Virus record (IMG/VR): IMGVR_UViG_2506520037_000005
Coordinates: 1 to 39,263 of that record
Direction: 5' to 3' (one strand)
Length of the DNA stretch: 39,263 nt
From: a virus
Lineage: Duplodnaviria; Heunggongvirae; Uroviricota; Caudoviricetes
Shown: positions 1 to 39,263 of the stretch, one piece after another
Layout: each line of letters opens with the position of its first letter
How positions within the stretch are numbered: position 1 is the stretch's first letter
The notes under the pieces: model-generated
Told to the model about the DNA's origin: nothing
The model's input: only the letters and a program-made list of their open reading frames with translations
Database searches by the model: none
Translations under genes and position numbers: made by a program

Positions 1-258
1 ATGCAAACCGTTATTTTTGGTCGTTCGGGTTGCCCTTACTGTGTGCGTGCAAAAGATCTGGCTGAGAAATTGAGCAATGAACGCGATGATTTTCAGTATC
101 AGTATGTAGATATTCGTGCGGAAGGGATCACTAAAGAAGATCTACAACAAAAGGCAGGTAAACCCGTAGAAACCGTGCCGCAGATTTTTGTCGATCAGCA
201 ACATATCGGCGGCTATACCGATTTTGCTGCATGGGTGAAAGAAAATCTGGACGCCTGA
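1..258 (+). CDS. grxA: Glutaredoxin 1
   Basis: 85-aa ORF with CPYC active-site motif (GCPYCVRAK); sequence recognised from memory as E. coli GrxA; sits beside ybjM/ybjL as in E. coli. Confidence 0.9.
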   Translation: MQTVIFGRSGCPYCVRAKDLAEKLSNERDDFQYQYVDIRAEGITKEDLQQKAGKPVETVPQIFVDQQHIGGYTDFAAWVKENLDA

Positions 259-267
259 TCGTCTGAC

Positions 268-300
268 AAGCCCTCGCGTTGAGGGCTTTACTGATTTTTT
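268..300. terminator. Hairpin between convergent grxA and ybjM (aagccctc-loop-gagggctt, then T-rich)
   Basis: 8-bp inverted repeat seen directly; the T-run is not immediately adjacent, so the call is weak. Confidence 0.4.
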
Positions 301-665
301 CTGTGCTGTGGTTTAAACAAACTACTGATAAATAAGAAACACAGTGCCCCCAGCGCACACCAGAACACCGCGCTTAGTAACCATGCCAGCTCTTGCCAGA
401 ATGAGCGCGTCGGTGAAAAAAACAGCCGCATAATGAGCATTGAACAGGGTGCCGCCAGCATTGCGCCAAATAGAGGTTTCAGGACTTCTCTACGCTGTGA
501 AAAGAAGCTGGCGACTGCTCCAGGAAGAATGAAAAATAGCAAGCCGATTTCAGGATGCCCGGCAGCCCGAAAAGCGCCTTTCATGTGCGTCGCCAGAAAA
601 AGGCACACCACAATGAAGAGGACAAAACAGCAGATTGCCCCCGCCCAACGTTGTTTATGTTTCAC
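288..665 (-). CDS. ybjM: Inner membrane protein YbjM
   Basis: 125-aa hydrophobic ORF with several predicted TM segments; position between grxA and ybjL matches the E. coli locus. Confidence 0.75.
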   Translation of the reverse strand: MKHKQRWAGAICCFVLFIVVCLFLATHMKGAFRAAGHPEIGLLFFILPGAVASFFSQRREVLKPLFGAMLAAPCSMLIMRLFFSPTRSFWQELAWLLSAVFWCALGALCFLFISSLFKPQHRKNQ

Positions 666-934
666 TCGTTCCTCCTGACACTGCGTCTATCGAACACATT
701 TTTCGCCAGTGTGGCGTTCAGTAAGATAAAGCCGCTTCGCATTCCATGCTAATATAGGCCAACGCAATTCATATAGCCGTTGATACCTAATGTGATTACA
801 CTAGTAAAATATATTGTTACTTTACTATCGTTTAGGTGCGCTGAATGAATCTGCGCCCTGAATTCTGGTAAAAAACATTATCGTAAATTACCATTTCTTT
901 CAACAGCTTACTAGTAAACAAGAAGTTAGCCTCC

Positions 935-2620
935 GTGAATATAAACGTCGCCGAATTGTTAAATGGGAATTACATTCTGTTATTATTTGTGGTCCTCGCG
1001 CTTGGGCTATGTCTCGGAAAGTTACGACTTGGTTCGATCCAACTGGGTAATTCCATTGGCGTTTTAGTCGTATCGCTGTTATTAGGCCAACAACATTTCA
1101 GCATTAACACCGATGCGCTTAATCTTGGCTTTATGCTGTTTATTTTCTGCGTCGGGGTCGAAGCCGGACCGAACTTTTTTTCCATTTTTTTTCGCGATGG
1201 GAAAAATTACCTAATGTTAGCACTGGTGATGGTTGGCAGTGCGCTGGTGATCGCCTTAGGGTTAGGTAAGCTGTTTGGCTGGGATATTGGCCTGACGGCC
1301 GGTATGTTAGCAGGCTCTATGACGTCGACACCGGTTCTGGTCGGTGCTGGCGATACACTGCGTCATTCCGGCATGGAAAGCAGGCAGCTCTCACTGGCAC
1401 TGGATAATCTGAGCCTCGGGTATGCCTTAACCTATTTAATCGGTCTGGTGAGTTTGATTGTTGGTGCGCGTTACTTGCCGAAATTGCAGCATCAAGACTT
1501 ACAGACCAGCGCCCAGCAAATCGCCCGCGAACGTGGCCTGGACACTGATGCCAACCGTAAGGTTTATTTACCGGTGATCCGCGCCTATCGCGTCGGCCCG
1601 GAGCTGGTGGCCTGGACAGACGGCAAAAATCTGCGTGAACTGGGTATTTATCGACAAACCGGCTGCTACATTGAACGTATTCGACGTAACGGGATTCTGG
1701 CAAATCCAGACGGTGATGCCGTGCTACAAATGGGCGATGAAATAGCGTTGGTAGGCTATCCCGACGCCCATGCCCGACTCGATCCCAGCTTCCGTAACGG
1801 TAAAGAAGTTTTCGATCGTGACCTTCTCGACATGCGTATCGTCACTGAAGAAGTGGTCGTTAAAAACCATAACGCTGTAGGTAAGCGTCTCGCACAACTG
1901 AAGTTGACCGATCACGGTTGCTTCCTTAACCGCGTCATTCGTAGCCAGATTGAGATGCCGATAGATGACAACGTCGTGCTTAACAAAGGTGACGTTTTAC
2001 AAGTCAGCGGTGATGCCCGTCGCGTAAAAACCATCGCCGATCGCATCGGCTTTATCTCGATTCACAGCCAGGTCACTGACCTGCTGGCATTTTGCGCCTT
2101 CTTTGTTATTGGGCTGATGATCGGGATGATCACCTTCCAGTTCAGCACATTCAGTTTCGGCATGGGGAACGCTGCCGGGTTGTTATTCGCCGGAATTATG
2201 CTGGGCTTTATGCGTGCTAACCACCCGACCTTCGGTTACATTCCGCAAGGTGCATTAAGCATGGTGAAAGAGTTCGGCTTGATGGTGTTTATGGCAGGCG
2301 TTGGTCTGAGCGCCGGTAGCGGTATTAATAACGGCCTGGGCGCGATTGGCGGTCAGATGTTGATTGCCGGATTAATTGTCAGTCTTGTGCCCGTGGTTAT
2401 CTGTTTCTTGTTCGGTGCTTATGTATTGCGAATGAACCGCGCACTGTTGTTCGGCGCAATGATGGGCGCACGCACCTGCGCGCCGGCAATGGAGATCATC
2501 AGTGATACAGCTCGCAGTAACATCCCGGCGCTGGGCTATGCGGGCACCTATGCAATCGCCAACGTCCTGCTGACGCTGGCAGGGACAATCATCGTCATGG
2601 TATGGCCAGGATTAGGATAA
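935..2620 (+). CDS. ybjL: Putative transporter YbjL (AAE family, two TM domains flanking TrkA-C-like domains)
   Basis: 561-aa ORF with hydrophobic N- and C-terminal blocks and a soluble central region; recognised as E. coli YbjL; probable GTG start. Confidence 0.85.
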
Positions 2621-2732
2621 AACTGAAGTTGCCCTGAAAATGAAATTTTTTTGCACAACCGCAGAACTTTTCCGCAGGGCATCAGTCTTAATTAGTGCCA
2701 CTGCTTTTCTTTGATGTCCCCATTTTGTGGAG

Positions 2733-2776
2733 CCCATCAACCCCGCCATTTCGGTTCAAGGTTGATGGGTTTTTTG
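2733..2776 (+). terminator. Rho-independent terminator downstream of ybjL
   Basis: Perfect 10-bp inverted repeat cccatcaacc / ggttgatggg followed by TTTTTT. Confidence 0.6.
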
Positions 2777-2855
2777 TTGCCTGAAATTTAAGATGTTTAA
2801 AATCATGATGTTAGAAGCACTGTTTTTTAACGATGGCGACAAAATGGCGGCAGCG

Positions 2856-3074
2856 TCAAAGAGAGAGCGCCACCTGTCCTGATTTCATTGGATGCGGCTG
2901 AACTGGATTCGACTCTTTTGGTGTTGCAATCGAACGAACAAAAGTTTCATGGGTAACAAAAGTATGGCTGCAGTTAATGTTCTGGCACTGGTTATAACGC
3001 TCTTTGGTCAATGAAGATACCTGAAAACTGCTGCGAGTATGGGCGGCACTTCCACACAGTGGGCAAATCATCAT
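2856..3074 (-). CDS. ogr: Ogr/Delta-type zinc-finger late-gene transcription activator
   Basis: 72 aa from internal ATG (MMICPLCGSAAH...CQNINC); CxxC-N-CxxxxC zinc-finger pattern and position next to D as in P2. The longer ORF-track start is probably not used. Confidence 0.8.
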   Translation of the reverse strand: MMICPLCGSAAHTRSSFQVSSLTKERYNQCQNINCSHTFVTHETFVRSIATPKESNPVQPHPMKSGQVALSL

Positions 3075-3164
3075 TTTTCGAGTTCTCCCCATTTTTGCTA
3101 AATTCACAACAATGATACCGTATTATTCCATTTTGCAAACTTAAAAGTTCTCCATTGCGAAGAA

Positions 3165-4265
3165 TCATTCCATTTCGAAATCATCAATCCTCACTTCAAG
3201 CTCCAGACTGGTCGTAAAACCGTTATCCGGGTTGACGGTATGTGTCAGGGTGGTAATGGTCCATTCCGCATCATCTATCGGCTGTTTAAAGCCGCTGACC
3301 TTCACAGGCATTTCCGTGTAGAGATCCGCCCGACCTTCCGCCAGTTGTAGCGAGAATGACGCAACACCGCGTTGCAGGCGTTCCCACTGCATTTTCGCTG
3401 CCCGTTCGGCGTTACTCCGATTAGCATAGGTGCGATTAAGTACCAGCACGTTTTCATCCGTCCCCACCAGGTAATCGCCCTGCTTCGCTTCCGGCTCTTT
3501 CTTCTGCTTCTTAGTCCTGCGCTTACGCTTCACCGTGGTGCTTTCTTTCTTCGCGGGTTCGCGGGTATGCAACCAGCTGGCAATTACACCCGTGTAAGCT
3601 CCGCGATCCGCCAGGGTAAAGCGGTGACTGTCGCCGTCCTTACGTGTGATAGTGATCACCGGTAGTGGTTTACCGCTGGCGCTTTTACCCTGTCCCTGCC
3701 GGATGAATAACAGATTGCCATTTTTCACCGACGCAATAGCACCGTACTGTCGCGCCAGCCGCATCAGAAAACTGCCGTCACTCTCATTAGTCTGGTCTAT
3801 ATGCTCCACGGGCTTATCCGACAGGTCTTTACCCAGTGCCATCTTCAGCTTGTGCCGCGCGGCTATTTCCTTCACCACTTCCCCGATGGTGGTGTTATGC
3901 CACGATTTTTCACGGCGGGTATTCAGCGTTTCACGAAAATCAGCACTTCGCGCCCGGATAGTCAGGCGGTCCGGTGCGCCAGTGTGTTCAATCTCGTCCA
4001 CCGTGAATGCCCCTTTCGGGAAAAGCGGCAGCCCCTTCCAGCCCAGCGCCAGCGTAATGACCGCACCACGGCGCGGCAGCACGATTTTTCCGTCGGCGTC
4101 GTCCAGCTCCAGATCAAGCTGGTCCGCTTCAAAGCCCCGATTGTCCGTCAGCGTCAAACTCATCAGGCGGTTATCCAGCACAGTGGTGATATCCCTGCCC
4201 TCAATACTGATGCTGAATGCGGGAGTTTTGTTGCCTTTGTTAAGCACTTCAGAGCTGAAATTCAC
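3165..4265 (-). CDS. D: Tail protein D (late control gene D)
   Basis: 366-aa ORF; position and similarity to P2 gpD as recalled; overlaps U stop/start. Confidence 0.85.
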   Translation of the reverse strand: MNFSSEVLNKGNKTPAFSISIEGRDITTVLDNRLMSLTLTDNRGFEADQLDLELDDADGKIVLPRRGAVITLALGWKGLPLFPKGAFTVDEIEHTGAPDRLTIRARSADFRETLNTRREKSWHNTTIGEVVKEIAARHKLKMALGKDLSDKPVEHIDQTNESDGSFLMRLARQYGAIASVKNGNLLFIRQGQGKSASGKPLPVITITRKDGDSHRFTLADRGAYTGVIASWLHTREPAKKESTTVKRKRRTKKQKKEPEAKQGDYLVGTDENVLVLNRTYANRSNAERAAKMQWERLQRGVASFSLQLAEGRADLYTEMPVKVSGFKQPIDDAEWTITTLTHTVNPDNGFTTSLELEVRIDDFEME

Positions 4266-4747
4266 GGCAGCAGCCCTCCCACCGTTTTACTGATATCGCT
4301 TAAGGCAGACGTTGCCGTGTCCTGCAGATTATTCAGTTGCGCACTGAGATCACCGAACATATCGGACAGGGATTCATCCACCCGTTTGAGCGACAGGGTG
4401 AACTCAATCCGGCGCGGCATACCGTCGCGGAAAAACTCCGTTTTAGTCTGATTCAGTCCCTCAATCACATACATGCCGTAAATCGTGCCGCTGCCTTCAA
4501 TCAGGGGCCATGCTTTTCCCTGTTCTGCCATCTGCTCCAGAGCCAGCAACGACAGCCTGCCGCCCGTTATCTCCGGCATAAGAACACCAGAAAGCGTCAG
4601 CATGTCGTTGTCCGGTCCCAGAAACTGCGTGGACGGACGACGGTTTACCCGGCTGTTTGCCGCATGTCGCCAGCTGCGTTGATACTGCAGTTCCTGATAC
4701 GGAACGGTGCGCAGCATAAACACGTACAATCCCAGCACCATCATCAT
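4262..4747 (-). CDS. U: Tail protein U
   Basis: 161-aa ORF in the P2 gpU position with 4-bp overlap to D. Confidence 0.8.
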   Translation of the reverse strand: MMMVLGLYVFMLRTVPYQELQYQRSWRHAANSRVNRRPSTQFLGPDNDMLTLSGVLMPEITGGRLSLLALEQMAEQGKAWPLIEGSGTIYGMYVIEGLNQTKTEFFRDGMPRRIEFTLSLKRVDESLSDMFGDLSAQLNNLQDTATSALSDISKTVGGLLP

Positions 4748-7700
4748 GCGTCGTATCCCCCCTGATCGCTGTAGTTACTCCTGGCTTTTGCCTTCAGCCT
4801 GCGTTCACGTTCATCAAGCTGGCGTGCCACCTCCCGCGCAATATCCTGCGCACTTTGTCCTGGCTGCGTCTGAATGATGATCTGCGTCGGTGCCTCAATC
4901 CGGTGAACGGGCGGCACAGTGGCTGCACGACTCACCATCGCTTCGCCGCCTTTCGCGGGAAGTGCCAAAGGATGCAACGGTGGAAGCTCTGCAGGCGCGG
5001 CAGCAACGCCCATCATTCCGGCAACAACGGCAGCCAGTGCAGCTGTATTTCTCCGGCTGGTCACATTTGCCGGGCCGTTAACAATTTCCGGCCCGTTTTC
5101 ACCGACGATGCCAAACTGCCCGCGCGGGATATAGCCGCCGCTGTCATACATCCCCGCAAAGCCATATCCCCATGATGGAAAACCACCCGATGGCATCATC
5201 ACTTTACCGTCTGCATTCACCGTCGCAGGTTGCTGACGCGTCACGCTTTCCGGCAGTTTCGCCTTTGCAGCCTCTTTACTGACAATGCCGAGTTTCTCCA
5301 GCAACCAGGAAACGCCGGATTTCAGGGAGTCCAGCGGATGCATGACCATATTCAGCCCTTCCGCCAGTGCCTCCCCGAATCGTCGCCCCATTGCCGCTGC
5401 GCTCTGCAGTTCGGCAGAGGTCGACTTAACGGGCGTCAGCAGATCAGTAAACCAGCCCCACAACGCCTGCACTTTGTCGCCAATCCACTGAAACACAGGC
5501 TTAAGTGGTTCGAATGCTGCACTGATGGGACCTGCCGCCGCTTTGAATCCTTCCACCACACCAGCGAGAAATGCGGTGATGGGTTGCCAGTATTTCCAGA
5601 CAACCAGCGCCACGCCCGCCAGTGCAGTAACCACAAGACCTATCGGACTGAGCAGAGCACCTAACAGACCAGATACGGCATACAGAGCAACGCGCAGCAT
5701 CGCCAGCGGACCGGATGCCAGTACTCGCAGCACCGCGCCTGCGGCAGCCAGTCCACCGCGTAGTGCTGCCAGTGGATTCATAAACATCACAGCAACAGCA
5801 CGTAAACCGGATAATCCAGACCGCAACAGTGCAACCGGCACACCTGCTACAGTTTTCAGGACATTCCCCGTCAGTGATGCCGTGCGGCGCAAAGACGACA
5901 ACGGCGCAGTAAGTAAACCCGCTGCGTTGCCCGATGAAGCAAGCCCGCGTCGCAGCAGTGCCAGTGGAGCGCCAGCTAACCAGGACAACGCGCTGCTGGT
6001 TCGTGTTACTGCTGCCGTAACGGAAGGTAACGTTTTGATACCCAGCACAGAGAATCCCAGACGGATGACTGCCAGCGGTCCCAGCACTGCAGCCAGCGCC
6101 ACCGCTAAGGTGCCGAGGCCTACGGTAACCGCAGCCACAACAGCCGCTACTTTCATCAGTGTGCCTGTCAGTTCCGGGTTAGCTTCCACCCAGCGGCGCA
6201 ACGCCCCCGTGATGCTTTTCACCGTGTACAGAATATCCATCAGCGGCTGGCGCAGCGTTTCGCCCAGGCTGCTGAAGGTATTCTGCGCTCCGGTTTTAAC
6301 CAGCAACCACTGAGCAGAAAGTGAGTCCTTGTTGATGTCGGATTCTTTCTGCATGGAGCCGAGCGCATCATTGCCCGCTGACAGTTTTAGCTGGCGCTGT
6401 AGTTCCGGCAGGTTGTTTGCCAGTTTCGCCGCGTCATCGCCAAACTCTTTACCAAACAACATGGTCATGGCAGACAGACGCTTGTCCTGCGGCAGTGCGT
6501 TCACCTTCTCCAGCACGCGCTGGATGGTTCCCATCGCATCCTTCGTCATCTGCTTTTCAATCACTTCAGGATTGAGTTTCAGCAGATTCATCCCTTCAAA
6601 GAAACTCTTGCTTTGCATGGTGGCAATGGACAATTCACGCACCATCGCGTTTGCTGCACTGGCTGCAACCTCCGGCGCAGCGCCCAGTGTCAGGAAGGTG
6701 GAACCCAGCGCCGCCGCTTTACGATAATCCAGACGGTCAGCCACACCGCCCAGGCGTTGCATCACATCAATGATGTCCCCCCCTTTCGACATGGCGTTAT
6801 CATCCAGATAGTTCAGCGCATCACCGAGCTGTTCAATATTGCGGGTAGGGATTTTGTAAAGCTGGGCGATTTTCCCCAGACTTTCTGACAGTTCATCCGC
6901 TGGCAGCTCAAAGGCTGTTGCCGCCTTTGCTGCCGTGCTGGCGAAGGCCAGCAGGTCACGTTTCTGGTCTTCCCAGCTGTCGTCAGGGTTTGCGACGTTC
7001 ATGCGCGCACCACCTTCAACCAGTGCGGCGAAGTCCACAGCACCGTTTTCCATCGGCAACTGTTCGCTGGCAGCCTTGATGGCATCCTGCATTTCATAAA
7101 AACGTGCAGTACGGTTTCCATTATCGTCACGCAGACCATTGACCTGCTTTGCCACACCTTTCATGGCATCTTCCATGCTGGTATAGCTTTTTACTGCCGC
7201 CATCACTGGCGTCCCCATTGCCAGCCCTGCAGCCGTGGTAGTGGCTCCAGCTCCTGCAATACGATCGCGCACCTCCAGCGAACGGGCATAACTGGCACGC
7301 GCTGCATTCATCCTGCGCTGAGCTTCCCCCAGTCTCTTCAGCCGCGCCTCCTGTTTCGACAGTTCCTGGTTATAACGTGATGTTTCACGGGCTAAACGGG
7401 CAGTTGCTCCCGCATCATCTTTCGCAGAAATTCCCGCCCGGTACAGTTCTGCACGCACAAGCGCCGTTTGCTTCTGCAAATATTTTTGTTGTTCTTCCAG
7501 GCGTTGGACTGCCAGCGTTTGCCGACCTAAAGCCACAAGATGCCTTTGTGATGGTTGTTCCATCGCCTCCAGCTCAGAGCTAAGCAAATTAGCCTTCTGT
7601 CTGGCATAGTTCAGCCTGTCGCCTAACTTCTTGTTATCGGCCTGCAGCTTGCGAAATTTTTCCAGGCTGTTACCCGCCTGATTGAGTTGCTTTAATGCGT

Positions 7701-7821
7701 CACGGGAGTTTCTGATTGCGCCAGCCAGCTCTTTCGAACTGGCCTGTGCAGCACGGAATGGGCGGGTGAGTTTGTCAACCGCATTAAGAATGACCTGCAG
7801 CCGCAGGTTATTATCACTCAT
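4744..7821 (-). CDS. T: Tail tape measure protein T
   Basis: 1025-aa ORF, Ala/Gly-rich with coiled-coil N-terminus and hydrophobic central region; position between E and U. Confidence 0.85.
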   Translation of the reverse strand: MSDNNLRLQVILNAVDKLTRPFRAAQASSKELAGAIRNSRDALKQLNQAGNSLEKFRKLQADNKKLGDRLNYARQKANLLSSELEAMEQPSQRHLVALGRQTLAVQRLEEQQKYLQKQTALVRAELYRAGISAKDDAGATARLARETSRYNQELSKQEARLKRLGEAQRRMNAARASYARSLEVRDRIAGAGATTTAAGLAMGTPVMAAVKSYTSMEDAMKGVAKQVNGLRDDNGNRTARFYEMQDAIKAASEQLPMENGAVDFAALVEGGARMNVANPDDSWEDQKRDLLAFASTAAKAATAFELPADELSESLGKIAQLYKIPTRNIEQLGDALNYLDDNAMSKGGDIIDVMQRLGGVADRLDYRKAAALGSTFLTLGAAPEVAASAANAMVRELSIATMQSKSFFEGMNLLKLNPEVIEKQMTKDAMGTIQRVLEKVNALPQDKRLSAMTMLFGKEFGDDAAKLANNLPELQRQLKLSAGNDALGSMQKESDINKDSLSAQWLLVKTGAQNTFSSLGETLRQPLMDILYTVKSITGALRRWVEANPELTGTLMKVAAVVAAVTVGLGTLAVALAAVLGPLAVIRLGFSVLGIKTLPSVTAAVTRTSSALSWLAGAPLALLRRGLASSGNAAGLLTAPLSSLRRTASLTGNVLKTVAGVPVALLRSGLSGLRAVAVMFMNPLAALRGGLAAAGAVLRVLASGPLAMLRVALYAVSGLLGALLSPIGLVVTALAGVALVVWKYWQPITAFLAGVVEGFKAAAGPISAAFEPLKPVFQWIGDKVQALWGWFTDLLTPVKSTSAELQSAAAMGRRFGEALAEGLNMVMHPLDSLKSGVSWLLEKLGIVSKEAAKAKLPESVTRQQPATVNADGKVMMPSGGFPSWGYGFAGMYDSGGYIPRGQFGIVGENGPEIVNGPANVTSRRNTAALAAVVAGMMGVAAAPAELPPLHPLALPAKGGEAMVSRAATVPPVHRIEAPTQIIIQTQPGQSAQDIAREVARQLDERERRLKAKARSNYSDQGGYDA

Positions 7822-8250
7822 CGTTGGCCCCGCTTCTCTGAATCGCTTTATACCGCCATTCCAGCACTTCGGTCAGCGGCATAACGTCAGTAACGGATGG
7901 CGGCCAGTGAAAAATGGTGGCGATATCTGCCACCAGATCGTCAACCGTCAGGCTGTCGGTAAACCGGCAAGCACCGACTTCTTCAACAAAAAAGTGACAA
8001 CCTCAACCGACATGGCAGTGAGATCTGCCGGGTCCATCTCTGCAATTTCCTGTGCAGTCAGTGCCGGACTGGAGATGCGGGGGATCACGGTCATCATCGC
8101 GTTCACATCCATATCCATAATGGCCTGCAGGCGTGTACCGCGCAGCGCACCGGACTGCGGTTTACGCAGCACAATTTCGGTGATTTCTGTTTTACCGCGC
8201 TTGATGGGGGTATCCAGTTGAATGGTCTTTTCAGTCTGCTTATCACTCAT
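7814..8250 (-). CDS. E': E+E' tail chaperone produced by programmed -1 frameshift
   Basis: Slippery heptamer T_TTT_TTG near the 3' end of E (minus strand, about 7987-7993); the -1 frame stays open for 56 codons and stops at a TGA overlapping the T start (ATGAGTGA). I translated this by hand. Confidence 0.7.
7948..8250 (-). CDS. E: Tail assembly chaperone E
   Basis: 100-aa ORF upstream of T in the P2 gpE position. Confidence 0.8.
   Translation of the reverse strand: MSDKQTEKTIQLDTPIKRGKTEITEIVLRKPQSGALRGTRLQAIMDMDVNAMMTVIPRISSPALTAQEIAEMDPADLTAMSVEVVTFLLKKSVLAGLPTA
7987..7993 (-). other. Slippery site TTTTTTG for the E/E' -1 ribosomal frameshift
   Basis: Six T then G on the coding strand, in frame as ACT-TTT-TTG in the E reading frame. 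Confidence 0.65.
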
Positions 8251-8304
8251 TTTGCTGTCCTGTAAATTGGGTTCTGGCGCGGTATCCCGCGCCGTTCAGA
8301 TATA

Positions 8305-8820
8305 TCAGAGGCCGAGGGCGTTGCGGTGCGCTTCCATCAGGTCCATACCGTCCACAATTTCCACCATGTTGATAAGGTCCACTTCATAGAGCACCTCACC
8401 ATTGATGGTCAGCTTCGCGTAGCTGTTGGTACTGGTCACTTTGGTGGTGTTGCTTTCGCCCGTCTTCCACTCGCCGGAATCCACTTCTTTGTGACGTCCA
8501 CGCACCACAAGCTCCACGGCCTGCACTTCTCCGGTATCGTCACGCTGGATAGAGCCGGTAAAGCGCAACTGGATGCCATCCACCGTGGCTTTGCCCATCT
8601 GCTTAAACAGCAGCAGTTCAGTACCACCAATGGAAAATTCTGTGTCCAGCGCACTGTCATCAAGCCCCAGATCCACATCAACTGCACCAGGCATTCCGCC
8701 GCCGCGATACTTCTCATATTTGCGGGTGAATTTCGGCAGCGTCAGCGACTCTACGATCCCCTGCCAGTTGTTCCCGTCGTTAAACAGGTTCAGATGTTTT
8801 AATTTGCGTGGTAAAGCCAT
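8305..8820 (-). CDS. FII: Tail tube protein FII
   Basis: 171-aa ORF directly downstream of FI; P2 gpFII size and position. Confidence 0.85.
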   Translation of the reverse strand: MALPRKLKHLNLFNDGNNWQGIVESLTLPKFTRKYEKYRGGGMPGAVDVDLGLDDSALDTEFSIGGTELLLFKQMGKATVDGIQLRFTGSIQRDDTGEVQAVELVVRGRHKEVDSGEWKTGESNTTKVTSTNSYAKLTINGEVLYEVDLINMVEIVDGMDLMEAHRNALGL

Positions 8821-8829
8821 GTTGTCCCC

Positions 8830-10002
8830 TTACGCGCTGACCTGGCTGGCGAAATTCACCAGGTACTGATCGGTGATGCGCTGGCGCAGCATCAGATTTT
8901 CAAGTGGCGGCACTGGCGTGTAGTCATAGTCGATGGTGAGTTTTCCGGCTTTCAGCGTGTCTTTGTCGTTCACCGACTCATCCAGCCAGCAATCACCACC
9001 AATGAGATAGCCCTGACTGACCAGGCTGCGCATTTTGGCGCGGATACCTTCGATAATGTCGCGGGCCAGCGACGGGTTAAGCGGTTTATCCACCGCCCAC
9101 ATGTGTGCTTCTGCCATCGTGTCCATCAGCACCTGCGCCGTGCGGGTGTAGTTTTCGAAGGCAAAGAGCGGGTCATCACTCAGGCAGCGGGAACCCCAGA
9201 AGCGGAACCCGTCTTTACGCACAAGCGTGGTGACGTCGTTCTGGTTCAGCAGACCTGCATCGGTTGCCGGGTCCTGCAGATCCCAGAACACATCTGCAGA
9301 AATTCCGGTGACACCGTTCACGCCCACGTTGGACAGGCTTTTGTGCCATCCGGTCTGCTCGTCAATTTTGGCGCGCAGACCAAGCGCACGGGCGGTGGCA
9401 TATGCCGTTGCTTCGGCATTCAGCACCGTGTCCCAGCCAGTAAAGTCAGGCCAGATCAGCATCCCTTCGCGCTGGCTGAAGTTTTCACGGTAAGTGATCG
9501 CCTCCTGTACCGTCTTGCAGCCATACGCTGACAGGTAAGCAAACCCACGCAGGCTTTGCGCCACGCTCAGCAACTCAGTAGCTACCGCCTTGGTGTCGTG
9601 GCCTGGCACGCCGAGAATGCGCGGTTTAACGCCGAGCTGTGACTGGGCAGATAACAGGGCTTTCATACCTGTTTTTTTACCTTCAGCAGTCACTGCGCCG
9701 ATGATATTGGTCGTGGTTTCGTCTTCCGTTTCACCCTGCGGCACACGCACAACAACGGTCACGGGTTTTGCCTGGTCAGCGATGGCATCCAGCGAACGGG
9801 CCAGCGTGCCGGACTCACCCGCTTTACCGCTGGCAGTCAGCACATCAGTGATCAGCACGGGTTGATTAAGAGGAAACATTTTTGCATCGGCATCATCGCC
9901 CGTGCAGACCATACCCACGATGGCGGTGCTCACCGTGGTAATGGATCGGGTGCCTTCGTTGACTTCAACAACGCGCACCCCGTGGTGGTAATCCTGAGCC
10001 AT
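8830..10002 (-). CDS. FI: Tail sheath protein FI
   Basis: 390-aa ORF; P2 gpFI size and position; first gene of the F operon. Confidence 0.85.
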
Positions 10003-10078
10003 AGTGGCGAACCTCCTGATTGGATTAGGCTTCGCCCTATGTTGAAGTGATTGTGCCTGACAAACAGCTAAGCGCAGT

Positions 10079-10096
10079 TGTACCGTTATTCACACA
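10079..10096. promoter_or_regulatory. Candidate Ogr-binding dyad (TGT-N12-ACA) of late promoter PF
   Basis: TTGTACCGTTATTCACACAAA, centred about 85 bp upstream of the FI start codon; extended similarity to the dyad in the O/P intergenic region. Confidence 0.55.
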
Positions 10097-10144
10097 AAAT
10101 GACGGTATTTGTCTACTTGCAGGGATAATCAAAATAATGCTGAT

Positions 10145-10711
10145 TCAGGGGGATTCATTACTCTTATTTGCCGGAAATTTTCTATAAATTGTGGAAACAC
10201 CCACATCAAAAATCAGTGCAATACGCTGTCTTGATTCTCCGGCCTCGAGTAAGCGTCCAATCTGTGCCCACTGTTCGGTGGTCAACTTAGGACGGCGTCC
10301 ACCTACTCTGCCTTTGGCGCGAGCTGCAGCAAGCCCCGCCCTGGTACGTTCAACTATCAGTTCGCGTTCCATTTCAGCCAGGGCACCCATGACATGAAAA
10401 AAGAAACGGCCCATTGGGGTACTGGTATCAATACTGTCAGTCAGGCTTCGGAAATTCACACCTCGCTGGCGCAACTCTTCTATCAACGTAACAAGATGCC
10501 GCATACTGCGCCCCAACCTGTCCAGCTTCCAGACAACCAAAGTGTCACCTGCCGATAATGTCCTGAGCAGTTTTTTCAGTCCCGGTCTGTCGGACTTAGT
10601 GCCACTGATTTTGTCCTCAAAAATCCGCTCACATCCCGCGCAGTTCAGCGCATTACGTTGCAAATCGGTGTTCTGGTCATTTGTTGACACGCGTACATAG
10701 CCAATAAGCAT
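10145..10711 (-). CDS. Serine DNA invertase (Gin/Hin/Pin/Cin family)
   Basis: MLIGYVRVSTNDQNTDLQRNAL... with catalytic-serine motif and C-terminal HTH; near-collinear with Mu Gin as recalled. Real start is probably the ATG giving MLIGY (188 aa). Confidence 0.9.
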   Translation of the reverse strand: MLIGYVRVSTNDQNTDLQRNALNCAGCERIFEDKISGTKSDRPGLKKLLRTLSAGDTLVVWKLDRLGRSMRHLVTLIEELRQRGVNFRSLTDSIDTSTPMGRFFFHVMGALAEMERELIVERTRAGLAAARAKGRVGGRRPKLTTEQWAQIGRLLEAGESRQRIALIFDVGVSTIYRKFPANKSNESP

Positions 10712-10766
10712 GATCAATCCCCTGAATAAAAACCGGGGATGATGCCAGTTAGCCGTTATCTCTGCA

Positions 10767-10792
10767 TTTTCATAAACGTTGGTTTGGGAGAA
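10767..10792. other. Invertase crossover site, right (26-bp imperfect palindrome, gix/hix-like)
   Basis: TTTTCATAAACG TT GGTTTGGGAGAA; its right 14 bp are identical to the inverted copy inside gene H; lies 55 bp from the invertase start. Confidence 0.75.
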
Positions 10793-11122
10793 GCCAGATA
10801 TGTCATTCAGCGAGGAGCTAATGCCAATGGTGCATGGATACGCTGGTCAGATGGTGCAATAGAAGTATTTGGAACCGGTGGATCTAATGATAATGGACTG
10901 GCTAAAGTTGTTTACCCAATTGCACTGCCTAAACTTTCACGTTTTATCAGTATCGCGGAAAGAATAAGAACGGATTACGAGAGCACACCTAATAATGTTC
11001 ACGTTTCAATGATCGTGGATGATCAGGTAACAAATACCGGCTTTTATGCCCGCTGCCAGATGTACGACGGCAGACCATCATCAAATGCTTTTTCCTGGAG
11101 GGTTTATTGTGCGCCTGTTTAA
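10781..11122 (+). CDS. Promoterless alternative tail-fibre C-terminal segment (Sv'), expressed only after inversion
   Basis: The plus-strand ORF reads GLGE... in the same frame and from the same shared 14-bp core as the H gene; inversion would fuse the H constant part to this 113-codon segment. Confidence 0.6.
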   Translation, partial: GLGEARYVIQRGANANGAWIRWSDGAIEVFGTGGSNDNGLAKVVYPIALPKLSRFISIAERIRTDYESTPNNVHVSMIVDDQVTNTGFYARCQMYDGRPSSNAFSWRVYCAPV

Positions 11123-11141
11123 TCCAGTTACTTTGTAGTGG

Positions 11142-12398
<1,257 letters not shown>

Positions 12399-12535
12399 TG
12401 AAGTAATCCCCGGTCTTCATGACGTGACCGGGGCTATTGAATTACCGGAGGACAACTGGTTTTTTACTATGACAGAAATTCCTCAGGGCATGGAGCTAAC
12501 AATTAATGAGAAAGGCGAACCAATACTAATTGAGG

Positions 12536-13141
12536 TTAATCAGTCTCAGGGAATACAGGCCAAATAATATCAGGCGCGGTGCTGGTATCTGTTGCCGTCA
12601 CCGCGTCAGTGTAATCCAGCACAGCGTTAAGCCGGGTTGTTTCTGCCTGCGTCAGTTTCCGCCCGGCCTGTAATTTCAGCTGAATCAGACTAATGGAAGC
12701 CATTGCTGCATCAATCAGTGACTGACGCTGTGCTTCTGCCGCTTCTACTGCGGCACCGTGTTGTGCCTCAGTATCCGTCACCCATTTCTCACCATCCCAT
12801 TTATCGTATGGCGTTAATGGGGCGATAGTGGTTGTATTATCAGGGTAATTACCCGGAGCTGTGATTTCTTTTGATTCTCCTGTTGCGGTGCTAAAGACGA
12901 TTTCACCGCGATGGTCTGGCACATATTCCCATGAGTTAAAATCTGCAGAACGGCAGATTGTATAACCAGCTTTGTATGCGCCTGGAGCATCTAAACAGGA
13001 ACATGCCGGAATGCCGACACCAACGGCAAGATATTCAGTCGATATGGAAATATATTCCCGTGTTTCACCATCATAATTATAGACAGTAATATTCCCCGCC
13101 TTCGTGGCAATAAACTCGCTATTTAATACAGTGCTATCCAT
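12536..13141 (-). CDS. G: Tail fibre assembly protein (gpG/Tfa)
   Basis: 201-aa ORF immediately downstream of the tail fibre gene with 1-bp overlap. Confidence 0.8.
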   Translation of the reverse strand: MDSTVLNSEFIATKAGNITVYNYDGETREYISISTEYLAVGVGIPACSCLDAPGAYKAGYTICRSADFNSWEYVPDHRGEIVFSTATGESKEITAPGNYPDNTTTIAPLTPYDKWDGEKWVTDTEAQHGAAVEAAEAQRQSLIDAAMASISLIQLKLQAGRKLTQAETTRLNAVLDYTDAVTATDTSTAPDIIWPVFPETD

Positions 13142-14655
13142 TATGCAGCCCTCACAATGTAGTTAAATGCGATGTTGCGTGGACGGACACCGAAATAAGA
13201 AGTAACACCATTCATTGTCAAATTTCCAGAGCCAAAAGCGGTAAAACCAGAACCAGCATTAACTGCCGAATCCGCGTTTCTGACAAAGTTTTTGGGAGGT
13301 GAACCGGAGACACCAGCCGAAATATCATCAGCATTACCGCCATTGCCGTGGTGGTTAGTTATCTTTGTTTCCGCCTGCGCCGTCAACAAACCTCGTCCAG
13401 AGTCAACCCCGCGCCCGTCATCCCAGCCGCGAATAAACTCACCACGTAAATCAGGCAATTTATTTGCCGGATAAGCCTTTGCCAGTTCCGGGTATTCTTC
13501 AGCAGAAAAAGCCGCGCCGTTGCATTTCAGCCAGCCTGTTGGCGGAGTGGCGGAAGGCCATGGAACAGGGACACCAACGGGTAATGCAGAGCCTTCTCCC
13601 AAACCAAGGTATGCGAGAAGACCAGCTACATCCTTTCCACTCAAATTGGTAAGCGTATTGTCCAGCGGTTGTTTACCTGCCAGCGCATTAAGCATTGTCG
13701 TGGCAAAGTTCGGATCATTCCCCAGTGCCGCCGCCAGTTCGTTCAGTGTATCCAGTGCCGCAGGTGCAGAACCCACCATTGCTGCAATCGCTGATTTCAC
13801 AAAAGCTGTAGTGGCAATCTGTGTATTGTTGACCGACTGTGCCGCAGTAGGTGCTGTTGGCGTTCCGGTGAGTGCCGGACTCGACAGCGGTGCTTTTAGT
13901 GCCAGCGCATTGTTAATGGTGGTACTGAATTTCGGGTCATTGTTAATGGCTGCGGCAATTTCTTTCAGTGTGTCCAGCGTGGCTGGCGCACCGTTAATCA
14001 GAGCAGTAATAGCGGCCTGAACAAACTCAGTGGTCGCAATCCGCGTGGTGTTATTTCCTGCTGCAGGCGTCGGCGCTTTTGGTTCTCCGGTAAATGTCGG
14101 ATTATGTTTCTGCGCATACTGGGTATGAGGATCTTGTGCGGCAATGTGGTTTCTCATCTGGTCATCCACATACAGCTTTAATTCCAGGACTTCATCATCC
14201 ACGTATTTACGGGTTGCCAGCACTACAGCAGGGTCGATTTTCAGGGTGATATTGTCCGTACTGCTGGTAATCAGCACCATGCGCACGGTCTGGGTGCGCC
14301 CGCTGCCTTCAGCCAGTTGCGGCTTATAGCTTTCCGGGCAGTTGCCCACGGCAATCAATGCCCCGGACTCATCAAACAGGCCCACTTCACGTATCCACCA
14401 ACCGCCCTCGTTTTCAGGGATCACCTGTTCAGCAATAATCTGGCTGCTGTTCTGCGGGTCGATATAAAGCATATTCAGCGCAGCCCGGCGTTTCTCATTT
14501 ACCAGTGCCGTCTGCTTTGCGTCCGGCGTTGGCAATACTCCGCCGCCATCGCCCACCGCCATATGGGTAATTTTTAGCGGCACACCGAGCGCGGCGGCGC
14601 TGGCAAGTTTCGCCGCGCCAATATCCGTCAGCAGGGTATAAAATTTTGTGCTCAT
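13141..14655 (-). CDS. H: Tail fibre protein H (constant N-terminus plus invertible variable C-terminus)
   Basis: 504-aa ORF with repeated alanine-rich motifs (AAAINNDPKF / AAALGNDPNF) and a WLKCNGAAFS...YPELAKAY fibre tip; a crossover site lies within it. Confidence 0.85.
   Translation of the reverse strand: MSTKFYTLLTDIGAAKLASAAALGVPLKITHMAVGDGGGVLPTPDAKQTALVNEKRRAALNMLYIDPQNSSQIIAEQVIPENEGGWWIREVGLFDESGALIAVGNCPESYKPQLAEGSGRTQTVRMVLITSSTDNITLKIDPAVVLATRKYVDDEVLELKLYVDDQMRNHIAAQDPHTQYAQKHNPTFTGEPKAPTPAAGNNTTRIATTEFVQAAITALINGAPATLDTLKEIAAAINNDPKFSTTINNALALKAPLSSPALTGTPTAPTAAQSVNNTQIATTAFVKSAIAAMVGSAPAALDTLNELAAALGNDPNFATTMLNALAGKQPLDNTLTNLSGKDVAGLLAYLGLGEGSALPVGVPVPWPSATPPTGWLKCNGAAFSAEEYPELAKAYPANKLPDLRGEFIRGWDDGRGVDSGRGLLTAQAETKITNHHGNGGNADDISAGVSGSPPKNFVRNADSAVNAGSGFTAFGSGNLTMNGVTSYFGVRPRNIAFNYIVRAA
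13594..13619. other. Invertase crossover site, left (inside gene H)
   Basis: TTCTCCCAAACC AA GGTATGCGAGAA, an inverted copy of the site at 10767-10792 with a matching central dinucleotide. Confidence 0.75.
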
Positions 14656-15257
14656 GGATTCACTCTCATTGTGTCAATAACATGGACCGCCCCGCCTTCA
14701 TGCGCGGTGCCACCGGAAATAATCGTTTCGTTGATATACGGATAGATCGTGATTTCTTCGCCAAGATAGCTGGCAACCCCCATCCAATGTGGGCCGCTGG
14801 TCTGCAGATTGATGGACATGCCGATCATGTGACGGCTACATGGTTTGGCATCACTTATCAGCCTCTCAAGTTCCAGATAGGTATCTTCAGTGATGCCCTG
14901 GTCCTGCACGCCGATATCCAGGCGAAACGTTCCCGGTGCTTCTCCGGTCTGCCACCATTCAATAATGCGGATCAGGAAGCCGAACGGCTCCACCACCCGC
15001 CGCACAGCACTGGTGGTTCCTTTATGCTGATGTATATAAAAAGCATCCTTCACCACCTGGCGTTTGACGCTTTCTGTCCAGCTCTCGTCCCAGCGATCCA
15101 CAGAGAACGCCCAGGCGAGATAAGGCAGGAAACTGACTGGACAGGTTGCCGGATTCCACAAGTCACGCAGCGGCACCTGCAAATCAGAAATCCCGCTGCA
15201 CGCTTGCGCCAGTCGGCGCTCCAGTGGCGTTGAACCCGGTGGCAGCAGACTATTCAT
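14652..15257 (-). CDS. I: Baseplate assembly protein I
   Basis: 201-aa ORF with P2 gpI-like sequence (RELWNP.TCP...LPYLAWAFSVDRWDE) as recalled. Confidence 0.85.
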   Translation of the reverse strand: MNSLLPPGSTPLERRLAQACSGISDLQVPLRDLWNPATCPVSFLPYLAWAFSVDRWDESWTESVKRQVVKDAFYIHQHKGTTSAVRRVVEPFGFLIRIIEWWQTGEAPGTFRLDIGVQDQGITEDTYLELERLISDAKPCSRHMIGMSINLQTSGPHWMGVASYLGEEITIYPYINETIISGGTAHEGGAVHVIDTMRVNP

Positions 15258-16158
15258 CAGTTCCCCCGTTGGTTACGCTCCACTGCGTACATGATGCCGC
15301 CTGCGTTTTGTTCAGGACCACATCCGCCAGCGGCGAAGCCAGTTCCACACGCTGCACACCTTCAACATGCAACGCGGCAAAGATGGCGCTACGGCGAATA
15401 TCCCGACCAAGCCGCGTCTGACTGGCGATGTACTTCTGCAGGCTGGCTTTTGCCGCTGCCATTACCGGCTCTGCTTCTGGTCCCGGATAGAGAAAAATGG
15501 TGGCTTCCACGCGGTACGGGATGATTTCTGCACTGCGAACCGTCAGACGGTCAGCCACCGGGCGGACGTTCTCACTGTTCAGTGCTTTCTCCACCACATC
15601 CAACAGGTCTTTTTCTGCTGTTCCGTCTCCTTCGCGGCTAAGGACAGTCAGCACCACCTCTGCAGGTGCCGGGCTGGTTGCACTGGCATCCGCCACCCGA
15701 CCGTCGGCGCTTCGGGCATGAAATTCATAAGCTGCAGTTGGCCCCGCAACTGAAAGCCCTTCAAAGGCTGCAGGCACACGCAGGCGTAACGCTTCATCAC
15801 TTTCCATCACAGCCGCAACGGGCGGCACAGCGTCATAATCAGCAGGTGTCACCGTCAGGCGTTTCACGTTGTAGTTGGCAGCGAGCTGGTCCAGATCGCT
15901 CCCTATGGCATAAGCCGCCATCACCGCCTGCGCGGCTTCGTTAATGCGCTGGCGCAGAAGCAACTCACGATAAGCGTTTTCCTGCAACAATTTGGTGACG
16001 GGTTCAGATTCCAGTTCCAGTGTGCGGCTCACTGCTTCCTGCTCATCTTTCGGATGAAGCGCCACAAATTCTGCCTTGCGTTCGGCAAGCAACGTCTCAA
16101 AGTCCGGCACATCCACAATCTGCGGCGCAGGTAACTGCGAAAGGTCAATCACTGCCAT
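15250..16158 (-). CDS. J: Baseplate assembly protein J
   Basis: About 302 aa from the internal ATG (MAVIDLSQLP...); the longer ORF-track start would overlap W. Confidence 0.85.
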   Translation of the reverse strand: MAVIDLSQLPAPQIVDVPDFETLLAERKAEFVALHPKDEQEAVSRTLELESEPVTKLLQENAYRELLLRQRINEAAQAVMAAYAIGSDLDQLAANYNVKRLTVTPADYDAVPPVAAVMESDEALRLRVPAAFEGLSVAGPTAAYEFHARSADGRVADASATSPAPAEVVLTVLSREGDGTAEKDLLDVVEKALNSENVRPVADRLTVRSAEIIPYRVEATIFLYPGPEAEPVMAAAKASLQKYIASQTRLGRDIRRSAIFAALHVEGVQRVELASPLADVVLNKTQAASCTQWSVTNGGTDE

Positions 16159-16504
16159 TCTCTGCTCCTGTTGATACGGAAAGGGAAACAGGCACACCGT
16201 TATTCCGCCGCCCGGTCAGCTCCACCACCATAGAACCGTCAAAGTTGCTGTTGATGGTGATGGAATCCAGCGTCAGCCGTGGCTCCCAGCGACTCAGCGC
16301 CACATACACTGCCGACATGACCTGCAGGCGTAATGCCGGATTTTGTGGCTGATCTATTAAAACCGACAGGAGGGAACCATATTCCCGGCGGGCAATGCGG
16401 CTACCCTGCGGTGTCAGCAGAATGTCCCGCACCGACTGGCGCAGATGATCAATATCAGTAATGACTTTGCCGCTGGTATTGTTCATCCCGCTATAAAGCG
16501 TCAT
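16145..16504 (-). CDS. W: Baseplate protein W (gp25-like)
   Basis: 119-aa ORF between V and J. Confidence 0.85.
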   Translation of the reverse strand: MTLYSGMNNTSGKVITDIDHLRQSVRDILLTPQGSRIARREYGSLLSVLIDQPQNPALRLQVMSAVYVALSRWEPRLTLDSITINSNFDGSMVVELTGRRNNGVPVSLSVSTGAENGSD

Positions 16505-17079
16505 ACCGGGCCTCCGGTTGTATCGCCGCCTTTCAGGACGCCAGTATGCTGATGCGCATCAACCACAATCCCGTTAGAACTCATCGCACCGCCGCCCTGG
16601 GTAACGCCACCATTGATCACTACTTCGCTGTTAATTCGCGTGCGGTCAGCCTCCAGCACAAACTCACTGGTTTTCATGGTGATATTGTCAGCGGCCTCAA
16701 TGACCATTGATTTGATGCCCCTTACATACCAGCGCCCGGTGGCGGGTTCGTATTCAAACCAGCTACCGTCAGGATGTTCTGTCACGCAGGCGTCCGCCGA
16801 CGTCGACGGTGGTGCGAACTGATTCGAATAGACAGCGGGCAGCGCAAAGGCAGTCTCCAGATTACCGCCCAGACTCAGCAGCACCACCTGCTCACCTTCC
16901 GATGGTCGCCACCATGTGCGGGCATTACCGGCACGCAGCGTCAGCCAACTGATCCAGTTAGTTTCAAGGTCGCCCGTTTTCACCCGGCAAAGCCAGTTCT
17001 CCCGGTCCACTTCGGTGACTACACCAGTGCGGATCAGATTGGTGATAAGGCGCATGATTTCAGTCAGTTGTGCGTTCAT
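16501..17079 (-). CDS. V: Baseplate spike protein V
   Basis: 192-aa ORF similar to P2 gpV as recalled. Confidence 0.85.
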   Translation of the reverse strand: MNAQLTEIMRLITNLIRTGVVTEVDRENWLCRVKTGDLETNWISWLTLRAGNARTWWRPSEGEQVVLLSLGGNLETAFALPAVYSNQFAPPSTSADACVTEHPDGSWFEYEPATGRWYVRGIKSMVIEAADNITMKTSEFVLEADRTRINSEVVINGGVTQGGGAMSSNGIVVDAHQHTGVLKGGDTTGGPV

Positions 17080-17125
17080 AAGTTGATTTTATTTGTACTA
17101 TTTGTATATTTATATCCACTTTCCT

Positions 17126-17143
17126 TGTGACATTAACTACACA
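17126..17143. promoter_or_regulatory. Candidate Ogr-binding dyad (TGT-N12-ACA) upstream of V
   Basis: TTGTGACATTAACTACACAAAAA, centred only 55 bp from the V start codon, so assignment to PV is uncertain. Confidence 0.4.
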
Positions 17144-17147
17144 AAAA

Positions 17148-18071
17148 ATGACAACTAACACCAATACCCCAGAAGCAGCTGAGCAAGATAATATTGTCCC
17201 CATGGATGCAATGAATGATCCCATCAATCCCCCACCTACAAAGAAGGAGAGGGATGAATACAAAAAAAAACAGCAAGAAAGAATTGGCAAATACGTCGTT
17301 GGTGGAACAGATTTGGGTGGAAACACCATAAGTAAAATTTATTCACGTGGGGATGAATATGTCATTTATGAAGTAGCCAATCTTCCGCCTCATGAGTCTA
17401 TGCTCGTGTTCATAGACTCAATCATTGAGGAGGATGACAGTAAGATTGATAGATATCATGCTTCAAAAGAGCACTTTGATGAGTTTATTTCACATTGCTA
17501 CAAATACAACTGCTCTTCTATTTATAAAAAAAGAGCAGCAACAGTTATGTCAGCAACAATACTTGGAAAAAATGATATAAACAAAAATAACTTCGCCGCA
17601 ATAAATAGAGACATTAAAAACGATTATGAAAACACAATGCTTGGAAGGAATTTATATCAATCAGGAGCCATAACTTTAGCATTGATATTCATCATCCTTG
17701 CATTGATAACATATTTGGCTAGAGATTCTAATTTCATAAAAGCTAATCACTTTATTCCAGTGGTGTTATACGCCGCTTCCTTTGCTTCCATCGGGGGGTT
17801 TATTTCTGTATCCCTAAAAATAAAAAGCCTCCATACAGACAGAGAACTAAAAAAGAAAACTTATTTCTTCTATGGTGCGGAGAGAATACTCCTTTCAATG
17901 ATGGCTGGCGTACTTGTATACTTTATGCTCAAGGGGAATATTATCTTCGGGTTTATGAATAATAGTAGTGACATCTCATTCTCCATTTATGTGATTTGTG
18001 CGCTTTCTGGATTCAGTGAAACATTGATACCGAATACATTGAGAAACCTTGAAACCAAATCCGAAATTTAA
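17148..18071 (+). CDS. Hypothetical membrane-anchored protein (soluble N-terminal region plus four predicted TM helices), opposite strand to the late genes
   Basis: AT-rich ORF inserted between V and S; own terminator downstream; possible -35/-10 (TTGATT/TATATT) upstream. Start is ambiguous between GTG 17127 and ATG 17148, and no Shine-Dalgarno is seen. Confidence 0.6.
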   Translation: MTTNTNTPEAAEQDNIVPMDAMNDPINPPPTKKERDEYKKKQQERIGKYVVGGTDLGGNTISKIYSRGDEYVIYEVANLPPHESMLVFIDSIIEEDDSKIDRYHASKEHFDEFISHCYKYNCSSIYKKRAATVMSATILGKNDINKNNFAAINRDIKNDYENTMLGRNLYQSGAITLALIFIILALITYLARDSNFIKANHFIPVVLYAASFASIGGFISVSLKIKSLHTDRELKKKTYFFYGAERILLSMMAGVLVYFMLKGNIIFGFMNNSSDISFSIYVICALSGFSETLIPNTLRNLETKSEI

Positions 18072-18080
18072 ACGCATTAA

Positions 18081-18111
18081 TTAGAGTGGCAATTATGTCA
18101 CTCTAATTTTT
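18081..18111 (+). terminator. Rho-independent terminator after the V/S-intergenic gene
   Basis: 8-bp perfect stem ttagagtg / cactctaa followed by TTTTT. Confidence 0.6.
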
Positions 18112-18126
18112 ACTAGCTTCGAAGTG

Positions 18127-18573
18127 TTAATTTGTAACGACTCTAAATATCATATCTTGAATGAGCTTAATTACTTCAGCATTTATCCCTAACAGCCGTC
18201 TCTCTGCATAGTGTACTCGCGGACCATTACGACTGACGCGATCACGCAGGCCGTAGTGATGAACACGGGCAATGCGCTGTACCTTACCTTCAAACTGCAC
18301 GCTGGCAGAATCGGCGCTGGCGGCAGTTTTCAGGTATTTTGTGGTGCGAAGCTTTGTAAACATCTGACGTTTGATGCGCCCCTTTTTACTGCGTGCTGTT
18401 ACCCTTCGCGGTTCATAGCTGCTGCCATCAGGATTACGCTGCATCCTGATGTTCTGCTGCTGTGTCCGGCGAAGTTCCTGCGCCAGCTGGCGCATCATGC
18501 TGCTTCTCGTGGCTGGTTCCAGATTCGCCAGCAAGGCACTCAGCCAGTCGTCCACCTTCTGCAGTTCAGCCAC
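18127..18573 (-). CDS. S: Tail completion protein S
   Basis: 148-aa ORF in the P2 gpS position. Confidence 0.8.
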   Translation of the reverse strand: MAELQKVDDWLSALLANLEPATRSSMMRQLAQELRRTQQQNIRMQRNPDGSSYEPRRVTARSKKGRIKRQMFTKLRTTKYLKTAASADSASVQFEGKVQRIARVHHYGLRDRVSRNGPRVHYAERRLLGINAEVIKLIQDMIFRVVTN

Positions 18574-19018
18574 GTTTCACCGTCCACATTTCTTCAGGTG
18601 CATCAGGTTCCGCTATAGCTTCAACGCTCGACACACTGCCGTCAGTGCTGACCAGCACACGCTCCGTCAGTTGCAGGTTCAGGCTGATATCACAGACATC
18701 GTTGCGCAGAATATCCACCTCAAAGGTGAATAGCTTTTCCCGTAACGCCGGGTTATTGATGGCATCGGGCTGGTTATCCCTCAGCCACAGCAAAACCGGG
18801 GCCATCAGCAGATTCTGGTCGCCGCTGAAATCCTCAATCACCGCGTTCAGTGTGTAACGGTACTCCCACGACATGGAGCTGGCCCCCGTGGCAACCAGCG
18901 AACCGTTATCCACAAACAGATGCAGTTTGTCCGGGTTATTGCGGACATAAGGCACCGCTTTATTGAGGGCGTGGCGCAGGGATTGTGGTTTGTTCACTGT
19001 TTCGCTCCTGACACGCAA
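18566..19018 (-). CDS. R: Tail completion protein R
   Basis: 150-aa ORF containing FVDNGS...YRYTLN...PVLLWLRDNQPD, as in P2 gpR as recalled. Confidence 0.8.
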   Translation of the reverse strand: MRVRSETVNKPQSLRHALNKAVPYVRNNPDKLHLFVDNGSLVATGASSMSWEYRYTLNAVIEDFSGDQNLLMAPVLLWLRDNQPDAINNPALREKLFTFEVDILRNDVCDISLNLQLTERVLVSTDGSVSSVEAIAEPDAPEEMWTVKRG

Positions 19019-19250
19019 TAATCATGTCCACTTTGTCTGCACAGACCGCCCAGGCGGCCTCCGTTTCATCCAGCAACGCGTTCAGATCACCGTTAGTGCG
19101 CGGCGTTGCCTGATCCAGCCGACACGGCGTCACTCGCGGACAACCACTGACGGTAAGCCATACCTCCGGTGAGTGCCGGACGTTTCCGCAGCCGGATAAT
19201 GTCAGCAGGCAAAGGAGTATCAGCCCAGCGGCGTAAATCCTCGTTCTCAC
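18960..19250 (-). CDS. lysC: LysC, Rz1-like outer-membrane spanin lipoprotein (starts inside lysB, extends into R)
   Basis: Signal peptide with lipobox LTLSGC; out-of-frame overlap with lysB. Confidence 0.7.
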   Translation of the reverse strand: MRTRIYAAGLILLCLLTLSGCGNVRHSPEVWLTVSGCPRVTPCRLDQATPRTNGDLNALLDETEAAWAVCADKVDMIIACQERNSEQTTIPAPRPQ

Positions 19251-19521
19251 GTTTCAGTTCCTCGATCCGGTGTTGTCGTTGTCTCAGCAGCGTGCTGGTC
19301 TGTTCTGCTTCGGCATAGAGCCGCACCTGCTCCCGGTTATTGGTTTCAGTCAGAATGGACAGGCTGATAAGCTGGCTGTTGCTCTTTGCCAGTGCCTGGC
19401 TTTTGCTCTGCAGCTCGTCTGCCTGCGTGCTGATGGTCTGGCTGGCATCAGCCAGCCGCCACGTCTGCCAGCCCAGCGCCGCCAGTAATAACGTCAGCAC
19501 AACCAGCAGCAACCGGTTCAT
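19093..19521 (-). CDS. lysB: LysB, Rz-like inner-membrane spanin
   Basis: N-terminal TM segment followed by a coiled-coil-rich periplasmic domain. Confidence 0.8.
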   Translation of the reverse strand: MNRLLLVVLTLLLAALGWQTWRLADASQTISTQADELQSKSQALAKSNSQLISLSILTETNNREQVRLYAEAEQTSTLLRQRQHRIEELKRENEDLRRWADTPLPADIIRLRKRPALTGGMAYRQWLSASDAVSAGSGNAAH

Positions 19522-19895
19522 GCTGCTACCTGTTGCGCCATCTGATTACGGGTGATCCAGAAGGCAATAACGGTCAGTAGATAAAAGACCAGGGTAATAG
19601 CCCACCCCGTCCAGGCGAGACTTACAACAATCAGCAATCGCATCACCCAACTGGTAAATACGTTTTCTTTTCGGGTAATTGTCTTCAGCAAAGATGCCCT
19701 TAACTCCTGCCAGAGCGGGCCATTCTTAATTAACGCAGCCAGTGCTACCGGAATTACCGCCCATGTCAGCAAACAGGCTACCCAAACGCCGGACGCTGCC
19801 AGTACCGGAAAAATCCCCTGCGGATACACCATTGCTGCGATTAACAGCGCCATCCATAACATCAGAAACAGTCCGCTGATTAATTTCTTTTTCAT
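19518..19895 (-). CDS. lysA: LysA lysis-timing membrane protein
   Basis: About 125 aa from internal ATG (MKKKLISGLF...) with multiple TM helices; the longer ORF-track start overlaps K. Confidence 0.7.
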   Translation of the reverse strand: MKKKLISGLFLMLWMALLIAAMVYPQGIFPVLAASGVWVACLLTWAVIPVALAALIKNGPLWQELRASLLKTITRKENVFTSWVMRLLIVVSLAWTGWAITLVFYLLTVIAFWITRNQMAQQVAA

Positions 19896-19896
19896 T

Positions 19897-20409
19897 TCAG
19901 TTTGCTCCCTGTAAACACCAGGCCATCTCCCGCGCACGGCGGTTATCCAGCCCCTGATTAAACACACCTTTTACATAAACCCAGCGCGGCAACTGTCGGC
20001 ACGCATCCGCCCAGCGCCGCTGATTGAGCAATTTCACCAGCGTGGAGCTGCAGGCATTGCCCGTTCCCACGTTGAAGGCAAATGACACCACCGCGTCATA
20101 CACCTTCTGCGGTGGCTGTTGCTTCACACACCTTTCCAGTGACCGCTCCACACGCAGCACGTTGGAGATCAGTCCTTCCGCTGCCTGTCGTTCCGTAATG
20201 GTTTTGCCTGGAATGACGCCAGATGTATTACCAATGCCGTCGGTCCAGACACCCGCGCTGCACTGATACGGCTGCAGACGACAACCTTCGTAATCGGCAA
20301 TCAGTTTCAGCCCCTCCACGGAGGTGTGAAGCTGCTGAAAACCCGGCAGCGTGGCAGCAATAGCCAGCACGGCCCCGACAAGGCAGCGTTTAACGATTGA
20401 TGGATTCAT
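19897..20409 (-). CDS. K: Endolysin K, T4-lysozyme-like with N-terminal signal-anchor-release domain
   Basis: Hydrophobic N-terminus (LVGAVLAIAATLPGF) followed by an E-x8-C-x5-T catalytic-triad pattern (YEGCRLQPYQCSAGVWT). Confidence 0.8.
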   Translation of the reverse strand: MNPSIVKRCLVGAVLAIAATLPGFQQLHTSVEGLKLIADYEGCRLQPYQCSAGVWTDGIGNTSGVIPGKTITERQAAEGLISNVLRVERSLERCVKQQPPQKVYDAVVSFAFNVGTGNACSSTLVKLLNQRRWADACRQLPRWVYVKGVFNQGLDNRRAREMAWCLQGAN

Positions 20410-20605
20410 AGTCCTCCCGCGAGATCTGCCCGTCGCGCAGAAGCTGGTAGGCTTTGTGTTTGTAGTACCAGTTGATAGCCAGCATCAGCACACCAATCAT
20501 CAGGCCGCCCAGCGTTGAGGCATCCTTGATGGACAAATCGCCCAGCCAGGCCAGCACGACGGCGATGCAATACGTGATAAAGGCGCTGATTCGCTCAAGC
20601 GTCAT
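20390..20605 (-). CDS. Y: Holin Y
   Basis: 71-aa protein with two TM segments and a charged C-terminal tail; immediately upstream of the endolysin. Confidence 0.8.
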   Translation of the reverse strand: MTLERISAFITYCIAVVLAWLGDLSIKDASTLGGLMIGVLMLAINWYYKHKAYQLLRDGQISREDYESINR

Positions 20606-20608
20606 AAT

Positions 20609-20812
20609 TCAGTCCCATAGCTGGACGGTCTGCACGGTGGCGGTGGTCGGAATGTCCGGCAGCTCCACCTGCAGCCCGTGAGGTAAAAAGGGGCCGTATT
20701 CGGCAAGCCCCGGATTTGCCTTCAGTACCTGCTCCGTGACACCCTGCGTGCGCCCGTAATGACGCCAGCAAAGCGCGTCCACCGTGTCATACTGATGCGC
20801 ACGCACTTTCAT
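20609..20812 (-). CDS. X: Tail protein X
   Basis: 67-aa ORF in the P2 gpX position. Confidence 0.8.
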   Translation of the reverse strand: MKVRAHQYDTVDALCWRHYGRTQGVTEQVLKANPGLAEYGPFLPHGLQVELPDIPTTATVQTVQLWD

Positions 20813-21276
20813 CAGATAAGCTCCACTGTGCAGTGCGGCGCATCCTGTACCCGGCTGATGGCCCAGCGGGCGTCACGCCACAAATCACCGCTGGCTTCTG
20901 CCAGTTCTTCGCCCCGCTTCACACCGGATGCCGTGGCGTCATAGTCCTGGTATCGTTCGTTGAGCATGGCGCGTGCCCAGCAGTAAACCGCGTTGAAATA
21001 GTGCTGAATGCGCTCACTTTTGCCGTCCAGCTGTTCCGCCGGAACCTCTGCCAGCGAGGCATATCCCAGCATCTGCTGACGTCTGCGAAACTCATACAGC
21101 TCTGCGTTGACCTCCGAAATTGCCGACAGGGCAACCTGCTTTAAACGCGGCTGCGTCACCGTGCCGTCAGTGCGCATCACGCTGCGAAACTCCGACAGGT
21201 CCACATCAGGCCAGAACGGCGTATTTCTGATGATTTCCGCCTGTTCCGGTGCCTGTTCTGGCGCAACAAACTTCAT
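20812..21276 (-). CDS. L: Head completion protein L
   Basis: About 155 aa from internal ATG (MKFVAPEQ...). Confidence 0.8.
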   Translation of the reverse strand: MKFVAPEQAPEQAEIIRNTPFWPDVDLSEFRSVMRTDGTVTQPRLKQVALSAISEVNAELYEFRRRQQMLGYASLAEVPAEQLDGKSERIQHYFNAVYCWARAMLNERYQDYDATASGVKRGEELAEASGDLWRDARWAISRVQDAPHCTVELI

Positions 21277-21371
21277 GCTGCTTTCTCCTGAAATAGAGGG
21301 CGGTGGACGGGATTTTGATGTGGCTATGCCTTTCGCCACCCCGTGCCGCCCGTGCGCGGGGGCACGTTCTG

Positions 21372-22022
21372 TCAGCGGCTGTCATTGCGCAGTCTGCGCT
21401 CCAGCTGCTGTTTGTCTTTTTTCACGCCACAGCGGGGATCGAGCTGTAACGCATGGTTGAGATGATTAAGGGCGGAAGCCGGATTGCTTTCACTCAGGAC
21501 AGCGCCAATCGCTTTATGCAGACGCGCCCGTGACTGGTCCGGCATATCCAGACCGTCTGTCAGCTCCAGCGTCTGCAGCAACAGATCGGCATCAAAGCCG
21601 GTAGCGGCAAGCATTGCGCTCTGCGCTGCATCTGCCATTTCCTCTGCCAGCACGGTCTGCACGTTGCGGTTACCCAGAGGCATCACCCAGCCATGACGCA
21701 GGGCATGACGCCCGATCTCCAGCGCCCCGGCATAATCTCCGGCATCAATGCGCCACAGCATCACGTACATCAGCACGTCATCCTGTTGAGCGCCTCCGGC
21801 AGCCAGGACGCCCTCCGCCCAGGCGGCATATTTCGGCAGCAGCTCCACCTTTATTTCCGCTTTTTTCACCGTGGACTGAACGCCCTTGAGACGGCGGCGG
21901 TCTTCCGCCAGCTGCAGCAGCATCAGGTCATAGCCCGACGCGTGGCGAACACTGCCGCCCTCACGGGCGGCCTGTTCAGCCTGAACGCGCAGGCGATGCT
22001 GCCGTGCGGGACTCAGGCTCAT
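21372..22022 (-). CDS. M: Terminase endonuclease (small) subunit M
   Basis: 216-aa ORF similar to P2 gpM (ELLP...GAQDD...MLWR.D.GD.AGALEI) as recalled. Confidence 0.85.
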   Translation of the reverse strand: MSLSPARQHRLRVQAEQAAREGGSVRHASGYDLMLLQLAEDRRRLKGVQSTVKKAEIKVELLPKYAAWAEGVLAAGGAQQDDVLMYVMLWRIDAGDYAGALEIGRHALRHGWVMPLGNRNVQTVLAEEMADAAQSAMLAATGFDADLLLQTLELTDGLDMPDQSRARLHKAIGAVLSESNPASALNHLNHALQLDPRCGVKKDKQQLERRLRNDSR

Positions 22023-22025
22023 GGT

Positions 22026-23084
22026 TTACGCTCCGGCTTCTGCTGCGGCGGCGCTGAAATCACCAATCTGGATGTTTTCCACCAGTGCGGCGCAGCGGTA
22101 GTCCTCAACCACATAGGCTTCATTAACGGATTCAAAGTTTTCAATCCGGTCACGTTTCGGGTTGTCGATAACTGAACGGCGGCGGGTGTCTTCCTGCCAG
22201 TAGATGGACAAGTTATCCAGACGGGTGATCAGCAGTGCATTCGGCGGGAAGAACGGCGCACGCACGGCCTGCAGGCCACCCATGCGTTTCTGACTGATGA
22301 TCATATCGGCAGCGAGTTTTTCACTGTTTTCCTGCTCTTTGTTGACCAGTGGGAAATACTTGTCAGACAACAGTTCACGACCGCAAATCACCACCAGATC
22401 GTCATCGTCCTGGTAGACCACGTCGATAAGCTCATTGACGGCATCCATCACCACGGCGTCCAGGTTGGCATATTCGCCACCTTTACCGACTTTCACCGCG
22501 CCCGGTGTGGTTTCACCGCCTGTGGTGGTGCTGCCCATGACGTGATCCGGTGCATCCTCACGGATTTTCTGCAGCCAGCCTTTGTTCACATCCTGCAGCA
22601 GCGGGTTTTCACTACGGTTGGAGGTTTTCGCACGCTTCACGCCGTTAAAGCCGATCATGATGCGGTCCAGTGCCTGACGTTTCACGATGGCGTCACGGAT
22701 ACGCACCTGGAAATCCTGAAATTTCGCCCACAGGTCCAGCTTCGCGTAGGTCAGCACCGTGTCAAAGTTGGTCTGCTCGCATTTGTATTCCACATCGACC
22801 ATCAGCGTCGGATCGACAGGTTCACGCTCTTTCGCGGTGGTATCAGTGGTTCCGGCAATGGTGCTGCCAACACCCAACCCCAGCAGCTGACCGGACTGCT
22901 CAGTCACTGGCGTGACGTTAATCAGCGTCAGGAAAGCGGCGGACTGCTGGATCTGGTCTTCCAGCGTCTGCTGTACAGACGGCTCCACGGTGAACTTGCT
23001 GGACAGTTCTTCAACTGCCACACCGTTCAGACGCGCCAGCTGCTGCAGGTAAGCGTTAAAAGCAAAGCGGGTATTCTTCTTCAT
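22026..23084 (-). CDS. N: Major capsid protein N
   Basis: 352-aa ORF near-collinear with P2 gpN as recalled. Confidence 0.9.
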   Translation of the reverse strand: MKKNTRFAFNAYLQQLARLNGVAVEELSSKFTVEPSVQQTLEDQIQQSAAFLTLINVTPVTEQSGQLLGLGVGSTIAGTTDTTAKEREPVDPTLMVDVEYKCEQTNFDTVLTYAKLDLWAKFQDFQVRIRDAIVKRQALDRIMIGFNGVKRAKTSNRSENPLLQDVNKGWLQKIREDAPDHVMGSTTTGGETTPGAVKVGKGGEYANLDAVVMDAVNELIDVVYQDDDDLVVICGRELLSDKYFPLVNKEQENSEKLAADMIISQKRMGGLQAVRAPFFPPNALLITRLDNLSIYWQEDTRRRSVIDNPKRDRIENFESVNEAYVVEDYRCAALVENIQIGDFSAAAAEAGA

Positions 23085-23100
23085 CGGGTTTTGTGCTCCA

Positions 23101-23934
23101 TCAGCAATTGGTCAGAGTGTCAGCGGGGGCGTTACCGCCTGTTGCACGCTGGCGGTAGTCCTGGCGGCTGTCTTCATGACTCAGCTTGTCCACCAGTTCG
23201 TTAAAGGCGGTTTGCTGTGCCTGCAGGGCAGTCTCCAGCTCAGACAGGCGTTCTTCCTGCTCAGACAGGGATTTTTCGGTGCGTGCGCTCAGGTTTTGCT
23301 GCTCAGTGGCGACCAGCTCCACGGCCTTATGCACATCAGAGAACCGGGCGTCATCGGACTGCTCTTTTTTGGTAAACAGCGCCGTGACGCGGGCAAACAG
23401 GGACGGTTTGTCGTCCTGGATTTCTTCCAGTTCGATCACCGTTTCCTCTGCAGCGGTAAAGAGATTGGCAGGATTCTGCTTGCGGTTTGCCAGCGGGTTA
23501 TGGGCTGCACTGGCGCTGAATGTCAGCATTTCCGTACCCAGACTGGCAGGGTCATCAGTGGCAGCCAGGCCGACCAGGTAGGCTTTGCCCGTATCAGCGA
23601 ACTTCGGGCTGACTTCCATAGAGGTGAATAATTTCTGGCCTTTTTTCACCAGTTCCACCAGGGACTCCGTTGGCTCAACGTCGGCATACAGCGCCATCTT
23701 GCCTGCCAGCGGACCTTCCGTGATTTCTTCAGCAAACAGCGCCGTCACCTTGCCGTAGCGGTTAAAGGTGCTGTCCGGCAGATAAGACTTGATGTGCTCA
23801 AGGTTAATCAGCGCGGTATACACCGCCGGGTTGTAGCTGGCTGCCATCTGTTCCAGCCATTCACGCTGGATTTCGCGTCCGTCGGTGGTGGCACCTTCCA
23901 CCCCGATGCGAAAACGCTTTGCTTTCACTGTCAT
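23101..23934 (-). CDS. O: Capsid scaffold protein O
   Basis: 277-aa ORF with P2 gpO-like motifs (FRIGVEG...INLEH...YLVGLAATDDPASLGTE) as recalled. Confidence 0.9.
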   Translation of the reverse strand: MTVKAKRFRIGVEGATTDGREIQREWLEQMAASYNPAVYTALINLEHIKSYLPDSTFNRYGKVTALFAEEITEGPLAGKMALYADVEPTESLVELVKKGQKLFTSMEVSPKFADTGKAYLVGLAATDDPASLGTEMLTFSASAAHNPLANRKQNPANLFTAAEETVIELEEIQDDKPSLFARVTALFTKKEQSDDARFSDVHKAVELVATEQQNLSARTEKSLSEQEERLSELETALQAQQTAFNELVDKLSHEDSRQDYRQRATGGNAPADTLTNC

Positions 23935-24002
23935 GAGCCGTGCTCCGTTAGAAAAAACTTACTGGAGCCTTATGGTTGCGGTGATGGGGGCAGTGAAACA
24001 AT

Positions 24003-24020
24003 GCGCGGTATTTGTACCGA
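24003..24020. promoter_or_regulatory. Candidate Ogr-binding dyad (TGT-N12-ACA) in the divergent O/P late-promoter region
   Basis: TTTGTACCGACAACCACACAAACC in the 142-bp gap between the divergent O and P genes; the only such dyad in that gap. Confidence 0.55.
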
Positions 24021-24076
24021 CAACCACACAAACCGCAGGCGGGGAAAGCCTTCATTCAAGGCTGTAGGTTTGTGCC

Positions 24077-25843
24077 ATGAACACCACACTGACACCCGCA
24101 GATCTCGATCCCCGTCGGCAGGCCATGCTGCTGTACTTTCAGGGATACCGCGTAGCCCGCATTGCTGAAATGCTGGGCGAGAAAGTTGCAACCGTTCACA
24201 GCTGGAAAAAACGCGACAAGTGGGGTGACTATGGGCCGCTGGATCAGATGCAGCTCACCACCGCCGCACGCTACTGCCAGCTCATTATGAAGGAGCACAA
24301 AGAAGGGAAAGATTTCAAAGAGATTGACCTGCTGGCGCGCCAGTCGGAGCGCCATGCGCGGATCGGCAAGTTTAACAATGGCGGCAACGAAGCCGACTTA
24401 AACCCTAACGTCGCCAACCGCAACAAAGGCCCGCGCCGTCAGCCGGAAAAGAACGTTTTCACCGATGAACAGATTGAGAAGCTGGAAGAAATCTTCCATT
24501 CCTCCATGTTCAACTACCAGCGCCACTGGTGGGAAGCCGGAAAAACCAACCGCATCCGCAACCTGCTGAAGTCACGCCAGATCGGCGCGACCTTCTATTT
24601 TGCCCGTGAAGCCCTGATTGACGCCCTGCTAACCGGGCGTAACCAGATTTTCCTTTCCGCCAGCAAGGCACAGGCCCACGTCTTTAAGCAGTACATCATC
24701 GACTTCGCCAAAGAAGTGGAGGTGGAGCTGAAAGGCGATCCGATGGTGCTTCCTAACGGGGCCACGCTGTACTTCCTCGGCACCAATGCCCGCACGGCCC
24801 AGAGTTACCACGGCAACCTGTATCTGGATGAATATTTCTGGATACCGAAATTCCAGGAGCTGCGCAAAGTGGCTTCCGGTATGGCTATTCACAAGAAATG
24901 GCGACAGACCTATTTTTCCACGCCATCCAGTCTGACACACAGTGCTTATCCGTTCTGGTCCGGTGCGCTGTTCAACCGTGGGCGCAACAGAGCCGATAAG
25001 GTGGACATCGACCTGTCCCACAGCAATCTGGCCCCCGGCCTGCTGTGCGCAGACGGGCAATACCGCCAGATAGTCACCGTGGAAGATGCGGTGCGCGGCG
25101 GCTGTAACCTGTTCGACCTTGACCAGTTGCGCATGGAGTACAGCCCTGACGAATACCAGAACTTGCTGATGTGCGAGTTCGTGGACGATCTCGCGTCCGT
25201 GTTCCCGCTCAGCGAATTGCAGGCGTGCATGGTGGACAGCTGGGAAGTCTGGACCGACTTTCATGCACTGGCCCTGCGCCCGTTTGGCTGGCGCGAAGTG
25301 TGGATCGGTTATGACCCGGCAAAAGGTACGCAGAACGGCGACAGCGCCGGATGCGTGGTGGTGGCACCGCCAGCCGTGCCAGGCGGTAAGTTCCGCATTC
25401 TTGAGCGTCACCAGTGGCGCGGAATGGACTTTCGCGCCCAGGCTGACGCCATCAAAAAACTGACCGAACAGTACAACGTGACCTATATCGGCATCGACTC
25501 AACCGGCGTTGGTCACGGGGTTTACGAGAACGTGAAAGCGTTTTTTCCTGCCGTCCGGGAGTTTGTCTACAACCCCAACGTTAAAAACGCCCTGGTACTC
25601 AAGGCCTACGACATTATCAGCCACCGCCGTCTTGAGTTTGACGCCGGGCACACCGACATTGCGCAGTCATTCATGGCAATCCGTCGCGCCACCACCGCCA
25701 GCGGCAACCGCCCGACCTATGAAGCCAGCCGCAGCGAAGAAGCCAGCCATGCCGATCTGGCCTGGGCAACAATGCACGCACTGTTTAACGAACCACTGCA
25801 GGGCGAGTCCGCCAATACCAGCAATATTGTGGAGATTTTTTGA
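24077..25843 (+). CDS. P: Terminase ATPase (large) subunit P
   Basis: 588-aa ORF divergent from O; P2 gpP size and position. Confidence 0.9.
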   Translation: MNTTLTPADLDPRRQAMLLYFQGYRVARIAEMLGEKVATVHSWKKRDKWGDYGPLDQMQLTTAARYCQLIMKEHKEGKDFKEIDLLARQSERHARIGKFNNGGNEADLNPNVANRNKGPRRQPEKNVFTDEQIEKLEEIFHSSMFNYQRHWWEAGKTNRIRNLLKSRQIGATFYFAREALIDALLTGRNQIFLSASKAQAHVFKQYIIDFAKEVEVELKGDPMVLPNGATLYFLGTNARTAQSYHGNLYLDEYFWIPKFQELRKVASGMAIHKKWRQTYFSTPSSLTHSAYPFWSGALFNRGRNRADKVDIDLSHSNLAPGLLCADGQYRQIVTVEDAVRGGCNLFDLDQLRMEYSPDEYQNLLMCEFVDDLASVFPLSELQACMVDSWEVWTDFHALALRPFGWREVWIGYDPAKGTQNGDSAGCVVVAPPAVPGGKFRILERHQWRGMDFRAQADAIKKLTEQYNVTYIGIDSTGVGHGVYENVKAFFPAVREFVYNPNVKNALVLKAYDIISHRRLEFDAGHTDIAQSFMAIRRATTASGNRPTYEASRSEEASHADLAWATMHALFNEPLQGESANTSNIVEIF

Positions 25844-26868
25844 TGGGAAAGAGTAAGAAGAACCGCGCTGCGGCGACGAAACAGATCCAGCATAAAAACC
25901 AGACTTCAGCCGAAGCATTCAGCTTCGGTGATCCCGTTCCTGTTCTGGACCGCCGCGAACTGCTGGACTATGTGGAATGCGTACAGATGGACCGTTGGTA
26001 TGAGCCACCAGTGAGTTTCGACGGCCTGGCGCGAACCTTCCGCGCCGCCGTACACCACAGCTCACCGATTGCAGTAAAGTGCAACATTCTGACCAGCACC
26101 TATATCCCTCACCCGTTGCTCAGCCAGCAGGCTTTTTCACGTTTTGTGCAGGACTATCTGGTATTTGGTAATGCCTACCTGGAGAAACGCACGAACCGCT
26201 TCGGTGAAGTTATCGCCCTTGAACCTGCCCTGGCAAAATATACCCGACGCGGATTAGACCTGGATACCTACTGGTTTGTGCAATACGGTATGGCAACCCA
26301 GCCGTATCAGTTCACGAAAGGCAGCATCTTTCATCTGATGGAACCGGATATTAATCAGGAGATCTACGGCCTGCCTGGCTATCTTTCTGCTATTCCATCC
26401 GCTCTGCTCAACGAGTCCGCCACGCTGTTCCGCCGGAAGTATTACATTAACGGCAGTCATGCAGGCTTCATCATGTACATGACCGATGCCGCGCAAAACC
26501 AGGAGGATGTGAACAACCTCCGCAACGCAATGAAAAGCGCCAAAGGACCGGGTAACTTCCGCAACCTGTTTATGTACTCGCCTAACGGCAAAAAGGATGG
26601 GCTTCAGATCATTCCTCTGTCAGAAGTCGCGGCGAAGGATGAGTTTCTGAATATCAAGAACGTGAGCCGGGACGACATGATGGCGGCGCACCGCGTACCG
26701 CCGCAAATGATGGGGATTATGCCTAGCAATGTCGGGGGGTTTGGGGATGTAGAGAAAGCTAGTAAGGTATTTGTGCGGAATGAGCTTTTACCTTTGCAAA
26801 AATTGATGCAAGCGCTTAATTGTTGGCTGGATGAAAATATAATTACATTTAATAAATATATTTTGTAG
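25840..26868 (+). CDS. Q: Portal protein Q
   Basis: 342-aa ORF overlapping the P stop by 4 bp; its last ~25 codons are AT-rich, suggesting a recombination joint with the downstream cargo. Confidence 0.9.
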   Translation: MMGKSKKNRAAATKQIQHKNQTSAEAFSFGDPVPVLDRRELLDYVECVQMDRWYEPPVSFDGLARTFRAAVHHSSPIAVKCNILTSTYIPHPLLSQQAFSRFVQDYLVFGNAYLEKRTNRFGEVIALEPALAKYTRRGLDLDTYWFVQYGMATQPYQFTKGSIFHLMEPDINQEIYGLPGYLSAIPSALLNESATLFRRKYYINGSHAGFIMYMTDAAQNQEDVNNLRNAMKSAKGPGNFRNLFMYSPNGKKDGLQIIPLSEVAAKDEFLNIKNVSRDDMMAAHRVPPQMMGIMPSNVGGFGDVEKASKVFVRNELLPLQKLMQALNCWLDENIITFNKYIL

Positions 26869-26884
26869 TTCCTGTTTATAATTA

Positions 26885-26904
26885 ACGCCTGCCTGAGCAG
26901 GCGT
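26885..26904. terminator. Bidirectional hairpin between convergent Q and the DUF262 gene
   Basis: Stem acgcctgc / gcaggcgt with a 4-nt loop; T-rich on the plus side. Confidence 0.55.
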
Positions 26905-26908
26905 TCTT

Positions 26909-28690
26909 TCATTTAAAACGTGTTGCAATATCTGCTGCTTCGATAACTGTTGCTTTTACGGTATTATCGCCAGCACGATAATAAATATCCCCATCATAAC
27001 TAGAATAAGATGCTAGAAGTGGAATTGTAATAACTATAACTCCATAACCATAAAAGTCATTATAGTCAATCAAACTCACCACTTGTGATTTAAGAGGCTC
27101 ACTCAAAGCAGATTTTTTCAACTCATCGCAAAAACGTCTATAATATTCTTCCATTGATATGCCGAGTTTAATAGCTTCTCTTTTAACACCAACAACACTT
27201 CTCTCACCAACTACATGTGCATCTATATCATCAAGCTCTTTTACTCTACTTGTATCACTTGGTTTATCTGTTACACCAAGCAATAACTTACCAACTACAC
27301 CGTTCTTGTTACCTTTACCGATGTTAGCAATAGCACAAATTGTGGAGAATATTTTCTCATGAATGCCATCATCAATAGTTCGCTCTCCGCCTAACATCAA
27401 CAAACCCTGTTTCAGTTCATAATTTGCAAGCTCTATTTCAGATCTTCGTAAAATATCCTCAATATCCACCGTATTGTGAGAATTATAGATATGACTGCTA
27501 TCGGCGCTATCAATAAAGTTATCTTTAATCAAGCCTATGATAGAATTAATATTCTTTCTTCTCTCTTCCCCACCAGTAGCAGATCTTTTAGTATCTAGTC
27601 GAGTGACTATATTATTAAGATTGTCTTTTACACCTTTATAATTATTAATCTTCTTATTTTCTTTAATGAGTAATTCATGAAAAGCAATAAATAACACAGC
27701 AAATATGGCTGGGAAAGCATTTGTAGTACGTTTAGTAAAGATTAAATCCCTGAGTTTAATTTCACCGTCACTATTACATACTTTTGTTATTTCCTGGATG
27801 CAGAATTTAAACTCTTCTGCAAATTTTCCTTCACCATAAACATTAATAGCAGAGCTAATACGACTATACTCTTCATCTTCATTATTATAAATCTGATCAA
27901 GCGCATCTTTGGAACGATCTATTAACTTACCTCCAACAATACAAGCTGCTATATCTGCAATGCATTGCTCATCCATACTGTCACGAAGGTCTGTTGAACG
28001 TAAGATCCCATGTTTTACCCAAAATACTTCTTCCGACTGAATTTGGTAACCATGTTTAGTTAGTGGCAAATCAATGCTAATAGACGGCATTTGCTCTAAA
28101 AGCAATATGTCGTCAGATACATCCCCCCTGATAGAACAGGCAATATCCCTAACCATATTTGAAAATTTATTTTGTATACCAGCCTGGCGCCTTTCTTGAT
28201 CACTAAGTCTATGCCCGTATGTATTAATTCTATCAAAAACATCATTTATTTCGTTCTCAGTCGCATTACGCATAATGGACATTGCAAGAGAATAATCCAA
28301 TAACTGAGTAACCTCACGCTGACTTAAAAGATTATCAGCTTTCACTGCAACAAACTTACCTTCATCCGCTCGATTTTTCGCTGTGGGAAAAGCGTCCAGA
28401 TTAAAACGTTTTCCATCAAGTGATTCATATCCTGTTTCGATGAAAGACATTATTGCATGTAATCTTTGTAGGCCATCAATTATTTCATATGTGCCAGGAT
28501 CATTTTCCCTTTCCGCGAGAAGAACTGCAGGAATTGGATATTTTTTTTGAATGGATTCAATTAATTTTTGTTTCTCTATTGCAGTCCAAACTAATTTTCG
28601 TTGATAACGTCTATTAACAAATATCTTACCTTCAGTAAACCATGAATAAATAGTTTGTATAGAAGTTGTTTGCGGTAATAGTTCAGCCAT
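26909..28690 (-). CDS. DUF262 (ParB-like nuclease superfamily) protein, 593 aa, candidate anti-phage defence protein
   Basis: N-terminal DUF262 signature motifs (NRRYQRKLVW; IIDGLQRL, a DGQQR variant); AT-rich codon usage; lies in the Q-to-A variable region. No recognisable HNH motif in the C-terminal half. Confidence 0.7.
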   Translation of the reverse strand: MAELLPQTTSIQTIYSWFTEGKIFVNRRYQRKLVWTAIEKQKLIESIQKKYPIPAVLLAERENDPGTYEIIDGLQRLHAIMSFIETGYESLDGKRFNLDAFPTAKNRADEGKFVAVKADNLLSQREVTQLLDYSLAMSIMRNATENEINDVFDRINTYGHRLSDQERRQAGIQNKFSNMVRDIACSIRGDVSDDILLLEQMPSISIDLPLTKHGYQIQSEEVFWVKHGILRSTDLRDSMDEQCIADIAACIVGGKLIDRSKDALDQIYNNEDEEYSRISSAINVYGEGKFAEEFKFCIQEITKVCNSDGEIKLRDLIFTKRTTNAFPAIFAVLFIAFHELLIKENKKINNYKGVKDNLNNIVTRLDTKRSATGGEERRKNINSIIGLIKDNFIDSADSSHIYNSHNTVDIEDILRRSEIELANYELKQGLLMLGGERTIDDGIHEKIFSTICAIANIGKGNKNGVVGKLLLGVTDKPSDTSRVKELDDIDAHVVGERSVVGVKREAIKLGISMEEYYRRFCDELKKSALSEPLKSQVVSLIDYNDFYGYGVIVITIPLLASYSSYDGDIYYRAGDNTVKATVIEAADIATRFK

Positions 28691-28824
28691 GAAACAAATT
28701 CCTTCTTCTGGATAGAATTTTATAATATAGAAACTGAAAAGGTTAAGTTACCATCAAAAATGATGATAGCAACAAAAAGATACCATTTTGTAATTTTTTG
28801 TTCAGATTTTCATATCAGAGCGCG

Positions 28825-28843
28825 CTCGTATCCCCGCCACGCC
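28825..28843 (-). other. Candidate cos cohesive-end core (GGCGTGGCGGGGATACGAG on the minus strand)
   Basis: Resembles the P2/186 19-nt cohesive end as I recall it (GGCG[A/T]GGCGGGGAAAGCA); that recollection is itself uncertain. Confidence 0.25.
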
Positions 28844-29222
28844 TGCCCGCTTTATGCAGTGGTTTTCATGCACATGCATGACATGAGCAAAAGCCCGCCA
28901 GTTCTGGCGGATCTGAGCAAAGACGATCCTCAATCGATCATGCGATTTCATGCAGCATAGTCATGCACTGTCAAGGAAGTGAAAATCCGTATCTGAATGG
29001 CCACTTGAAAAACGGATCATACGGGTTTACAAAGATGAATGTTCGCTGTGAACGGGAAGCGGAAGTTAACTTTCAGATAACATAATCCATATGCACGAGA
29101 ACCTCTAAAATAGAATGGGACACCTAAGTGGGGTACTTACAACGATTCTTTCCATATTCACAGTTAACACTCTGTTTGGCGTATTTTTATTCAAATAGCA
29201 AACACCAATAAAAGGAGTTTCC

Positions 29223-29558
29223 ATGAACAATATTCCCCCTATACCACAGTTAGGAATTTATGTCTCAAAAATCGATCCCACCCTACGTATCACTGTAACC
29301 GATGTTGATATTGTTGATGGTGAGGATGATTCTCCTGATGATGAATTGTTTTATTTAGTCCACTGGATCGAGGGGGAAGATGAAAGTGATATGACAGCAA
29401 TGGGATTTGAGCTAGACCCAGTAGAGTGGCAGGCTTTCGTTGAATCTGAGCAATTAGTGTTTGAGCGTGATCCGTACATGGATTCAATCCCCGAAAATTC
29501 AAACTTGGCAAAGATTCGGGATTTTCTCATGAAGACTAAACAGAATGATCATTCGTAA
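29223..29558 (+). CDS. Small, strongly acidic hypothetical protein (111 aa)
   Basis: Good Shine-Dalgarno (AAAAGGAG) 7 nt upstream of the ATG; Asp/Glu-rich (DGEDDSPDDE, EGEDESD); AT-rich. Confidence 0.6.
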   Translation: MNNIPPIPQLGIYVSKIDPTLRITVTDVDIVDGEDDSPDDELFYLVHWIEGEDESDMTAMGFELDPVEWQAFVESEQLVFERDPYMDSIPENSNLAKIRDFLMKTKQNDHS

Positions 29559-29750
29559 GTGTAAGCATCCATCAGGAAAATGGTTTTGTAAGTGAATCAT
29601 CAACTTTTAGAGAGTCTCAGACACTCCCACTTCTGCTTCTGACACAAAGCGGACGATCACTTATCAAAATAACCGCCCACCTTACGCCTTATTTCACTCA
29701 TTGCCCAAACTAGCCCCCATCAGAATGAATCCTCCTGGGGGCAACATTTC

Positions 29751-29984
29751 TTAATGCAGCCAGCTGTCGTCCTCCCACACCTTCTGCATAATTTTCATCA
29801 CTTGTTTTCTTTCTTCATCCAGTTGCAGTCCGGTTAGTTCCACACCGTTAGAGCTACCTTTGCGAATGCGAATTACCGTTTTGGGATACAGGGGGCGCAG
29901 ATTGCGGTAAAGCTCGGATTCAAGTGCGTCCAAGGTAGACTGGCTAATCTTCTGCTCTTTATCGATCATTATTTCAATGCGCAT
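29751..29984 (-). CDS. DinI-family protein
   Basis: MRIEIMIDKEQKISQSTLDALESEL...WEDDSW collinear with E. coli DinI as recalled; own SD (GAGGTGA). The longer ORF-track start is unlikely. Confidence 0.8.
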   Translation of the reverse strand: MRIEIMIDKEQKISQSTLDALESELYRNLRPLYPKTVIRIRKGSSNGVELTGLQLDEERKQVMKIMQKVWEDDSWLH

Positions 29985-29994
29985 AAAAGTCACC

Positions 29995-30183
29995 TCAGCT
30001 GATGACATCCATTGAGCGGTTGTATTCGTGGCTTCTGATTTTTGCCATGAGTTCATCAGTCAATTCAGAAACCCACTGCAGAGCCAGCCCCTTCTCTTCA
30101 TCACTACACTCACTAGCCGCTACAAGCTTAAGAAAAAAATCAATGCGCTGGAGCTTCAAAGACTCCAAAAAATAGTCCTGCAT
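29995..30183 (-). CDS. Small protein (62 aa), first gene of a LexA-controlled operon; possible Tum-like antirepressor
   Basis: ORF directly downstream of a consensus LexA box and upstream of the DinI-like gene. Confidence 0.5.
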   Translation of the reverse strand: MQDYFLESLKLQRIDFFLKLVAASECSDEEKGLALQWVSELTDELMAKIRSHEYNRSMDVIS

Positions 30184-30223
30184 CTTTCCTCCTATGACAC
30201 CAAAACAATACTGTATACATAAC

Positions 30224-30243
30224 CACTGTTTATATTTACAGTA
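30224..30243. promoter_or_regulatory. LexA (SOS) box overlapping a promoter
   Basis: cACTGTTTATATTTACAGTAt matches the CTGT-N8-ACAG consensus with an AT-rich spacer; sits upstream of the minus-strand small ORF. Confidence 0.7.
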
Positions 30244-30335
30244 TATAATAATCTTACTGATGTAAAACGTTTTTTTACGTTCATCGGCCTGATATGCCTG
30301 GTATTATTAAGAGCACGAATTGTTAACCCGCGTAA

Positions 30336-32750
30336 TTAATACAGGTTCCGCCACTTATCATCTTCCTTCAGACGCTGGTTCCGATAGAAGATACGCAGGC
30401 CTGCTCCTGACGGAATACTGCCGCCGCGAAGGAGCAAATCGACTTCTTTCTCGCTGCCATCAAATCCCCTGGACTTCAGTTCATAGACGAGCTGCTGTCG
30501 CTGATGGTCTGTAATTCGCTGTTTGTAGTCTTTACGCCGTTTCGGTTTCACCTGGCGTAACCTTGCAGCCAGTTCCCGGCGCTCTTTTTTGCTCATACTG
30601 TGCAGGTAATCGTGCAACTCCTTGTCATTCATACGGGTAATATCCGTTCTGGAGTCCCCATCAGCTGATTTGTCTTTCCCTTGTTGGTTCAAATTTTCAG
30701 CAAGGGGACAGTTATTGCCACGAGTCCAAGGGGCGCAAGCGCCCTGGTCGGCTACCGCCTCCTGAACGTCAACGGCCTTACGAACCATTTTCCACTTCAC
30801 TGCATGAGTGCAGATCTTGCCCTCTGAAATGGGTGACCAGATGCCATAAATACGAATACCGTGATCGCCATAGGCAGTCGGCTCTTCGTTAATTTCATAA
30901 GCTGTTCTGATAAGGTGATATTTGCGGGGAACCAGTACGCCGCCCTGCTTCATGATGTAGGTGGCAAAACAACCAGCATCAGCAGCAGCCAGGATGGCAT
31001 CAAGACGCGGATCATCCAGTACCGGCGCACCTGCTTTTTTGTCACCCTGTTGCCTTGCCGCCTGACCAGCCAGCAATCGCAGTTCACGGTAAGCCTGGCG
31101 CCCCGGAATACCAAAGAAGCGGAACTGCTGAACACGATGCAGAGACGCCCAGGCATTAACGTATTCGGCGTTATCACGCAGGGATTTACCCGTTTCCTTG
31201 CTGATCTCGCCAGCCAGACCACGCCCGTCAATGTTCTTACTGATGTATTTTGCGATGTAGCTTGTCGGCGTTCCTTTGCGTGGGTTTATCAGCTCAGACT
31301 TAAAGCGTGGGCCCGTGTTATTGCCCAGCTCCTCGCGGTCTTCACGGATGGCAAACTTACGCAACAATGCAGTAATGGCGCGGCGGTCTTTTTTGCGCAT
31401 GAAACACATGAGATGCCAGTGCACAGTACCGTCATGGTGCGGCTCAGCCACCCGTACGCCATACCAGCGCAACCCGGTTTTGTGCATCGCCTTACGAAAT
31501 GCAGCAAACATGCCGACCAGATAATCGCTGCTTTGTCTTACCGTCGCATTTGTCCAGGTCGGGTTGGGCCTGCCGTTATTGAGCGTGGAATGGAAACGTG
31601 ACGGACATGTGATGGTGTAGAAAACGGCGCAGTCACCGCGCATTTCCGCGATAAGCTCCAGACCTTTAACGCAGGCCATCATCTCATTGCGGCGATGTGC
31701 CGGGTTGCTGCTGCTGGCGTTTACCACATCTTCCATATCCAGCGTGTCTCCGTCTTCGTTCACCAGTTCATGAGAACGGAAAAACTCCAGCGACTTGCGG
31801 CGCTGCTCACGTTTATGCATCACGGCTTCATAGCTGACATAGGGAGATGCTTTTTTGCTGACCAGACAGACAGCACGCAACTGCTCTTCCCGCCATTCGC
31901 AACGCATCTTCCACAATTTTCGATACCACCAGTCGGCGCAAAGCATACGTGCCAGCGAACCCGGTATGAGTTCATAGGGCACAGGTTTGCGGCGGTTTCT
32001 TTTCCGACGAAGTTTCTCAAACGCAGGCGGGATAACATCCAGACGCAGGGTTTCCGCTGCCACCTTTTCCCATGTCTTGCGGATTTCTTCTGGCTTTACG
32101 TCATCGTTGGTATACAAATCACCACAAGCGGCCTCAAGACACATGCTCATATGCGCAGCTACCAGGGTGGACAGGCGTTTCACCTGATCCTGACTCATTT
32201 CAGGCAGGATCAGCAGGCCCTCCAGCCCTTGATGGCTTGCCATAAAACGGAAAGAAGTAGATAGCTGACTGTCGCGTACACAATCCAGTCGCTCCAGACA
32301 TGGCTTAATCGTCTCACGCAAATAGCGGGAATAAGCCTTTGGCCTGCCCAGGCTGCTGAAGTATTCGATACGTTGCATCAGCGGCTTGCTGATGTGGGTG
32401 GGCTGGGCGCTGACGTCCGCCAGAATGACCATGTCCGGGTTAAAACGCTGCTGCTCATGCGCCAGCTTTGCCCGACTAATGAGCTTATCCTGCTCCATTT
32501 CGCGCTGGACAGGATCACGGGATTCATTAAAGAAATAACGCTCCCAGACCTGTTCACTCAATTCCTCGCGGCGCAGCTGTTCCTGCTCGTTATCGGCAGC
32601 ATACAGAGTGATCAGGTTTGAAAGCGCAGAAACCGGCGCAACTTCCGCCGGGTCCAGATAAGGGTTTATGGCCTTTTTCGGGCCGTTCCATGAAAATGCT
32701 GCAGCGGCCTCGTTAAAGCCGCTAGAGTCGCTCATATCGGCATGACTCAT
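30336..32750 (-). CDS. A: Replication initiation protein A (rolling-circle nickase)
   Basis: 804-aa ORF in the P2 gpA position, recognised as P2 A-like. Confidence 0.85.
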
Positions 32751-33604
32751 ACACGCACCTCGTACACAGCAGAACTATCCACGCCACGCGAAGGATCAAA
32801 TCCCACCCAGCAGCGCGCCCCGGAAACAGCAATGATTTCTGTTGCAGATTTACTCTCGCCAGCCGACACGCCGATGCTGCGTTTTGCCTTGATGTAGTGG
32901 TGAGTGAAATTGCGATACAGCGAACGAATCAGGGATGTGTCACTGTTAGAAACAATGACCGGATGACCTTCAGATGATCGATATTCAAGAACGGATGCCA
33001 GGTGATACTGGTCATCTTCAGTGAAACCATCAGTGTGATAGCCGGAAAACGTACCGTCATAAGGCGGATCGCAATACACCACATCCCCCGCCTTCAACAT
33101 CGCCAGCGTTTCATCAAAGCTGGCGCAGATAAACGTTGCCCGCGGGGCTTTCTCTGCAAATGCGCGAATTTCTTTTTCAGGGAAATACGGATTTTTATAA
33201 TTACCGTAGGGAATGTTGAAATGCCCGCTCTTGTTATAGCGACATAAACCACGGTAACCGTGACGATTGAGATACAGGAAATATATCGCCTTCATGAAAT
33301 CAGTAATTTCAGTTGAGTAATTAAACTCCTGTCTTATGTTGTAATAAGCCAGCTCACTGTTTGCTTCCTCAAATAAAACTCTGGCACGAGATATAAACGC
33401 TTCGCAATCAGCGGCAATCTTTTTATAGAGGTTGATTAAATCAGGATTAATATCCGCAACCAGATAGCTGGGGTAATCCGTCGCCATCATCACAGCACAA
33501 GAACCCGCGAAAGGTTCAACCAGTCGCGGGCCAGCAGGAAGGTATTTTTTCAGTTCGGACATAATGGCGGTTTTATTACCCGCCCATTTCAGGATGGTGC
33601 TCAT
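32747..33604 (-). CDS. DNA adenine methyltransferase (Dam-like)
   Basis: Motif [10 protein letters not shown] and motif IV DPPY; probable start [11 protein letters not shown] overlapping the TraR-like stop as ATGA; 4-bp overlap with A. Confidence 0.8.
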
Positions 33605-33828
33605 ACAGCACCTCCGTTGTAATGTTTGCCTTTCAGCTCTGCGATTTCCTGGCAGGTAATGCAAAGCTGCACTCCCGGAATGGCGCGGCGTCGTGCTGGC
33701 GGAATTGGCGCTTCACATTCAATGCAAAGTACGCGTGACACGCCCGGTGTTTTGGCACGGGCTGCACGGATATGGCGCTGGCGTTCTTCTTCAACGCGCT
33801 GCTGTACGAGATCCATTGCATCAGCCAT
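33601..33828 (-). CDS. TraR/DksA-family C4 zinc-finger protein
   Basis: CIECEAPIP...LCITCQ four-cysteine motif in a 75-aa protein. Confidence 0.75.
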   Translation of the reverse strand: MADAMDLVQQRVEEERQRHIRAARAKTPGVSRVLCIECEAPIPPARRRAIPGVQLCITCQEIAELKGKHYNGGAV

Positions 33829-34067
33829 TAGTAGATCTCCTGCGCTTCGTTCTGGATTGCTTCAGCAGTCACACGCAGCAGTTCTGCCGCTTCCACGTGG
33901 TTTAGCTGGCGGGATGAGATATGACACGCCAGGCTATCAAGGCGAGCAGCCATTGCTTCAGCCCTTGCCCGGCGTTCTTCCAGACGAGCCTCTGTCAGTA
34001 AAATATTAAGCCCTGCGTCATCCGGTCCGGTTTTAGTCGTGAGGGTTTCAATATTACGCATAATCAA
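33828..34067 (-). CDS. Hypothetical early protein
   Basis: 79-aa ORF with start/stop overlap to the TraR-like gene. Confidence 0.55.
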   Translation of the reverse strand: MIMRNIETLTTKTGPDDAGLNILLTEARLEERRARAEAMAARLDSLACHISSRQLNHVEAAELLRVTAEAIQNEAQEIY

Positions 34068-34128
34068 TTCTCCTGAATTTAGATAAAGGGATGCCCGGCG
34101 GGTTTACGCCATTAATTTCATTAGTTGG

Positions 34129-34470
34129 TTAATTCGGCATGGTTAGCCGTCTGGGAAATAAGCTCACCACTGCACGAAAATGATTCATTGCTTTAATCAA
34201 CTCCCGCTTTTCGTCAGTGGTCAGCTCATTAATGCTGATGCTATGACGTTCAGCTGGAATTTTTGCCATAAAGAATATGGCAGCCAGTGCCCGTTTATTT
34301 TGTTCATTATTGATATCCCGTGGATCACGCATATCTTTAATAAACCGCTCAAGCTCTGACTCAATATTCAGGCCAAACACTTTCGCCCTTAACTCCGCAA
34401 TGTGATTAAGTCCATTCAGGCGTTCACCGGGGCTTAATGGAACAGTCGCCGCAGCGCCTTCAATAGCCAT
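34129..34470 (-). CDS. Hypothetical early protein
   Basis: 113-aa ORF in the early operon; weak SD. Confidence 0.5.
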   Translation of the reverse strand: MAIEGAAATVPLSPGERLNGLNHIAELRAKVFGLNIESELERFIKDMRDPRDINNEQNKRALAAIFFMAKIPAERHSISINELTTDEKRELIKAMNHFRAVVSLFPRRLTMPN

Positions 34471-34551
34471 TTACGCATCCCACAACACATCTACTAAAAA
34501 ATTTTTGATATGATCCATTACCAACATATTGATAGCTAGAAGGAATCATCA

Positions 34552-34800
34552 ATGTTGAACCCGGTTGAAAGAGAGCGTATAGAGCAACTTGAAAACGAGA
34601 TCTCCAGTCTTCGCGATGAGGTTGCTGTTCAACGAATTCTTGTTTCAGGTCTGATCCACTCCTTATTTCGAACTGACTCAGCAAATCAATCTGCATTTTT
34701 TGAGCTCCTCCGCGAAGAATTAAACAAACTTCCTTTAGGTTCGGTTAAACAACAAGAATTCACTCATCTGATACAGACACTGATAGATCGTTACCGATAA
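34552..34800 (+). CDS. Hypothetical small coiled-coil protein, antisense to the early operon
   Basis: 82-aa ORF with SD (AAGGAA) and heptad-like N-terminus; competes with an overlapping minus-strand ORF at 34460-34696. Confidence 0.35.
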   Translation: MLNPVERERIEQLENEISSLRDEVAVQRILVSGLIHSLFRTDSANQSAFFELLREELNKLPLGSVKQQEFTHLIQTLIDRYR

Positions 34801-35015
34801 ATATTTCGCCGATAACGTTCAAGAGGTGATGTCTTTATACGCATCACTTCTTGTACTTTTTCACCACGTATAAAGGTTCCATCCTTTAGAGTGAAAAAGT
34901 AGCTACCATCGCCCGACAACGACGGATAGCAACAGAGCAAATCATCTTCAGGTACTGAATAATTCTCCCCTCTGTAACGAAAGTGATAAACCACTTCATT
35001 TTCTGCCGCATACAT
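34791..35015 (-). CDS. Hypothetical early protein (186 fil/dhr region)
   Basis: 74-aa ORF with SD (GGAGAAAG); overlaps another minus-frame ORF (34886-35215). Confidence 0.45.
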   Translation of the reverse strand: MYAAENEVVYHFRYRGENYSVPEDDLLCCYPSLSGDGSYFFTLKDGTFIRGEKVQEVMRIKTSPLERYRRNIYR

Positions 35016-35189
35016 TTGGACTTTCTCCGTTTCCTCGTGGTCAATTCAGACAGCAATTCATCTTGTGAACGGCACGGATGCCAGTGTTTACCATCCTCAC
35101 CCATGATCCAGCCGTGACCGTAGTGCATTGCCGGGCTTTGTTTTACCAGCAGCGATGCAAATGATGGCTCTTTCGTCAGCATAAGCACC

Positions 35190-35699
35190 TCACAGCAAAC
35201 CGAATGAAGCACCAAGGCCAGTCACGGTATCCACCGCACTTGCCATTGCTGGATTCGCCTGTAGACGTGCCTGCAATGAAACTGCGGTCAGTGCCATCAA
35301 ACGCGTAACTGAATTAATACTGCTGATTACATCGCGGCGGCCTGCGGTAGTTTTCACTTCACCAGAGACAGCACCGGCAGCAACACGCCCGATCTCTGCT
35401 GTAGCATTCAGAACGTAGTACGGCATCTTCTCGCTTGCTACTTCGTTCACAGGGACACACGCCAGACAGTTAATCTGCGCCAGAAAGCCATCAACCAAAG
35501 TTGGGTCCTCGGTGAGATCTGTAAGCAGCCAGATCTCTGGCGCAGTGAGCTGGTGCGACTGCTCTGGGTTCAGCTTATTACGCAGGGTTTGAACGTTCAT
35601 ACCTGCGCGTTCTGCCAGCTTCGACATGTTGTGACGCAAAGCGAAGGTCCGGCAGGCTTCATCAAAATGTCTTTGTTTGGAAACTTTATAATCAAACAT
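35190..35699 (-). CDS. cII: CII-like lysogeny-establishment regulator (186 CII type)
   Basis: 169 aa from internal ATG (MFDYKVSKQRHFDEACRTFALRHNMSKLAE...GASFGLL), collinear with 186 CII as recalled. Confidence 0.8.
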   Translation of the reverse strand: MFDYKVSKQRHFDEACRTFALRHNMSKLAERAGMNVQTLRNKLNPEQSHQLTAPEIWLLTDLTEDPTLVDGFLAQINCLACVPVNEVASEKMPYYVLNATAEIGRVAAGAVSGEVKTTAGRRDVISSINSVTRLMALTAVSLQARLQANPAMASAVDTVTGLGASFGLL

Positions 35700-35764
35700 A
35701 GTTTTCATCTCCGAACTTATCGCAAAATCGAACCATAAAACAGATTTCGATAAGCAAAGTCTTT

Positions 35765-35968
35765 TCATGCCGAAAGTGCATCTACTGTCAAAGCAGCCAT
35801 GTTAATCATGACTTTTTCACGCTTCTTATCTTTACGGAGACGATGCCGCGGAAGTCGGCCATCAGCCAACATGTCATTGATCGTATCAACCGGAAGGCCT
35901 GTGAGTTCGCTATAACGTTCAATTGTGACGTGTGGTGTGTTCAGAGTGATTGAAATGTTTGGGTTCAT
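35765..35968 (-). CDS. apl: Apl/Cox-type excisionase and lytic-switch regulator
   Basis: About 67 aa from internal ATG (MNPNISITLN...) with an HTH-like segment; first gene of the rightward early operon; SD AAGGAA. Confidence 0.7.
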   Translation of the reverse strand: MNPNISITLNTPHVTIERYSELTGLPVDTINDMLADGRLPRHRLRKDKKREKVMINMAALTVDALSA

Positions 35969-36058
35969 GGTGCAACATTCCTTCTTTAATTCGGCTTGTG
36001 GCGAGCCGTTGTTTATCGTGATTAGTTGTGAAGGCTCCAAAAGAAGACTTCGAGGTCA

Positions 36059-36088
36059 ACTTTAAGATCGCTTTTGGAATCTGTCAAT
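36059..36088 (-). promoter_or_regulatory. Candidate early lytic promoter pR (-35 TTGACA, 17-bp spacer, -10 TAAAGT)
   Basis: Consensus -35 and acceptable -10 read on the minus strand upstream of apl, in the face-to-face position expected for a 186-type switch. Confidence 0.45.
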
Positions 36089-36114
36089 GCAATTTAGATT
36101 GTTTTGGAGGACTC

Positions 36115-36678
36115 TTGAATTTCAATAGCGGCGGAAAGAAAGTGATTGAACGTTTGGTTGAGGCGTATGGTTTCACCACTCGTCAGGCCCTTTGCGACCA
36201 CTTAGGGGTTTCAAAGAGCACAATGGCAACCCGCTACATGCGTGACATTTTTCCAGCAGATTGGGTACTTCAATGCGTTGTAGAAACTGGTACTTCAATT
36301 GATTGGCTGGTATCAGGGAAAGGTGAGTTAAAAACCACAGCAGTCAACTCTTTGGTAGACGTTGAAACTCGCGAACTAAAAAATGGAGAGGCTATTGCAC
36401 TTGGAACGCACAAGATTGATCCAGTCTTTCTTCTCAATGAAATAAAATCTGCATTAGCGATAAAAATTAACCAACATGTTTACATTTGTGACCGAGAAGA
36501 CACTACCATTTCTGATGGTCAATGGTTGGTGGATATAGAAGGAAAACTGAGTATTAAAAAAATCAATTTGATACCAGTCAAAAGAGCAATGGTATCTGGG
36601 GATGGTTTTTCATTTGAATGTGATATTAGTGATATAAAACCTATAGCTAAGGTTCATACCGTAATCAGTGAGGCTTAA
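36115..36678 (+). CDS. cI: CI-type immunity repressor (186 CI-like, N-terminal HTH)
   Basis: HTH segment (TTRQALCDHLGVSKSTMATRYMR) and about 190-aa size. Start is uncertain: the ORF opens at 36028, but an in-frame TTG at 36115 follows a GGAGG. Confidence 0.7.
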   Translation: MNFNSGGKKVIERLVEAYGFTTRQALCDHLGVSKSTMATRYMRDIFPADWVLQCVVETGTSIDWLVSGKGELKTTAVNSLVDVETRELKNGEAIALGTHKIDPVFLLNEIKSALAIKINQHVYICDREDTTISDGQWLVDIEGKLSIKKINLIPVKRAMVSGDGFSFECDISDIKPIAKVHTVISEA

Positions 36679-38130
36679 ATGGATATTGAGTGGAATTGGG
36701 ATCAAGATGACGAATTTCTTGGTGAAAAATTACCTGCAGATACATTGGACAGAAAAAAGTACGCAAAATATCTTTATGAAATCTGTGCTGCACGCGGTGC
36801 TAAATCCAATCTCGTAGTTAACATTAATGCGGAATGGGGGGCTGGAAAAACATATTTTACTAAACGCCTAGCCAAGACAATTTCCCACTACCATCCCACA
36901 ATATACATTGATGCTTGGAAAGAAGATTTTACTGAAGACCCATTGCTCACAGTATTTAGTGGAATTAAAGATCAATTATCTGGTCAATCTGATAGCTTTA
37001 CTGCTTTAATCAATTCAACAATTGAGAATGTCGGTCCTTTGCTAAAAACAGCGGCACCAGTTATTATTGATGGATTAATACAAAAGTTCACAGGGGTTGA
37101 CTCCTTTTCTAACCTAACTAAAGACTTATCATCTAAGCTAATAGAAATACACGCAGAAAAATCAACGAGAATAGAGACAGTAAGAAAAGGAATTAGTCGT
37201 TGGGTTGAATTCATTGGGCGAAAAGATGGAATAGATAAAGAGCTTCCATTATTTATAATAATTGATGAACTTGATAGATGTAGGCCCGATTTTTCCATTA
37301 GTCTTTTAGAAATCTCCAAGCATATTTTTAACATCCCTGGCGTAGTATTTATTATTGCCACTGACACCCAACAATTACAGCATTCAATAAAAGTTATATA
37401 TGGCACTAATTTTTCAGCAAGTCATTATCTAAGCAGGTTTTTTGACCGTCGATTCCTTCTCCCAACGCCAGAATACAAAGACTTACTATTAACAAAAACA
37501 GGTGAAAACATAATTTCGGAATTTAATTCTTTACGTGAAAAATTAATTCCATGCCCACAAGACATCACATCATTTGTTAAAAATTGTTCATCCATATTAT
37601 TATCCATAAAAATAAACATCAGAGACGCTGTAAAAATATACGAGAGGCTAATAGACATACTTATCACGTCAAATAAAACATTTGACCCCAATCTAATGTT
37701 GATATTATCTGCATTTAATTTCAAAGATCATGATGTATATGCAAAAATAAAATCAAAAGAAAAGCTAATTCCTAGTCCTCTCAACACAGAAATAGATTTA
37801 TCATTTGATTTATCTTATGAAACTACACAAGTCAAGTACTTCCAAGCTAATGGTGGTGTTTATAGTAATACGTATAAACAAAAAGAAATTTCAACAAATG
37901 TTCTATTTTACATAGAGACTGCTTGGAACACCTTAACGATAGCAAGAACCGCACCTGTTGGCACGCGACCTTACAATACTCCAGAACTTTGGATGGAAGG
38001 AGAGTTGTCTCAGGAGGAATCATTAGCGAACTTTCTCAAAATGGGATACGCCAAAAGCCGGTACAATGAAAGTGAACTAAAAATTCATCAATATTTCGAT
38101 TTAATTGAACTGAGCACAACATTTGATTGA
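36679..38130 (+). CDS. KAP-family P-loop NTPase (PifA-like), candidate phage-exclusion protein
   Basis: Walker A EWGAGKT and the KAP-type Walker B FIIIDELDRCRP; ATG follows the cI stop codon directly; AT-rich. Confidence 0.75.
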   Translation: MDIEWNWDQDDEFLGEKLPADTLDRKKYAKYLYEICAARGAKSNLVVNINAEWGAGKTYFTKRLAKTISHYHPTIYIDAWKEDFTEDPLLTVFSGIKDQLSGQSDSFTALINSTIENVGPLLKTAAPVIIDGLIQKFTGVDSFSNLTKDLSSKLIEIHAEKSTRIETVRKGISRWVEFIGRKDGIDKELPLFIIIDELDRCRPDFSISLLEISKHIFNIPGVVFIIATDTQQLQHSIKVIYGTNFSASHYLSRFFDRRFLLPTPEYKDLLLTKTGENIISEFNSLREKLIPCPQDITSFVKNCSSILLSIKINIRDAVKIYERLIDILITSNKTFDPNLMLILSAFNFKDHDVYAKIKSKEKLIPSPLNTEIDLSFDLSYETTQVKYFQANGGVYSNTYKQKEISTNVLFYIETAWNTLTIARTAPVGTRPYNTPELWMEGELSQEESLANFLKMGYAKSRYNESELKIHQYFDLIELSTTFD

Positions 38131-38185
38131 TGTATGAGTTCACCTAAACATACATTGACCACTGTTTAAACATACAGTTAAATTT

Positions 38186-38210
38186 AGCCCTCAGACATGA
38201 GGGCTTTTTT
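38186..38210 (+). terminator. Rho-independent terminator immediately upstream of int
   Basis: Stem agccctca / tgagggct followed by TTTTTT, then the int ATG. Confidence 0.65.
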
Positions 38211-39263
38211 ATGGCAGTACGAAAACTCGACACAGGTAAATGGATATGCGAATGCTACCCCGCCGGGCGCAGCGGACGGCGTGTGCGTAAGCAATTCGCC
38301 ACCAAAGGTGAAGCGTTAGCATTTGAACGGCACATAATGGAGGAAACTGAAGCTAAGCCCTGGCTGGGTGAATCGGTAGATCGCCGAACTCTGAAAGACG
38401 TCGTTGAACTCTGGTTCAAACTGCACGGCAAATCTCTGACCGCTGGCGAGCATGTTTACGACAAGCTGATCCTGATGGTCGAAGCTCTCGGAAATCCCCT
38501 CGCCACCGATTTAACATCCAAAATGTTCGCGCACTATCGCGATAAACGCCTGACAGGAGAGATCTACTTCAGCGAGAAATGGAAGAAAGGAGCAAGCCCG
38601 GTCACTATTAATCTGGAGCAAAGCTATCTAAGTAGTGTTTTTAGCGAACTATCCCGCCTGGGCGAATGGTCGTATCCGAACCCACTGGAGAACATGCGAA
38701 AATTCACCATCGCAGAAAAAGAGATGGCATGGCTTACCCATGAGCAGATTGTTGAATTGCTGGCTGATTGCAAACGTCAGGACCCAATTCTGGCACTGGT
38801 AGTTAAGATATGCTTAAGCACAGGCGCACGCTGGCGTGAAGCCGTAAATCTTACCCGCTCGCAGGTGACCAAATACCGAATTACCTTTGTAAGAACGAAG
38901 GGGAAGAAAAACAGAAGCATCCCTATCAGTAAAGAGCTTTACGAAGAGATCATGGCGCTTGATGGGTTCAATTTCTTCACAGACTGCTATTTTCAATTTT
39001 TATCCGTGATGGAAAAAACGTCTATCGTGCTGCCTCGCGGTCAACTGACACACGTTCTGCGCCATACGTTTGCGGCGCACTTCATGATGTCGGGTGGAAA
39101 CATCCTGGCCTTACAAAAAATTCTCGGACACCACGATATAAAAATGACTATGCGTTATGCGCATCTGGCACCGGATCATCTGGAAACGGCGCTCCGTTTC
39201 AATCCTCTGGCAACATTGCCAAGTGGCGACAAAGTGGCGGCAGCGGTTGGCATTACCCCGTAA
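38211..39263 (+). CDS. int: Tyrosine integrase (P2/186 family)
   Basis: 350-aa ORF; C-terminal catalytic region with R...HxxR...Y (VLRHTFAAH...MRYAHL); stop codon is the last 3 nt of the window. Confidence 0.9.
   Translation: MAVRKLDTGKWICECYPAGRSGRRVRKQFATKGEALAFERHIMEETEAKPWLGESVDRRTLKDVVELWFKLHGKSLTAGEHVYDKLILMVEALGNPLATDLTSKMFAHYRDKRLTGEIYFSEKWKKGASPVTINLEQSYLSSVFSELSRLGEWSYPNPLENMRKFTIAEKEMAWLTHEQIVELLADCKRQDPILALVVKICLSTGARWREAVNLTRSQVTKYRITFVRTKGKKNRSIPISKELYEEIMALDGFNFFTDCYFQFLSVMEKTSIVLPRGQLTHVLRHTFAAHFMMSGGNILALQKILGHHDIKMTMRYAHLAPDHLETALRFNPLATLPSGDKVAAAVGITP

What the first reader, a model, noticed from the sequence alone, without database searches (positions are those of the whole stretch)
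32747..33828. Dam-like methyltransferase translationally coupled between a TraR-like protein and replication gene A
A D12-class N6-adenine methyltransferase (EPFAGS, DPPY) overlaps the TraR-like stop as ATGA and overlaps the A start by 4 bp. A phage Dam inside the early/replication operon could protect against restriction or modulate host GATC-dependent processes.
Basis: partly seen in the sequence, partly recalled or inferred. Interest (0 to 1): 0.35.

Follow-up and report, generated by a model that had tools for sequence, protein, structure and literature searches.

The report
Prophage Dam methylase upstream of replication gene
This is an ordinary, already annotated DNA adenine (Dam-type) methylase gene of a P2/186-like prophage carried by roughly a quarter of complete E. 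coli genomes, packed tightly between a small zinc-finger gene and the phage replication gene.

Summary
A 285-aa ORF (32747..33604, minus strand) is a full-length Dam-family N6-adenine DNA methyltransferase. It matches Pfam PF02086 (E 1e-75) and TIGR00571 (318 bits), and is 46% identical to E. coli Dam. DPPY and EPFAGS are present. Six of seven EcoDam GATC-contact residues are kept. Its ATG overlaps the stop of the TraR/DksA-type zinc-finger gene as ATGA, and its stop overlaps the ATG of replication gene A as ATGA.

The window is a Felsduovirus-type (186/Fels-2/RE2010-like) prophage next to ybjL. RefSeq already calls the gene "DNA adenine methylase". The exact protein occurs on 336 public contigs, and the module occurs in 1246 of 5426 complete E. 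coli genomes and in 58 phage records. A GenBank note ties the family to the retron-Ec67 Dam methylase described in 1990.

The position before A is a variable accessory slot in Peduoviridae, and A always overlaps whichever ORF sits there. No restriction partner is present, so the enzyme is an orphan. It is under purifying selection (dN/dS 0.16). It most likely methylates GATC on replicating phage DNA during lytic growth; the biological benefit is inferred, not shown.

One speculative extra: two conserved GATC sites lie 82 and 93 bp from cos in Dam-encoding relatives and are absent in 186 and P2.

The parts
32747..33604 (-). Dam-family orphan N6-adenine DNA methyltransferase CDS (285 aa plus stop)
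   Evidence: PF02086 E 1.3e-75, model positions 1-253 of 253. TIGR00571 317.9 bits against a cut-off of 114.85. EcoDam structures 2g1p/4gol E 6.5e-72. RefSeq WP_000104176.1 'DNA adenine methylase'.
33059..33070 (-). Codons for catalytic motif IV, DPPY (aa 179-182)
   Evidence: Invariant in the 8-sequence alignment that includes EcoDam.
33500..33517 (-). Codons for EPFAGS (aa 30-35), AdoMet-binding motif I. Here it reads F-A-G-S-C rather than the FxGxG of EcoDam.
   Evidence: E30, P31, F32 and G34 are invariant. The Cys replacing the last Gly is shared by the phage clade.
33601..33604 (-). ATGA overlap: Dam start codon and TraR-like stop codon
32747..32750 (-). ATGA overlap: gene A start codon and Dam stop codon
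33610..33615 (-). Shine-Dalgarno GGAGGT for Dam, 5 nt before the ATG, inside the TraR-like ORF
   Evidence: Junction sequence
32756..32761 (-). Shine-Dalgarno GAGGTG for gene A, 5 nt before the ATG, inside the Dam ORF
   Evidence: Junction sequence
33592..33615 (-). Predicted RNA hairpin pairing the Dam SD (GGAGGUGCU) with codons 2-5; the AUG lies in the loop
   Evidence: the 120-nt context has z = -4.0, but much of that comes from a larger hairpin upstream. Covariation among relatives is weak.
33601..33828 (-). TraR/DksA-type C4 zinc-finger protein gene (75 aa)
   Evidence: PF01258 E 3.1e-11. TIGR02419 65.8 bits against a cut-off of 59.7.
33828..34061 (-). DUF2732 gene; its stop overlaps the TraR-like start by 1 bp (TAATG)
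30336..32750 (-). Replication initiator/endonuclease gene A (804 aa)
   Evidence: PF05840 E 6.5e-128
36059..36087 (-). Candidate early lytic promoter (pR-like, TTGACA-17-TAAAGT) that would drive the operon containing Dam
   Evidence: Consensus scan and sequence. The position is analogous to pR of phage 186. This is inference only.

Best explanation
The ORF encodes a functional orphan Dam-type DNA methyltransferase of a Felsduovirus-type (P2/186-like) prophage. It most probably methylates N6 of adenine in GATC.

It occupies the variable accessory slot between the TraR/DksA-like zinc-finger gene and replication gene A, in the early lytic operon transcribed from the CI-repressed pR promoter. It would therefore be made together with the A nickase when the phage replicates, not in the quiescent lysogen.

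Translation probably passes from ORF to ORF (DUF2732, TraR-like, Dam, A) through 1- and 4-bp stop/start overlaps, with an SD for each downstream gene embedded in the upstream ORF.

The likely benefit is that rapidly replicating phage DNA, which outruns the limited host Dam, becomes fully GATC-methylated before packaging. Progeny genomes would then behave as 'self' DNA towards GATC-methylation-sensitive nucleases and towards the host's hemimethylation readers (MutH, SeqA).

Shown here: family, motifs, recognition residues, orphan context, overlaps, purifying selection, wide distribution. Inferred: enzymatic activity, GATC specificity, timing of expression, coupling, and the selective benefit.
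For: Family and chemistry:
- Full-length matches to PF02086 and TIGR00571, and to the EcoDam crystal structures at E 6.5e-72; 46% identity to EcoDam.
- DPPY is intact.
- The best PADLOC model is 'orphan methyltransferase', 363 bits.

Specificity:
- The EcoDam residues that read GATC are R124, Y119, L122, P134, N120, K9 and Y138, as described in PMC4417163.
- They align to R122, Y117, L120, P132, R118, K6 and Y136, so 6 of 7 are kept.

Orphan status:
- The neighbours are the TraR-like gene and A; there is no nuclease.

Selection and spread:
- dN/dS is 0.16 against the RE2010 orthologue.
- The same module occurs in 1246 of 5426 complete E. coli genomes and in 58 phage records from Klebsiella, Salmonella, Escherichia and Yersinia.
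- The exact protein is found on 336 contigs.

Slot and coupling:
- P2 has orf83 in this slot. Phage 186 has an exonuclease, a DUF5405 gene and orf84, with the record's note that translation to the end of orf84 appears necessary for A translation.
- Dam genes of 41-95% identity to this one (alignment A1) sit one or two ORFs upstream of A in six further Peduoviridae genera, and A always overlaps whichever ORF precedes it.
- SD sequences and ATGA overlaps are; the SD-sequestering hairpin is.

Prior description:
- The SopEPhi GenBank record calls its 285-aa orthologue 'similar to retron EC67 DNA adenine methylase'.
- The corresponding paper is Hsu, Inouye & Inouye 1990, cited in PMC7826664.
Against: - No activity or specificity data were obtained here, and the 1990 paper could not be read.
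- EcoDam N120 is replaced by Arg, motif I reads FAGSC rather than FxGxG, and a 5-residue loop after DPPY is deleted. Altered or relaxed specificity is therefore not excluded.
- All known hosts already have Dam, so the benefit of a second GATC methylase is not obvious. 186 and P2 do without it.
- GATC frequency in the prophage is unremarkable: 120 sites, 0.73 of the Markov expectation, within the range of other palindromic tetramers.
- This copy of the prophage carries an IS3 insertion and a disrupted fil region upstream of Dam, so the gene may not be expressed normally in this strain.
Confidence: 0.8

Rival explanations
1. The main target is the host, not the phage genome. A burst of Dam during lytic growth over-methylates the chromosome. 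This would abolish the hemimethylated state read by SeqA and MutH and change Dam-sensitive promoters, as a form of host takeover.
For: The gene is co-expressed with other host-directed early genes of this operon family: fil (cell-division inhibitor) and dhr (host replication inhibitor) in the phage 186 record, and the TraR/DksA-like RNA-polymerase-binding type protein. Established knowledge of E. coli Dam (my own knowledge): overproduction is mutagenic and disturbs oriC sequestration.
Against: Nothing in the sequence distinguishes host from phage targets. The lytic cycle is short. 186 and P2 lack the gene.
Confidence: 0.12
2. What selection maintains at this position is mainly an ORF that delivers ribosomes to the start of gene A (a translational leader). 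The methylase is interchangeable cargo.
For: The slot holds unrelated genes in different Peduoviridae: DUF5405 in P2; exonuclease plus DUF5405 plus a PAPS-reductase-like gene in 186; Dam alone, Dam plus exonuclease, or Dam plus a second methyltransferase elsewhere. A always overlaps the last of them by 4-20 bp. The phage 186 record notes that translation to the end of orf84 appears necessary for A translation, with a terminator that acts when A is untranslated.
Against: dN/dS of 0.16 and invariant catalytic and DNA-contact residues across 41-95% identical homologues show that the enzyme itself is under selection. The Dam/A junction RNA has no notable structure (z = +0.76), and A has its own good SD.
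Confidence: 0.1
3. Dam methylation is tied to DNA packaging. Two GATC sites next to cos must be methylated, or be hemi- or unmethylated, for proper terminase action. The analogy is the Dam-dependent pac site of phage P1 (my own knowledge).
For: GATC sites at 28925 and 28936 lie 82 and 93 bp from the cos cut, inside a block with CATGCA repeats. They are invariant in 9 phages of 6 genera, all of which encode Dam next to A. Dam-less 186 keeps the CATGCA repeats but has no GATC in its last 296 nt. Dam-less P2 has none in its last 215 nt.
Against: The nine Dam-encoding phages form one related group, so this is essentially one evolutionary observation. The block is 85-90% conserved overall, so two conserved tetramers are expected by descent. 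GATC clustering in the window is not above chance (P = 0.54). An independent Dam-encoding lineage (Quadragintavirus) gave no recognisable P2-type cos for comparison.
Confidence: 0.08
4. It is the methylase half of a restriction-modification system, or an inactive remnant.
For: Dam-family enzymes include Type II R-M methylases such as DpnM (E 1e-33; PADLOC MTase_II models).
Against: There is no endonuclease gene next to it; the neighbours are the TraR-like gene and A in every relative examined. The best PADLOC model is the orphan class. The ORF is intact, full length and under purifying selection.
Confidence: 0.02

Closest known systems
Dam methylase of the retron-Ec67 prophage (Hsu, Inouye & Inouye 1990) and the Dam of Fels-2/SopEPhi/RE2010-type Felsduoviruses
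   Same: Same length (285 aa; 858-bp genes in SopEPhi, RE2010 and Cartapus). Same position between the TraR-like gene and A. 95% protein identity to RE2010 and to Klebsiella phage orthologues. The SopEPhi record links its orthologue to the Ec67 methylase.
   Different: Nothing substantive; this is another allele. The prophage differs in its cargo (a GmrSD-like gene instead of a retron near cos, and a KAP NTPase beside cI). Direct identity to the Ec67 protein could not be computed because that sequence is not in the collections searched.
E. coli chromosomal Dam (EcoDam, PDB 2G1P)
   Same: Same fold family and motif order. 46% identity. DPPY, K9, Y119, L122, R124, P134 and Y138 equivalents are conserved, so GATC specificity is expected.
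   Different: It does not reach the chromosomal-Dam equivalog threshold (281.6 against 441 bits). N120 is replaced by Arg, motif I reads FAGSC, a 5-residue loop after DPPY is deleted, and the C-terminal tail is different. It is encoded in a repressed prophage operon rather than in the damX-dam-rpe operon.
Other phage orphan Dam enzymes (P1 Dmt, T4 Dam, Dam genes of jumbo and cyanophages)
   Same: Orphan GATC-type methylases carried by phages. P1 Dmt is 36% identical. The T4 Dam structures match at E 6.5e-17.
   Different: They are much more distant in sequence and sit in different genomic contexts. P1 Dmt is a fusion protein, and in P1 Dam methylation is needed at pac (my own knowledge); no such link has been shown here.
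Accessory ORFs preceding gene A in P2 (orf83) and 186 (orf84)
   Same: Same slot. They are non-essential in P2 and 186, overlap the A start, and are proposed to be translationally coupled to A.
   Different: The proteins are unrelated (DUF5405; PAPS-reductase-like).

Membership tests
Dam family / D12-class (alpha-group) N6-adenine DNA methyltransferases | Full-length match to the family profile above the curated threshold | tested here: met
   PF02086: 254.8 bits against a cut-off of 22, model positions 1-253 of 253. TIGR00571: 317.9 bits against 114.85.
Dam family / D12-class (alpha-group) N6-adenine DNA methyltransferases | Catalytic motif IV (D/N)PP(Y/F) | tested here: met
   DPPY at aa 179-182, invariant in alignment A1.
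Dam family / D12-class (alpha-group) N6-adenine DNA methyltransferases | AdoMet-binding motif I (FxGxG) and the acidic motif II residue | tested here: inconclusive
   E30, P31, F32, G34 and D51 are conserved, but the last Gly is Cys (F-A-G-S-C). The substitution is shared by a whole phage clade under purifying selection. Cofactor binding was not tested.
Dam family / D12-class (alpha-group) N6-adenine DNA methyltransferases | Alpha-group order: AdoMet-binding region, then target-recognition region, then catalytic region | tested here: met
   Motif I is at aa 30-36, the recognition hairpin at aa 117-136 and DPPY at aa 179. The protein is collinear with EcoDam over residues 4-260.
GATC-specific Dam enzymes (EcoDam-like) | Residues that read GATC in EcoDam (K9, Y119, N120, L122, R124, P134, Y138) | tested here: met
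   6 of 7 are identical (K6, Y117, L120, R122, P132, Y136). N120 is Arg118. Residue roles are taken from PMC4417163.
GATC-specific Dam enzymes (EcoDam-like) | Methylation of GATC demonstrated (DpnI/MboI assay or methylome) | not testable with these tools
   This needs expression in a dam- host.
Chromosomal Dam orthologue (NCBIfam NF008152 equivalog) | Score above the equivalog cut-off, and the damX-dam-rpe chromosomal context | tested here: not met
   281.6 bits against a cut-off of 441. The gene lies in a prophage early operon, unlike the MG1655 dam locus.
Type II restriction-modification system | Adjacent cognate restriction endonuclease gene | tested here: not met
   The flanking genes are the TraR-like zinc finger and replication gene A, here and in all relatives examined. 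The best PADLOC model is the orphan methyltransferase class.
Felsduovirus-type (186/Fels-2-like) Peduoviridae early replication module | Gene order cII - fil - DUF5347 - DUF2732 - TraR-like - (accessory slot) - A - DinI/Tum-like | tested here: met
   The window annotation matches RE2010, SopEPhi, SEN8, Cartapus and the Klebsiella phages. DNA identity over the module is 95-96%.

The most novel reading that the evidence does not exclude
The phage Dam is functionally linked to packaging. The two GATC sites conserved 82 and 93 bp from the cos cut (28925, 28936) occur in every Dam-encoding relative examined and are absent from Dam-less 186 and P2. They could make terminase recognition or cos cleavage depend on methylation state. 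That would be a cos-phage counterpart of the Dam-controlled pac site of P1, and would explain why these phages carry a second GATC methylase in a Dam-positive host.
Probability: 0.08. Interest if true: 0.45.

Novelty: already known. Interest (0 to 1): 0.1.

Why it matters
It matters little as a discovery. The gene is annotated in RefSeq, it is common in E. coli, Klebsiella and Salmonella prophages, and its family was described with the retron-Ec67 element in 1990.

Its remaining value is as a well-defined test case for an old, unsettled question: why do temperate phages of Dam-positive hosts carry their own GATC methylase? It also illustrates that the position just upstream of the P2-family replication gene A is a swappable slot for DNA-modification and DNA-metabolism genes that stay translationally joined to A.

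Tried and rejected
- GATC under- or over-representation. The prophage has 120 sites, 0.73 of the Markov expectation, within the spread of other palindromic tetramers. No signal.
- GATC clustering. The maximum is 4 sites in 110 bp, reached in 54% of random placements. Not significant.
- Promoter and terminator scan of 29900-36200. Counts are at or below shuffle expectation, and there is no internal promoter for dam on the minus strand.
- RNA structure at the Dam/A junction. Unremarkable (z = +0.76).
- Covariation support for the SD-sequestering hairpin at the TraR/Dam junction. Only 2 of 10 pairs show double changes, and the downstream arm is constrained by the conserved N-terminus of the protein. 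Kept only as a suggestion.
- Reading Hsu et al. 1990 (PMC55184). Not held. Searches for 'Eco67Dam' and 'STM2730' gave nothing useful.
- Looking for cos-proximal GATC sites in an independent Dam-encoding lineage (Quadragintavirus ev129). No P2-type cos was recognisable between portal and A, so the correlation could not be tested independently.
- Restriction-modification and inactive-remnant readings. Rejected on context and conservation.
- Large protein-database searches and structure prediction were not run. 46% identity to a solved structure, and exact matches in public records, made them unnecessary.
Full report
**What is there**

On the minus strand, an ORF runs from ATG 33604 to TGA 32747 and encodes 285 aa ([11 protein letters not shown]...YEVRV). 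The mechanical ORF list extends it to a TTG at 33664. The ATG at 33604 is the credible start for three reasons. It has GGAGGT 5 nt upstream. All homologues, and EcoDam, align from this point. RefSeq annotates it there.

The upstream gene (33601..33828) is a 75-aa TraR/DksA-type C4 zinc-finger protein (PF01258 E 3e-11; TIGR02419). The downstream gene (30336..32750) is the P2-family replication initiator A (PF05840 E 6.5e-128).

Both junctions read ATGA, so stop and start overlap by 4 bp. DPPY is at aa 179-182 and EPFAGS at aa 30-35.

The overlaps are not special. In the RefSeq annotation of this same stretch, 17 adjacent same-strand gene pairs overlap, seven of them by exactly 4 bp.

**What the protein is**

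It matches the D12-class methyltransferase model over its whole length (PF02086, 254.8 bits) and the Dam subfamily model (TIGR00571, 317.9 bits against a cut-off of 114.85). Its best solved relatives are the E. coli Dam structures (E 6.5e-72), followed by DpnM and T4 Dam. Identity to EcoDam is 46%.

The residues that read GATC in EcoDam are described in PMC4417163:
- R124 contacts the guanine of the fourth base pair.
- Y119 intercalates.
- L122 and P134 contact the third base pair.
- N120 makes a base contact.
- K9 and Y138 read the first base pair.

These align here to R122, Y117, L120, P132, R118, K6 and Y136. Six of seven are kept, and N120 is Arg.

Other deviations from EcoDam are a Cys in place of the last glycine of motif I (F-A-G-S-C), a five-residue deletion after DPPY, and a different C-terminal tail. 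These features are shared by the phage clade.

The gene is under purifying selection (dN/dS 0.16 against the RE2010 orthologue), so an active enzyme is expected. GATC specificity is likely but unproven.

The protein does not reach the equivalog threshold for chromosomal Dam (281.6 against 441 bits). It has no nuclease neighbour, and its best PADLOC model is 'orphan methyltransferase'.

**Where it sits**

The module around dam (window 32300-34100) is 100% identical to E. coli B-766, and the RefSeq gene coordinates of the corresponding 39,263-bp stretch coincide with the window's ORFs. It contains a P2/186-like prophage next to ybjL, and the gene is annotated there as 'DNA adenine methylase', WP_000104176.1.

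The 1.8-kb module around the gene is widespread:
- It occurs in 1246 of 5426 complete E. coli genomes, including strain W.
- It occurs at 95-96% identity in Klebsiella, Salmonella and Escherichia phages classified as Felsduovirus and related genera.
- The exact protein is on 336 public contigs.

The SopEPhi GenBank record describes its 285-aa orthologue as 'similar to retron EC67 DNA adenine methylase'. That methylase was reported by Hsu, Inouye and Inouye in 1990, in a 34-kb 186-related element (cited in PMC7826664). I could not read the paper itself. The feature is therefore known.

**The slot before gene A**

Comparison of annotated records shows that the position between the TraR-like gene and A is variable:
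- P2 has orf83, a DUF5405 protein.
- 186 has an exonuclease, a DUF5405 gene and a PAPS-reductase-like orf84.
- SEN8 has the exonuclease plus Dam.
- RE2010, SopEPhi, Cartapus and the Klebsiella Dagavirus and Gegevirus phages have Dam alone.
- Quadragintavirus, Irrigatiovirus and Novemvirus phages carry Dam genes only 41-51% identical to this one (alignment A1), one or two ORFs upstream of A and without a TraR-like gene beside them. The first two also have a second methyltransferase; the Novemvirus phage has a small hypothetical ORF instead.

In every case the start of A overlaps the end of the preceding ORF by 4 to 20 bp. The phage 186 record notes that translation to the end of orf84 appears necessary for translation of A.

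The conserved feature is therefore the coupling of A to whatever ORF precedes it.

At the other end, a predicted hairpin pairs the Dam SD (GGAGGUGCU) with codons 2-5 and leaves the AUG in the loop. That would make Dam initiation depend on ribosomes finishing the TraR-like ORF. Covariation support is weak.

**How it most likely works**

The gene lies in the early lytic operon downstream of a pR-like promoter (36087..36059). No convincing internal promoter or terminator separates it from that promoter or from A. It should therefore be silent in the lysogen and be made with the replication nickase after induction or infection.

My best reading is that it raises Dam activity while the phage replicates, so that progeny DNA is fully methylated at its ~120 GATC sites before packaging. 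That host Dam is limiting for fast-replicating phage DNA is established knowledge, not something tested here.

The benefit is inferred. Candidates are resistance to GATC-methylation-sensitive nucleases, avoidance of MutH and SeqA action on hemimethylated DNA, and effects on the host chromosome.

A dam- background is required.

**Rivals**

- Host takeover by over-methylation. Possible; nothing here discriminates.
- The ORF as an interchangeable translational leader for A. Supported by the slot comparison, but it cannot explain the conserved catalytic and DNA-contact residues.
- A packaging link. See the next section.
- An R-M methylase or a dead gene. Rejected on context and conservation.

**A speculative lead**

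The cos core lies at 28825..28843, located by alignment with the right end of 186. Two GATC sites, 82 and 93 bp away (28925, 28936), are invariant in nine phages of six genera. All nine encode Dam next to A.

Dam-less 186 keeps the surrounding CATGCA repeats but has no GATC in its last 296 nt. Dam-less P2 has none in its last 215 nt. This recalls the Dam-dependent pac site of P1 (my own knowledge).

The evidence is weak. The nine phages are related, the block is 85-90% conserved anyway, GATC clustering is not above chance, and I could not obtain an independent contrast.

**Verdict**

The biological role is still open. The feature is ordinary and already annotated, so interest is low.

Noticed in passing
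window 36679-38130 (+): A 483-aa KAP-family P-loop NTPase gene is wedged between the cI repressor gene (36028-36678) and int (38211-39263). Its ATG directly follows the cI stop, so it would be co-transcribed with the repressor in the lysogen. Pfam KAP_NTPase E 8e-36. It matches the PADLOC candidate defence family PDC-S20 at 275 bits, with weaker PifA and QatA similarity. In 186, RE2010, SEN8 and Cartapus, cI and int are adjacent.
   Followed up: partly
window 26909-28690 (-): A 593-aa protein with a GmrSD_N (DUF262-type) domain lies between the portal gene and cos. This is the slot that holds retrons Ec67/Ec86 in 186-related prophages and old/tin in P2. PADLOC NsnA-like, 106 bits. It is likely anti-phage cargo.
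   Followed up: partly
window 28825-29015: The cos core (reverse complement of GGCGTGGCGGGGATACGAG) is at 28825-28843. Two GATC sites (28925, 28936) are conserved in all Dam-encoding relatives examined and absent from the homologous stretch of Dam-less 186. A third site (28910) is specific to this window.
   Followed up: partly
window 10145-12567: An IS3-family transposase with a programmed frameshift (11142-12319) is inserted beside the DNA invertase gene (10145-10711) and a short tail-fibre C-terminal fragment (10742-11122; weak Gp53-like_C match). The invertible tail-fibre region appears disrupted, so this prophage copy may be defective.
   Followed up: no
window 34471-35182: The fil gene is a truncated pseudogene (35027-35182). 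About 560 bp of unrelated DNA lies between it and the DUF5347 gene. It carries small ORFs on both strands with no family match (34552-34800 plus strand; 34460-34696 and 34791-35015 minus strand) and a 13-bp-stem hairpin at 34820-34853. This lies inside the early operon upstream of dam and A and could affect their transcription.
   Followed up: no
window 17148-18071 (+): A 307-aa ORF with no Pfam, NCBIfam or PADLOC match is transcribed opposite to the surrounding baseplate and tail-completion genes. It is a moron-like insertion of unknown function.
   Followed up: partly
window 36028-36141: The pR-like promoter (TTGACA-17-TAAAGT, 36087..36059, minus strand) lies inside the 5' end of the cI ORF as annotated (GTG at 36028). 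The Pfam CI domain begins only at residue 39, so an internal GTG near 36139 is a more plausible cI start. A GATC (36066-36069) abuts the -10 element, which is compatible with chance.
   Followed up: no
L005 3343-4353; L006 3705-4628; L003 4744-5748: In several Peduoviridae the ORF immediately before A is a ~310-335-aa protein annotated either 'DNA methyltransferase' (Quadragintavirus, Irrigatiovirus) or 'phosphoadenosine phosphosulfate reductase' (186 orf84). Whether these are one family, and what DNA chemistry they perform next to Dam, was not examined.
   Followed up: no
window 33565-33684 (-): The 3' end of the TraR-like ORF forms a strongly predicted RNA structure (MFE -45.7 kcal/mol, z = -4.0). 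It consists of a long hairpin within the zinc-finger coding region plus the hairpin that sequesters the Dam SD and AUG.
   Followed up: partly

Follow-up and report, generated by a model that had tools for sequence, protein, structure and literature searches.

Defence roles have been published for PifA, QatA, RdrA, EF_KAP and Reve, all of which are relatives of the KAP type. PifA of the F plasmid, the bacterial founding member of the KAP family, excludes T7, for which the reported mechanism is membrane depolarization with nucleotide leakage, and RdrA is the ATPase of RADAR and works with a deaminase partner. EF_KAP has a non-abortive anti-phage activity that depends on its Walker B motif; Reve, which comes from a hotspot in a P4 satellite and is a KAP system of one gene, lowers the plaquing of Drexlerviridae by as much as ~1e-6. 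Transmembrane (TM) helices, which published KAP/YobI descriptions locate within the P-loop domain or beyond it, are typical of many KAP members but are not universal, and PifA has been reported without them. The PDC families of PADLOC are computational candidates found by 'guilt-by-embedding' and are mostly unvalidated. Published hotspot reports also cover the region between the repressor gene cI and the integrase gene int. In K139-type Vibrio phage, orf2 and glo, annotated as 'involved in phage exclusion', lie between these two genes; Old and PD-lambda-1, the latter being the validated SNIPE nuclease, are established exclusion/defence genes.

The window (the whole analysed stretch of 39,263 nucleotides) contains at 36679..38130 an intact ORF for a 483-aa KAP-family P-loop NTPase (RefSeq WP_000350737.1) on the plus strand, as are all features given below with one exception. 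The gene is the int-proximal cargo in the cI–int hotspot of a 186-like (Peduoviridae) prophage. Pfam KAP_NTPase (PF07693) matched the protein with E = 8e-36 and 124.2 bits (curated gathering cut-off 20 bits; aa 25–267 on profile positions 1–231 of 293), PHROG 8614 with E = 1.6e-62 and the PADLOC model PDLC04959 (PDC-S20) with E = 4.2e-82 and 275 bits (aa 20–411 on profile positions 18–413 of 464). Three more PDC-S20 models matched at 1e-30 to 1e-48 and the next family, PifA, at 3.8e-12; PDC-S20, PifA, QatA and PDC-S49 were the sole PADLOC families matched. The protein was assigned to PDC-S20 on a near full-length profile match standing above that of any other defence family, and the gene has no obligate conserved neighbour, as expected of this single-gene type. 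Both Walker motifs (GxxGxGKT and hhhhDExD) are intact. Walker A, EWGAGKT, occupies aa 52–58 (36832..36852), with W53, G54, G56 and K57 invariant in 47 homologues, and Walker B with its flank, IIIDELDRCRP, occupies aa 193–203 (37255..37287), with D196, E197, L198, D199, R200, C201 and P203 invariant in the same number.

The KAP P-loop signature read from these two motifs in the preliminary description is borne out by the PF07693 match, and its remarks that no TM insertion and no partner gene are obvious also hold: the highest 19-residue Kyte–Doolittle mean was 1.53, in a β-strand region, so that no TM helix was found in the protein, and no neighbour besides cI and int was conserved across the examined loci. 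Lack of a TM helix does not exclude KAP membership because PifA is likewise reported to have none. The protein had further been called short for the family; it is in fact of normal length within its subfamily, in which the PDC-S20 profiles comprise 446–464 positions and the homologues 483–505 aa.

A 100% identical protein is encoded in E. coli W, the genome paper of which stated that nothing noteworthy is encoded on the mobile elements, and the gene was found in 12 of 5,426 complete E. coli genomes. With matches counted at E ≤ 1e-30, the wider profile family has 5,433 cluster representatives and is spread across Enterobacterales prophages. No close homologue was found in the isolated phage genomes searched (best identity 30%). 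The fil gene of the KAP-bearing prophage is annotated as a pseudogene, and the distant IS3/tail-fibre region of the RefSeq record did not match the arrangement in the window. A search of the literature on PDC-S20, on P2-like hotspots with KAP NTPases and on the prophage of E. coli W returned no paper naming PDC-S20 and no experimental test of this gene or of any PDC-S20 member.

With PDC-S20 itself the gene shares length and single-gene architecture, and there is no difference in kind; the validated KAP defences resemble the protein in the NTPase core only. The PifA match spanned aa 26–269 on positions 22–261 of a 720-position model and was confined to the core, falling short of full-length homology. 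PifA is like the present protein in being borne on a mobile element and reported without TM helices, but the C-terminal halves are unrelated and the PifA mechanism cannot be assumed to apply. RdrA provides the closest solved fold, with chains of ~780–850 aa compared with 483 aa, an identity of 11–18% and a TM-score of only 0.35–0.44. No RdrB deaminase gene lies adjacent to the KAP gene and no RdrA model was among the PADLOC matches at E ≤ 0.01, so the pairing of an RdrA-type ATPase with an adjacent RdrB that marks RADAR is absent. Similarity to the KAP core of QatA was weak (PADLOC 3.4e-8; NCBIfam 36.1 bits, where the cut-off is 600), and none of QatB, QatC and QatD was found near the locus, which is not a QatABCD system. 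Reve and EF_KAP are, like this gene, single-gene KAP-domain proteins on mobile elements, and their anti-phage activity has been shown. EF_KAP differs in its two N-terminal TM helices and its Firmicutes origin. Reve, the sequence of which was taken from a preprint supplement, was rejected as a close relative: the Walker A region alone aligned (BLASTP 5e-4 over 48 aa; hhalign 107 columns), and Reve weakly matched PDC-S49 and not PDC-S20. A different likeness connects the gene to K139 orf2/glo, PD-lambda-1/SNIPE and Old, which lie on the same strand and in the same position, with the repressor gene on one side and int on the other. These encode unrelated proteins (a periplasmic protein, a membrane nuclease and an ATPase–TOPRIM nuclease), and the likeness is one of location and presumed expression, not of homology.

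The GC content of the KAP gene is 34.2%, with a minimum of 28%, compared with 50.2% for the window; a value of 34% is typical of horizontally moved cargo. The AT-rich block begins within the 3′ half of cI. Comparisons gave pN values of 0.16–0.29 against pS values of 0.75–0.85, corresponding to a dN/dS of ~0.04–0.14 with synonymous sites saturated, and purifying selection on the gene is strong. A chance ORF is ruled out because 483 codons are kept open in AT-rich DNA, the HMM match is strong and the gene is under purifying selection. Between Walker A and Walker B, AlphaFold2 (AF2) placed an insert at aa 105–180 (36991..37218) consisting of two helices, residues 105–138 and 143–180; it is predicted with low confidence (pLDDT < 50 at aa 121–147) to be a soluble helical hairpin. 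In the variable C-terminal half (aa 262–483; 37462..38127) a helical region comes first and then an α/β domain, which has a conserved tail. This C-terminal domain proved hypervariable, and aa 262–483 are proposed to be the sensor/specificity region. An effector fold, whether nuclease, NADase, pore or another, was not detectable in the protein, and a PDB sequence search with the family profile gave no match at E ≤ 0.1.

The gene immediately upstream is a 186-type cI repressor gene (36115..36678; Pfam Phage_CI_repr 8e-30 and Phage_CI_C 7e-24). Its probable true start is the TTG at 36115, which yields 187 aa, has GGAGG ahead of it and is in register with the M/V-DFSSGGKK beginning of CI homologues; the longest ORF and the RefSeq entry start at GTG 36028. 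At the junction (36670..36681) a GAGG Shine–Dalgarno sequence (36670–36673) lies within the last codons of cI, 5 nt before the ATG of the KAP gene, and the TAA of cI (36676–36678) abuts that ATG (36679–36681) with zero bases between them, just as had been noted earlier. The same arrangement (GAGG-n5-ATG with TAA|ATG) occurs in E. coli JNE151685, in Leclercia and in an Enterobacter kobei remnant. The abutment with its embedded Shine–Dalgarno sequence is kept at 58–100% protein identity (the window and relatives L003, L004 and L006), and in about nine viral contigs the CI ORF ends one base ahead of the KAP start.

Upstream of cI, a candidate pL-type maintenance promoter was placed at 35950..35978 (−35 TTGAAA, 17-nt spacer, −10 CAACAT), the spacer of which contains the complement of the apl start codon, as in phage 186; in the curated 186 annotation pL is TTGCGA-17-CATGAT. 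A candidate pR-type lytic promoter converging on it (36059..36087, minus strand; TTGACA-17-TAAAGT) scored 10/12 in the consensus scan and lies in a position equivalent to that of 186 pR, with a predicted separation of the pR and pL start sites of ~67 bp compared with 63 bp in 186. In the curated 186 annotation the pL/pE 'lysogenic operon' runs through cI into the next, overlapping gene. No terminator was predicted between cI and the KAP stop codon, and no promoter between cI and the KAP gene. The shared strand, the zero-nucleotide junction, the lack of a predicted terminator or promoter and the 186-like promoter geometry point to expression in the lysogen: the KAP gene is most likely co-transcribed with cI from the pL-type promoter, and from pE at establishment, and is probably translated by coupling to termination at cI.

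Among full-length KAP relatives in viral contigs, CI was upstream in 28/28 and int downstream in all 27 evaluable cases; even at 34% identity the gene keeps this place, invariably adjoining int, and at most KAP loci cI and int are the only neighbours. The contents of the slot were surveyed in 80 viral contigs with a 98%-identical Int. At least eight slot states were found behind this integrase, including Old (1e-234), PD-lambda-1 (2e-120), PDC-M18, the PDC-S20 KAP gene and unknowns, and a distant slot allele (L115) also matched PDC-S20 (6e-78). The sister phages 813R9 and KP12 carry PD-lambda-1 at the same place (3e-120); homology with 813R9 is lost at 36021 and returns at 38145, cI and the KAP gene having been exchanged as one block. 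The slot therefore behaves as a cargo hotspot, in which variable genes that include known defence genes lie between conserved flanks. Location alone is no proof of defence, since the commonest occupant is a 63-aa secreted-type peptide to which no role is assigned and several cargos are without a defence annotation.

The right flank of the slot is a P2/186-type integrase gene (38211..39263; Pfam Int_N 2e-32 and Phage_integrase 7e-22), and no att repeat of the last bases of the window was found within the window; the core lies past its end. Ahead of int, a leader (38145..38210), starting where homology with a differently loaded phage resumes, is an element of the backbone and not of the cargo. 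It contains a promoter-like TTGACC-N18-TAAATT (38155–38184) with an internal ACTGT/ACAGT inverted repeat, and a hairpin (38186–38205; 8 bp, five of them GC) followed by T6, a terminator-like match just before the int ATG at 38211. The only Shine–Dalgarno-like sequence of the leader, GAGGG, sits inside this hairpin. The leader, ~80 nt in length, is conserved downstream of KAP, of PD-lambda-1 and of cI itself, and its hairpin is retained with different sequences in Serratia and Yersinia. The preliminary description had seen an AT-rich block ending in a strong terminator just before int; the block and the hairpin are there, but the hairpin does not mark the end of the cargo, as it belongs to the int leader and is found with any cargo or none.

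We favour, as the probable explanation, that the gene is by itself an anti-phage system and encodes an NTPase that the lysogen produces from the transcript of the repressor. Its earlier designation as a candidate exclusion or abortive-infection gene is reinforced by PDC-S20 membership and by the defence-hotspot slot; the idea is not new for PDC-S20, because PADLOC already lists the family. From the observed gene, family, junction, slot behaviour, selection and fold we infer co-transcription, coupling, the defence role and each step of the following scheme. Translation coupled to cI would mean that every lysogen makes the protein at a level tied to repressor synthesis. The product would be a soluble single-chain NTPase that protects the lysogen, and therefore the prophage, from other phages. 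Its conserved N-terminal P-loop core, which resembles RdrA and ORC, probably oligomerizes and may work as an NTP-driven switch, and the fast-evolving C-terminal α/β domain would recognize a phage-made component. The output is a guess, as no effector domain or partner is recognizable; the lack of a detectable effector fold makes it most likely that a phage or host complex is remodelled or sequestered in an NTP-dependent way, or that nucleotides are consumed, and the end result would be a replication block or abortive infection.

It is unlikely, with a small but real chance, that the protein is one part of a multi-part system and inactive alone, its partner lying elsewhere: a coiled-coil gene of ~320 aa, other prophage cargo such as the GmrSD enzyme, or a host factor. 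Such a dependence would have precedents in RdrA, which needs RdrB, and in QatA, which needs QatBCD; the closest solved fold is that of the deaminase-partnered RdrA, QatA models match weakly, the protein itself has no detectable effector fold, and a gene for a coiled-coil protein of ~312–338 aa lies directly upstream of the KAP gene in Yersinia and in contigs L039, L045 and L060. In most contexts, however, cI and int are the sole neighbours, a copy in Aeromonas stands alone and PADLOC models PDC-S20 as a single gene. The coiled-coil gene was rejected as an obligate partner, since it also occurs alone in the slot (L140) and is absent from the window. A role in the prophage's own life cycle rather than in general defence, by modulating maintenance, induction or integration or by acting against P4-like satellites or homo-immune relatives, is distinctly unlikely. 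The strict cI–int position (28/28, down to 34% identity), the block exchange of cI with the KAP gene relative to 813R9 (36021 to 38145) and the apparent coupling of expression to CI would suit it, but many 186-like phages, 186 included, do without the gene, which makes it dispensable for the switch. The KAP ORF is moreover intact in the E. kobei prophage remnant, where cI is lost and int is broken, it occurs outside prophages, and in Ewingella it adjoins a small HTH regulator. KAP alleles also do not co-vary with Int/CI types: in Klebsiella L013 int is 80% identical (DNA) to that of the window and the KAP protein only 36% identical.

The E. kobei remnant bears equally on whether this is a lysogenic-conversion or addiction gene unrelated to phages, that is, a host-fitness factor or a toxic NTPase held in check by co-expression with CI and so stabilizing the prophage; persistence of the gene without cI speaks against a CI antidote. 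We regard this reading as improbable. Cargo slots do hold non-defence morons such as the 63-aa secreted peptide, and no defence effector is recognizable, but the family signal is defence-associated, the slot mates include Old and PD-lambda-1, and a hypervariable C-terminus suits an arms race better than housekeeping. A hitch-hiking gene in decay, serving no function at present, is very improbable: the gene is rare in E. coli (12/5,426 complete genomes) and its prophage has a fil annotated as a pseudogene, yet the 483-codon ORF has stayed intact in AT-rich DNA, the catalytic motifs are all invariant, purifying selection is strong with saturated synonymous sites, and the family is large (5,433 representatives). 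A tentative variant, to which we give a low probability, holds that the gene has long resided in the lysogenic operon of 186-like phages and is not interchangeable cargo, and that its activity might depend functionally on the repressor or on lysogeny; it keeps its place in 28/28 cases, and in the window's own clade it directly abuts cI. Such a resident could be a lysogeny guard or an anti-satellite or anti-relative system, and may work by a new effector-free mechanism, e.g. by assembling into a ring, driven by NTP, on a phage protein or on DNA.

The cI–int junction of 186-like phages of E. coli, Klebsiella, Yersinia and Serratia is a documented defence hotspot, presumed to be expressed in the lysogen, which holds Old, PD-lambda-1/SNIPE, PDC-M18 and the PDC-S20 KAP gene. 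If the protein is active as a lysogen-expressed anti-phage NTPase, it would be the first validation found for the PADLOC candidate PDC-S20. Should it shape the phage sensitivity of E. coli W, this would matter for fermentation robustness, since E. coli W and derivatives such as KO11FL are industrial strains. An active protein would also give studies of mechanism and structure a minimal KAP NTPase, isolating how a KAP/RdrA-like core senses and stops phage because it has no membrane anchor, enzymatic effector or partner; and if the effector-free reading is true, it would show what a bare KAP/RdrA-like core does.

The 483-residue open reading frame of the KAP gene is present at 36679–38130 on the plus strand. 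Its ATG at 36679 follows the cI stop codon (TAA, 36676–36678) with zero spacer, as had been read in the preliminary description, and a GAGG at 36670–36673 lies 5 bases 5' of this ATG. The GC content of the gene is 34%, with a trough of 28%, compared with 50% for the window. The product scored 124 bits with Pfam KAP_NTPase, for which the cut-off is 20. Both Walker motifs noticed earlier, A and B, were confirmed, and no core residue of either varies among 47 homologues. No hydrophobic stretch good enough for a transmembrane helix was found in the whole 483 residues, in agreement with the earlier remark that there is no obvious transmembrane insertion.

In PADLOC the protein falls into candidate family PDC-S20 (4.2e-82, almost full length), a far stronger match than PifA (3.8e-12, limited to the NTPase core) or QatA (3e-8); the NCBIfam QatA model, whose cut-off is 600 bits, gave 36. 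The protein belongs to the KAP NTPases and to PDC-S20, and is not an orthologue of PifA, RdrA, QatA or Reve. PDC families are computational 'guilt-by-embedding' candidates, mostly unvalidated, and PDC-S20 was named in no paper in a literature search. The family comprised 1,427 proteins in a word-indexed search and 5,433 representatives of clusters formed at 50% identity (E ≤ 1e-30), and full-length relatives (483–505 aa) occur throughout Enterobacterales and also in Aeromonas. Identity to the window protein has a median of 49% in the NTPase core, 31% in the next helical region and 21% in the C-terminal alpha/beta domain, and conservation returns in the final ∼18 residues. The AlphaFold model (pLDDT 81) has a P-loop core, a low-confidence helical hairpin between Walker A and Walker B (residues 105–180) and a well-defined C-terminal half, which reached a pLDDT of 91 when modelled separately.

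The gene 5' of the KAP gene encodes a 186-type CI repressor (Pfam Phage_CI_repr, 8e-30; Phage_CI_C, 7e-24), past which an Apl/Cox-like gene and a cII (CP76) gene lie on the opposite strand; the gene 3' of it encodes a P2/186-type integrase. The longest open reading frame and RefSeq start cI at GTG 36028 (216 aa), so that the gene would extend over the pR region. CI homologues begin M/V-DFSSGGKK..., aligned to TTG 36115; this plus-strand start, preceded by GGAGG at 36106–36110, gives 187 residues, and the cI annotation is probably too long. A pR-like promoter (TTGACA-17-TAAAGT, 36087–36059, minus strand) faces a pL candidate (TTGAAA-17-CAACAT, 35950–35978, plus strand) whose spacer holds the complement of the apl start codon, as the pL spacer of phage 186 likewise does. 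The predicted pR and pL start sites are ∼67 bp apart versus 63 bp in 186, and the switch region has the 186 layout; the curated annotation of 186 gives a pL/pE lysogenic operon. On the plus strand from cI to the KAP stop codon no promoter-like or terminator-like site was found, save internal promoter matches at chance level, so the economical reading is that KAP would be co-transcribed with cI and translationally coupled to it.

The preliminary description had placed the gene in an AT-rich block ending in a terminator just before int. The low GC content stands, as does a hairpin with a T6 run (38186–38205, plus strand) adjoining the int ATG, but the hairpin belongs to int and not to the cargo. 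It is part of an ∼80 nt int leader (38145–38213, plus strand) with, in order, a promoter-like site (TTGACC-N18-TAAATT, the spacer carrying an inverted repeat ACTGT/ACAGT), the hairpin, which holds the only SD-like GAGGG of int, and the int ATG. This leader is kept in the int lineage whether KAP, PD-lambda-1 or cI without cargo lies 5' of it, which rules out the hairpin as the end of a cargo block. Serratia and Yersinia retain the hairpin too, with other sequences and no T-run. A transcript from the leader promoter would start inside the 5' arm, and the hairpin could therefore form only on read-through transcripts; speculatively, the leader may be a device silencing int on the cI transcript.

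Against the nearest phage, vB_EcoM-813R9, homology ends at 36021 and returns at 38145, cI and cargo differing as a single block. In 813R9 and KP12 the position of KAP is taken by a 558-aa protein matching PD-lambda-1 (3e-120), the experimentally characterized SNIPE membrane nuclease. Across 80 viral contigs with a 98%-identical Int, the slot between cI and int held a 63-aa Cys-rich secreted-type ORF (n = 46), PD-lambda-1 (558 aa, n = 17), Old (589 aa, PADLOC 1e-234, n = 6), a PDC-S20 KAP allele (505 aa, n = 4), a ∼324-aa coiled-coil protein (n = 2), PDC-M18A plus PDC-M18B (n = 2), a 488-aa unknown (n = 1) or an empty spacer (n = 1). The 63-aa ORF (4621–4812 in viral contig L102, and 45 similar contigs), the commonest occupant behind this integrase, has a signal-peptide-like N-terminus and a Cys-rich tail (MLGKVFFVVLSCSLLLNPLTTYARNYPCSGKKGG...) and gave no Pfam or PADLOC match. 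Phage 186 has no cargo here, its int start overlapping the cI stop (TAATG), and a K139-type Vibrio phage carries orf2 and glo in the slot, annotated as 'involved in phage exclusion'; a cI–int hotspot has already been published for Vibrio P2-related phages. Past int towards the attachment site, a Klebsiella prophage (L013, 7802–9024) has a SocA_Panacea-domain gene and a 249-aa unknown, which looks like another cargo site; an int–att cargo site is mentioned in a 2026 P2/P4 preprint.

When the survey was anchored on the KAP family instead (full-length relatives in viral contigs, identity ≥34%), a CI gene lay 5' of KAP on the same strand in 28 of 28 loci and int lay 0–166 nt 3' in all 27 that were evaluable. 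This context was not found around more distant KAP proteins of other phages; within the family, the place next to int in the lysogenic operon is strictly kept. At ≥58% identity the clade retains the TAA|ATG junction and its embedded GAGG, and more distant alleles have a 7–79 nt spacer, or one or two additional genes, between cI and KAP. A coiled-coil family of ∼312–338 aa, without defence annotation, occupies the slot alone or stacked 5' of KAP (L011, 3986–4969; L039, L045, L060, L140); its occurrence alone rules it out as an obligate KAP partner and makes it stacked cargo. A further ∼160-aa ORF lies 5' of the coiled-coil gene in L060 and directly 5' of KAP in L031. Up to three cargo genes can occupy the slot, with KAP int-proximal in the stacked loci seen.

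The KAP protein has the same sequence (100% identity) as WP_000350737.1, found in E. coli W and its derivatives; among 5,426 complete E. coli genomes, 12 carry the gene. Two ∼4.83 Mb assemblies labelled 'E. coli DH5alpha' (search matches H26, NZ_CP026085.1, and H36, NZ_CM135829.1) carry it at 100% identity; since a W-type prophage is not expected in a K-12 derivative, these may be mislabelled strains. The ∼36 kb 186-like prophage lies between rcdA and ybjL, with an RybB sRNA gene (2700–2778, plus strand; Rfam, 105 bits) just outside its ogr end; its att core was not found within the window. It may be the 'Rybb*W' of the E. coli W genome paper, in which the W mobile elements were said to be without genes of particular note.

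A second cargo gene (26909–28690, minus strand) encodes a protein of 593 aa with a GmrSD-type restriction endonuclease domain, which matches PADLOC NsnA (8e-31) and PD-T4-2_A (2e-18); it lies between the replication and portal genes, the classic P2 tin/old hotspot. A 307/314-aa ORF on the opposite strand inside the late (tail/baseplate) operon (17127–18071, plus strand), with no Pfam or PADLOC match, may be a further one. Beside the tail-fibre and tail-fibre-assembly genes (region 12008–14655) are an IS3-family orfA (12008–12355, minus strand) and an Rfam isrC match (12201–12323, minus strand); the layout differs from NC_017635, where an IS3 transposase and an invertase-type recombinase gene are annotated, and would fit an invertible tail-fibre segment in the other orientation.

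With moderate confidence, we read the KAP protein as a lysogen-expressed single-protein anti-phage NTPase, and its genomic context is the decisive evidence. RdrA, ORC and STAND proteins offer an analogy, on which the conserved core would probably be an oligomerizing NTP switch and the hypervariable C-terminal domain likely a sensor; the most likely output is considered to be either NTP-dependent remodelling or sequestration, or the consumption of nucleotides. PifA-like membrane effects are a possible but unsupported output. No effector is recognizable in the protein, and a rival explanation is that it needs a missing partner; in Aeromonas KAP is a solitary gene, and in Ewingella it adjoins a small HTH regulator of a kind linked to defence systems.

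The gene might instead serve the life cycle of the phage itself or act against satellites, or it might be a conversion or addiction gene with no part in defence. KAP is intact in a prophage remnant from Enterobacter kobei (L006/L007, 4159–7594) in which cI is reduced to its final ∼94 nt and int is broken, and it appears to have outlived its phage; the remnant is at the same chromosomal site, with a GIY-YIG_2 gene 5' of KAP and a stop codon interrupting the 5' end of int. A dead gene is the remaining rival; pN is 0.16–0.29 with saturated synonymous sites, dN/dS is ∼0.04–0.14 where computable, and purifying selection is strong.

KAP-type defences are known (PifA, QatA, RdrA, EF_KAP, Reve), as are cI–int hotspot cargos, and PADLOC would already flag this gene, so its kind is known already. 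What is mildly unusual is a KAP protein with neither transmembrane segment nor effector and with no validated close relative, and the strict int-proximal placement of its family in the lysogenic operon.
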